Assembly: GCA_038087875.1 (NCBI GenBank)
Contig: CM075988.1
Coordinates: 744,001-808,000, forward strand
DNA from: Malacoraja senta
Taxonomy: Eukaryota
DNA: 64,000 bases
Reading direction: 5' to 3'
A model generated the notes under the pieces. The model was not told the DNA's origin. It ran no database searches and worked only from the letters and a program-made list of their open reading frames with translations. Every line of letters begins with the position of its first letter. Positions within the stretch are counted from its first letter, which is position 1. A program made the position numbers and the translations under genes. This document shows, piece after piece, positions 1 to 64,000 of the stretch.

Positions 1-2676
1 CACTCGGACCCAACATGTAGGGGAGAAAGAAGAAAAAGATATAAACAGATAATAAGTGGTGGTGGGTTTCTTAAATGTGTATATTTTAAAGCTAGGAGCA
101 TTGTAAGAAAGGTGGATGAGCTTAGAGCCTGGATTGACACCAGGAAGTATGATGTTGTGGCGATCAGTGAAACATGGTTGCAGGAGGGCTGTGATTGGAA
201 ACTAAATATTCGAGGATTTTGTTGCTTCAGGGGTGATAGAATTGGAGGGGCAAGAGGTGGGGGTGTTGCATTGCTTGTCAAGGAAGATATTACAGCAGTG
301 CTTTGGCAGGATAGACTAGAGAGCTCGTCTAGGGAGGCTATTTGGGTGGAACTGAGAAATGGGAAAGGCGTAGCAACACATAGGGGTGTATTATAGACCG
401 CCAAATGGGGAGCGAGAATTGGTAGAGCAGATATGTAAGGAGATAGCAGATGTTAGTAGTAAGCACAAGGTAGTGATTGTGGGAGATTTCAATTTTCCAA
501 ACATAGACTGGGAAACACATTCTGTAAAAGGGCTGGATGGTTTGGAGTTTGTAAAATGTGTGCAGGATAGTTTTTTGCAGCAAAGGGGCAGTGCTGGACC
601 TCCTGTTAGGAAATGAAACAGGTCAGGTGGCAGAGGTATGCGTCGGGGAGCACTTCGGGTCCAGTGATCACAATACCATTAGTTTCAATATAATTAGGGA
701 GAGGGTCAGAACTGGACCTAGGTTTGAGATTTTTGATTGGAGAAAGGCTAACTTTGAGGAGATGCGAAAGGATTTAAAATGAGTGAATTGGGACACGTTG
801 TTTTATGGGAAGGATGTAGAAGAGAAATGGAGGCCATTTAAGGGTGAAATTTTAAGAGTACAGAATCTTTATGTCCCTGTTCGGTTGAAAGGAAATAGTA
901 AAAATTGGAAAGAGCCATGGTTTTCAAGGGAAATTGGACACTTGGTTCGGAAAAAGAGAGAGATCTACAATTATTATAGGCAGCATGGAGTAAATGAGGT
1001 GCTTGAAGAGTATAAAGAATGTAAAAAGAATATTAAGAAAGAAATTAGAAAAGCTAAAAGAAGATATGAGGTTGCTTTGGCAAGTAAGGTGAAAGTAAAT
1101 CCAAAGGGTTTCTACAGCTATATTAATAGCAAAAGGATAACAAGGAATAAAATTGGTCCATTAGAGAGTCAGAGTGGACAGCTATCTGCAGAGCCAAAAG
1201 AGATGGGGGAGATATTGAACAATTTCTTTTCTTCGGTATTCAACAAGGAGAAGGATATGGAATTATGTGAGGTAAGGGAAACAAGCAGAGTAGCAATGGA
1301 AACTATGAGATTCAAAGAAGAGGAGGTGCGGACACTTTTGAAAAATATGAAAACGGATAAGTCTCCAGGTCCTGACAGGATATTCCCTAGGACATTGAGG
1401 GAAGTTAGTGTAGAAATAGCAGGGGCTATGACAGAAATATTTCAAATGTCATTAGAAACGGGAATAGTGCCGGAGGATTGGCGTACTGCGCTTGTTGTTC
1501 CGTTGTTTAAAAAGGGTTCTAAGAGTAAACCTAGCAATTATAGACCTGTTAGTTTGACGTCAGTGGTGGGCAAATTAATGGAAAGGATACTTAAAGCCTG
1601 GAAGGTCATGTTTGACTAATCTTCTTGAATTTTTCGAAGAGGTTAATAGGGAAATTGATGAGGGTAAGATTCAACTGTTGGGTATTAATGGTGGAGTAGC
1701 AAGATGGATTCAACAGTGGCTGAATGGGAGATGCCAGAGAGTAATGGTGGATGGCTGTTTGTCAGGTTGGAGGCCGGTGACTAGTGGGGTGCCTCAGGGG
1801 TCTGTGTTGGGTCCACTGTTGTTTGTCATGTACATCAATGAACTGGATGATGGTGTGGAAAATTGGATTAGTAAGTATGCAGATGATACTAAGATAGGTG
1901 ATGTTGTGGATAATGAAGTAGATTTTCAAAGTCTACAGAGAGATTTAGGCCATTTGGAAGAGTGGGCTGAAAGATGGCAGATGGAGTTTAATGCTGATAA
2001 ATGTGAGGTGCTACATCTCGGCAGGACAAATCAAAATAGGACGTACATGGTAAATGGTAGCGAATTGAGGAATGCAGTTGAACAGAGGGATCTAGGAATA
2101 ACTGTGCATAGTTCCCTGAAGGTGGAATCTCATGTAGATAGGGTGGTAAAGAAAGCTTTTGGTGTGCTGGCCTTTATAAATCAGAGCATTGAATATAGAA
2201 GTTGGGATGTAATGTTAAAATTGTACAAGGCATTGGTGAGGCCAATTCTGGAGTATGGAGTACAATTTTGGTCGCCTAATTATAGGAAGGATGTCAACAA
2301 AATAGAGAGCGTACAGAGGAGATTTACTAGAATGTTGCCTGGTTTCAGCAACTAAGTTACAGAGAAAGGTTGAACAAGTTAGGTCTTTATTCTTTGGAGC
2401 GCAGAAGGTTAAGAGGGGACTTGATAGAGGTCTTTAAAATTATGAGCGGGTTAGACAGAGTGGACGTGGATAAGCTTTTCCCATTGAGAGTAGGGAAGAT
2501 TCAAACAAGCGGACATGACTTGAGAATTAAGGGACAGAAGTTTAGGGGTAACATTAGGGGGAACTTCTTTACTCAGAGAGTGGTAGCTGTGTGGAATGAG
2601 CTTCCAGTGGAAGTGGTGGAGGCAGGTTCAATTTTATCCTTTAAAAATAGATTGGATGGGTACATGGACAGGAAAG
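1..2676 (+). mobile_element. CR1 LINE family A, ORF2 (APE endonuclease + RT), with internal deletions; interrupted at 2676
   Basis: ORF fragments carry [29 protein letters not shown] and YADD motifs. Near-identical to the copy at 49824-52718, which reveals deletions near 583, 1594 and 1667. Confidence 0.93.
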
Positions 2677-3024
2677 TCCTAACAGAGGTCCGAAAGCCGT
2701 TGGAGAGGTCGCTGAGGGAGGAGCTACAACCGAGCGGTAGGACTTAAAAAGGAGCGCGGGGGCTTGTTCCTAACAGAGGTCCGAAAGCCGTTGGAGAGGT
2801 CGCTGAGGGAGGAGCTACAACCAAGCGGTAGGACTTAAAAAGGAACCCAAATCGGCAACGTTCCACTTCAAAAACAAGTGGGTTTGAGGAAGCCGCTGAT
2901 TGGTGGACGCAGACAAGAGGGAGCAGCTGATTGGGAGTCAGATCCCTGCTGATTGTACTGTATTGTAGCAGTTTGTTTTGTATTGTAGCAGTTTGTTTTG
3001 TATTATATCCAGGGTAAGGGGAGT

Positions 3025-3960
3025 ATGAGGGACAGGGCAGTTTACTGTTCTGGATGTCAGATGTGGGAAGTCATGGAGTCTGATAGCCCCCCAGACGTCC
3101 ACATCTGCGCCAGGTGTATCGAGATGGGGCTCCTAATGGACCGTATTAGGAACCTGGAGCAGCAGCTCGATGACCTCCGTCTGGTCAGGGAGAGCGAGGA
3201 AGTCATTGAGAGGAGTTACAGGGATGTGGTCACTCCAACACCACAGGAGGCAGGCAAGTGGATCACGGTTGGGAGAGGCAAGGGGCACAGGCAGGGACTA
3301 GAGAGTACCCCGGTGGCTGTACACCTTGACAATAAGTACTCCTGTTTGAGCACTGTTGGGGTGGACAGCCTACCTGGGGGTAGCGACAGCGGCCGGGCCT
3401 CCGGTATAGAGACCGGCCCTGTTGCTCAGAAGGGTAAGGAAAAGAAGAGGAGGGCAATATTAATAGGGGACTCTATAGTTAGGGGGTCAGACAGGCGATT
3501 CTGTGGACGCAGTCGGGAGACCCGGATGGTAGTTTGCCTCCCTGGTGCCAGGGTCTGTGATGTGTCTCAACGTGTCCAAGACATCCTGAAAGGGCAGGGA
3601 GAGGAGCCCGAGGTCGTGATACATATAGGTACCAATGACATAGGTAAAAAAAGAGAAGAGGTCCTGAAAGGAGAATTTAGGGAGTTAGGAGGGGAGTTAA
3701 AGAGAAGGACAGCAAAGGTAACAATCTCGGGATTACTGCCTGTACCACGCGACAGTGAGAGTAGGAATGGAGCGAGGTGGAGGATAAATGCGTGGCTGAA
3801 GGACTGGTGCAGAAGGCAGGGATTCAAATTTCTGGATCATTGGGACCTCTTTTGTGGAAGGTTCGACCTGTACAAAAAGGATGGGTTGCACTTGAACCTG
3901 AGGGGGACCGATATCCTGGCGGGGAGATCTGCAAAGGCTACTGGGGAGACTTTAAACTAG
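3025..3960 (+). CDS. CR1 ORF1p: N-terminal CxxC..CxxC zinc finger, coiled coil, SGNH/GDSL-type esterase domain
   Basis: CSGC...HICARC; heptad stretch LMDRIRNLEQQLDDL; GDSIVR, HIGTND and DGLHLN esterase blocks. Open from ATG 3025 to TAG 3958-3960. Confidence 0.9.
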   Translation: MRDRAVYCSGCQMWEVMESDSPPDVHICARCIEMGLLMDRIRNLEQQLDDLRLVRESEEVIERSYRDVVTPTPQEAGKWITVGRGKGHRQGLESTPVAVHLDNKYSCLSTVGVDSLPGGSDSGRASGIETGPVAQKGKEKKRRAILIGDSIVRGSDRRFCGRSRETRMVVCLPGARVCDVSQRVQDILKGQGEEPEVVIHIGTNDIGKKREEVLKGEFRELGGELKRRTAKVTISGLLPVPRDSESRNGARWRINAWLKDWCRRQGFKFLDHWDLFCGRFDLYKKDGLHLNLRGTDILAGRSAKATGETLN

Positions 3961-6900
3961 AATGGTTGGGGGGAGGGACTCAAATAGAGAATGCTATTAG
4001 ACAGTGTGTGAGGCAGGAGGCAGAGAGGGAAAGCACTCAGACCCAACATGTAGGGGGGAAAGAAGAAAACAATAATAAACAGAGAATAAGAGGTGGTGGG
4101 GTTCTTAAATGGGTGAGCAGAGAAACAGAGGGGTGTAAAATGCGGGCGGAAGCAATAGGTAGCAAGGTGAAAGGTAAAAGTGGCAGGCAGACAAATCCAG
4201 GGCAAAAATCAAAAAGAGCCACTTTTCAACATAATTGTATAAGGGGTAAGAGCGTTGTAAAAACACGCCTGAAGGCTTTGTGTCTCAATGCAAGGAGCAT
4301 TCGTAATAAGGTGGATGAGTTGAACGTGCAGATAGCAATTAATGATTATGATATAGTTGGGATCACGGAGACATGGCTCCAAGGTGACCAAGGCTGGGAG
4401 CTGAACATCCAGGGATATTCAATATTCAGGAGGGATAGAGAGAAAGGAAAAGGAGGTGGGGTAGCGTTGCTGGTTAGAGAGGAGATTAACGCAGTGGAAA
4501 GGAAGGACATTAGCTTGGAGGATGTGGAATCGGTATGGGTAGAGCTGCGAAACACTAAGGGGCAGAAAACGCTGGTGGGTGTTGTGTACAGGCCACCTAG
4601 CAGTAGTAGTGAAGTTGGGGATGGCATCAAACAGGAAATTAGAAATGCGTGCAACAAAGGCAAAACAGTTATATTGGGTGACTTCAATCTACATATAGAT
4701 TGGGTGAATCAAATTGGCAGGGGTGCTGAGGAAGAGGATTTCTTGGAATGTATGAGGGATAGTTATCTAAACCAACATGTAGAGGAACCAACGAGAGAGC
4801 TGGCTATTCTAGACTGGGTATTGAGTAATGAGGAAGGGTTAGTTAGCAGACTTGTTGTGCGTGCCCCCTTGGGCAAGAGTGATCATAATATGGTTGAGTT
4901 CTTCATTAGGATGGAGAGTGACATTGTTAATTCAGAAACAATGGTTCTGAACTTAAAGAAAGGTAACTTTGAGGGTATGAGACGTGAATTGGCCAAGATT
5001 GACTGGCAATTAGTTCTAAAAGGGTTGACGGTGGATATGCAATGGAAGGCATTTAAAGACTGCATGGATGAACTACAAAAATTGTTCATCCCAGTTTGGC
5101 AAAAGAATAAATCAAGGAAGGTAGTGCATCCGTGGATAACAAGGGAAATCAGGGATAGTATCAAAGCAAAAGATGATGCGTACAAATTAGCCAGAAAAAG
5201 CAGCATACCAGAGGACTGGGAGAAATTCAGAGAACAGCAGAGGAGGACAAAGGGCTTAATTAGGAAAGGGAAAATAGATTATGAAAGGAAACTGGCAGGG
5301 AACATAAAAACTGACTGCAAAAGTTTTTATAGATATGTGAAGAGAAAGAGATTAGTTAAATCAAATGTAGGTCCCTTGCAGTCAGAAACAGGTGAATTGA
5401 TCATGGGGAACAAGGATATGGCAGACCAATTGAATAACTACTTTGGTTCCGTCTTCACTAAGGAAGACATAAATAATCTGCCGGAAATAGCAGGGGGTCG
5501 CGGGTCAAAGGAGATGGAGGAACTGAGTGAAATCCAGGTTAGTCGGGAAGTGGTGTTGGGTAAATTGAATGGATTAAAGGCCGATAAATCACCAGGGCCA
5601 GATAGGCTGCATCCCAGAGTACTTAAGGAAGTAGCTCCAGAAATAGTGGATGCATTAGTGATAATTTTTCAAAACTCTTTAGATTCTGGAGTAGTTCCTG
5701 AGGATTGGAGGGTAGCAAACGTAACCCCACTTTTTAAGAAGGGAGGGAGAGAGAAAACGGGGAATTACAGACCAGTTAGTCTAACATCGGTAGTGGGGAA
5801 ACTGCTAGAGTCAGTTATTAAAGATGGGATAGCAGCACATTTGGAAAGTGGTGAAATCATTGGACAAAGTCAGCATGGATTTACGAAAGGTAAATCGTGT
5901 CTGACGAATCTTATAGAATTTTTCGAGGATGTAACTAGTAGAGTGGATAGGGGAGAACCAGTGGATGTGTTGTATCTGGACTTTCAGAAGGCTTTCGACA
6001 AGGTACCACATAAGAGATTAGGATACAAACTTAAATCACACGGTATTGGGGGTTCAGTATTGATGTGGATAGAGAACTGGCTGGCAAACAGGAAGCAAAG
6101 AGTAGGAGTAAACGGGTCCTTTTCACAATGGCAGGCAGTGACTAGTGGGGTACCGCAAGGCTCAGTGCTGGGACCCCAGCTATTTACAATTTATATTAAT
6201 GATCTGGACGAGGGAATTGAAAGCAACATCTCCAAGTTTGCGGATGACACTAAGCTGGGGGGCAGTGTTAGCTGTGAGGAGGATGCTAGGAGACTGCAAG
6301 GTGACTTGGATAGGTTGGGTGAGTGGGCAAATGTTTGGCAGATGCAGTATAATGTGGATAAATGTGAGGTTATCCACTTTGGTAGCAAAAACGGGAAGGC
6401 AGACTATTATCTAAATGGTGGCCGATTAGGAAATGGGGAGATGCAGCGAGACCTGGGTGTCATGGTACACCAGTCATTGAAAGTAGGCATGCAGGTGCAG
6501 CAGGCAGTGAAGAAAGCGAATGGTATGTTGGCCTTCATAGCAAGAGGATTTGAGTATAGGAGCAGGGAGGTTCTACTGCAGTTGTACAGGGTCTTGGTGA
6601 GACCACACCTGGAGTATTGCGTATAGTTTTGGTCTCCAAATCTGAGGAAGGACATTATAGCCATAGAGGGAGTGCAGAGAAGGTTCACCAGACTGATTCC
6701 TGGGATGTCAGGACTTTCATATGAAGAAAGACTGGATAGACTTGGCTTATACTCGCTAGAATTTAGGAGATTGAGAGGGGATCTTATAGAAACGTACAAA
6801 ATTCTTATGGGGTTGGACAGGCTAGATGCAGGAAGATTGTTCCCGATGTTGGGGAAGTCCAGGACAAGGGGTCACAGCTTAAGGATAAGGGGGAAATCCT

Positions 6901-7076
6901 TTAAGACCGAGATGAGGAAAAACTTTTTCACACAGAGAGTGGTGAATCTCTGGAACTCTCTGCCACAGAGGGTAGTTGAGGCCAGTTCATTGGCTATATT
7001 TAAGAGGGAATTAGATGTGGCCCTTGTGGCTAAAGGGGTCAGGGGGTATGGAGAGAAGGCAGGTACGGGATACTGA
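3951..7076 (+). pseudogene. CR1 ORF2p (APE endonuclease + reverse transcriptase), interrupted by a single nonsense codon
   Basis: ORFs 3777-6626 and 6672-7076 share one frame. TAG at 6624-6626 is CAG in a sister copy (gtacagttttgg near 54863). LNARS, ETWL, GDFN, QHGF, QGSVLGP and FADD motifs are present. Confidence 0.92.
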
Positions 7077-7178
7077 GTTGGATGATCAGCCATGATCGTA
7101 TTGAATGGCGGTGCAGGCTCGAAGGGCCGAATGGCCTACTCCTGCACCTATTTTCTATGTATCTATGTATCTATGTAT

Positions 7179-7291
7179 AAAGGAATGGATGGGTTATGGT
7201 CTGAGTGCAGGTAGATGGGACTAGGGGGAAGTTTTTTAAAAAAGGTGTTCGGCACGGACTTGAAGGGCCGAGGTGGCCTGTTTCCGTGCTG
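7179..7291 (+). mobile_element. 3' end of the family A CR1 that starts at position 1 (resumes after the nested insertion)
   Basis: aaaggaatggatgggttatggtctg... continues where 2676 stopped (compare 52563 onward) and ends in a (TTATATGG)n-like tail. Confidence 0.9.
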
Positions 7292-7869
7292 TTATGGTTA
7301 TATGGTTATATGTTGATTTGATTGCCTGTTACTGTTTGACTGTGTTAGTGTGTACACATTAAAAATTATGCAAAATGATAGTCGCAAACTATGGAATACA
7401 TATTTTTCAGTGTTGTTATCAAGGAAAAGAAAGCAGTTCCAATTGTTTGATATTATTCGTATGGAGGAAAAAATATAATTGCTCTAAAACCTACCTTAAT
7501 TTGACAATCTTACTAAAGTTAATCCCTTTTTCCCTCCCCCCTCCTCCTTCCCCCTCCACCTCTCTCTCCCTCACCCTCTCTCTCCCCCTCCCCATCCCCC
7601 CTCTCTCTCCCTCCCACGCAGCGAGGTTCCGACTCCACACCACAGACACAGCAGCCCCCCCCCAGCCCGGAGAAACGGGCACTCTCGCAACGCAATATTC
7701 CACTACTTACCTGGAGTAGACACCAAGGATCTTTGGTAGACACGAGGCATGGAGGTGATTGTGTGGAGTGCAAATGGAGATCTGAACGCGCCCGGGCCCA
7801 CTGCGCACGCGCGGGGAGACAGCGTCATTTTGCGTCACTACTGTGTCACCGGCTGAAGAAGAAACTGCA

Positions 7870-9822
7870 GCAAAGAGAAGCAGGAAAAAGCATTGATTGG
7901 CTCTAGATCGAGTGGGAGGACAGTTAGAAGTTTGTCATTTGGGGAAAACAGTTTAAAACTGAGGAGTTTGGTTGTAAATTGGTAAATTAGGCAATTTATC
8001 AGTCAATATAAGCAAGACGGCTCTTAGGGAGTGGCAGTGAGGGAAGTGCCTTGTGAGGGAAGTGCGAGTCTTGGGCGAGGAGGCTGAGGGGAGGAGACTA
8101 CGCAAATCGCTGGAGAGGGAGTGACGAAAGAAGGAGATATCAGGCAAGCTGATTCAGTGTGATGCTTGCAGTATGTGGGAGGTCAAGGACACCGCTGGTG
8201 CCTCTGGCTGCTACAAGTGTGAGAAGTGCATCCAGGTACAGCTCCTGAAGGACCGTGTTGGGGAACTGGAGAAGCAAGTGACCTCAGGTTTGTCCGAGAG
8301 GCTGAGTCGTTCCACGACGAGTCCTACAGCAAGATTGTTACACCTAAGGTACTGGAAGGGGGACGGTGGGTGACAGTGAGAAAGGGAAGTAAACATGGAA
8401 TGCACAGGTCCCCGGGTGTTGTACCTCTTGTGAACAGGTTCACCCACTTAAAAGCTGTCGGGACAGAAGACGTTATCACACTGAGCGGTGGACTGGCTTG
8501 CGATGCAAAAAGTGCTGTTGAGCCAAAACCAAAGAGGCCAACGTCAGGCAACGCAGTGGTGGTTGGAGACTCCATTGTGAGAGGTACGGACAGGGGTTTC
8601 TGCGGCAACAGACGGGATTCGAGGATGGTGTGCTGCCTCCCTGGTGCCAGGCTCCAGGATGTCACGGACAGAGTGCAGAAAATCCTCAAGGGCGAAGGTG
8701 AACAGCCGGAAGTTGTAGTGCATGTTGGCACAAACGATGTCGGAAAGAAGGGGATGAATATTCTGAAGCGTGACTTTAGAGAGCTCGGAAAAATGCTGAA
8801 ATGCAGGACCTCCAGGGTGGATATCTCCGGTTTGCTTCCAGTTCCTCGTGCTGGCGAGAGCAGGAACAGGGAGATACAGGATCTGAATGTGTGGCTGAGG
8901 AACTGGTGCAGGGGGCTGAGATTTAGATTCTTAGACCACTGGGATATATTTTGGAGTAAGGGGGAACTGTACAAAAGGGACGGATTGCACCTTAACAGGT
9001 GGGGGGCCGGCATTCTGGCAGTGCGACACAGGTGGTTTTAAACTGAATAAGGGGGGTTGTCAAATGGGATAGTCAAGGACGGAGTTAAAGGGAAAGGGAG
9101 TAAAGGGATAGTTAATGACCCCAGAATTAACGGGAAAGAAAGCTCACAAAGGGATAGGAGAATATGGCCAAGTGTAGTAGGGATCGATGTGAATGGTGAG
9201 ATGCGTAAGGAATTAAAAGTACTGTATTTGAATGCGCGAAGTATAAGAAGTAAAGTAGATGAGCTTGAGGCTCAGTTAGAGGTTGGTAGATATGACATTG
9301 TGGGGATTACTGAGACGTGGCTGCAGGAGGATCGGGCCTGGGAACTTAATATTCAGGGTTATACATCCTATAGAAAGGACAGGCAGGTGGGCAGAGGAGG
9401 GGGGGGGTAGCTCTGCTGGTGAGGAATTGAATTCAGTCCCTTGCGAGGGAAGACATAGGGACTGACGAGGTCACTGTGGATTGAGTTGAGGAATTGCAAA
9501 GGAAAGAGGACACTAATTGGTGTTATCTACAGACCCCCAAATAGTAGCCCGGATGTAGGGTGTAAGTTGCAGCAGGAGTTAAAACTGGCATGTAACAAAG
9601 GTAATGCCACTGTGGTGATGGGGGATTTCAATATGCAGGTAGACTGGGAAAATCAGGTTGGTTCAGGACCCCAAGAAAGAGAGTTTGTAGAATGCCTCCG
9701 AGATGGATTTTTAGAGCAGCTTGTAATGGAGCCGACCAGAGAAAAGGCAATTCTAGATTTAGTGTTGTCCAATGAACCAAATTTGACAAGAGAACTCGAG
9801 GTAAAGGAACCGCTTGGAGTTA
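7870..9822 (+). mobile_element. CR1 family C, 5' half (5' UTR, frameshifted esterase ORF1, start of ORF2 endonuclease); 3' part lost
   Basis: CDAC..CEKC zinc finger, GDSIVR/HVGTND/DGLHLN, then YLNARSI, ETWL, YRPPN and GDFN in successive frames. Confidence 0.88.
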
Positions 9823-9849
9823 GGGATAGAATAAAAATAAAATAAAAGA

Positions 9850-11428
9850 TGTATAACACCTCGTCTGCTGCCTACCACTGTCGTGGCCTTCCGCTGCTTC
9901 CGCTCCCCACCAGCTTCAGAAGGGGGCTGGTGGGGCGGGAAGCGTCCTGCAGTGGGGGAGGGGACGGCTTAAGGAGGGGGCTGTCAGGGGCCGGAGGGTA
10001 AGCGTCCTATAGCCAGGAGAGGGGGCCGGCTTCAGGTGGGGGCTGTGGAGGGCTGTGGCTGTGGCTAGTACAGGTGTTGTGGGCCGGAGGGACTGGTTTC
10101 CATAGTGCTAGTAGAATATTGTGGGCCAAATGGACTTATTGGACTAGTACGGTTGTTGTGGGCCAAATGAACTGCAGCTGGGGACGGCTTCGGGCGAGGA
10201 GCGTTCTGTAACCGGGGGAGGGGAACGGTTTCAGGCGGGGCCGGCGTCGAGCGTCCTGAAGTCGGGGTAGGGGGACGACTTTAGGCGTGGGTCGGTGGAG
10301 GGAGGGGGGGAGAAAATTGTCCTGCAGCTGGGGACGGGGTCGGCTTCTGGCGGGGACTGTGGGGGGACCGCTGCCCTGGCCTACGCCTGCCTGCCGCTGT
10401 CGTGGCCTGTCGCTGCTGCTCCCCACTGGCTTCAGGCGCGGACCGATGGGGAACATCCTACAGCTGGGGACGGCATCGGGTGGGGGCTGTCGGGGGCTGG
10501 TGGGAGAGCGTACTGCAGCCGGGGGAGGAGGAGGAGGACATCAGGCGGTGGATGGTCCGGAGGGGGGCTTCCTGGAGGGCTAGAACGGGTGGTGTAGTCC
10601 AGTAGGCTAGTACGGATATTATGGGCCAAATGGACTTTTCTTGGGCTACTGCACGTTATGGGCCGGAGGTCTGGTTTCCGGAGGGCTAGTAGGACATTGT
10701 TGGCTGAACGGACTTTGTTGGGCTAGTACAGGTGTTGTGGATCGAATGGACTGCAGCTGGGGACTGCTTCAGGCTGGGGCTGGCGGAAAGCATTCTGAAG
10801 CCGGGGAGGGGGACGGCCTCGGGCACAGCCGATGTGCGGGGGGGGGGGGGATGGCACTGCCGTGGCCTACCGCTGGGGGTGTTCGAGGGAGGGGGTGATC
10901 GGGGGTGGTGTGCCCACCAGCGCCCGGCCCCTGCCAGCCTCCCTCAATTCCCCTACACTCACTCCTCACTTCCCCAGGATCTCGAGGTTGCAGCAGTCGG
11001 CCTTGCAATCGGCCAGGCTCCGGTCCGCTCCGGGCTCCCCGACTCGGCGCCGCCTTCGGGGTTGACGGGTTCGGGGCGGCTCCGAGACTCACTGACTCTG
11101 GACGGCTCCTGGACTCACTGACTCTGGACGGCTCCTGGACTCAGCCCGACCTCCGGGGCTTTCTTCTCCTTGCTCCGGTGATTGACAGCAGATTCAGGAA
11201 GGGGCATTACCGTCGCGGTGACTCACAGGAGAGAAGACCAATCTGCTGATCTTACGACTTTTAAACCTCCATAACTTTTGTAATATTCCACAAAACTTGA
11301 TGCGCTTGTAGCACAGAATGGTAAGGTGGCAAAAAATCGTAGCGCTATCAGGTACCGTTTTTTGCGCAAATGTAAAAACAACGCAAACCGGAAGAGGACA
11401 AGATGAGTTTTAATTAAGTATAGATAGA
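9850..11428 (-). mobile_element. Non-autonomous Helitron-like element filled with GC-rich minisatellites
   Basis: Minus-strand start A|TCTATCTATACTTAATTAAAACTCATCTTG (TC terminus after an A). 11190-11410 is homologous in reverse to 28650-28900, and it shares the cctgaagccgtcccc units. Confidence 0.55.
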
Positions 11429-11819
11429 TATTAAGATGGAAACCTGCGTAATAACATGTGCTTCTTTCAAGGCCATAAAGAAGCCAAGATTGAAAAAATA
11501 GCCGACGCTCCACAAATAAGCAATAACTTGTTATTGGATAAGCTTGATTTGGACCCAGCTTTTTCCTATATTCTGAAAGGCTATAATCTTTCAATCATGC
11601 CATATTCAGACTTGGTAGGAGTGGTTTACTGATAAGAAAAATGTATAATTGCACTAGGTTTCCTTTGTTCTGTGAGTGGAGCCGTAGAAGCACTGAGCAA
11701 CGTTTGTGGTCTTTGTAGATCTTGCCACTCCAGTCTAACGAATCGATTAAAGATTGGCTTGGTTTACCTTTAACCAGTTTGTTGCTGTCTGCTTTTAAGA
11801 AACAAACTTTGACACACAC

Positions 11820-11962
11820 ACTAGGGAAAATTTACACATACACCAAACCAATTAACCCACATACCTGTACATCTTTGGAGTGTGGGAGGAAACTGAGGAT
11901 CTCGGAGAAACCCCGCGCGGTCACGGGAAGAACGTACAAACTCCATACAGACAGCACCCGGT
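11820..11962 (-). mobile_element. tRNA-derived V-SINE (HE1-like) fragment
   Basis: Matches the central part of the full copy at 39243-39562. Confidence 0.75.
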
Positions 11963-12679
11963 TTTCTCTCCACACATGCTGCCTGACTCACTGAGTGTTT
12001 CCACCATTTTGTTTTTACACCAAAGTTACTCACAGTATGGTTCAATTCCGGACTTTTACTCAGAATAAAGATGGAGTCAAAACCCTGAAAATGCAATTTG
12101 TAGATCCAAGTCAATTGTTTACCCTTCCTGATACTTTCCACCTTCCAATAATGGATGTCAGACAGGCAATTAATTTAGGATGTGAGTGTTTAAGCGATCA
12201 GTGTTTTTTGTGAAGAACGAGAAGTGTCTTTGTGATCGGGCTATTGATCAGGAGCAGTATTGCACATTATTAACAGGGTACAAGAGAGCATAGATGCTGG
12301 ATAACCTTGCAGCAATAAGAACAAATAGATGATTGTCACAATGGGTGTTTAGGTCAGAATAATACATAATGATACATAATGAAGTTAATTGGACAAGGAT
12401 ACTATGATAATTGCATCAAAGGTTGCAGCTAGAGCTAAGAGGGTTCCTTATTCAACATAGAATCTTAACTAACAATACATCTAAAAAATTGATCAGCATT
12501 AGTTTTCTCCACAGGCCCTGCAAAATTGTTGTGCTGTTTTTAATATTCTGTTAAGCTTGGGCTGAGAATCTCGCTGATCCACACAGCAGCCTGCCATTGA
12601 AAGTATATTTGTTGCTCTAGTTTATCAAACCAAAAAGCCCATTCCCATCACATCAAATGTAAACATTTCCACCACTAAA

Positions 12680-13552
12680 AGCCCATGAAAACAGAGGCGA
12701 CCTAGTTGTTCTGTGGTTGGACCTGGCCAATGCCTATGGGTCCATACCGCACAAACTGATTGAGCTTGCACTACACCGACACCATGTTCCCAGCAAGATC
12801 AAGGTCCTGATACTGGATTATTACCATAATTTCAGACTAAGGGTGACATCTGGGTCAGAAACATCAGACTGGCATCGGCTTGGAAAAGGAATAATAACGG
12901 GCTGCACCATTTCTGTTATTCCTTTTGCTCTTGCCATGAACATGGTGGCCATGTCAGCCGAGGTGGAATGCAGAGGCCCCTAACCAAGTCTGGTGTACGA
13001 CAGCCCCCAATAAGAGCTTTTATGGATTACCTTACCGTCACCACAACATCGGTCCCAGGAAAGTAGGTGGATCCTACAATGTCTTGAGAAACTTATCACC
13101 TGGGCAAGGATGAGTTTCAAGCCAACAAAGTCAAGGTCCACGGTGCTGGGGAAGGTGAAGGTGACTGACAGATTCCACTTCTTACTATCCGGAACTGCCA
13201 TTCCCTCCATCACTGAGCAACCTGTCAAGAGTTTGGGGAAGCTTTTTGATGCAACTCTGAAAGACTCTGCCGCCATTCAAAAGTGCATCGAATTCCTCGC
13301 TCACCAAAGTCGACAAGTCAGGTCTGTCTGGCAGATTCAAGGCCTGGATCTATCAGCATTCCATCCTGCCTCGAGTCCTGTGGCCTCTGCTGGTTTATGC
13401 TGTTCCATTGACCACAGTTGAGTCCCTTGAACCCCAACCCCGGCTGGGTCGCCTGGGCGAGGGTGTCTGATGTTGTGAGACCCGAAACACCCGATGACCT
13501 CGGGTCACATCACTGAGGATGCGTCCCAGCGCATCTAGATGTATCTTTCACA
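12680..13552 (+). mobile_element. Hero/R2-like (RLE-type) non-LTR retrotransposon: RT fragment joined to 3' UTR
   Basis: WLDLANAYGSIPH, GIITGCTIS, AFMD and MSFKPTKSRS motifs. 13431-13552 matches the 3' UTR at 16750-16868. Confidence 0.8.
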
Positions 13553-16500
13553 CTGAAGTCTAGCTCAGCCAGTGGCACCTAGGAATAGACTGGGTGACAA
13601 CCAAGAATAGTTTGGTGACTACTGGAGAGACAGTTGACGGCACGGAAAGACGGCACCCGGAACAGGCTGGGTTAGCACCCCAGTCTGTGTCTTTCGTGAG
13701 AAAGACACCCAACAAAGCTATGGAAAGGCCTAATGAAAAATCCCCAAGGCCAGATAGGCTGCATCCCAGAGTACTTAAGGAAGTAGCCCCAGAAATAGTG
13801 GATGCATTAGTGATAATTTTTCAAAACTCTTTAGATTCTGGAGTAGTTCCTGAGGATTGGAGGGTAGCAAACGTAACCCCACTTTTTTAAAGGGAGGGAG
13901 AGAGAAAATGGGGAATTACAGACCAGTTAGTCTAACATCGGTAGTGGGGAAACTGCTAGTCAGTTATTAAAGATGGGATAGCAGCACATTTGGAAAATGG
14001 TGAAATCATTGGACAAAGTCAGCATGGATTTATGAAAGGTAAATCGTGTCTGACGAATCTTATAGAATTTTTCGAGGATGTAACTAGTAGAGTGGATAAG
14101 GGAGAACCAGTAGATGTGTTATATCTGGACTTTCAGAAGGCTTTCGACAAGGTCCCACATAAGAGATTAATATACAAACATAAAGCACACGGTATTGGGG
14201 GTTCAGTATTGATGTGGATAGAGAACTGGCTGGCAGACAGGAAGCAAAGAGTAGGAGTAAATGGGTCCTTTTCAGAATGGCAGGCAGTGACTAGTGGGGT
14301 ACCGCAAGGCTCAGTGCTGGGACCCCAGCTATTTACAATATATATTAATTATTTGGACGAGGGAATTGAATGCAACATCTCCAAGTTTGCGGATGACACG
14401 AAGCAGGGAGGAGGGTGCTAGGAGGCTGCAAGATGACTTGGATAGGCTGGGTGAGTGGGCAAATGCATGGCAGATGCAGTATAATGTGGATAAATGTGAG
14501 GTTATCCATTTTAGTGGCAAAAACAGGAAAGTAGACTATTACCTGAATGGTGGCCGATTAGGAAAAGGGGAGATGCAACGAGACCTGGGTGTCATGGTAC
14601 ACCCATTGAAAGTGGGCATGCAGGTGCAGTAGGCAGTGAAGAAAGCGAATGGTATGTTAGCATTCATAGCAAAAGGATTTGAGTATAGGAGCAGGGAGGT
14701 TCTACTGCAGTTGTACAGGGTCTTGGTGAGACCACACCTGGAGTATTTCATACAGTTTTAGTCTCCTAATCTGAGGAAGGACTTTTTTGCCATAGAGGGA
14801 GTACAGAGAAGGTTCACCAGACTGATTCCTGGGATGTCAGGACTTTCATATGAAGAAAGACTGGATAGACTCGGCTTGTACTCGCTAGAATTTAGAAGAT
14901 TGAGGGGGGATCTTATAGAAACTTACAAAATTCTTAAGGGGTTGGACAGGCTAGATGCAGGAAGATTGTTCCCGATGTTGGGGAAGTCCAGGACAAGGGG
15001 TCACAGTTTAAGGATAAAGGGGAAATCTTTTAGGACTGAGATGAGAAAACCATTTTTTACACAGATAGTGGTGAATCTCTGGAATTCTCTGCCACAGAAT
15101 GTAGTTGAGGCCAGTTCATTGGCTATATTTAAGAGGGAGTTAGATGTGGCCCTTGTTGCTAAAGGGATCAGGGGTTATGGAGAGAAAGCAGCAACAGGAT
15201 ACTGAGTTGGATGATCAGCCATGATCATATTGAATGGCGGTGCAGGCTCGAAGGGCCGAATGGCCTACTCCTGCACCTATTTTCTATGTTTCTCTGTTTC
15301 TATACCCCCAGGAGATCCCGAGAGGGGGGGAGGTGGGAGGATGAGATCTCCAATAGGACAGACCAAAGGTTATTGATCCACGCAAATGACCTGACTACGA
15401 GTATAAGATGCATTTGGGGAAAGCTGTGCAAGAACCACCGTGGCCGAAAAATCCATCAGACGAGAATAAAATGCTCGGAGAAGTAGAAAGAGGTGCAGCG
15501 CACAGGCCTTGAACCTGGTGAGACGCAGGAGGAGCCCGGCCAGGACTCAGACTACAGAGCCCAGTCCCTCCCCGCAGCCTCAACAGTGCAGCACTGTATG
15601 GGACTGGTAACATCTTCCAGCTCCCATTCAGTGGCCTCACGGAAGAGTTTATGGTGGCACGAAGAAGAGAAGCTCTGCAGTACGGGGACTCCAGGGACCA
15701 GAAGGTGTCGTCGGCCGGCATCGAGGTGAGAACAGGGAGGAAATGGAGGACGGAGAAAGCAGTGGAGGTGGCAGAGTCACGCCCAAGGCAAAAGGCATTG
15801 GTGGGAGTCATGGCAACTGGCAGAGCGGGTTTGGGATACTTCCCTAAGACACCGGTTGGCAAGGCCCGGGGCAAGGAGAGTCACCATCTCATCCAGGAAG
15901 AGGTCCGAGCAGGTGTGGAGGAAGAGCGTGTGAGCAGGACGGTGGGGCTCAGGCAGCAGAGAGCGTGGACAAGGTGGGAGAGCTTGGATTACCTGGTCAA
16001 ACATCATGCAGCTAGACCTCCAGCGCATCCGGTTCCTTGTCCAAGCTGTCTACGATGTCCAACCAAGCCCAGCAAACCTCCACATCTGGGGCAAGAGCGA
16101 GACACCTTCCTGCCCACTTTGCTCTGGAAGAGTATCATTAGAACATCTCCTCAGCAGCTGCCCAAAGTCCCTTGGGGAAGGTCGCTATCGGTGGCGCCAT
16201 GACCAGGTGCTCAAGGTGGTTGCTGAGAGCATAGCCACTGCCATCGGTAATGGCAAACACCACCATGCCCCAAAGAAATCAATCACCTTTGTCAAAGCTG
16301 GAGAGAAGCCTCGACCACAACCAAAAACAAGGACGGGCCTCCTCTACACAGCCACTGACTGGCAGCTGCACGTCGATCTGGGAAAACAGCTGAAATTTTC
16401 ACAACACATCACAGCAACATCACTCTGGCCAGACATGATCAACACCTCCGAAGTGACAAAACAGCTGATTATTCTGGAGCTGACAGTGCCCTGGGAAGAG

Positions 16501-16868
16501 CGTATTGAAGAGGCTAACGAGACGAAATGCGCAAAGTACCAGGAACTGGTGGAGATGTGCCAGGACTGCGGCTGGAAGACATACTATGAGCCCATAGATG
16601 TGGGCTGTAGAAGCTTTGCAGGATGCTCACTCTGCAAAGTCCTCAACCAGTTGGGCAGTACGGGGCTGGCAAAAAAGAGGGCCATTCAATCCGCTAGGTG
16701 GCTTTGGATTAAGAGGGCGGTTGCTGCTGGGACGCAAGTTGGGGCCTGATCAACCCCGGCTGGGTCGCCTGGGCGAGGGTACCTGATGTTGTGAGACCCC
16801 AAACACCCGATGACCCCAGGGCACATCACTGAGGATGCGTCCCAGCGCATCTAGATGTATCTTTCACG
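13553..16868 (+). mobile_element. Second Hero/R2-like copy (5' UTR, N-terminal zinc finger, C-terminal CCHC knuckle and restriction-like endonuclease); RT deleted; CR1 inserted
   Basis: Degenerate C..GKLCKNHRG.KIHQ zinc finger near 15405-15470; CPLC...LEHLLSSC; RWRHDQVL; PD...ILELTVPWEE...KY RLE motif in ORF 16006-16749. Confidence 0.82.
13738..15303 (+). mobile_element. 5'-truncated CR1 family B inserted into the Hero-like element
   Basis: Near-identical to 5585-7170; ends in a TTTCTATG-type tail. Confidence 0.92.
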
Positions 16869-17565
16869 CTGCCTTGACAATTTTTAGTCTATTCCCGCCT
16901 TACCTAATTTGTAGCTCACTTTGGTCTTCTGACCCAGCAGCAAATTCAAAACGATACCCTCAACTTCAACAATCATTAAATTTGTGTACACATTGAATAA
17001 CCTTGGCACACAAAACTGAGGGTGCACATTAGCCAACACCCAAAAAACAACTTGCTCCATGGTTTCATGTTTTTTCTTTTAATCCAGTTCCGTACAACCC
17101 ACTAGGCACCCCTGCCCCAACACAAGCGTAACCACCATGCCTATTATCTTTGGTCTTCCATCATTTCACTGCCTCCACTCTCTTTATTGTGCAACATGCT
17201 TAGTCGATGATAACTGTGAATGAATGACATTAAAAGCCAATGGTATTTCAGCCCACAGTTCCATCAGAGGGCAGTGTTGCCCAGTACCACAGCTACTTTG
17301 CCTGTTCTCCCTTGGACCATGACAGTGGCTCCGAATTCACACTATGGACATTTCCCGTCTTACTCTGTATGTATGGTATAAGTAGCAAAGGAAAATTTGC
17401 AGATACTAATTAAAACAAACTTCTGGTGGTGACAACCAGCTAGATTTCACTGCTAGATCTAATTTAGAATTCATTATTCACCTGTTCCCGCTTTTTACTT
17501 TTAAAGTGCACAGTATTAATCTAGGTGTAGATGGTTCATCTGTGAACATGAACCTGTTTTCATTA

Positions 17566-18231
17566 GCGGGACGGTGGTGGAGAGAGTCAACAGCTTTAAG
17601 CTCCTGGGTGCACATACTTCTGATGAAATAACAAAGAAAGCTCACTAACGTCTCTACTTCCTCAGTAGTTTGAGAAACCTAGGCACATCACCACTCTGTT
17701 TAACTTCTATAGGTATACAGTGAAGAGCATATTGACTGGTTACATTCGAGCTGGGTTTAGTATCTCGAACACTCAAGAACAAAGGAGGCTGCAGAAGTGG
17801 TGGACAAGGCCTGGTCCATCGTGGATAATAACCATGAAAGGATTCTGCAGAGGGCATTGCCTCAAGAAGGTGGCTAATAGCATCAAACACCCACCTTGGC
17901 AATGCTCGCATCTCGCTGATACTGTCGAGGAAAAGATACATGAGCCCGAGAACCGTTAACTCCAGATTCAAGAACAACTTCCTCCCATCAACCATTAGGT
18001 TTTGAACAACGCTGCACAACCTTAACCACAGACCTATGTCAGCATCAAACCATTACGAACTTTGCACTACTATGGTTGTTCTATGCACCTTGGTTTTTGC
18101 ATTACCGTGGTCTAATTTACTTAGAATAATTGATCATTTTTGTATAATTATGGCGTTGTTGCATCAAATGTACCTGTAAAGTTGCAGTAAGACTTTCATT
18201 GTTCACGTTCATATCATAAATAATCACTCCT
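17566..18231 (+). mobile_element. Degraded Rex/Babar-type (L2-related) LINE 3' end
   Basis: Translates in pieces to VERVNSFKLLG, RLYFL and SILTG motifs typical of this group. A related copy lies at about 57515-58080. Confidence 0.6.
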
Positions 18232-18824
18232 TTCTTTCTTTTAAAATCTTTTTATTGTTTTTTTTCCAAAAAACAAAAACAAAACATAAAAAACAGAGCA
18301 AAAAGAATAATGATAAACATAACAATGATATTGATACATAGGGATCAGGATTACATTAATAACAGGTATAACCTAATATGAGACCAGTGTCAAAATACCC
18401 ATTGAATATTGACCTCTATGTAAATATAGTTAAATCTTTAAAAGAAAACTTATAAATGTAGCAAAAACACAAAGATAAAAAGACAAAAAGAAAAGGAAAA
18501 AAAGGAAAAGACAAAACCCCCCTAAACTAAAGGGAAAAAAAGAAAGGAAAAGAAATAAAATTAAATAAAATAAATAAAAACAAAGCAAAGCAAAACAGAA
18601 TCTGAACTGAGAATTTCAACAATTTAAGTGTTTGTCGTCAAGTCCGTTCCACCATATAGAGGTAAAATATTTTTTATAACGGTTAAAGAGGGAGCAATTT
18701 ATGTTGTGTGAAAGTGTTGAATAAATTTTCCCCAAGTCTTATCAAATTTAACCAAGGGTTCAACAATGTCACTCCTGATTTTTTCTAAATTTAAACATGA
18801 TATTGTTTCAGAATACCACTGGAG
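18232..18824 (-). mobile_element. 5'-truncated L1/Tx1-type LINE 3' end with 11-bp TSD
   Basis: TSD TAATCACTCCT at 18221-18231 and 18825-18835. Minus strand reads ..LNLEKIR...FDKTW.. (L1 ORF2 C-terminus), then a T-rich UTR, AATAAA and an A-rich tail. Confidence 0.8.
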
Positions 18825-19511
18825 TAATCACTCCTGATTCTCTGTTGTTAGCGCCTTCTGCCCTGAATGCAGAGTGTGGAGTCCGTACTATCTATTTCAA
18901 TGTTAAATCTTGTCTGACAGCTAGGCTTTCTGCAGATATTACAGGAATCGCAATCCCGGCTGCTGTCGCCACCCCTCGACTGCGATGAATGTCGTGGACA
19001 ATCTCTAACTTAAACTGTTCTACTGGCTCAGTACCACGTTGAGAGTTATTGACATCCAATATTGATCTCTTGTACTGAACAGCAACTACAGTACTTTTGC
19101 CCACAGTGGCCACATTATCTGAGGAAACAAGTATATGATCGGTGCAGTGAAAGGATGCCTTCTCCACAGGAACCATGGTGATTAACAATGTCAGAAACAT
19201 ATTCTGCATGGGGAACGAGATGGCACATTCCACTGTGAACGTCAGGGTGCACAGTCTGTAAAGAAACAGAGTCATGCACATTTTATAAAAGAGTTTGATG
19301 TAAACATTCTATAATAGAGGACAAGATTTGTTTTGGCTTGGAGACGATGTGTTCTATAATGAAGAAGAAATCCAAGGAGTCTTATGCAGCCTACACTGAA
19401 GTTTGGTAAACACTGCCACTCTCATTGCCAGAAGCACACAACATTCTGAGTGATCTTCTACTTTCATTCCAATGGCATAGTCCAGTTTGGTGAGTAGGAT
19501 GTGCGGAATGC

Positions 19512-19581
19512 TCACAAAGGCTTCTTCTTCAGCCCAAATACAGCAATCACAAGGACGATCTCAGTACATGCCGGGAGAGCG
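19512..19581 (-). CDS. TMEM107: TMEM107 last coding exon (C-terminus and stop)
   Basis: Acceptor cttaatttgcag, then C + ALPACTEIVLVIAVFGLKKKPL-TGA (AG+C = Ser across the junction). Matches the TMEM107 C-terminus ALPAVTE...VFGLKKKPF. Not in the supplied ORF track. Confidence 0.95.
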
Positions 19582-19669
19582 CTGCAAATTAAGCAGATAT
19601 ACCATGTAATATCAGAATAAGGCATAGTTTAAAATGGACAACAGGGGTAAAAAGGCAATTTAGCAGAGT

Positions 19670-20042
19670 AACATATAAAATTATAAAAGGACTGGACAAG
19701 CTAGATGCAGGTAAAATGTTCCCAATGTTGGTCGAGTCCAGAACCAGGGCCCACAGTCTTAGAATAAAGGGGAGGCCATTTAAGACAGGTGAGAAAAAAC
19801 TTTTTCACCCAGTTGTGAATTTGTGGAATTCCCTGCCACAGAGGGCAGTGGAGGCCAAATCACAGGATGGATTTAAGAGAGAGTTAGATAGAGCTCTAGG
19901 GGATAGTGGAGTCAAGGGATATGGGGAGAAGGCAGGCACAGGTTATTGATAGGGGACAATCAGCCATGATCACAATGAATGGTGGTGCTGGCTTGAAGGG
20001 CCAAATGGCCTCCTCCTGCACCTATTTTCTATGTTTCTATGA
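19670..20042 (+). mobile_element. CR1 3' fragment next to the TMEM107 last exon
   Basis: SRTRAHSLRIKG..VVNLWNSLPQ, CR1 3' UTR and a TTTCTATG tail. Confidence 0.88.
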
Positions 20043-21039
20043 AATACAAGCGTCTGTTCTAGAGGAGTCCCCGGCATTGAGTGCGTCTTCGGGAGTTGGT
20101 GCAGGATGCACAGAAAGCTTTTAGTTTTTAATATATACACTGATATCAACTGAATAGAATTAGAGAGCAGTACAAAACCGAAGGCTCTAAGGCCCACTGT
20201 GCCAGCTCTTTTGAAGGACGCTCTATTTGTCTCTCGTTTCCCATATATATTCTTTATTTTCAAACATTTATCTAAATACTTCTGAAATGACTTTTGAACT
20301 TGCATCTACAATCTTTTCAAGGAGTGTACAGTAGTTTTCTCTTTGCCACTGCGGTTCCTTTCATCAATCACGTGCCCGCTGATTATCCAATGACCAGCCT
20401 TTGGAAACTGTTCATTTTATTCATACATAAATAATCTTTAAATAGCTCCATCAAATCTCCCTAGTTTTAAAGATAATTTCCATTTATATAATATACTGAG
20501 CAATAAAAATAAAACATCCTAAAGTACTTCACTGAGGAGATATCAAATGGGAAACTGATACACACCACACAATAAAGCTGACAACCCAGGCATTTAAAAT
20601 GAGAAAAGTGATAGAGATGATGCAGCAAATCATGTTGCCTGGGCAGCAAGAGGTACAGCCACCAACAAAGGTATAATTCATTTCAGGAGCAGTACTGGGG
20701 CTTAATTGAAAGAGTGCAAATATCTTTTATAGGGGTCAAGGGGTTTGTAAAGGTGGTTAGTAGCAAGTCTTTGGTGTTTGAAAATAATGCGGGCTTTACA
20801 TTGATGTTTTGCCTAACCAGATGTCAGAAAGCACAAGCGTGAAGGGTGAACATGGGGTGCAGGTTTTGTAGAAACACCATTGTAGAGACCTTCAGGTTTT
20901 CAAAAGGCAGAGTAAGGGAATGAGACCATAATAGCTTCAGAATGATCGGATACCATGAATGAGCAGCAGGTGAGCTAGCACAAGGTTAGGCATTGTTAAA
21001 GAGATGAACTGTTCATCTGCAATGCACAGCCACATTGGC

Positions 21040-21240
21040 ACTTGGCAATGCCCAGCAGCGCTGCTGGTAGAGCTGTTGTCTCAGATCCAGCTACCCAGGC
21101 TCAGTCCTGACCTCCACTGCTGTCCATGTGGAGTTTGCATGTTCTCCATGTGATGATGCTTGTTTCCTCCTATGTCCCAAGGATGTGTGGGTCAGTTGGT
21201 TAGCTGGCTCTCCAAATTGCCCCTGCTGTAGGTGGATGGA
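21040..21240 (+). mobile_element. Degraded V-SINE
   Basis: gtggagtttgcatgttctcc...tttcctcc...ccaaggatgtg V-domain-like core preceded by a tRNA-like head. Confidence 0.6.
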
Positions 21241-21367
21241 GGGAATGGATTGTAATGTGGGGAGACGAGGTTAAGAGAAAGTTGGTTGTGAAATGGGATT
21301 GCTTTGTGAGATAGCAGAGACTCAATGGGCTGAGGTGGTCTTTCTGTAAGGAAATATGGTGCAAACT

Positions 21368-22710
21368 AAGTCACCGTGCATCTTAATCTTCTGGATCAGC
21401 CTACCATGAGGGACCTTATCAAAACCTTTACTAAAATCTATGTAGACACAATCCACCACCCTATCTTCATCAATCTCCTTATTCACCTCCCCAAAAAACT
21501 CAATTAAGTTTGTAAGGCAGGACCTGCCGCATACAAAGTTCATTCCCTTCCAAATGAAAGTAAATCCAATACGAATTTTCTCCAATAGTTTCCCTACCAC
21601 TGATATGAGCCACACCGGCTTTTAGTTCCCTGGATTCTCTCCCCTTAAATAAAGGAACAACGTTGGACACTCTCCAGTCCTCCCGGACCTCGCCTGTGGC
21701 TAGAGAAGAAACAAATATCCTCGTAGAGGACCCTGCAATCTCCTCTCGTGCCCCCCTCAATAACCTGGGATAGAATCCATCAGACCCTGGGGACTTATCC
21801 ACCTTAATGTTCTTCAAGAGCATCAGCACCACCTCCTTCTCAATCTCAAACTTCCCCAGCATAGTTGTATTCTCCACACTGATCTTGCTGTCCTCCAGGA
21901 CCTACTCAATGAATACAAATGAAAATAACTCATTTAGCATCTCACCTATATCATCTGACTCCATTAATACCCTCCTTTATCTAAGAGCAGTCCTACTTTC
22001 TCCCTGTTCACCTTCTATTTTTAATATATGTATAAAAAGTGAATCCAACTCACCAATAACATTTCATGGACTCTTTTGCCACTTCTTGCCCACGAGTTAT
22101 TTCCTATTCACTTTATATTGCTCATAAGCCCCGTCTAATGCCACCTTCTTAAACCTGACAAACGCTTCCTTTTTCTTCCTGACCAAGTTTACAACCTCCT
22201 TGGACATCCATGGTTCCCCATCCTGCCATCCTTATTCCTCCTCTTTGCTTGAACATGTTGATCCTGCACTTTGATCAGCTGGCCTTTAAACAACTCCCAC
22301 ATATCATCTGTGGATTTGCCCAATAACAACTGCTCCCAATCTACCTCCCTAGCTCCTGTCTAATGGCATTGTAATCTGCCTTCCCCCAACATCCATACTT
22401 CTCTCTATTTAAAACAATCTTAAAACTTATGGAGTTGCGATCACTATCTCCAAAATGTTCTTCCACCTGGCCAGGCTCATTTCCAAATACAAGGTCCAGT
22501 ATGGTCCCTCCTCGAGTCAGACTGTCCACATACAGTTTAAGGAAACCTTGGAAACACCTAACAAATTCAGCCTGTCTAATCCTCTTCTTTGCCCTCTCTC
22601 CCACTCTGTCTACTTGTGTTGCCACTTTCAGGGAGTTGGAACCCAAGATCCCTCTGTACATCCATGCTGTTCGGAGTCATGCCAGTGATGGTATATTTTC
22701 ATCTTACATT
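21368..22710 (-). mobile_element. Older degraded CR1 ORF2 fragments
   Basis: Minus-strand ORFs with KSPGSDG, VVPLFK, SCLTNL, DFSKGFDKVPH and LDLVFGNEPGQV. Confidence 0.8.
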
Positions 22711-22980
22711 TGACAATTTGTCTTTCCTCTAGCTTCACAATTCACAATGCTTCAATCCTTTTGTCTCACACCTCTGTCTTTTCATTGCTGGCTTTTGTCC
22801 ACCATCTGCCTATCAAACCCTCACCAACCAACCCTCCCCCCTCCCCCTCTCCCCCTCACCTGTATCAACCTATTACCTGTGAAGGAAGGAACTACAGATA
22901 CTGGTTTAAACCAAAGATAGACACAAAAAGCTGCAGTAACTCAGCGGGACAGGCAGCATCTCTGAAGAGAAGGAATGGGT

Positions 22981-23008
22981 GACGTTTCGGGTCTAGACCC
23001 TTCTTCAG
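22981..23008 (-). ncRNA. Minimal hammerhead-ribozyme-like motif in a Penelope-derived repeat
   Basis: CTGAAGA-A-GGGTC-TA-GACCC-GAAAC-GTC: CUGANGA box, stem II, GAAA box and NUH. Stem I is only about 2 bp. Confidence 0.5.
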
Positions 23009-23092
23009 ACTAGTTAGGGATAAGGGGAACGAGAGATATAGACGATGAAGAGATAAAGAACAATGAATTAAAAATATGCAAAATAGTAACAA

Positions 23093-23639
23093 TGTGGTGT
23101 ACATTAACCCTTATTAATTCATGCCATTTATAACCTTCATTACACAAATATGCATACCACTCTTTACATAGTATTACGGTACTACACAAAAAGCTCTCTC
23201 TTTCGGGTGCTAGTTAGTAAGCGAGACGCCAGCAGCAACTGACTGTTGAAATGCTCTAATGTATTCGATGAAATAAAGTTGGACTTTATCATGAATGTGT
23301 TTTTATTTATTGAGCCACCAATAAACAGTTAGGCCATTTGCTATGCGAACCCTCGGCAGTTGGGGATAGGGTAACGTGACTGGGCAATGGCGGGGAGTTG
23401 TCACGGGGTATGCCCTAGTATATAACGAACTCCGGGTCAACCTTCCCTCTCTCTTCCTCTTCTTCTCTCTTCGCATGAGTGTTCTGCCACCTCAGCAAGA
23501 GCTCAGCTCGAGCCCACGAGGCAACAGCCTTGCAGCAGCAACAATGACTTTTGTGTTAGAGGACTAAACGTGCATATATATCTAACCTATAATGCCGGAA
23601 TAAGGAAACTGTTTATTCACGACTTTTGGTGCCTCTACA
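23093..23639 (+). mobile_element. Candidate solo LTR (547 bp)
   Basis: TGTGG...CTACA termini; TATATAA at 23419-23425 followed by a CT-rich tract. It interrupts a Penelope-derived repeat (gtaacaa | aaggaaacagg). No clean TSD. Confidence 0.5.
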
Positions 23640-23654
23640 AAGGAAACAGGTGTT

Positions 23655-24305
23655 AGACAACACCTGTCCCTATACCTCCTCCTTCGACTCGGTTCAGGGA
23701 TCCCAACAGTCCTTTCAGGTTAGGCAGAGGTTCACTTGCACCTACCTCCTCCAACCTCAACTACTGTATCCGTTGTTCAAGATGTGGACTCTTATACATC
23801 GGCGAGACCAAACGTAAACTGGGTAATTGTTTCGCTGAACGCCTTTGCTCTATCCTGCTGAACCTACCTGATCTTCCGATTGGTAAACACTTTAATTCTC
23901 CTTCCCATTCCCGCAGACCTTTCTGTCCTAGGTCTCCTCCATTGTCAGTGAGGCTAAATGCAAATTGGAGGAACAGCATCTCATATTTCGCGAGGGCAGC
24001 TTACAGCCCAGTGGTATGAATATAGATTTCTCTAACTTCAAGTACAACCGGCATTCCCTCTCTCTCTATCCCTCCCCCACCCAAGTCGCACCAGCTTCTC
24101 ATTTTCACCCAACAGCTAACAATGGCCTGTTTCCATTAACATTGTTACTTTTTTGCATAGATTTCATTCATTGTTCTATATCTCTCATTTCCCTTATCCC
24201 TAACTAGTCTGACAAAGGGTCTCGACCCGAAATGTCACCCATTGCTCTCCAGAGACACTGCCTGTCCCACTGAGTTACTCCAGCTTTTTGTTTCTATCTT
24301 CAACC
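23655..24305 (+). mobile_element. Penelope-like element 3' part (GIY-YIG endonuclease and pseudo-LTR)
   Basis: YCIRCSRCGLLYIGETKRKLG...HFNS...EEQHLIFR...LQPSGMNIDFSNF* followed by the hammerhead-bearing repeat. Confidence 0.82.
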
Positions 24306-25085
24306 TGCCGGGCTTTGTCCTGGCCCTCCACTCTTCCAGCTTTCTTTCCACCACCCCCCATAATCAGTCACCTATCCATGTTTTCTAGAAAAGATGCCTG
24401 ACCTGCTGAGTTACTCCAACACTTTGTGTCTTTTTTTTGCAGTTCATTGTATCCACATTTTGCTGCTCTACTGCAAAATCTTCCCATGGTATGCTTATTT
24501 GAAGAAGTTATCGAAGCATGGAAACAGGCACTTTGGCCCAACTTGCCCATGCCGACCAAGATGACCCATCTACACTAGCCCCACCTGCCCGCATTTGGCC
24601 CATATCCCTCTGAACGTTTCCTTTCTGTGTACCTGTCCAAATGTCTTTTAAATATTATTATAGTACCTGCCTCAACTACGTCCTCTGGCAGCTCGTTCCA
24701 TATACCACCACCCTCTGTGTGAAAGAATGAACTTTAGCTACTCTCCAGGCCTCCGGAACCTAGACTGAGGCTAGAGAAAATCTTCACTAAGACTCTGGCA
24801 ATCTCGTCTCTTACCTCTCTCAATAACCTGGGATAGATCCCATCAGGCCCTGGGGATTTATCCACCTAAATGCTCTTCAGGACCCCCGACACCTCCGCCT
24901 TGTTAATCTCAAACAGCCCTTACGCATTAGTATTCTCCACACTGATCTAGCTGTCCTTCATGTCCCTCTCCTTGATGAAAATAGATGCAATGTACACATT
25001 TAGTACCTTACCTACATCCCCAGACTCCAACACAAATTCCCTTCTTTATCCCTGAGTGGTCCTACCTTTTCACGGGTTACCCTCT

Positions 25086-25625
25086 TGCAGGCAGTGAAGA
25101 AAGCGAATGGCATGTTGGCCTTTATAACAAGAGGAGTCGAGTATAGGAGCAAAGGCTCTGCAGTTGTACAGAGCCCTAGTGAGACCACACATGGAGTATT
25201 GTGTGCAGTTTTGGTCCCCTAATTTGAGGAAGGACATTCTTGCTATTGAGGGGGTGTAGCGTAGGTTTACAAGGTTAATTCCTGGGATGGCGGGACTGTC
25301 ATATGCTGAGAGAATGGAGCGGCTGGGCTTGTACACTCTGGAGTTTAGAAGGATGAGAGGGAATCTCATTGAAACATATATGATTGTTAAGGGTTTGGAC
25401 ACCCTAGAGGCAGGAAACATGTTCCCGATGTTGGGGGAGTCCAGAACCAGTTTAAGAATAAGGGGTAAGCCATTTAGAACGGAGATGAGGAAACACTTTA
25501 TGGGGAGAAGGCAGGAACGGGGTACTGATTGGGGATGATCAGCCATGATCATATTGAAAGGCGGTGCTGACGCGAAGGGCCGAATGGCCTACTCCTGCAC
25601 CTATGGTTTATTGTCTATTGTCGAT
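25086..25625 (+). mobile_element. CR1 family D 3' fragment nested in an older minus-strand CR1
   Basis: [23 protein letters not shown]; (TATTGTC)n tail. The same family occurs at about 40256-40667 (+), 56727-57200 (-) and 60925-62706 (-). Confidence 0.85.
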
Positions 25626-26789
25626 TGTTTTTATTGTAGGTATTAAAAATCCTTGGGATTTCCATTAATCTGACTCGCCAAAGCCATTCAGCGGTCCCTG
25701 TTCCCCCTTCTCATTGCATGCATGAGTTCTTTCCTCCTGAATTTATATTCCTTAAAGGCCATGTATAATTTAATCTTCTCACACCTTGCATGTACTTCCT
25801 TTTTGAACATATTTACCTCTTTGGTCATCCAAGGTTCCCTTACTTTGCCATCCTCATCCCTCCACCTCAATGGATCCCATCCCGAAATGTCACTTATTTG
25901 TGTTCTCTCTGTGGTGAAATCACGTTGGAGATGACAGAAATGTCAGACGATGATGTGTTGGATGCGGAGGCTGGTTGGATGAAGCGTGTGGACCAGGGTA
26001 AATTTATCCTAGTTTCCGTCTACAGTGAGGGGGAATAGAGAGCAGACTATGGGATACTGAGGAGACCTGAGTGAGCGATTCATCTATGACAGCAGGGGGG
26101 AAACCATGTTTATTAAAGAAATATATCCTGGATGACAAGGTCCAGTATGTCCCCTTCTCAGGTTGGATTATCCACATAGAATTCAAGAAACTCCCTTCGA
26201 CATATCTAACAAATTCTGTTGGGTGAGGGGGTGAAATGTACAGATATGAGGGGTGTTTTTCATATAGTTGGTGAACATCTGAAGCAAGCTGCCCAACGAG
26301 TTGGTGGAGGCAGATGCTTTTACGATGTTTAAAAGACATTTGTACAGGTACTTGGACAGGAAAGACTGAAGATACTGGTCTAATGCAGGAACATGAATCT
26401 GCCGTAGTTGTGTATATTGATTGGCATGGACAAGGTCAGTTTCTAATTTGTATGTTCTAAGATTCTACGATAGGGATGCACTTCATGAGCAGAGAACTGA
26501 ATCTGTGCCAGAAAACCAAGACAATGCTTCGTTCTTGCCAATGTTTAATTGTAGGGATTTTCTGTTCACTGACTACTGCCATGACTTCGAATCAGGATGA
26601 AATCCCCATGCACACTAACTAATCTGCACTTAAATATACGGATTGTATAAACATGCTCATCACAAGACATAGAAAATAGAACAGTACAGCACAATAGGCT
26701 CATCGGCCCATAATGTCCTTGCCGAACATGATGCCAGGTTAAACTAATCTCCTCTGTCTGGCTATGATCCACATCTCTCTATTCCCTGC

Positions 26790-26830
26790 ATATATATATA
26801 TATATATATATCCATCCATCCATCCATCCA
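26790..26830. repeat. (TA)n-(TCCA)n compound microsatellite
   Basis: tatatatatatatatatatatccatccatccatccatcca is directly visible. Confidence 0.9.
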
Positions 26831-29800
26831 GGGCCTGGAGCCGGTGAGTGCAGTCGGAGCCGGGAGCAGCTGAGCCCACACACCCCCCTCCTCCCCCCAT
26901 ACCACATACACCCCACCCCCTCCCACATAACCCCCTCCCCTTCCCCCATAACCCCCCCTCCCCCCACAAGCCTCCTGCCTTACACCCATCTCCCACTCCC
27001 CACACCCCTCTCCCCCTCTCCTCCCAGAGACCCGTTCCCCCACGCACCCTCCTCCCCCACACTCCCCTCACCGCACCTGCCCCCACCCCCCCCTGCCCCC
27101 ACAACACCCCATACCACACACCACCCCTGCCCACACACCACCCCCGCCTACACACCCCCACCCCACACCTACCCACAACCCTCCCACCCCACACCTACCC
27201 ACAACCCCGCCACACAGCGGTAGGCCACGGCAGGGGTAGGCCGTGGCAGCAGTAAGTCATGGCAGCGCTTCCCCCCCCCCCCCCCCCCACCGGCCTCTGA
27301 CAGGCTCCGCCTGAAGCCGTCCCCCTCCCCCGGCTGCAGGACGCGCCTCCCCCTCCCCACCGACCTCCAACTGAAGCCGTCCCTCTCCCCCTCCCAACGG
27401 CGCCCGACAGCCCCGACTGAAGCCGTCCCCCTCCCCCGGCTGCAGAATGCAACAAGGGACGCATCAAGAAAGAATGAACTGAATAAATCTCATCTTTAAC
27501 GTTTAAATTGTTGTTATATTTTAAGAGTTATTCACATTTTAAGTTAAAATAAATCGCTTTTCCACCTGCCGTGCCCGTCAGCTGCGCCTACGCAGTAATA
27601 CCTACGTGTTCTACGTCATAATGGGAACCCAATGGGCAGGAATGGCTGCGTCACCGGAGAGCCACTAAGAGTGGATGGGGGTGGGGGGGGTTGAGCGGGA
27701 TGGAGTGTGTGCCGGACGCTCCACCCCACTCCCACCTGCCCTCGCCAGAAGCCGTCCCCCTCCGCCGGCTGCAGGATGCTCCTCCCCACCCCCACTAGCC
27801 CCAGACAGATCCCACCTGAAGCCATCCCCTTCCCCCGGCCCTAGGAAGCTCCCCCCCGGCCCCTTACAGCCCCCTCCTGAAGCCGTCCCCCTCTGCCGCT
27901 GCAGGGCGCTTCACCAACCGGCCCCCGCCTGAAGCCGTCCCATCTCCAGCTGTAGGATACTCCTCACCAGTCCCCGCCAGAGCAGCAGTAGGCCACGGCA
28001 GCGGTATGCCACGACAGCGATTGGCCACGGCAGCATTAGGCAGCAGCAGTGGTAGGCCACGACAGCGATAGGCAGTGGCAGGCCGCGGCAGGAGTAGGCA
28101 GTGGCAGTGGTAGGCATGGTAGCAGTAGGCTATGGTACCGCTGCCACCCCCTCACCACCGGCCCCCGACAGACCCTGCCTGAAGCCGCCCCCTCCCCCGA
28201 CTGTAGGAGCCTCCTCCCTCCCCCACCAGCCCCCGACAGCGTGACCTGAAGCCGTTCCCCTCCCCTAGGCTGCAGGATGCTCCCCCCACCGGTCCCCGAC
28301 AGCCCCCCGCCTGAAGCCGTCCCCCTCCCCTGGCTACAGAAGGCAACAAGAGACGCAACAAGAAAGAATGGACTGAATAAATCTCATCTTTAACGTATAA
28401 ATTGTTGTTATATTTTAAGAGTTATTTTTAACCTTTAATAAATCCCGTTTCCACTTGCCGTGCCCGTCAGCTGCACCTGCCCAGTAATACCTGCGTGTTC
28501 TACATCACAATGATAACCCAATGGGCGGGAATAGCTGCACCACCGGAAAGCTGCTAAGAGTGGATGGGGGTGGGGGTTGAGGGGGGTGGAGTGAGTGCAT
28601 GGGTGGGGAAGGGGCGGGGTGGGGGGGTCCCACTTAGTCTCGTACAAAACTAAAACTCTCATCTTGTTCTCTTCCGGTTTGCATTGTTTTTACATTTGCG
28701 CCAAAACAGTACCCGATAACGCTACGATTTTCCACCACCTTACTCGCCATTCTCCTGTGCTGCGTGCACCAAGATTTGTTCCAATCGGTGGAATATTACA
28801 AAAGTTATTAAAGTTTAAAAATCGTAAAAACGCGTATGTGCAGAATGGTCTCCTCTTCTGTCCTGTCAGTCGCTGCGATGGCGATGCCTCTTCCGGCACC
28901 CACTGTCAATCACCGAGGGCGAGGAGAATAAGCTGAAGGAGCAGAGTGTGGTGAGTGAGTGTGGGCTGCGACTGCGGCGACCAACACAACGAGCCGGGTA
29001 CCGCTGAGTGGAGCCGGGATCCGCTGTGTGGGGCCTGGAGCCTCTGAGTAAGGCCAGGACCGCTGAGTGATGCCGGGGCCGGGTGCCGCTGAGTGAGGCC
29101 GAAGCCGGAGCCGGAAGCCGCTGAGTGAGGCTGCAGCCGGAGCCGGGGCCGGGGCCGGGTGCAGCTGAGTGAGGCTGCAGCCGGAGCCGGGGCCGGGTGC
29201 CGCTGAGTGAGGCCGGGGCCCGGGCCGGGAGCCGCAGAGTACGGCCGGTGCCAGAGCCGGGAGCCACTGCGTGAGGCCGGAGCCGGGGCCGGGAGCCGCT
29301 GCGTGAGGCGGGGCCGGAAGCTGTCCCCGTCCCAAGCTGCAGGAAGCTACCCCCTCCGGTCCCTGCATGAAGGCGGTGGGGAGCAGCAGCGGTAGGCCAC
29401 GGAGAGGTAGGCCACGACTGCAATAGGCCACGCCAATGACAGCGGTAAGCCATGGCAGTGGCAGCTGTAGGCCAAGGCAGCGGTAGGGATACGCACTGGC
29501 AGGGGTAGGCCACGGCATCGGTAGGCCATGGCAGAGCTCTTCCCCGCCCCCACAACGGCCCTCGACAAGCCCCGTCTGAAGCATCCCCGCCCCCCCGGCT
29601 AGAGAATGCTCCCGTGGGTTCCGGCTTGAAACTGTCCCCGTCCCCAGCTGCAGGACGCTCCCCCCCCCCCCCACCGGCCCTCGTCTGAAGCAGTCCCCAT
29701 CCCAAGCTGCAGGATGCTCCTCACCAGTCCCTGCCTGAAGCTGGTGGGGAGCGGCAGCGTTAGGCATTGGCAGCGGTAGGCCACGGCAGCGATAGGCCAT

Positions 29801-30968
29801 GGCAGCGACAGGCCACGGCAGCGGTAAGCCACGACAGCGATAGGCCACAGCAGCGGCAGGCCAAGGAAGCAGCAGGCCACGGCAGCGGCAGGCCAAGGAA
29901 GCAGCAGGCCACGGCAGCAGCAGGCCAAGGAAGCGGCAGGCCACAGCAGCAGTAAACAGTGGCAGGCCACAGCAGCGGTTGGCAGGCAGCAACCCCCCCC
30001 CCCCCCCTGCCCCCCGACAGGTCCCGCCTGAAACCGTCCCCCTCCCCGGCTACAGGACTCTCCCACGGTCCCCATCCCCAGCTGCAGGACGCTTCCCCCC
30101 CCACCGGCCCCCTCCCACGGCTGCAGGAAGCTGCACACCAGTCCCCGCCTGAAGCCCCCCCCCCCCCCGGCTGCAGGATGCTCCACGCCCCCCACCGGCA
30201 CCTGCCAGCCCCTGCCTGAAGCCGACCCCCTCCCCTGGCTGCAGGGGACTCCCCCCTCCCCCACCGGCACCCGCGTGAAGCCATCCCCCTTGCCCGGGTA
30301 CAGGACGCTTCCCAACGCCCCCACCTGAAGCATTCCCCGTTCCTGGCTACAGGACGCTCCCGCCAGCCCCGCCTGAAGCCATCCCCCTCCCCCGGCTACA
30401 GGACTCTTCCCGCCCCCCCCCCCCCCCACTGCCTGAAACCAGTGGGGAGCGGCAGCGGCAGGCCACGATAGCGATAGGCAGTGGTTGGCCACGGCAGAGG
30501 TAGGCAGCGGCAGGGGGAGGCAGCGGCAGGGGGAGGCCGCAGCAGAGGTAGGCCACGGCAGCGCTCCAGCCCCGACAGGCCCCGCCTGAAGCCATCCCCT
30601 GGCTGTAGGACGCTCCCCGTCGGCCCCCGCCTGAAGCCGTCCCCATTCCCCGGCTACAGAATGCTCCCGCCGGCGCACACCTGAAGCCGTCCCCAGCTGC
30701 AGGACGCTTCCCCCCACCGGCCCACGCCTGAAGTCGTCCCCCTCCCCCGACTGCAGGAGGCTCCACTCCGGCCCCCTCCTGAAGCCGTTCCCCTCCCCCG
30801 GCTGCAGGATGTTTCCCCCCCGCCTGAAGCCATCCCTGTCCCTGGCTACAGGATGTTCCCGCCAGCCCCGCCTGAAGTCGTTCCCCACCCCCAGATGCAG
30901 GATGCTCCCCCCCCCCCCCCGGCCTCTGCCTGAAGTCGTCCCCCTCCCCGGGCTATAGGATGCTCCCG
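26831..30968 (+). mobile_element. Tandem Helitron-like non-autonomous elements with GC-rich minisatellite arrays
   Basis: A 3'-end-like gggtcccacttagtctcgt at about 28625-28643 (compare 58696-58714) is followed by a 5'-end-like aaaactaaaactctcatcttg. Arrays of ~45-bp cctgaagccgtccccctcccccggctgcagga, ~16-21-bp ggccacggcagc and ~26-38-bp gccgggtgccgctgagtgag units. Block 27420-27690 is duplicated at 28310-28590. Confidence 0.6.
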
Positions 30969-32057
30969 TGTCCCAAGTTTTTTTTCTGTGTAAAAAAAAC
31001 TTGCCCCACAGGTCTCCTTTAAACTTTTGTGCCTTTCACCTTTAAGCTATGGCCCCTTAGTCTTTGATATTTTCACCCATGGAAAAAGGTTCTGACTGAC
31101 TATCCTATATGCCTCTCATTATTTTATATACTTCTATCAAGTCACTCCTCAGCCTCCAACGCTCCAGAGAAAACTATCCAAATTTGTCTAATCTCTCCTC
31201 ATAGCTAATGCTCTCTAATCCAAGCAGTATTCTGGTCATAGATATAGAGTCATGCAGCACGGAAACAGGCTCTTCAGCCCAACTTGCCCATGTTGACCAA
31301 GATGCCCCATCACTTATATGTTAAATGTCTTTGCAGTACCTATTACCTCCTGTCAACTCGTATATAACCACCCCCCTCGTATTGAAAAAGCTTTCCCTCA
31401 GGATCCATTCTTTCCCCTCTCATTTTAAACCTATGTTCTCTGGTTCTTAATTTCCACTAATCTGGGTAATAGACTATCTATTCCCCTCATGATCTTATAC
31501 ACCTCTACAAGATGGCGCTAGAGCGTGGCAACTATTTGCATGTCAGTCCCAGAAGAGGATTTGCTATCATCCACTACAAACTAAATTAATAACACTATAT
31601 GGCAAACCTTTTCTGCACCCTCCAATGCCTTCATATCCTCCCTTTAATGGTGCAGCCAGAACTGCAGGCAATACTCCAAAGGTGGCCTAAATAAACACCT
31701 GTAAAACTGCTACGTGACTACCTTATACTCAATGCCCTGATAGATGAAAGCAAGTGTACCAGCTACCAGTTACCAAGCAAGTAGGCCTTCTTTACCACTC
31801 TATCTACTTGCCACTTTTAGTTTATGGCTTGGATTAACGCCTTTTAATTTGTGTTTTACTATATCCTCTCTTAATTAATCGAATTAGATTTGTAAGTTTC
31901 CAATTAGTCATTTGATTTGGCTGAGCAACTTTGTGTGTGCTGCAGAGCAATAGCACCACAGTATGAAGGATGAATACTTTGTCTTGCTTCATACTGTTTG
32001 ATGCAGAAAAATGAACTGGTTAGCTGAGCATCCTGTCAAACCAGTATCCTGTGTAGA

Positions 32058-32905
32058 TAACCATATAACAATTACAGCATGGAAACAGGCCATCTCGGCC
32101 CTTCAAGTCCATGCCGAACACTTTTTCTCCCTTAGTCCCATCTACCTGCACTCAGACCATAACCCTCCATTCCTTTCTCGTCCATATACCCATCCAATCT
32201 ATATTTAAATGATAAAATCGAACCTGCCTCCACCACTTCCACTGGAAGCTCATTCCACACAGCTACCACTCTCTGAGTAAAGAAGTTCCCCCTAATGTTA
32301 CCCCTAAACTTCTGTCCCTTAATTCTCAAGTCATGTCCTCTTGTTTGAATCTTCCCTACTCTCAATGGGAAAAGCTTATCCTCGTCAACTCTGTCTATCC
32401 CTCTCATCATTTTAAAGACCTCTATCAAGTCCCCCCTTAACCTTCTGCGCTCCAAAGAATAAAGACCTAACTTGTTTAGCCTTTCTCTGTAATTTTGTTG
32501 CTGAAACCCAGGCAACATTCTTGTAAATCTCCTCTGTACTCTCTCTATTTTGTTGACATCCTTCCTATAATTAGGCGACCAAAATTGTACTCCATACTCC
32601 AGAATTGGCTTCACCAATGCCTTGTACAATTTTAACATTACATCCCAACTTCTATACTCAATGCTCTGATTTATAAAGGCCAGCACACCAAAAGCTTTCT
32701 TTACCACCCTATCTACATGAGATTCCATCTTCAGGGAACTATGCAGTTATTCCTAGATTCCTCTGTTCAACTGCATTCCTCAATTCGCTACCATTTACCA
32801 TGTACGTCCTATTTTGATTTGTCCTGCCAAGATGTAGCATCTCACATTTATCAGCATTAAACTCCATCTGCCATCTTTCAGCCCACTCTTCCAAATGGCC
32901 TAAAT
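32058..32905 (-). mobile_element. CR1 family A 3' fragment
   Basis: ORF 32132-32728 is nearly identical to the family A ORF2 C-terminus; the 3' UTR and tail lie at the left end. Confidence 0.92.
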
Positions 32906-33195
32906 GAGATGAAAATTACTGCTCAGAAGGTTTTGTGCCCATTTCAGATATGGTTTGAGGTAGAGACGAGATATGTTTTTGTCGGTTTACTGCCAGACTG
33001 CATTGGTTAAGGGTCAAGGTCCAATCATCTGGTGAATCACTCTCCATGCTTTTGGTGCATCTGCAATGACGCAGTCAAATTAAAAATCCAACTTTCAATT
33101 TCCGATTCATAGAGTCCACTACTCAAATGAATTTCTTTGCAGACCTTATCATGTTTGAGGAGCAGAAATTAAATGTAAATGCTTGATAGTAGTAC

Positions 33196-33292
33196 CTGCA
33201 GACACCGAAGATATACCAGTAGGTCCAGCACTCCCATTTCACAATAACAAAGAAGGACAGACAGATGGAACCACTGCAATGGGCTATGAGAG
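33196..33292 (-). CDS. TMEM107: TMEM107 internal coding exon (97 nt; equivalent to exon 4)
   Basis: Acceptor cttccttgacctgtgcttcag, then CT + LIAHCSGSICLSFFVIVKWECWTYWYIFGVC + AG, donor gtacta. Matches the TMEM107 AHCS...WEC.TYWYIF motif. Phases are compatible with both flanking exons. Confidence 0.95.
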
Positions 33293-36200
33293 CTGAAGCA
33301 CAGGTCAAGGAAGAAACAGAACCCATGGAGCAGTTAGCGCACACACACCCGCACAGCAAAGGCGTAGCATCCTCTATGTACTTAATGATGCCTTAGCTAA
33401 CAAACCATTCAATATGCCTCTCCGTTTCCTTGTCTTTCTGTTATTCTACTTTTGGGGCCCTACAGACATACACTCTGCTGATCCTGAATACTTTTTAAGA
33501 TTAGATTAGACTAGTTTATTATAATAGACATCTGGATGTAATGAAATTCCTTAAGCTCAAAGAATAAACAGCATACATACAGTAATGATAAATACAACAA
33601 TAAATACGCATAGTACAAAACAGAATGGTCAAAGATTGCCATGCAATCTGAAGTAGTGCAAAAAAAATAATCAAGTACAATAATGGAATAACTGAATGAG
33701 GTAGAATTAAAAGAAAGAGTAATGAGCAGCACCTCTGGGAAAGGAGTGTGAAGGAGGTGAGTGGTTCAGGAGTCTGATAGCAGTGGGAATGAGGCTGTTC
33801 TCACAAATGTTCTTACAGATGTCTGAGCTTTCAAGCTCATGCCAGGAGACCATCTGTGCCGGCTGCTTTCAAGAGAAACTGTGAAACTGGGATCACTCCA
33901 ATGTCAATGGTGCAGAGGGGTGGAATTTTTCAAGTGCAATCAGGAGAACTTTTTGAGCCACTGTGTCCTACCAAAAAAGGGGCAGTACATGACCTAATTT
34001 TAGGGATTACAGCCAGGCAAGTAGTTGAAATGTCATGGAGTCATACAGTGCAGAACTCGTCCATAAAAACCAAGAGTCCATCTAAGCCGGTCCCATCGCA
34101 CTTGACCCATTTTGTTCTAAATCTTTCCTTTCCATGTACCAATCCAAGTGTCTTTTAAATGTTGTTATTGTATCTGCTTCAACTACTTCCTGTGGCAGCC
34201 CGTTCAATATATCCACAACCCCCTAGGTGAAAACAATTGCTCCCCAGGTTCCTATTAAAACATTTCCCTCACATCCTAAAACCACATCCTCGGGTTCTTA
34301 ATTCCCCAACACTGGGGACTGTATGCACTCATTCTATCTAAACCCCTCGTGAATTTGCATAAATCTATAAAATCATCTGTCAGTCTCCCAAGTTGCCAAG
34401 GAATAAAGTGCTGGTCCCCCAACCTATAACTATAGCTCAGTCCTAAGAGTCCTGAGAATTTCCTCGTAAACATTTTCAGCTTAATGACATCTTTCCTGTA
34501 ATAATGGCAAAGTATTTCACGGCCAGTAACCATGACTCTGGAAGATTCAAAGTTGTTATGGAAAGGGGTTATCGAATATATCTAATTATTAATTGCAAGG
34601 GTTCTTATATGTTTAATTTGCCAACTTACCTTATTTTCCTGAACTTTTTGGACCATTGTCTATATTCCTGATGAGCTCTCCCTCATTGTTCCTTTATAGC
34701 CATCCTAAGGTTCCTATTTTTCATCGTATGCCTCTTAACTTGCAGGGTGCCTTGGACTTCCTTTACCCTTATATTCATCTTCAATTCTCATTATTTCACT
34801 TTTGAATTAGTTCCTTTTTTCAGATGTAAACTTACCTATATCTGGCCTTCTGTAACTACTGTGGCTACTACCGATCTACTTGACAGGTTTTTTGTCATGA
34901 TATTGAAATTGGTCTTTGCTCCTTCAGAACTTTAACTTCAGGTCCATTCTTATGCTTTACCATAACTACCTTGACACTTACACTAGTGGTCACTCTCTGA
35001 CATGTCTGCCTACATTTCAGGCTGAGGTAGGGCCCGACCCAAAACATCGCATATCCATGTTCTTCAGAGATGCTGCCTGACCCACTGAGTTACTCCAGCA
35101 CATTTTGTTTGTTTTTAATGTAAATTAGCATCTGCATTTCCTTGTATCCCGATGATATTGAGCTATAGTTTCTATCATAATCATACGGAATGGCACAGGT
35201 GTGAAACACCTATGCCTGTTATTTCTCTTTCTCAATACCAAATTCCTACTTTCTCCTCACACCCCTTGATACCTTTAGCATCCAACCACTTCTCCATATA
35301 TAAAGCAATATATTATCCATTGACGCCCTCCACACTGGTCTCTGGTAGAGAATGCCATTAGTTCATATCCCTTGTATTTTCATCTCGGCTCAAAATGTCT
35401 TTCTCCATACGTCCTGAAACTGATATCACTAGTTCTTGATAAAGCAGCGAGAGGAAACACTCTCCCAACATCCAGTCAGTCTGTCCAGTCTTATCAGAAT
35501 TTTGTAAATTTCAATTAGATTCACTTTCATTCTTGGCAAAGGGATTGAGAAAGGTAGAGATAAGGCTGTAGTAAACATAGAACAGTACAGCACAGGAACA
35601 GGCCCACAGTGGGCCAAAAGGCCTGTTTCTATGTTATATCTTTCGATCAATCAATCAAAGCAAAGGCTGTACTGTTGCATTGAAGGCCTTTGCTGATTGG
35701 CGGCTCCCTAGATATGAGAAATGGTCCATGTATTCCAGGGCTTATACACAAATTTTCATTATCTGGGCGGCGTTGCAAACCAGATGCAAGTTGGTAGGAT
35801 GGCCTTTGTTTTACAAAGTGCGGAGTTCCTTCGTGTTTGCTTCACCAAGTGAGGTGGCCACAACTTAAGCTCAGCCTCAGACTGGTGAATGATTTGTCGT
35901 CGCACTGTGCTGCAATGGGAGGCCTGCAGGCAAGCTGCAGCATTGAGCAAGAAAAGTTCAAAGACTGTGTTGGGGTGATGACAGAGTTGACTGATGACTG
36001 ATGACACCAATTGAGCTGAAATTAGTTCTGTGTAGACTCAGTGGAAACACCCTTCCAGCATACAGTTTATCTAGTTTTAAAAGTTTTAATTAGATTCCCT
36101 TCATAACTATAATTGTGATCATAGTTTGAGATGTGGCAATGAAGCATAGAAAGGACAGTAATTAATTTTTGAAGGCAAGCCAATTAGATGTAGGTGCTTC

Positions 36201-37149
36201 ACAAAGTTAATAAAGGCTTTAGTGAAATTACAGAAGGCCAGATATAGTGGCCTCAGCTGTTCCCACCAAATCTATTGGGGTTTTCGCATGGTAAAGTGGT
36301 ATTCACATTTATTCCCTTTATCATGTATCTGTACACTGTGGATGGCTCGATTGTAATCATGTATTGTCTTTCCGCTGACTGGTTAGCACGTAACAAAAGC
36401 TTTTCACTTGGCACACTGGACAACAAACTAAACTCAAACTCAAGATCAACTGAAATGATACTGAGAGTTCAGGGCCACTATGTTCCTGAATGGTGCAAAG
36501 CAAATACAACATGTCCTCTTCAACTTGGATGTTAAAGGATATTGAGTCATAAATGTAGATGAACCGCAGTGGATGCATCACTGTAGCACACCGCTGGTAA
36601 CTGGCCTCCAATCTAAAAAAACAGCCCACCACTATCACCCTCTACCTCCTAGTATAAGGCTAATTTTGTATCAAATTGGCGAGCACACCATGGCTCACCC
36701 CTCCAGACCATGAGGCACCTTGTCAGGGACCTTGCTTAAGTCCATGTAGATCATGTCTACTGCCGTACTCGTATCAATCCTCGGTCAAAACACTCAATCA
36801 ACTTCAAAACTATGCTGACTATCTCTAATCAGTCGCCTTTCCAAGTGCAGCTAAATCCTACCTCAACAACTTTCCCACCACTGACGTGAAGCTGACCAAC
36901 CTGTAGTTCCCCGACTTGGTCTCGTCTTAAAATGCTCCCCCAATGCCACTTCAGTCACTTGCCCTACCCAACAGGGGTAGGGCAAACCTGAGTGTTGCCC
37001 CCTCTCAGATAGGGTCATCTATATATTGCTACACTTAATTTCTACCCCATTTAGTACATTGGCACAATGCCCATCTTTTTAAATATTTGACAAGTTAAAA
37101 TAGCTGCTATTACAATTTTTTTGATTTTATCACTTCCTGCTGTCTCCCT

Positions 37150-38980
37150 TCCAAAGCCTCCAACTTTATCATTCCCCGCACGGCCCAGTTTTACCTTCTC
37201 CACAAAAATCCATAAACACAACTGCTCTTGCAGACTCATTGTTTCTGCCTACTCCTGTCCCAATGAAATAATTTCCATGTACCTCAACTCCATCCTATCC
37301 CCCCCTGATCTAATCTCTCCCGACCTATGTCCAAGTTAACTCACACCCCCTTCGTCTCTTTAATGGCTTCCACTTTCCGAGCCCCCACTCCCTCATCTTC
37401 ACTATGGACGTTCAGTCACTCTACACCTCCATCCTACCAGGAAGCCCTTAAAACCCTCCATTTCTTCCTCGACCACAGAACCAGCCAATTTGCCTCTACC
37501 AACACTCTCCACCACCTGGTCCTCACCCTTAACAAATTCCCCTTCGACTCCTCCAAATCAAATGCGTAGCTATGGGCACTCACATGGGCCCCAGCTATGC
37601 CTGCCTCATTGCAGGATAAGTTGAACAATCCCTGTTCCTCGCGTACACTGGCCCAATCCCCAAGCTCCATCTCTGTTACATTGATGACTGCATCGGTGCT
37701 ACCTCCTACGCCCATGTAGAGGTCATGAACTTCATAAACATCACTCAAATTCACTTGGACAATCTCCGACACCTCCCTCTCCTTTCTTGATCTCACCATC
37801 TCCATCACAGGAGATAGACTATTGACTGACATCGATCACAAACCCACAACTATCTTGACTACACTTCTTCCAACCCTGCTTCCTGCAAAGACCGTATCCC
37901 CTACTCCCAATTCCTCCGTCTTCGCCACATCTGAGCCCAAGATGAAGTGTTCCATACCAAGACATCAGAGGTCCTCATTCTTTAGGGAACAGGGGTTCCC
38001 CTCTTCCATCATAGATGAGGACACATCTCCTCTGTACACCGCAGCTCCGCCCTTGCTCCCCGTAGTCGCAACCGGAACAGAGTCCCCCTAGTCCTTACCT
38101 TCCACCCCATTAGCCGTCGCATACAAAACATAATCCTCCGACATCTTCGCCACCTCCAACGGGATCCCACCACTAGTCACATCCTCCAATCTCCACCCAT
38201 TTCCGCCTTCCGCAGAGGCCGTTCTCTCCGCAACTCCCTGGTTAACTCATCCCTTCCCACCCAAACCACCCCCTCTCCAGGTACCTTCTCCTGCAACTGC
38301 AGAACACGTATCCCAATACCTCCCTCCCTTGACTCTGTCCAGGGACCCCAACTGTCCTTTCAGGTTAGGCAGAGGTTTACTTGCACCTCCTCCAACATCA
38401 TCTACTGTATCCATTGTTCAAGATGTGGACTCTTATACATTGGCGAGACCAAACGTAGACTAGGCGATCACCTTCACTCAGTCTGCCTGGACCTATCTGA
38501 TCGCCCGGTAGCTAAACACTTTAATTCTCCTTCCCACGCCAACACTGACCTTTCTGCCCTCAGCCTTCTCCATTGTCAGAGTGAGTCTAAATGGCAATTT
38601 GGAGGAACAGCATCTCATATTTTGCTTGGGCAGCTTACAACCCAGGGGTATGGCGATTTCTCTAACTTCAAGTAACCCCTACATTCCCGCTCTCGCCATT
38701 CCTCCCGCACCCAAGTCACACCAGCTTTCATTCTCATCTAGCTACAGCTAACAATGGCCTGTTTCCTTTATCACTGTTACTTTTTTGCCTATCTTTCAGT
38801 CATTTGTTCGATATCTCTCCACATCATCATCTATATTTCGTTTCCCTTTCCTGTGATTTTCAGTTTGAAGGGTCTCGACCCAAAACGCCACCCATTCCTT
38901 CTCTCCAAAGATGCTGAGTTATTCCAGCATTTTGTGTCCATCTTCGATTTAATCCAGCATCTGCAGTTGCTTCTACCCTA
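37150..38980 (+). mobile_element. Degraded Penelope-like element (RT, GIY-YIG, pseudo-LTR)
   Basis: KIHK, MDVQSLYTSI, AMGTHMGPSYA, YIDDCIG, FLDL and CSRCGLLYIGETKR motifs across frameshifts. Confidence 0.85.
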
Positions 38981-39242
38981 TTACAACCCTATTTTCCTCA
39001 TAGCTATTTGCAATCTCCTTGCGTATTTGCTCCTTCACTACCACTGGCTATTGGAAGGTCTACTGTACAGTCCCAAAGTGATCACCCTTCTTATTTCTCT
39101 GTTCCATCTATATCACCTGACTGGATGAGCCCCAGGAATATCCTCTAAGTGCTGTTGTGATGTTCTCCTAATCAAAAACACAACTCCTTTTCTGAGAGAC
39201 AGAATCTACTGGCAGTTGGCAAGGCGAGGACTGATTAGGGAT

Positions 39243-39562
39243 AGTTTAGTTTAGTTTAGAGATAAGGCGCGGAAACACGCCCTTCGGCCCACTGGGTCCA
39301 CGCCAACCAGTGATCCCCGCATATTAACACTATACTACACACACTAGAGACAATTTTTACATTTACCAAGCCAATTAACCTACATAGCTGTATGTCTTTG
39401 GAGTGTGGGAAAAACCCGAAGATCTCGGAGAAAACCCACGCAGGTCACGGGGAGAACGTACAAACTCCGTACAGACAGTACCTGTAGTCGGGATCAAACC
39501 CGGGTCACCGGCACTGCATTTGCTATAAGGCAGCAACTCTACCGCTGCGCCACCGTGCTGCG
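39243..39562 (-). mobile_element. Full-length tRNA-derived V-SINE (HE1-like)
   Basis: Minus strand: A-box-like GGTGGCGCAGCGG, B-box-like GGTTTGATCCC, V-domain GGAGTTTGTACGTTCTCCCCGTG, CR1-like 3' tail and (CTAAA)n. Another copy lies at about 43025-43272. Confidence 0.85.
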
Positions 39563-39694
39563 CATAGTTAGTATGGCTTTGTGTGTGGGAAGAAGTGTCA
39601 CCAAAGTTTGATTGAGTTTTTTAAAGTGGATTTTAGAAGTAGTGAGGAAGAGGATTGAGGAGAGCTGATTGATGCTGTTCATGGACTTTAGTAA

Positions 39695-40254
39695 AGGGGC
39701 TGTCCCACTTGGACGACCTAATTGGCGCATTTAGAAGAGTTTGATAAAATGACATGTTGAAGACCTCCTTCGACTATGTAAAAGACCTCCTTCAACCTCA
39801 TTCGACTATGTAGACCAGCTTCGACTAGCTACGACTAACTTTAGGAAAATTGGACACCGAATAGTGGAGAGTGAAGACGACGTCCTTCGATCTCCTTCGA
39901 CCCCCCTTCGACTATGATGAAGACTATCTACGACCACCTTTGACTACCTTCGACTACCTTCAATTACCTACGACTAACATGCCGACCTACTACGACCTAC
40001 TACAACTAAACCTACGAGTAAAAAAAGTATCGATTTTTTCCATGGCGACTTTTTTTTTACTCGCGGGCATTTTTTAACATATTTTTAAAAACGCCGCGAC
40101 CTAGCTGAGGCCTCGAGTACGCGGAGACCACTCTCGAGCATGAAGGAGAGTTACGAAGACCTCCTACGACCTCGTGTCAACCATGCTGCGAGTATAAGTC
40201 GAGGGCAAACTCGCCAGAACTCGCGTATTAGGTCGCCCAAGTGGTACAGGCCCT
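39695..40254. mobile_element. PIF/Harbinger-type MITE
   Basis: 28-bp TIRs AGGGGCTGTCCCACTTGGACGACCTAAT / AGGGCCTGTACCACTTGGGCGACCTAAT (25/28 identical), flanked by TAA on both sides. The interior is made of cgacta/cgacct micro-repeats. Confidence 0.8.
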
Positions 40255-41718
40255 TAATGGACCAGCTGGGCTTGTACACTCTGGAGTTTAGAAGGATGAG
40301 AGGCGATCTCATTGAAACATATAAGATTGTTAAGGGCTTGAACACGCTAGAGGCAGGAAACATGTTCCCGATGTTGGGGGAGTCCAGAACCAGGGGCCAC
40401 GGTTTAAGAATAAGGAGTAAGCCATTTAGAACGGAGACGAGGAAACACATTTTCTCACAGAGAGTGGTGAGTGTGGAATTCTCTGCCTCAGAGGGCGGTG
40501 GAGGCAGGTTCTCTGGATGCTTTCAAGAGAGAGCTAGATAGGGCTCTTATAAATAGCGGAGTCGGGGGATATGGGGAGAAGGCTGATTGGGGATGATCAG
40601 CCATGATCACATTGAATGGCGGTGCTGGCTCGAAGGGCCAAATGACCTACTCCTATTGTCTATTGTCTTAAGGCTATTGGCAAGATCCCACATAATAGGA
40701 TGGTCCAGATAGTTAGGGCAAATAGGGTGCATTTGTAAATTCGCTGATGATAGGAGGCGGAGGGGAGTGGTGAAGGGATTTTTTTTTACTGGCATTCTGT
40801 AACCCCTGGTGTCCGATGGCAATCGATGTTGGGACCTTTGGTGTTCATCATACAAATAGATGACTTGCATGAGAATGTCTATGGTGTGGTAAGTAAGGAA
40901 GTTGACTGGCAGAGCTGTAGATAGTGTGAATGTTTGCCCCAGAATATAGAGGGATATACATCAGCTACAAAAGTGGGCAGAGAAGTGACTGATGGAATTC
41001 AATCCAGACAAGTGCGAGGTGATGCATTTTGTGTTGTCTAATACAACCCAGACATATACAATAATCAGCAGGACCTTAGCAGTGAAGAAGGGTCTCGACC
41101 CGAAACGTCACCTGTTCCTTCTCTCCAGAGATGCTGCCTGTCCCGCTGAGTTACACCAGCATTTTGTGTCTACTTTAGCAGTATTAAAGAGTTTAATCGT
41201 GTGAGATATTGCACTTTGGGAGGTTGGATATAAGAGGAAAGCATACAATTAATGTAGGACCTTAACAACATTAATGTAGAAAGGAGTTTTGGGGTCTGAG
41301 TCCACAACTCCCTGAAAGGGGCAAAACAAGTAGATGGAGTGCTAAAATGGGCATATGGTATGCTTGCCCTCATTGGTTTGGGTATTAACCATAACATCTG
41401 AAAGCCATGTTGCAGCTCGATAAAACTGTGATTAGACAGCATTTGGTGTTTTGTGTACAGTTCTGGTCGCTTGCATTACAAGAATGATGTGGGGTGTTTG
41501 GAGAGGGTGCAGAAGAGGTTTACTAAAATGCTGCCAGAATTAAAGGGTATTAGCTATTAGGAGGAATTTGTGTGTTTTCTGGAGTGTCAAAAGCCAAGAA
41601 CAAGTACATACTTTTATTAGAGGCTTTTTTGCAGGATATAAATGTCAAATGCTGGAGAGTATGGTGCTACGGTGAGAGAAGGAACGTTTAAAGTGAGGCA
41701 AGGATTTTTTGTTTTGTT

Positions 41719-42495
41719 ACACATACATACATAGATACATAGAAAATAGGTGCAGGAGTAGGCCATTCGGCCCTTCGAGCCTGCACTGCCATTCAATATG
41801 ATCATGGCTGATCATCCAACTCAGTATCCCGTACCTGCCTTCTCTCCATACCCCCTGATCCCTTTAGCCACAAGGGCCACATCTAACTCCCTCTTAAATA
41901 TAGCCAATGAACTGGCCTCAACTACCCTCTGTGGCAGAGAGTTCCAGAGATTCACCACTCTCTGTGTGAAAAAGTTTTTTCTCATCTCGGTCTTAAAGGA
42001 TTTCCCCCTTATCCTTAAGCAGTGACCCCTTGTCCTGGACTTCCCCAACATCGGGAACAATCTTCCTGCATCTAGCCTGTCCAACCCCATAAGAATTTTG
42101 TACGTTTCTATAAGATCCCCTCTCAATCTCCTAAATTCTAGCGAGTATGCCAAGTCTATCCAGTCTTTCTTCATATGAAAGTCCTGACATCCCAGGAATC
42201 AGTCTGGTGAACCTTCTCTGCACTCCCTCTATGGCTATAATGTCCTTCCTCAGATTTGGAGACCAAAACTGTACGCAATACTCCAGGTGTGGTCTCACCA
42301 AGACCCTGTAAAACTGCAGTAGAACCTCCCTGCTCCTATACTCAAATCCTTTTGCTATGAAAGCTAACATACCATTCGCTTTCTTCACTGCCTGCTGCAC
42401 CTGCATGCCTACTTTCAATGACTGGTGTACCATGACACCCAGGTCTCGCTGCATCTCCCCTTTTCCTAATCGGCCACCATCTAGATAATAGTCTG
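41719..42495 (-). mobile_element. CR1 family B 3' fragment
   Basis: Reverse complement of about 6400-7175, with a (TATG)n-type tail. Confidence 0.92.
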
Positions 42496-42704
42496 GTGGT
42501 AGTTGCCTGGATGGTAGTTGCCTGGATCGTAATGCCAGAAGTGGTGGTGGAAGCAAACACAATAACATTTCAGAGGAATTTAGACTGGTACATGAACAGG
42601 CAGAGGATGGAGAGATATAGACCACGTGTAGGCAAATGGAATTAGCTTAAATTGGCGTCGTGGTTGGCACAGCCGTTGTGGCTGAAAGGCCTGTTCCTGT
42701 GCTA

Positions 42705-42920
42705 TAGTGTGTGAATGTGTGTGAGTGATTGGTGGTGGTCGGAGGGGCCGTAGGCGCAGATTAGCAGCCACGCTTCCGTCAGTCTGCCCCAGGGCAGCTG
42801 TGGCTACAGAAGTAGCTCACCACCACCGAGTGTGACTGAGGAGTGAATGAATAATGCGATGTAAAGCGCCTTGAGTATTAGAAAGGCGCTATATAAATCC
42901 CATCCATTATTATTATTATT
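42705..42920 (+). mobile_element. SINE/LINE 3' end with an L2-type tail
   Basis: tgtaaagcgccttgag...aaaggcgctatataaat stem-loop followed by (ATT)n. Confidence 0.65.
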
Positions 42921-45900
42921 ATATTGTTTGCATACCACAGTTCGTAAAACATTTCATACATGCTAATAAATGTGTTGTCGTGTTACTTCTGTTACTATTT
43001 ATTGTCCTTCTTGAGCAATTTAATTTAGTTTAGAGAGGCTCCATGGAAACTGGTCTTTCAGCCCATCGAGTCCATGCTGACCAGTTTCTCATCCATTCCC
43101 TGCACATTAGGGGCAATTTTACAGAGGCCAATTGGCCTACAAACCCACATATCTTTGGGAAGTGTGAGGGAACTGAGCACCCGGAGGAAACCCACGCAAT
43201 AACAGGGAGAACACATAGAAAACACCCAAGGTCAGGATTGTACCTGGGTATCTGGTGCTGTAAGGTAGCAGTTAAGCCAGTGAGGACCATGGAGAAAGAG
43301 GGGTGATACTGAGCACTGGTGACCAACAGGAGTGCTGGTGGGATGAATACACAATAAAAGCAACGTCACCTCATGTCTGGGCTCAGGGGGAGTCCCAGCC
43401 GACCACTGCCCACCCCTCAGTAGCAGGGCAAGCCCACTTTCCTGTCACCTCTATGGGATCTCCACCAATTGTTTCCCTCTGTGACGATTATTGTGTGTGT
43501 GTGGAGAGCCTGCACGAGTACCTTATAAACAACCTACCTGCAAAAAGTGAATATCCACCAGTAAGCATGACAGGGCAATTTGTCAATAAAGAAGAAGAGA
43601 AGAGCAATTGAGGCACTAGCGTGGGCTCCAATAGCTGAGATTAAAGTTATAGGAAAGTGGCAACAAAATAGTCTTCTCAGATACAATAGGAACATTTCCT
43701 AGCACATCTTAAGTATCATGTTCATCACACGAAACAGTCGTGGAGGCAGTCACTCACTCTGCGTGCCATTCACCTGCTTGACCAAATTCCCCAAGTTTTC
43801 CCATTACCTTAACCCCCATTTCCCTTCAAGTATTCACCCAATTTCTGACAGACATGATTGAACATATTTTTATCCTCTTTCTGGGTAATTTTCCTTCCTT
43901 AAGGCATTGGCCCATCTCCGTAGTAAATTGTTACCAAAGAAATTCACATATAGATAGACATTTAAATATGCCATTCGAGTGGGTGTGACTCCATGTGGTA
44001 GTGGCAGCCCTCTCACTCCACCCCCCACCCAACATCTGCTGCTGTCAATGGGCATCCTTCCAGCACATCAGCTGCATCTAATCTCCATCTGTTTGTTAAT
44101 CCAAGGCAAAAGATGGAAATCAGCAAATGCTATGGAGTCTAATTAGACAGATGCATCAAAGAGCCAGCACTTGTATGATGGGCAGAGTGGCTGGCTCCTG
44201 CCATATGATGAGCTTAGTCACAACCATATCATGGCACCACAGCTCGGCTGCACAAGGGAGGATGAGCATAAGTCCGAGGGCAATATGTGGGTGGAGATTT
44301 TATAGCGAGGGGGATAGACAGGCACCTCTGTGGCCACAAGCAAAAATGCATGTGTGTTGCTTTTCTGTTCTACATCAAGGGAGCCACCAAATGTTGCACG
44401 ACTTTAAAAGGAGAAGTGAAATGGCCGACATTGCAGATGACATTGGTACTAGTGATAGAGGTAAAGAGAGGATGAGTTCCTGCAGTAGGAACAGGGGAAC
44501 AATGCAGCAGATTAAAGAACAGCACCTTGAAAGTTGTAATCCCTGCATTATTTTCAATGCCACCTGTGCTGTGGGAATAGGATAGGTGAGGCTTTAGATT
44601 TCTGGATCGTGTGACAGTTCCTGGGAAAGGTGGGACCTGTACAAACTGGACAGATTGCATATGAACTAGAACTGCCCCAACATCCTTTTACAGAATTTCA
44701 CGAGTGTGGATGGAAAGAGCTAAATGGAATATGGCTGGGGAATGGAGCAATAATGCTACCATCATAAACTTGAACAAAATCTAACTCAGTAGGTGTATAT
44801 AGCATGAGGGAGAAATGGAAGGCAAAATTACATATTTTTAACGCAAGGACATTGTTTAGTAAAAAACAAATTGCTGGAGGATCCCAGTGAGTCAGGCAGC
44901 ATTTGTGGAGGGAATGGACAGACGATATTTTGGGTCAGGACTCTTCTTTAGACTGTAGAAGTGTCCCAATCCAAGACACCTTCTGTCCATTCCCTTCACA
45001 AATGCTGCCTGGCCCACTGAGTTCCTCCAGCAAAAAGGAATTGATCAATATGCAGGGTCTATATTACAGGCATCCTAGTGGTCAGCAGGAGACAGAGAAT
45101 CAAATATGAAGGAATGTGAATTGCAACAGCGACCATAGGCTTCAAGTTAGTTATGACATAGGATAAGAATGGTTTGTCAAGAACAGAACAGATGTAATTT
45201 CAACACCTAGATGTATAGGCGAGATTTACATGATCCTATGCAGTCATAAAGCATGGAAACAAATCGTTCACCCACCATATGCACACCAACCAATGGACAC
45301 CGTTATGTACCCATCCCATCATCCAGCGCTTGGACCGTTGCCTACTCTGCCTGGAGATTCAAGAGTTCTTTAGACATTTCTTAAATGCTATCAGCGACTC
45401 TGCTTCTACCACTCTATCTGGCAGTGTGCTCCAGTCTCACTGCTCTCTGGGTGAAAACAATTCCCCTCAGATACCCTCAAAATTTCTTACCCCTGACCCT
45501 AAATCTTTGTCCTCCAGTTTTATCTACCTCTGCAGTCTACCCGATCTGTACTCATTGATTTGAGATACCTCAAACATGCTCTTAACATCCTCCACGCCAG
45601 GGAGAACAGCCTCTCCAGTATCCCTCATAGTTGAAATGTGTAGGAAGGAACTGCAGATGCTGGTTTAAACTGAAGATAGATACAAAAAGATGGAGTAACT
45701 CAGCGTGACAGGCAGAATCTCTGGAGAGAAGGAATGGGTGACGTTTCGAGTAGAGACCCTTCTTCAGACGGGTCAGACTGAGTTATTCCAGCTTTTTGTG
45801 TCTCATAGCTGAAATCCTCCATCCCAGGCACCATCCTGGTAAATCTCTGCACCCTCTCCAGTGTTGTCATATCTATCCTATAGCGTGGTGACTAGAACTG

Positions 45901-47586
45901 CACGCAATACTCCAGCTGAGGATGACCAATGTTTTATAAAGTGGGCACATAACCTCTCTACTCTTATATTCCATGTCCTGACTAATGTCTTAACCATATG
46001 CCTGCCATCTTCAATAATCTATGCACATACATAAAGATCCCTCTGACCCACAATGCTCACTCAGACCCAACCATTCATGGTGAACATCCTGGCTCTGAAA
46101 ATCACTTCTTTTGATCAGGATTAAACTCAAACTGACATTTCTCATCCTATTTCATCATCTTATTAATATTACTATCACAGTGTCAGCAACAATGTTCATA
46201 TCATCTGCTGATTTACTGATCATATCTCCTTACATCCACATCATTCCATGTATATTTGAAACAGCACCAATCCCTGTAAACCACATCTATTGCATTACCC
46301 TCAATGATGCGCTTGATTACCTCTGCAAACAATTCAATCTCTGTATTGTGGAAGTTAAAATGATGTATTCTTTACCTACCAATTGTTTAATACCAAAAAG
46401 ATTTATTCTTTACATACCAAATGTCAGTCTTACCAACTTAGGGAGCTGCAATGGAGAGTATGTAACAGCTCTGTGGAGCTCATCTTCAAATCCTGAAAGA
46501 TTATACTATACTGCTCCACTGTCTGGGATGGGTGACTTTGGAGGTCCAGTCTGAAGAAGGGTCCCAACCCAAAACATCACCTATCCATGTTCTCCAGAGA
46601 TGATGCCTGACCTACTGAGTTACTCTGGCACTTTGTGTTCTTTTTTGGAAACCAGCATCTGCAGTTCCTTATTTCTTTACTCCCAAGGTCTCCCGAAAAC
46701 CTCAGCACTTAAAATCTCTTTCAATCTAGGTTAATTTAATTTTGATGGTGTTCTCTGAAAAACAAGATGCTTGCCCCAACATTCTGCAGTCTTCATCACA
46801 CGTACGGCAGCAGTCAAGTGCTGCTGCTGCTGCAGTACAGCTGCGTGGAGAGTGCATGTTTCAGCGCTCTTTGCTGTGTGACAAACTACAGGCAGTTGAA
46901 TAAACACATGTGTTAGGAGCTGCACTGGCTCCTGGATGGGGAAGTGTTGGCATCAACAAATAATTTCTGGGCATAAATTAATAGAGGGCAGAATTTAATA
47001 ATGTCTCACCAAATATTTAATCTATAATCAGTGGCAAAATGTAGCCATATTCTATATCTGTTAAACACTAGTAGGTGACAGAGGTGACATGGTTACAGAC
47101 TAAAGTAAGCAAGAGACATTGGACCATTGAGCCTGCTACTTCAACCCGTCAGATTACGGCTAACCAAATCATTGCCCTCAAGTAAGATTTCCTGCCTGAT
47201 CACTCAATTACCCTACAGTCAATTACCCAATTATCCTATCTCAACCTTAAAATGTATCTCCTGTCTCTGTATCCAGCTCATGCCAAACCACACAATTGCA
47301 AATGTTCACAACCTTCAGGGAAGAAATTCCTGATCATATTAGCTTTAAAGGAATCCTACTCATAATCCTGAGACCATTTCCCTGGCTCAAGGCTGCTCCA
47401 TCTGGAGGAACAGGCTCTCACATCCACCCAACCTATCTCCATACTTCTCTGAGTATCTAAACAGCACCAAGTATAGGCCTGTTTTACTGCATCTTTCCTC
47501 CTCGAACATTTGCCAATAATCTATCCGGTGCTCAACAGCAGGATATTTCATGGATTCCGAACTCAGCGTTACTATTGGAAGGATAC

Positions 47587-47687
47587 AAATGAGGTTCTGG
47601 GTGCTATTGAACATGGAGACTCCGGTCAGGAAACCCACCAGCTCGATCAGAAACATGCCAAATGTCACCGACAATGCCACAATTAGT
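47587..47687 (-). CDS. TMEM107: TMEM107 internal coding exon (101 nt; equivalent to exon 3)
   Basis: Acceptor ttgtttacttccag, then A + LIVALSVTFGMFLIELVGFLTGVSMFNSTQNLI + T, donor gtatccttcc. The peptide closely matches my recollection of vertebrate TMEM107 (LVAALSVTLGLFAVELAGFLSGVSMFNSTQSLI). Splices in frame to the next exon (T+CT = Ser). Confidence 0.95.
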
Positions 47688-47747
47688 CTGGAAGTAAACA
47701 AAGGACAATATTCAGCATACATACAATGGAAATGATCCGCCAACAGT

Positions 47748-48302
47748 CTGTCTGTCCCTTCCTTCTTTGTTGTTTTGTTTGTATGTGTGAAATGTATGCT
47801 TTAGTATTCTTCAGCTTGTTTTATGTGGGGGGTGGGGGGTGGGGGGTGGGGGTGGAGTTGGCTGAAACTTTTTTAAATCTCTTACCACAAAGGAGATGCG
47901 ATTTTTTCCCATATCATATCTCCGTCCGCACTGCGGCCTAATATCAAGGAGTTGGTGACCTCTGCTGGAGACCGACTTTGGGAGCCCCAACTGCGCGCGG
48001 ACTTTAACATCGTGGAGACCGTGGTCCCTGGTTAGAGTCCGACTTCGGGAGCTCCAATCGCCCCGACTGCGGATGGTTCGACTGACCCGACCAAGGGAGA
48101 ATAAAGAGGAAGAAGCTTGGATTTTATTGCCTTCCATCACAGTGGGGGATGGGGGAGGAATCTGCTGTGGTAGATGTTTAAGTTAACTTTTATGTAGTTG
48201 TGTGACTTGTTGCTTTCTTTTAGTATGGCTGTATGGTAATTTGAGTTTCCCTGAACCTCAATTAGTACACGTGACAATAAACAGACCTTTGAACCTTTGA
48301 AA
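47748..48302 (+). mobile_element. Non-autonomous retroelement with a Rex/L2-like 3' end, immediately upstream of the TMEM107 exon acceptor
   Basis: Ends gtacacgtgacaataaa...(ctttgaac)2; the same gtacacgtgacaataa motif is at about 58050. Confidence 0.5.
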
Positions 48303-49823
48303 CACAGGAGCAGCATAGCATTCTAGGCATCGAGCTGTGCTAACATTTTGTTCATGACACTTTCCCATTTTCTTGATATTAATTTTCTATGCATATCACA
48401 ATGTTTTAAATCTGCAATTATTCTCTTTGTCTGTAACCAGTTCACTGAAGCAAAACATCGAAAAATAACCTCAAAAGATGAAAATCTGAAACAAAAACGG
48501 AAAATTGCTGAAAAGCATCAGCAGCTCAGGTAGCATCAGTGGAAAGAGAAAGAGTTAAAGAGAAAGAAAACTTATTTAGCATTGAATTTCATGGTATAAT
48601 TTACTTTTGTGAAGATCTTCCCTAATTTTTAGATTCTGTCCACATTTTAGAATCCTTGCAAGATCCCAAAAATCCAAGTTTACCTTGCCTCTCAGAACTA
48701 TAAAGTCGCAGTCCCTTAGAAACTGTCACAATATTCCACCAGTACAACCTCTCAGCGAGGAGCTAAAGAACACCAAACAGGAGCAGGAGTAATTGCACTT
48801 CCTGTGTAACCGTCACACTACAACAGAAACTATGTTCTACAGTACCCAGACACGACGCCGACAGACAAGAAGCCGAAGCAAAGAAGTCAAAGCCAAAGAA
48901 CCGAATGGAAACGAGGCCGAAACGCTTATAAACCAAAAGAGTCCCAAGACGAAACGCCCACTAACTGAAAGGATGGGACGCCTAAATGCAAACTAACCAA
49001 AAGGGCGGGACGCCTAAAAGCCAACGAACCGAAAAGCTGCGTCGCATAAAAGCAAACTTACCGAATGGCCACTCTGTCGAAACGCCACCTACCCGAAAGG
49101 CAGCGTCGCCTACAGGCCAAAGGACCGACTGCCGCTCAACAGAAACGTCCAATAACGGACATGACGTTGCTGGGGGGCGGGTCTTGTCAGCGATTGGTCC
49201 AGACCCCCGCTACCATCACATCACTGTGAAGGCATGAACAGTGTCCCAGACCTCCGCTCCACCCGTCCCGCAGCCCGCGGAGGGTGGCCGTGTGTGAGTG
49301 GGGGCTGTCATGAGGGATGCACACCTTCGGCCGCTTTCAACTTGGCGCTTGGGTTCAGATTGCCCAGTCATCTATGGATTGTGTGGGAAAATGAACCCCA
49401 CACTCCCGTCACCCCCTTCTCTCTCCCCCTCTCTCACCCTTCTCTCTCTCTCATGGAAACATAGAAAATAGGTGCAGGAGGAGGCCATTCGGCCCTTCGA
49501 GCCAGCACCGCCATTCATTGTGATCATGGCTGATCGTCCTTAATCAATAACCCGTGCCTGCCTTCTCCCCAAATCCCTTGACTCCACTAGCCCCTAGAAC
49601 TCTATCTAAATCTCTCTTAAATCCATCCAGTGATTTGGCCTCCACTGCCCTCTGTGGCAGGGAATTCCATAAATTCACAACTCTCTGGGTGAAAAGGTTT
49701 TTTCTCACCTCAGTCTTAAATGACCTCCCCTTTATTCTAAGACTGTGGCCCCTGGTTCTGGACTCGCCCAACATTGGGGAACATTTTCCTGCATCTAGCT
49801 TGTCCAGTCCTTTTATAATTTTA

Positions 49824-52718
49824 TCTGTTCCAAGCTGTGATTGGAAACTAAATATTCCAGGATTTCGTTGCTTCAGGGGTGATAGAATTGGAGGGGCAAG
49901 AGGTGGGGGTGTTGCATTGCTTGTCAAGGAAGATATTACAGCAGTTCTTTGGCAGGATAGATTAGAGGGCTCGTCTAGGGAGGCTATTTGGGTGGAACTG
50001 AGAAATGGCAAAGGTGTAGCAACACTTATAGGGGTGTATTATAGACCGCTAAATGGGGAGCGAGAATTGGAAGAGCAAATATGTAAGGAGATAGCAGATA
50101 TTAGTAGTAAGCACAAGGTAGTGATTGTGGGAGATTTCAATTTTCCACACATAGACTGGGAAACACATTCTGTAAAAGGGCTGGATGGTTTGGAGTTTGT
50201 AAAATGTGTGCAGGATAGTTTTTTGCAGCAATACATAGAGGTACCTACTAGAGAAGGGGCAGTGCTGGACCTCCTGTTAGGAAATGAGACGGCAGGTGGC
50301 GGAGGTATGCGTTGGGGAGCACTTCGGGTCCAGTGATCACAATACCATTAGTTTCAATATAATTATGGAGAGGGTCAGAACTGGACCTAGGGTTGAGATT
50401 TTTGATTGGAGAAATGCTAACTTTGAGGAGATGCGAAAGGATTTAAAAGGAGTGAATTGGGACATGTTGTTTTATGGGAAGGATGTAGAAGAGAAATGGA
50501 GGACTTTTAAAGGTGAAATTTTAAGAGTACAGAATCTTTATGTCCCTGGTACACAAAAATGCTGGAGAAACTCAGCGGGTGCAGCAGCATCTATGGAGCG
50601 AAGGAAATAGGTAACGTTTCGGGCCGAAACCCTTCTTCAGACAGGAAATATTAAAAATTGGAAAGAGCCATGGTTTTCAAGGGAAATTGGACACTTGGTT
50701 CGGAAAAAGAGAGATATCTACAATTATTATAGGCAGCGTGGAGTAAATGAGGTGCTTGAGGAGTATAAAGAATGTAAAAACAATATTAAGAAATAAATTA
50801 GAAAAACTAAAAGAAGATATGAGGTTGCTTTGGCAAGTAAGGTGAAAGTATATCCAAAGGGTTTCTACAGCTATATTAATAGCAAAAGGATAACAAGGAA
50901 TAAAATTGGTCCATTAGAGAGTCAGAGTGGACAGCTATCTGCAGAGCCAAAAGAGATGGGGGAGATATTGAACAATTTCTTTTCTTCGGTATTCACCAAG
51001 GAGAAGGATATGGAATAATGTGAGGTAAGGGAAACAAGCAGAGTAGCAATGGAAACTGTGAGATTCAAAGAAGGGGAGGTGCGGACACTTTTGAAAAATA
51101 TGAAAACGGATAAGTCTCCAGGTCCTGACAGGATATTCCATAGGACATTGAGGGAAGTTAGTGTAGAAATAGCAGGGGCTATGACAGAAATATTTCAAAT
51201 GTCATTAGAAATGGGAATAGTGCCGAAGGATTGGCGTACTGCGCATGTTGTTCCGTTGTTTAAAAAGGGTTCTAAGAGTAAACCTAGCAATTATAGACCT
51301 GTTAGTTTGACGTCAGTGGTGGGCAAATTAATGGAAAGGATCCTTAGAGATAATATATATAACCATCTGGATAAGCAGGGTCTGATTAGGAACAGTCAAC
51401 ATGGATTTGTGCCTGGAAGGTCATGTTTGACTAATCTTCTTGAATTTTTCGAAGAGGTTATTAGGGAAATTGATGAGGGTAAAGCAGTGGATGTTGTCTA
51501 TATGGACTTCAGTAAGGCCTTTGACAAGGTTCCTCATGGAAGGTTGGTTAAGAAGATTCAATTGTCTGGTATTAATGGTGGAGTAGCAAGATGGATTCAA
51601 CAGTGGCTGAATGGGAGATGCCAGAGAGTAATGGTGGATGGCTGTTTGTCAGGTTGGAGGCCGGTGACTAGTGGGGTGCCTCAGGGGTCTGTGTTGGGTC
51701 CAATGTTGTTTGTCATGTACATCAATGATCTGGATGATGGTGTGGAAAATTGGATTAGTAAGTATGCAGATGATACTAAGATAGGTGGTGTTGTGGATAA
51801 TGAAGTAGATTTTCAAAGTCTACAGAGAGATTTAGGCCATTTGGTAGAGTGGGCTGAAAGATGGCAGATGGAGTTTAATGCTGATAAATGTGAGGTACCA
51901 CATCTCGGCTGGACAAATCAAAATAGGACGTACATGGTAAATGGTAGCGAATTGAGGAATGCAGTTGAACAGAGGGATCTCGGAATAGCTATGCATAGTT
52001 CCCTGAAGGTGGAATCTCATGTAGATAGGGTGGTAAAGAAAGCTTTTGGTGTGCTGGCCTTTATAAATCAGAGCATTGAATATAGAAGTTGGGATGTAAT
52101 GTTAAAATTGTACAAGGCATTGGTGAGGCCAATTCTGGAGTATGGAGTACAATTTTGGTCGCCTAATTATAGGAAGGATGTCACCAAAATAGAGAGAGTA
52201 CAGAGGAGATTTACTAGAATGTTGCCTGGGTTTCAGCAACTAAGTTACAGAGAAAGGTTGAACAAGTTAGGTCTTTATTCTTTGGAGCACAGAAGGTTAA
52301 GAGGGGACTTGATAGAGGTCTTTAAAATTATGAGCGGGTTAGACAGAGTTGATGTGGATAAGATTTTCCCATTGAGAGTAGGGGAGATTCAAACAAGGGG
52401 ACATGACTTGAGAATTAAGGGACAGAAGTTTAGGGGTAACATTAGGGGGGAACTTCTTTACTCAGAGAGTGATAGCTGTGTGGAATGAGCTTCCAGTGGA
52501 AGTTGGTGGAGGCAGGTTCGATTTTATCCATTAAAAATAGATTGGATGGGTATATGGACGGGAAAGGAATGGAGGGTTATGGTCTGCGTGCAGGTAGATG
52601 GGACTAGGGGGAAGTAATTTAAAAAAATAAAACTAAAATTTTTAAAAAGTGATCGGCACGGACTTGAAGGGCCGAGATGGCCGGTTTCCGTGCTGTATTG
52701 GTTATATGGTTATATGGT
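49824..52718 (+). mobile_element. CR1 family A, most of ORF2 plus 3' tail, inserted into a minus-strand CR1 (49455-49823 and 52719-52945)
   Basis: 479-aa RT ORF at 51049-52488; (TTATATGG)n tail. The host CR1 reads continuously across the insertion. Confidence 0.92.
50613..50640 (-). ncRNA. Minimal hammerhead-ribozyme-like motif in a 94-bp insert
   Basis: CTGAAGA-A-GGGT-TTCG-GCCC-GAAAC-GTT: stem II capped by a UUCG loop, with an AACGTT palindrome at stem III. Confidence 0.5.
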
Positions 52719-52947
52719 TCTATAAGATCCCCCTCATCCTTCTAAACTCCAGTGAATACAAGCCTAGTCTTTTCAATCTTACCTCATATGACAGTCCCGC
52801 CATCCCAGGGATCAATCTCGTGAACCTACGCTGCACTGCCTCAATTACAAGGATGTCCTTCCTCAAATTATTAGACCAAAACTGTACACAATACTCCAGA
52901 TGTGGTCTCACCAGAGCCCTATACAACTGCAGAAGAACCTCTCTACT

Positions 52948-55418
52948 ATACTAATCAAATTGGCAGGGGTGCTGAGGAAGAGGATTTCTTGGAATGTATG
53001 CGGGATAGTTTTCTAAACCAACATGTAGAGGAACCAACGAGAGAGCAGGCTATTCTAGACTGGGTATTGAGTAATGAGGAAGGGTTAGTTAGCAGTCTTG
53101 TTGTGCATGGCCCCTTGGGCAAGAGTGACCATAATATGGTTTAGTTCTTCATTAGGATGGAGAGTGACATAGCTAATTCAGAAACAAGGGTTCTGAACTT
53201 AAAGAAAGGTAACTTTGAGGGTATGAGACGTGAATTGGCCAAGATAGACTGGCAATTGATTCTTAAAGGGTTGACGGTGGATATGCAATGGAAGGGTTTT
53301 AAAGGCTGCATGTATGAACTACAACAATTGTTCATCCCAGTTTGGCAAAAGAATAAATCAGGGAAGGTAGTGCATCCGTGGATAACAAGGGAAATCAGGG
53401 ATAGTATCAAAACAAAAGATGAAGCGTACAAATTAGCCAGAAAAGGCAGCCTACCAGAGGACTGGGGGAAATTCAAGTCCAACAGAGGAGGACAAAGGGC
53501 TTAATTAGGAAAGGGAAAATAGATTATGAAAGAAAACTGGCAGGGGACATAAAAACTGACTGCAAAAGTTTTTATAGATATGTGAAGAGAAAAAGATTAG
53601 TTAAAACAAATGTAGGTCCCTTGCAGTCAGAAACAGGTGAATTGATCATGGGGAACAAGGACATTGCAAACCAATTGAATAACTACTTTGGTTCTGTCTT
53701 CACTAAGGAAGACATAAATAATCTGCCGGAAATAGCAGGGGACCAGGGATCAAATGAGATGGAGGAACTGAGTGAAATCCAGGTGAGCCGGAAAGTGGTG
53801 TTAGGTAAATTGAATGGATTAAAGGCTGATAAATTCCCAGGGCCAGATAGGCTGCATCCCAGAGTACTTAAGGAAGTAGCCCCAGAAATAGTGGATGCAT
53901 TAGTGATAATTTTTCAAAACTCTTTAGATTCTGGAGTAGTTCCTGAGGATTGGAGGGTATCTAATGTAACCCCACTTTTTCAAAAGGGAGGGAGAGAGAA
54001 ATCAGGGAATTACAGACCAGTTAGTCTAACATCGGTAGTGGGGAAACTGCTAGTCAGTTATTAAAGATGGGATAGCAGCACATTTGGAAAGTGGTGAAAT
54101 CATTGGACAAAGTCAGCATGGATTTATGAAAGGTAAATCATGTCTGACGAATCTTATAGAATTTTTCAAGGATGTAACTAGTAGAGTGGATAAGGGAGAA
54201 CCAGTGGATGTGTTATATCTGGACTTTCAGAAGGTTTTTGACAAGGTCCCACATAAGAGATTAGTATACAAACTTAAAGCACATGGTATTGTGGGTTCAG
54301 TATTGATGTGGATAGAGAACTGGCTGGCAGACAGGAAGCAAAGCGTAGGAGTAAACGGGTCCTTTTCAGAATGGCAGGCAGTGACTAGTGGGGTTCCGCA
54401 AGGCTCAGTGCTGGGACCCCAGCTATTTACAATATATATTAATGATTTGGACGAGGGAATTGAATGCAACATCTCCAAGTTTGCGGATGACACGAAGCTG
54501 GGGGGCAGTGTTAGCTGTGAGGAGGATGCTAGGAGGCTGCAAGGTGACTTGGATAGGCTGGGTGAGTGGGCAAATGCATGGCAGATGCAGTATAATGTGG
54601 ATAAATGTGAGGTTATCCATATTGGTGGCAAAAACAGGAAAGTAGACTATTATCTGAATGGTGGCCGATTAGGAAAAGGGGAGATGCAACGAGACCTGGG
54701 TGTCATGGTACACCAGTCATTGAAAGTAGGCATGCAGGTGCAGCAGGCAGTGAAGAAAGCGAATGGTATGTTAGCATTCATAGCAAAAGGATTTGAGTAT
54801 AGGAGCAGGGAGGTTCTACTGCAGTTGTACAGGGTCTTGGTGAGATCACACCTGGAGTATTGCGTACAGTTTTGGTCTCCAAATCTGAGGAAAGACATTC
54901 TTGCCATAGAGGGAGTACAGAGAAGGTTCACCAGACTGATTCCTGGAATGTCAGGACTTCCATGTGAAGAAAGACTGGATAGACTCGGCTTGTACTCGCT
55001 AGAATTTAGAAGATTGAGGGGGGATCTTATAGAAACTTACAAAATTCTTAAGGGGTTGGACAGGCTAGATGCAGGAAGATTGTTCCCGACGTTGGGAAAG
55101 TCCAGAACAAGGGGACACAGTTTAAGGATGAGGGGGTAATCCTTTAGGCCCGAGATGAGAAAAACATTTTTCACACAGAGAGTGGTGAATCTCTGGAATT
55201 CCCTGCCACAGAAGATAGTTGAGGCCAGTTCATTGGCTATATTTAAGAGGGAGTTAGATGTGGCCCTTTTGGCTAAAGGGATCAGGGGGTATGGAGAGAA
55301 GGCAGGTACAGGATACTGAGTTGGATGATCAGCCATGATCATATTGAATGGCGGTGCAGGCTCGAAGGGCCGAATGGCCTCCTCCTGCACCTATTTTCTA
55401 TGTTTCTATGTTTCTATA
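52948..55418 (+). mobile_element. CR1 family B, 5'-truncated, frameshifted ORF2
   Basis: Near-identical to 4707-7170; TTTCTATG tail. Confidence 0.92.
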
Positions 55419-58229
55419 CTGAAATCCTCTTGTTATGAGGAGAGAGAGAAGAGTGGCGAGAGAGGAGGAGAGAGAAGGTAGAGAGAGAGGGGGAGAGAGA
55501 GAAGGCGGGAGAGAGAAGGGGGAGAAGGGAGCGTGGGGTTCATTTTCCCACACAAGCCATAGGTGACTGGGCAATCTGAACCCAAGCACCAAGTTGAAAG
55601 CGGCCGAAGGTGTGCATCGCTCGGTACAGCCCCACTCTCCCACAGCCACCCTCCGTGGGGTGCGGGTCGGGTGGAGCAGAGGTGTGGGACAATGTTCATG
55701 CCTTCACAGTGATGTGATGGACGCAGGGGTCTGGACCAATCGCTGACAAGTCCCGCCCTCTGGCAACGTCATGTCTGTTATTGGACTTTCCTGTTGAGCG
55801 GCAGTCGGTTCGTTGGCCTGTAGGCGACGCTGCCTTATGGGTAGGTGGCGTTTCGACAGAGCGGCCATTCGGTAAGTTTGCTTTTAGGCGACGCAGCTTT
55901 TCGGTTCGTTGGCTTTTAGGCGTCCCGCCCTTTTGGTTAGTTTGCATTTAAGCGTCCCATCCTTTCGGTTAGTAGGCGTTTCGTCTTCATGATCTTTCGG
56001 TTTATTGGCGTTTCGGCCTCGTTTCCACTCCGTTCTTTGGCTTCGACTTCTTTGCTTCGGCCTCTAGTCCATCAGCGCCACGTCCGCACACGATATTCTA
56101 CACTCTGGTAATTTTCTCTCTGCACGACGTGTTCTACTTGTACTTAATTTCATATGTCTAGAAATGATTTGCTCTATTTTTGGTCTCAACAACTTTGGAT
56201 ACCATATACAAGTACATCAGGTAGTGCAAATAAACCAAGTTTGGAATATAATGTTACAGCTACAGAGAAATGCAGATTTAAAAAAAGTGAAAGGGTCACA
56301 ATGAGGTAGATTGGAAGATCACGGAATTCATCCCCAGCATGAGATGATGCCAAAGTGGAAATGGTTGAGAGCTTCAAGTTCTTAGGCATAAATATCATAG
56401 AGCTTCTATGTAAAGCACAGGGGTGGGTCCTTTGGCTCACAATGTTTGTGCCGAACACTAAGTCTCTGCATGGCTCTGACCAACCATGGCTCTGAGCATG
56501 TATTTCTATTAGGCTAAAATACAAACACATGGATGTAATGCTGAGGCTTTATAAGGCGCTAGTCAGGCGGCATTTGGAGTATTGTGCGCAATTTTGGGTC
56601 CAATATCTGAGAAAGGATATGTTGGCACTGGAAAGGGTCCAGAGGTTTACGAGAATGATCCCGGGAATGATTGGGTTAACATATGATGAGCATTTGATGG
56701 TACTGGGCCTCTACTCACTGGAGTTTAGACAATAGACAATAGACAATAGGTGCAGGAGTAGTCCATTTGGCCCTTCGAGCCAGCACCGCCATTCAATGTG
56801 ATCATGGCTGATCATCCCCAATCAGAACCCCGTTCCTGCTTTCTCCCCATATCCCCTGACCCCTATTTTTAAGAGCCCTATCTAGCTCTTTCTTGAAAGC
56901 ATGCACAGAACCTGCCTCCACCGCCCTCTGAGGCAGAGAATTCCACAGACTCACAACTCTCTGTGAGAAAAAGTGTTTCCTCGTCTCCGTTCTAAATGAC
57001 TTACACCTTATTCTTAAACTGTGGCCCCTGGTTCTGGACTCCCCCAACATCGGGAACATGTTTCCTGCCTCTAGCGTGTCCAAACCCTTAACAATCTTAT
57101 ATGTTTCAATGAGATTCCCTCTCATCCTTCTAAACTCCAGAGTGTACAAGCCCAACTGCTCCATTCTCTCAGCATATGACAGTCCCGCCATCCCGGGAAT
57201 TAGAAGGATGAGTGGGTACCTCATTGGAACTTACCAAATTATGAAAGCTTGGATAGGGTGGATGTGGAGAAGATATTTCCACTAGTGGGAGTGTCTAGGA
57301 TCAGAGATCATAGCCTCAGAATAAAAGGACGTTCCTTTTGGAAGGAGATGAGGAGATGTGGAATTCATTGCCACAGAAGGCTGTGGAGGCCAAGGCAGAG
57401 ATTGATAGATTCTTGATTAGTATGGGTTTCAGGGGTTATGGGGGGAAGGCAGAAGGGTGGGCAGCCGTAATTGAATGGTGGAGCAGACTTGATGGGCCAA
57501 ATGGCCTATCACTTATGAAGTTCCACAAATGCACTGCAGAAAGCATTCTAACAGGATGTATCATAGCTTGATTTGGCCTCTGCCCAAGACTGCAAGACAT
57601 TGGAGAGAGTTGTGAATGCAGCCCAGTCCATCACACAGACCAACCTCCCCTCGCCCCCTTATCAACTGCATCTATACTTCACGCTGCGTCAGGAGAGCAG
57701 CCAACATAATCAAGGATCATTTTCAACCCAGTCATTCTTTCTCTTACCCTCCCCCCCCCTCCAGAAGGTACCAAAGCTTGAAAGCATGTCTCATCATGTT
57801 CAGGAAGAGAACTTCCCGCTGTTATCAGACTACTAAATGGTCCTCTCATAAGCTAGGGTGTAGCCCCAATCTTCCAACATGCCCCATTGGAGACATTGGA
57901 CGTTTCTCTAGAACTGAAAAGATACAATGCAGAAAACTATTCTGTACTCTGATATTATTCTCTTTGTTATACCTATTGTACCTGTGTATGATTTAATTGT
58001 ATTCATGTACGGTACTATCTGGATACCACTGAACAAAGGCTTGTGGTTTGGTACACGTGACAATAACCAACACCAATATTTTGGTCAAGACACTACACCA
58101 CGGCTGAGATTATAGAGGGAAGACAGCCAGTATAAAAAGGTGAGAGCCAGAGATAGGTGGAACAAGAAAAGGTGGAAGATGATGGGCAGATGGTGTCAGG
58201 TGGGACAGGGAAAGGGAGGGGTTTAGAGA

Positions 58230-58713
58230 CCTGGGCTGAACTTTAATACAACAGCACTACAATTTTTCGACCATCTTACTCACAAGTTTTGTTCATTTTG
58301 ATGTGATATTTTACAAGTTATTCACATTTTTAACTTTACAAAATCCCACTTTGAGAAACATTTCTTCCATCTGCACTGGCAGTTACAGCTATGATGTCAC
58401 AATGGGATCAAAATCCTTGCTGGCCCTGCCCGCAGCAATGTTGCAAGCTCAGAACACTGAGTCCTGCCAGCAAGTTTTTAAAGTTTAAAAACAGGAAGGC
58501 TGAACAGGAGGGGGTGGGAGTGCTGGGAGATAAGGGGAAATGAGCCGCCCCTGCGCAGTTGGGGGCTATGGGTGAGTGGTGGAATATCACGTTGGGGAAA
58601 CTGGTTGTGTTGGGGATATGGGTGAATGGTGGAATATTGCGTTGGGGAACGGGTTGCATTGGGGGACCATGCCTCCCGTGTGACAGGGACCCAACGGGTC
58701 CCACTTAGTCTAG
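58230..58713 (+). mobile_element. Non-autonomous Helitron-like element with a canonical 3' end
   Basis: Hairpin GGGACCC-AAC-GGGTCCC (58686-58702), 7-nt spacer, CTAG (58710-58713), then T. The 5' part resembles 28700-28810 and 27510-27630. Confidence 0.72.
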
Positions 58714-59689
58714 TGACATCTAAAATCCTGAAATCATTATAACTGCCGACTATTGGGAGAACAGGCAAAGTGAATATGGGACAACAATAACATAACTTAT
58801 CCATGATCTCCAGCCAGCATCTCTGGAGATCATGGATAAGATGTTTTAGGCCATGACCCTTCTTCAGACACAATTAAATCCTGTTTAACAGGTTGACTGA
58901 GATGCTTTTCTTCTGAGGGTTCAACTGGCAGAATTGATGAGAGAGAACCAGTGGATGCAATGTAGTTGGACATTTGGAAAGCTTTCATGAAAGATTATTA
59001 GGCAAAGTTAAAAGCCGCAGAGAAGAGGTATGGTAATGGTACTTTACCAGGTATGGTATGGTACTTTCCCACCTCCCCGGGACGAAAGGTGGGAAAGAAG
59101 GGGGGGTGGGGGGGTGGTAGGGGTTAAGGTACCAAAATGTATAGATAATTGGTCGGTAGACAAGAAGCAAAGGAGGAATGACTGATCTTTCTCTGAGTGA
59201 CACGCAGTGATTAAGGAACAAACAGGAAGAAGCAGAGAGGGACTACTGCGAAAACCCCAGCAATTCACCAATGATTTGATGGAAGTGTTTGGACTTGGAC
59301 AGTTACAGTGAGAGTTTTATAGCACAAAAACGTCCCAACTTGTGAACACCAACCAAGTTGCCTACCTGAGTTACTCTCATCTGCCTGCAGTTGGCCAAAA
59401 TCCTTTCTTTCCATGCAGCTACAGAATGCTGCAATTATCTCTACTGTTTCCTCTGGCAGCTTATTCCATACACTCCACACTGTGGAAATTGCCTCTCAGG
59501 TCCTCTTTAAATCCTTCACATCTCACCTTAAATATATGCCCTCTAGTTTTACGCTCGTCTACTTGAGGAAAAGGATTGTGACAAATCACCTGATTTATAC
59601 CTCTCATGACTTTATATCCCCCTCACCCGCCTATCCCTCAGGGAAAAAAAGTTCCAGTCTCTCCTTATATTCAGAAATAAAGAACTGCA

Positions 59690-60050
59690 AATGCTGGTTT
59701 ACAAAAAAAAATTCTGGAGAAACTCAGTGGGTCAGCATCTCTGGAAAACATGGATAGGTGATACTTCGGGTCGGGATCCTTCCAGACTGGGACTTGGGTA
59801 TTGTGCTGGTGCGGGGTGAAGAAAGTTGGTTGAGACTACGGGCTGGATAAAGACTGACAAGTGAAAGGGGGATACAGGTAAGCAGGGGGATTTTGTTAGG
59901 CAGATCGTTGGAGAGGCCAGAGATGAAAAGACTAAAGGTGTGAGATAAAGATAGAAGCGATGAGGATTGCAAAGCCAGAGGAAGGTATGTTGGTGGAAGG
60001 GGAGTTGGAGGCAAAACATTAGTCCAGGTGGTTACAGAGAAGGGAGGGGA
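59690..60050 (-). mobile_element. Penelope-derived pseudo-LTR repeat
   Basis: gcatctctggaaaacatggataggtga...ttcgggtcgggatccttccagact plus purine-rich flank, homologous to 22710-23090 and 24050-24440. Confidence 0.65.
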
Positions 60051-61286
60051 GACAGAAGTGTGGGATGCGAGTTTGGAAAGTTGTGGTGAATGCTGATGAG
60101 CTTAGACCCTGGATCAATGCCTCAGACTATGATGTTGCTGCCATTGCAGAAACAGAGTTGCAAGATGGACATCTGGCAGCTCAATTTTCTGGGGTTTCAA
60201 TATTTTATACATGATCAAGAGGGAGGCAAAAATGGTGGAGACGTTGCGCTACGGGTCAGGATGACTATCACACTGACACTGCGGGGTTTGTCCGCTGAGG
60301 CAAAATATTTCTAGTGTTCCCAAATGGTAAGCAGGAGATAGAGGAACAGATTTGCAGATGTTATCAAAAGATGCCAAAGCAGCAAGGTTGTCTTAGTGGG
60401 TGACTTTAACTTCTATACGAACTGGGACTTGCTCAGTGTCAAAGGCTTAGATGGGACAGAATTTGTAAGGTGTGTCCAAGAGGATTTCTTGAAACAGTAT
60501 GTGGATAGTTCAACCCAGGAACCGAACATACTCGACGATGTGCTAGAAAATAAGCCCGGTCAGGTGACTGGTGTTTTAGCGGAAGAGCATTTTAGGTATA
60601 GTGATCGAAACTCAGTATCAGTAAATGTTAAGATAGCTTTAAACATAGAGAAGGCAGAACCTTGCAGGAAGGTACCAAATTGGAGAAAGCAAACGGCAAC
60701 ATTATTAGGCAGATCAGGAGGGTACACTGGTAGTGGTTCTTATTGGATAAGTCCATATCTGACATGTGGGAGTCATTTAAAGGCTAGTTGATCAAAGTTC
60801 AGAACCGCTATGTTTTATTAAGGAGGAGGGATAAGGATAGCAGAGTAAGGATGGCCAAAGAGTAGTAAATTTGATCTAAAAGGAAAAGGAGGCGCAGGCA
60901 ACGTTTAAGAGGATGGAATCAGGCATAGAGAATAGACAATAGGTGCAGGAGTAGGCCATTCGGCCCTTCGAGCCATTCCACGTGATCATGGCTGATCATC
61001 CTCAATCAGTACCCCGTTCCTGCCTTCTCCCCATATCCCCTGACTCCGCTATCTTTAAGAGCCCTATCTAGCTCTCTCTTGAAAGTATCCAGAGAACCGG
61101 CCTCCACCGCCCTCTGAGGCAGAGAATTCCACACTCACAACTCTCTGTGAGAAAAACTGTTTCCTCGTCTCTGTTCTAAATGGCTTACCCCTTATTCTTA
61201 AACTGTGGCCCCTGGTTCTGGACTCCCCAAACATTGGGAACATGTTTCCTACCTCTAGCGTGTCCAAACCCTTAACAATCTTATAT

Positions 61287-61953
61287 CTTTCGATATTTTT
61301 GAAATATTTACAAAATTATTTAAGATAAGAATGGAACCTAATACTGAATTGATTATATTTGGAGTAATGGAAGAAGGGAATAAATTGAATTTGTCTCAAC
61401 ATTTATTTTTTAATTATGGTTTAATAATAGCAAAAAAATTATTACTTACATTTTGGAAAAATACACCAATACCAATGCTCAAAATGTGGATTGCAAGCAT
61501 GTTGGACACCGCACATCTTGAGGAAATGCGATTCCTCCTAATAGATAAATCAGACCAATTCATAACGAGTTGGTCTCCATTTGTCGTCTTTTTGGAAACA
61601 TATGGTGCAACAGAATTGTAAAAGCTAACTGTCTCGGGACTGGGCGAGGGATGGTCATAAGTATAAATAATGATCTCCTTACTTCTTTCTTTTTATTTTT
61701 TATTCTCTTTCCCCATTTTCTTTTCTTTAACTTTCTTCTTTCATTCTTTTGTCTTCTTCTTCTTCACACACTATATATCTCACGTTTTTCTATACTTTAT
61801 TATCTAATTTATTTTTCTTATTCTTCTTTATTATAATAAAAAAATAAGAAGCTGTACATAAAATGTATTATGAAAATATATATTAGGCACTTTGGTGCCA
61901 TACTTACTTCTAATAAAATTAAAATATTAAAAAAAAAAAAAAATTGAAAAAAA
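61287..61953 (+). mobile_element. 5'-truncated L1/Tx1-type LINE with poly(A) tail and 13-bp TSD, nested in a CR1
   Basis: TSD AACAATCTTATAT at 61274-61286 and 61954-61966. ORF 61331-61621 (AKKLLLTFWK...W...LEEMR...F...WSPF), T-rich UTR, AATAAA and A tail. Confidence 0.88.
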
Positions 61954-62385
61954 AACAATCTTATATGTTTCAATAAGATGCCCTCTCGTCCTTCTAAACT
62001 CTAGAGTGTACAAGCCCAGCCGCTCCATTCTCTCAGCATATGACAGTCCCGCCATCCTGGGAATTAACCTTGTAAACCTATGCTGCACTCCCTCAATAGC
62101 AAGAATTCCTCAAATTAGGGGACCAAAACTGCACACAATATTCCAGGTGTGGTCTCACTAGGGCCCTGAACAACTGCAGAAGGGCCTCTTTGCTCCTATA
62201 CTCGACTCCTCTTGTTATAAAGGATAACATGCTATTCGCTTTCTTCACTGCCTGCTGTACCTGCATGCTTACTTTCATAGACTGATGAACAAGGACCCCC
62301 AGATCCCGTTGTACTTCCCCTTTTCCCAACGACGCCATTTAGATAGTAATCTGCCTTCTTGTTTTTGATACCAAAGTGGATAACC

Positions 62386-62520
62386 GGGGTGGGAGATTGC
62401 AACCTTCACGTGGTCCGCCCTGTTTCGGCGAATGCAATCAACGTGGCGTGCACAATCAAATAAGATCAAATAGAACAAGTTGTCCTCCAACTTTAGACTG
62501 TGCACACCATACGCAAGGAG
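62386..62520 (+). mobile_element. 135-bp retroposed insert with a 12-bp TSD inside a CR1
   Basis: AAGTGGATAACC is duplicated at 62374-62385 and 62521-62532; family not identified. Confidence 0.75.
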
Positions 62521-62708
62521 AAGTGGATAACCTCACATTTATCCACATTAAACTTCATCAGCCATGCATCTGCCCACTCCCCCAACCTGTCCAAGTCACC
62601 CTGCACTCTCATAGCATCCACCTCACAGTTCACTCTGCCACCCAGTTTTGTGTCATCTGCAAATTTGCTAATGTTACTTTGAATTCCTTCATCCAAATCA
62701 TTGATGTA

Positions 62709-64000
62709 CAGTGGCTTGCAAAAGTTTTCATACCCCTTGAACTTTTCCACATTTTGTCACGTTACAACCACAAACGTAAATGTATTTTATTGGGATTTTA
62801 TGTGATAGACCAACACAAAGTGGTGCATAATTGTGAAGTGGAAGGAAAATGATACATGGTTTTCAAATGTTTTTACAAATAAAAAAATGAAAAGTGTCGC
62901 GTGCAAAAGTATTCAGCCCCCCTGAGTCAATACTTTGGAGAACCACCTTTCGCTGCAATTACAGCTGCAAGTCTTTTGGGGTATGTCTCTACCAGCTTTG
63001 CACATCTAGAGACTGAAATTTTTGCCCATTCTTCTTTGCAAAATAGCTCAAGCTCAGTCAGATTGGATGGAGAGCGTCTGTGAACAGCAATTTTCAAGTC
63101 TTGCCAGAGATTCTCAATTGGATTTAGGTCTGGACTTTGACTGGGCCATTCTAACATATGAATATGCTTTGATCTAAACCATTCCATTGTAGCTCTGGCT
63201 GTATGTTTAGGGTCATTGTCCTGCTGGAAGGTGAACCTCCACCCCAGTCTCAAGTCTTTTGCAGACTCTAACAGGTTTTCTTCCAAGATTGCCCTGTATT
63301 TGGCTCCATCCATCTTCCCATCAACTCTGACCAGCTTCCCTGCCCCTGCTGAAGAAAAGCATCCCCACAGCATGATGCTGCCACCACCATGTTTCACAGT
63401 GGGGATGGTGTGTTCAGGGTGATGTGCAGTGTTAGGTTTCCGCCACACATAGCGTTTTGCATTTAGGCCAAAAACTTCAATTTTGGTCTCATCTGACCAG
63501 AGCACCTTCCTCCACATGTTTGCTGTGTCCCCCACATGGCTTGTGGCAAACTGCAAACGGGACGTCTTATGGCTTTTTTTCAACAATGGTTTCTTCTTGC
63601 CACTCTTCCATAAAGGCCCGATTTGTGGAGTACACGACTAATAGTTGTCCTGTGGACAGATTCTCCCACCTGAGCTGTGGATCTCTGCAGCTCCTCCAGA
63701 GTTACCATGGGCCTCTTGGCTGCTTCTCTGATCAATGCTCTCCTTGCCCAGCCCATCAGTTTAGGTGGACGGCCATGTCTTGGTAGGTTTGCAGTTGTGC
63801 CATACTCTTTCCATTTTCTGATGATGGATTGAACAGTGCTCCGTGAGATGTTCAAAGCTTGGGATGGTTTTTTATAACCTAACCCTGCTTTAAACTTCTC
63901 CACAACTTTATCCCTGACCTGTCTGGTGTGTTCCTTGGGCTTCATGATGCTGTTTGTTCACTAATGTTCTCTAACAAACCTCTGAGGCCTTCACAGAACA
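62709..64000 (-). mobile_element. Tc1/mariner IR-DR DNA transposon (Passport-like); runs off the window
   Basis: TA|CAGTGGCTTGCAAAAGTTTTCATACCCC terminus, inner direct repeat gtgcaaaagtattcagcccc at about 62901, and transposase on the minus strand. Confidence 0.93.
62927..63945 (-). pseudogene. Tc1 DD34E transposase with one frameshift
   Basis: Paired-like HTH with GRPPK, WSDETK, FQQDND...(34 aa)...DLNPIENLW. One base is missing at the ARRKPLL motif (about 63590), splitting ORFs 63580-63945 and 62927-63586. Confidence 0.92.

Follow-up and report, generated by a model that had tools for sequence, protein, structure and literature searches.

The window, a 64,000-nucleotide stretch of DNA from Malacoraja senta, carries near its beginning a LINE on the forward strand, the features of which are collected in the table below. 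The element is taken to be a CR1 from its architecture, its 3' repeats and general knowledge of this group; the tree that was built is one of the esterase, made by a quick method. The esterase domain of ORF1 is recognised by Pfam as SGNH/GDSL (PF13472, E 3e-14), and the closest named ORF1 proteins are those of skates and rays, with 84% identity in Leucoraja erinacea. ORF2 is matched by PF03372 and PF00078 (endonuclease and reverse transcriptase), and no protease is recognised by Pfam in the CR1 proteins. The first-pass annotation had described ORF2 as the open -1 frame relative to ORF1. This frame is indeed free of stop codons across 3765-6626, a span that includes the endonuclease and the reverse transcriptase, but in this copy the TAG at 6624-6626 breaks the C-terminal part of ORF2. 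The ORF1 of a second CR1 in the window is 62% identical to that of the first over 154 amino acids.

Features of the two CR1 elements in the window
Feature	Position	Strand	Remarks
CR1 ORF1	3025..3960	+	ATG at 3025; 311 aa; N-terminal Cys motif and SGNH/GDSL esterase; terminus G-E-T-L-N-stop
Putative slippery heptamer T_TTA_AAC	3951..3957	+	final two ORF1 codons and the preceding wobble base
-1 frame linker	3951..4268	+	106 codons, 0 stops; other two frames 9 stops each
ORF1 stop TAG	3958..3960	+	adjoins the heptamer; read as CTA/CTG (Leu) in the -1 frame
G-rich tract GGTTGGGGGGAGGG	3964..3977	+	candidate stimulator
Remnant of parent-family endonuclease start	4101..4112	+	recombination site that made the chimeric family
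First ORF2-frame ATG	4140..4142	+	four out-of-frame ATGs between the ORF1 stop and this ATG
ORF2 body	4269..7076	+	APE-type endonuclease, then reverse transcriptase
Element 3' end	7140..7179	+	short tandem 8-nt repeats, from sequence
Second CR1, decayed, different family	9037..9046	+	TTTAAAC TGA and G run at the equivalent place

The 3' end of ORF1 reads ACT TTA AAC TAG. The correctly phased T-TTA-AAC abutting the stop codon, which had been described from the letters alone, is thus present, and so is the G-rich tract said to lie about 7 nt downstream. The tract contains a run of six G residues, the first of which is at 3968, 11 nt past the heptamer. In other families, the stop codon is TAA or TGA.

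TTTAAAC by itself is a frequent word, with 22 matches on the two strands of the window. Its position in the element is nevertheless fixed. Genome-wide, 7,802 of the 8,090 anchored ORF1 ends that match N-YTN-AAY-TRR (Leu/Phe-Asn-stop at the standard spacing) read exactly TTTAAAC, although these are related copies and the independent events are fewer. In all 7,802 the heptamer lies 53 nt after the DGLHLN motif of ORF1, and the control with the reversed pattern gave 0. At the standard spacing, 2,119 of 10,209 anchored matches carry something other than N-YTN-AAY-TRR. Among the ends that fit this pattern, the first-base variants (the 100 of 116 that were listed) are single-base changes spread over families. 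When ORF1 ends were placed by HMM, with no heptamer demanded, TTTAAAC and the stop were found in 20 of 20 copies of family C, in 16 of 20 of family B and in each of the five bird-type metagenome loci whose ORF1 end is intact; one further locus (L071) has G_TTA_AAC followed by the stop. The junction is present in 7 of 34 metagenome and prokaryote-assembly loci, the rest being incomplete or distant esterases that lack it. Lineages that have the heptamer, the stop and the G run share as little as 25% and up to 72% of their ORF1 residues. A heptamer at this fixed position in 7,802 copies and in such divergent lineages is more than chance would give.

Judged by the codon usage around it, the heptamer is also conserved beyond the need of the protein. 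At four other conserved Leu columns nearby, TTA is used in 2 of 50 codons. The presence of TTA and AAC in all 15 family representatives is by construction, as the script that chose them demanded both, but the base preceding TTA is T in 14 of the 15, and the codon to which it belongs encodes six different residues. Synonymous variation of the Leu-Asn codons across families, which had been proposed as a test, was not found as the state of any family.

The phase of ORF2 is similarly constant. In every family having enough intact copies, the modal distance from the heptamer to the endonuclease Asn (336, 252, 171, 201, 198 and 204/195 nt) is a multiple of 3, so that in none of these families is ORF2 typically in another frame. 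The linker varies in length from 33 to 106 codons. Shuffling, which covered all but two representatives, gave P values for the open linker frame of 0.003 in A1, 0.03 in C and 0.05 in A0. In older and noisier copies the -1 phase is retained in 6 of 13 scorable top matches of family B and 4 of 8 copies of a rare-family set; two sets of D-type copies gave 6 of 8 and 6 of 10. Going upstream from the heptamer, the -1 frame meets a stop after 1-5 codons in families C, D, F and G, in the bird-type loci and in L071, and only one of 16 representatives has an upstream ATG in this frame. Entry into the ORF2 frame is therefore pinned to the junction. Two single copies (L235 and L050) have an extra A in the heptamer, and their ORF1 reads into ORF2 in frame. 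A search for longer proteins, which is a weak probe for a natural single-ORF fusion family, returned 10 matches and no vertebrate CR1 fusions.

The CR1 family of the window is a chimera, and A0 is its parent family. In two recombinant families the same ORF2 is joined to different 5' parts with the phase kept. The first-pass annotation had placed the endonuclease start at about 4105 with no AUG ahead of it. This is not correct for the window copy, where the endonuclease begins at 4269 (LKALCLNARS) and is preceded by the ATG at 4140, but it holds for the parent family. A0 has 1,725 matches genome-wide; among the 20 copies read, 19 are in phase and open, and none has a Met in the 57 codons leading to the endonuclease Asn. 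In four A0 copies that are open over the 500 codons examined, the first Met lies 211 codons past this Asn. Several D copies also have no AUG ahead of the first strand of the endonuclease. Most families (A1, B1, B2, C, E, G, some D, the bird-type elements and L071) do have an in-frame AUG ahead of the endonuclease, at positions that are non-homologous across families. A possible start codon of its own for ORF2 is thus absent in the A0 copies read and in some D copies, and present in the window family and most others.

Since the heptamer and the stop are conserved, ORF2 is in the -1 frame and A0 has no start codon, ribosomes are likely to slip back by one base at this site. The junction is probably a programmed -1 frameshift that gives an ORF1-ORF2 fusion, and the original proposal of such a fusion gains support, at the level of sequence, from the in-phase heptamer, the -1 position of ORF2 and the AUG-less A0.

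It is rather unlikely that ribosomes instead terminate and then restart, independently of AUG, at the stop codon or immediately past it and in the -1 frame, with the conserved letters and the G run as the restart signal and ORF2p made as a separate protein. Such a restart would account equally well for the stop next to the heptamer, for a linker that is open and in phase and for the family that has no AUG, and reinitiation has precedents in LINE-1 (PMC5009743) and SART1 (PMC3708506). It gives, however, no reason for a textbook X_XXY_YYZ in phase, and leaves unexplained both the G_UUA_AAC variant and the ends of distant relatives that would fit G_GGA_AAC or A_AAA_AAC. No near-cognate start near the stop is common to seven families compared. 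UGGGA, the reinitiation motif of the calicivirus type, is not conserved in the 150 nt upstream. The marks of termination-reinitiation of the SART1 or calicivirus type, namely a stop-start overlap or a nearby conserved AUG and a conserved upstream UGGGA, were looked for and not found.

The in-frame AUG that most families have ahead of the endonuclease could be the start of ORF2, reached by scanning reinitiation or internal entry, with the linker as an untranslated spacer and the heptamer as a relic or with another role. In the window copy, this would be the ATG at 4140, which has an A at -3 and is retained in A1 and B2, in most of the family copies shown. Such a start is quite improbable, given its absence from A0 and from several D copies, its non-homologous positions and the four out-of-frame ATGs (3962, 3991, 4048 and 4109) between the ORF1 stop and 4140; moreover, an untranslated spacer would neither hold its phase nor stay open to the extent that the shuffled linkers indicate. 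It is very improbable that the letters are fixed by a need for Leu-Asn at the C-terminus or by a splice or RNA-processing signal for a separate ORF2 message. Leu-Asn is invariant in 33 of 33 aligned ORF1 proteins, chosen for intact ends, but a requirement of the protein would leave the choice of TTA, of AAC and of the wobble base before them free, and nine L2-like esterases do not have this ending. Many families end ORF1 in TAA or TGA, so that there is no conserved AG splice acceptor, and a joint across the junction is absent from the contigs of four runs, a weak observation that covers contigs only, of guessed RNA status.

What would stimulate a frameshift here is suggested by the G run. All 15 representatives, and 22 of the 24 copies taken without selection, have a run of at least five G residues that begins at +8 to +11, against a background of 0.8% per 4-nt window. 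Nested folds of the 45-110 nt downstream in the 15 representatives gave z-scores of -2.0 to +1.8 and no conserved hairpin or pseudoknot, and no stable first stem of a pseudoknot was seen in them. A classical -1 frameshift stimulated by a pseudoknot or hairpin is thus not supported, as no significant nested fold lies 5-9 nt downstream in these representatives. A G-quadruplex is predicted for only some of the 15. The sequences that would pair best with the G run are often located 200-235 nt upstream, in a C-rich stretch of Pro codons. No natural G-quadruplex stimulator of frameshifting was known to a 2016 review, in the portion available (PMC5009743).

The frameshift can be described tentatively in some detail. 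Most ribosomes would stop at the end of ORF1 and release ORF1p. The adjacent stop, the G run placed where the mRNA enters its channel, or both, are likely to cause a pause, and the G run would act there through a bound protein or as a G-quadruplex rather than as a classic pseudoknot. During the pause, a minority of ribosomes would slip by -1 on U_UUA_AAC, the tRNA-Leu re-pairing from UUA to UUU and the tRNA-Asn from AAC to AAA, and continue through the linker into the endonuclease and the reverse transcriptase. Slippage would set a low ORF2p to ORF1p ratio, as in gag-pol. The fusion would remain joined through its variable linker because CR1 encodes no recognised protease. In families having an in-frame AUG, an AUG start could persist as a side route.

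Elements of the CR1 group are the dominant retrotransposons in most vertebrates (PMC13343379), and the esterase is described as membrane-binding (PMC3905857). If the frameshift occurs, the CR1 reverse transcriptase is made fused to a membrane-binding esterase, which would make the Gag analogy literal and account for the delivery of ORF2p in cis. The starts of CR1 ORF2 would then be mis-annotated, and the junction would be a compact frameshift signal of chromosomal origin, open to direct tests and unusual in its stimulator.

The distant esterase ORF1 proteins, available at the protein level only, end in Q-G-N, S-K-N or G-F-x. As a new lead, these ends may fit other classic heptamers (G_GGA_AAC, A_AAA_AAC and G_GGU_UUY). 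No DNA of the distant G-N/K-N lineages was found among viral contigs, plasmids and phages. It is conceivable, though doubtful, that an ancient branch of animal LINEs, comprising the vertebrate CR1 and the distant esterase relatives, produces its reverse transcriptase fused to ORF1p, in the manner of Gag-Pol, by -1 frameshifting on interchangeable classic heptamers (U_UUA_AAC, G_UUA_AAC, G_GGA_AAC, A_AAA_AAC and G_GGU_UUY), driven by the adjacent stop and a protein-bound or quadruplex G run and not by a pseudoknot. The G run would in that case be a natural G-run stimulator of either kind.

The window element shares the esterase ORF1, the ORF2 with APE and reverse transcriptase, and the short tandem 3' repeats with the canonical vertebrate CR1 LINEs (type IV), for which the available portions of PMC4120745 and PMC13343379 describe no translation mechanism. 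The words 'frameshift', 'overlap' and 'start codon' have no occurrence in the accessible text of a 2026 CR1 survey, nor is ribosomal frameshifting mentioned in that of a chicken CR1 paper. No report of a CR1 -1 frameshift was found in the literature covered, although an older remark may exist. The translation of LINE ORF2 has been described as unclear (PMC3708506). In Dictyostelium TRE5-A and TRE3-A, a -1 frameshift is needed for ORF2 according to the figure legend of a review (PMC5911963). These are likewise APE-type non-LTR elements, but they belong to another clade and host, and the passage contains no slippery sequence, experiment or esterase ORF1.

LINE-1 and SART1 resemble CR1 in having a bicistronic RNA and a low ORF2 output. 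LINE-1 ORF2 is thought to begin by AUG-independent initiation and not by recoding (PMC5009743), and SART1 ORF2 at a UAAUG stop-start (PMC3708506). LINE-1 has a spacer and presumed reinitiation; in CR1, no AUG is conserved and the two frames do not meet in a stop-start overlap. From the viral -1 sites CR1 differs in its adjacent stop and G run and in having no downstream pseudoknot or stable hairpin and no protease. U_UUA_AAC is among the most shift-prone heptamers on mammalian ribosomes and is the site of the coronavirus IBV, and equine arteritis virus uses G_UUA_AAC. With these viruses and with gag-pol, CR1 shares the heptamer, the phase, a structural gene upstream and a polymerase in the -1 frame (PMC5009743).

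In the LINE copy of the window, a member of the chimeric family A1, ORF1 ends in ACT TTA AAC TAG. The heptamer T_TTA_AAC (3951-3957) is in X_XXY_YYZ phase and abuts the stop, so that the reading of 3951-3960 in the first-pass annotation stands. ORF2 likewise lies in the -1 frame, which is open through the endonuclease and reverse transcriptase; it begins at 3765 and runs until a TAG (6624-6626) interrupts this copy's ORF2 near its end. The assignment to CR1 is based on architecture and short 3' tandem repeats rather than on a reverse transcriptase tree. Among named ORF1 proteins, the closest come from skates and rays (for Leucoraja erinacea, 84% in the protein comparison), which makes a cartilaginous fish the likely host. 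The window's second, decayed CR1 has an ORF1 with 62% identity over 154 aa. At the 5' end of the LINE, some 91 nt are duplicated in tandem (2679-2860, copies at 2679 and 2770), and this end sits within the 3' part of a different CR1 (783-2680).

LINE copies in the window and their principal features
Feature	Position	Strand	Remarks
Near full-length LINE	3025-7179	+	ORF1 and endonuclease/reverse transcriptase in different frame
ORF1	3025-3960	+	311 aa, SGNH/GDSL esterase
Second CR1, decayed	~8.2-9.8 kb		TTTAAAC TGA at 9037

A degenerate pattern for the ORF1 motif DGLHLN matched 10,209 sites genome-wide (reversed control, 130). Exactly 53 nt further on, TTTAAAC-TRR follows in 7,802 matches (control, 0) and T-YTN-AAY-TRR in 7,974, with another first base in 116. 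The exact heptamer is thus present in 7,802 of 8,090 ORF1 ends of the N-YTN-AAY-TRR form, a count outside which the remaining 2,119 matches lie. Among the first 30 loci it is in place in 21, shifted in two and neither of these in seven. A cluster of near-identical copies of the parent family A0 type, on small contigs of the assembly (C71, C627, C1143, C2317, C2707, C3387, C3674, C4345; L179-L182), has G_TTA_AAC and is either a small subfamily with an arterivirus-type heptamer or a segmental duplication. Two single copies, L050 and L235 (G000:C2:7014000-7019500), carry one extra A in the heptamer, by which ORF1 is read into ORF2 in frame; in L235 the open frame is 1,324 aa.

Because genomic copies are not independent events, lineages were compared, their ORF1 ends being located by HMM with the heptamer not required. 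TTTAAAC-stop ends ORF1 in 20/20 loci of family C and 16/20 of family B. Metagenomes and prokaryote assemblies contributed 34 further loci. Five of these, presumably bird-like CR1, have an intact end that reads TTTAAAC TAG, one broken locus has the heptamer just downstream, and L071 has GTTAAAC TAG; the other 27, truncated or distant esterases, lack this junction. Families A-F of this genome share 40-72% ORF1 identity with one another; against the bird-type loci the figure is 26-36%, and against L071 it is 25-44%. Over the final 40 codons of ORF1, four other conserved Leu columns use TTA in 2/50 codons, and the third base varies in conserved Asp, Gly and Ala columns. No family was found in which synonymous variation of the Leu-Asn codons, named earlier as a refuting result, is the rule. 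T precedes TTA in 14/15 representatives, although the codon that it closes may specify Ala, Gly, Val, Ser, Thr or Cys; TTA and AAC are 15/15 by construction, and three representatives were selected with the heptamer already seen. Judged by sequence comparison, the heptamer junction is a real, deeply conserved signal.

A profile search extended the comparison to distant ORF1 proteins, where the data are at protein level only, related rows are non-independent and the profile is biased to a final Asn. A tail could be recognised in 96 of the best 150 representatives; it ends in L-N in 46 and in G-N in 10. After identical tails are dropped, 9/10 G-N ends are preceded by Gln, for which a codon with G in the last position exists; one protein group has K-N at equal distance from the DGLH motif. 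In an esterase-domain tree (quick method, tail excluded), the last or next-to-last tripeptide fits an in-phase heptamer in 28/31 members of a vertebrate-like clade, 29/58 of a distant unnamed clade and 0/9 of an L2-like clade (as against about 1.2% per position). The fitting ends in the distant clade are L-N, G-N, K-N, F-F and G-F. Of these, L-N, G-N, K-N and G-F are the residues that would be encoded by U_UUA_AAC, G_GGA_AAC, A_AAA_AAC and G_GGU_UUU, the four heptamers named most shift-prone in part of a review (PMC5009743). L071 (680-3650), with an intact CR1-like ORF2 and G_TTA_AAC TAG, lies outside the vertebrate-like clade. The CR1/L2-type ORF1 proteins P0022, P0068 and P0090 are labelled bacterial, flatworm or microsporidian in public databases, probably through host contamination.

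The modal distance from the heptamer to the first endonuclease Asn is 336 nt in A1, 171 in A0, 252 in B2, 198 in B1, 201 in C and 204 or 195 in D. Every one is divisible by 3; an ORF2 in another frame, also named earlier as a refuting result, is not the modal state in any of these families, the ones with enough intact copies. The -1 phase is kept in 22/24 scorable copies of the unselected first 30 loci, and 21 are open; older sets are noisier (6/13 for B top hits, 6/8, 4/8 and 6/10). Shuffling gives P values for the open linker frame between heptamer and endonuclease of 0.003 (A1), 0.03 (C) and 0.05 (A0), the families in which open is the majority state; elsewhere the representative had been picked for openness.

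The endonuclease of the window copy starts at 4269, not at about 4105 as annotated earlier, but the remnant near 4105 is genuine, as the A0 endonuclease begins at the homologous place. A1 consists of the 5' part of A0 joined, just past that start, to a different ORF2; B2, a third family, carries that ORF2 behind a different ORF1, with the joint in the same short stretch of shared sequence, and both recombinants retain the -1 phase. ORF1 and ORF2 modules are swapped within the linker. The common breakpoint falls at the parent's endonuclease start (window 4101-4140; L134, L122, L049). One chimeric copy on the minus strand (L225) has, inside its linker, a second TTTAAAC-stop-G-run about 75 nt past the first heptamer, which seems to be the junction that belonged to the donor of ORF2.

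By combining these observations, it is possible to describe how ORF2 is probably expressed. Ribosomes would read ORF1, and most would terminate at its stop. A minority would slip by -1 on U_UUA_AAC and go on via the variable linker into the endonuclease and reverse transcriptase, yielding an ORF1-ORF2 fusion protein. Two constant features are candidates for a ribosomal pause. A stop (TAG, TAA or TGA) directly follows AAC. The G-rich tract noted earlier soon after the heptamer recurs as a stretch of at least five consecutive G beginning 8-11 nt past it in 15/15 representatives and 22/24 unselected copies (background further downstream, 0.8% per 4-nt window). As its codon phase and encoded residues vary among lineages and GGG is favoured among Gly codons (26/38 vs 93/279 downstream), the run looks like an RNA signal and a candidate stimulator. 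A quadruplex, mostly two-tier, is predicted in some lineages only, and no stable fold was found within 45, 70 or 110 nt downstream in 15 representatives (z-scores -2.0 to +1.8).

An ORF2 start further up inside ORF1 is impossible, because upstream of the heptamer the -1 frame closes within 1-5 codons in families C, D, F and G as well as in the bird-type loci and L071, and it contains an ATG there in 1/16 representatives. Initiation at a downstream AUG is very improbable as the general route. Most families do have an in-frame AUG ahead of the endonuclease, at non-homologous positions, and it may serve as a side route outside A0. The window copy is such a case, contrary to the first-pass annotation, with an ORF2-frame ATG at 4140 behind four out-of-frame ATGs. 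For A0, the same claim that no AUG precedes the endonuclease holds: among 1,725 matches, 19 of the first 20 are in phase and open, and 0/20 have Met in the linker. In four A0 copies open over 500 codons the first Met lies 211 codons past the Asn (earlier and scattered in other copies), and an A0 ORF2 protein begun at an AUG would be without endonuclease. The main rival, AUG-independent reinitiation at the ORF1 stop as proposed for LINE-1, is compatible with the open linker but leaves the heptamer unaccounted for, and we consider it unlikely.

Slippage on the heptamer thus remains the probable route. No report of frameshifting in CR1 was found in the literature searched, a scope outside which early primary CR1 papers, Repbase reports and supplements fall; the sections available of the 2016 frameshifting review (PMC5009743) mention CR1 0 times, and a 2026 CR1 survey (PMC13343379) does not contain the word 'frameshift'. 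The idea itself has a precedent among LINEs, since a -1 frameshift is stated for Dictyostelium TRE5-A and TRE3-A in a figure legend of another review (PMC5911963).
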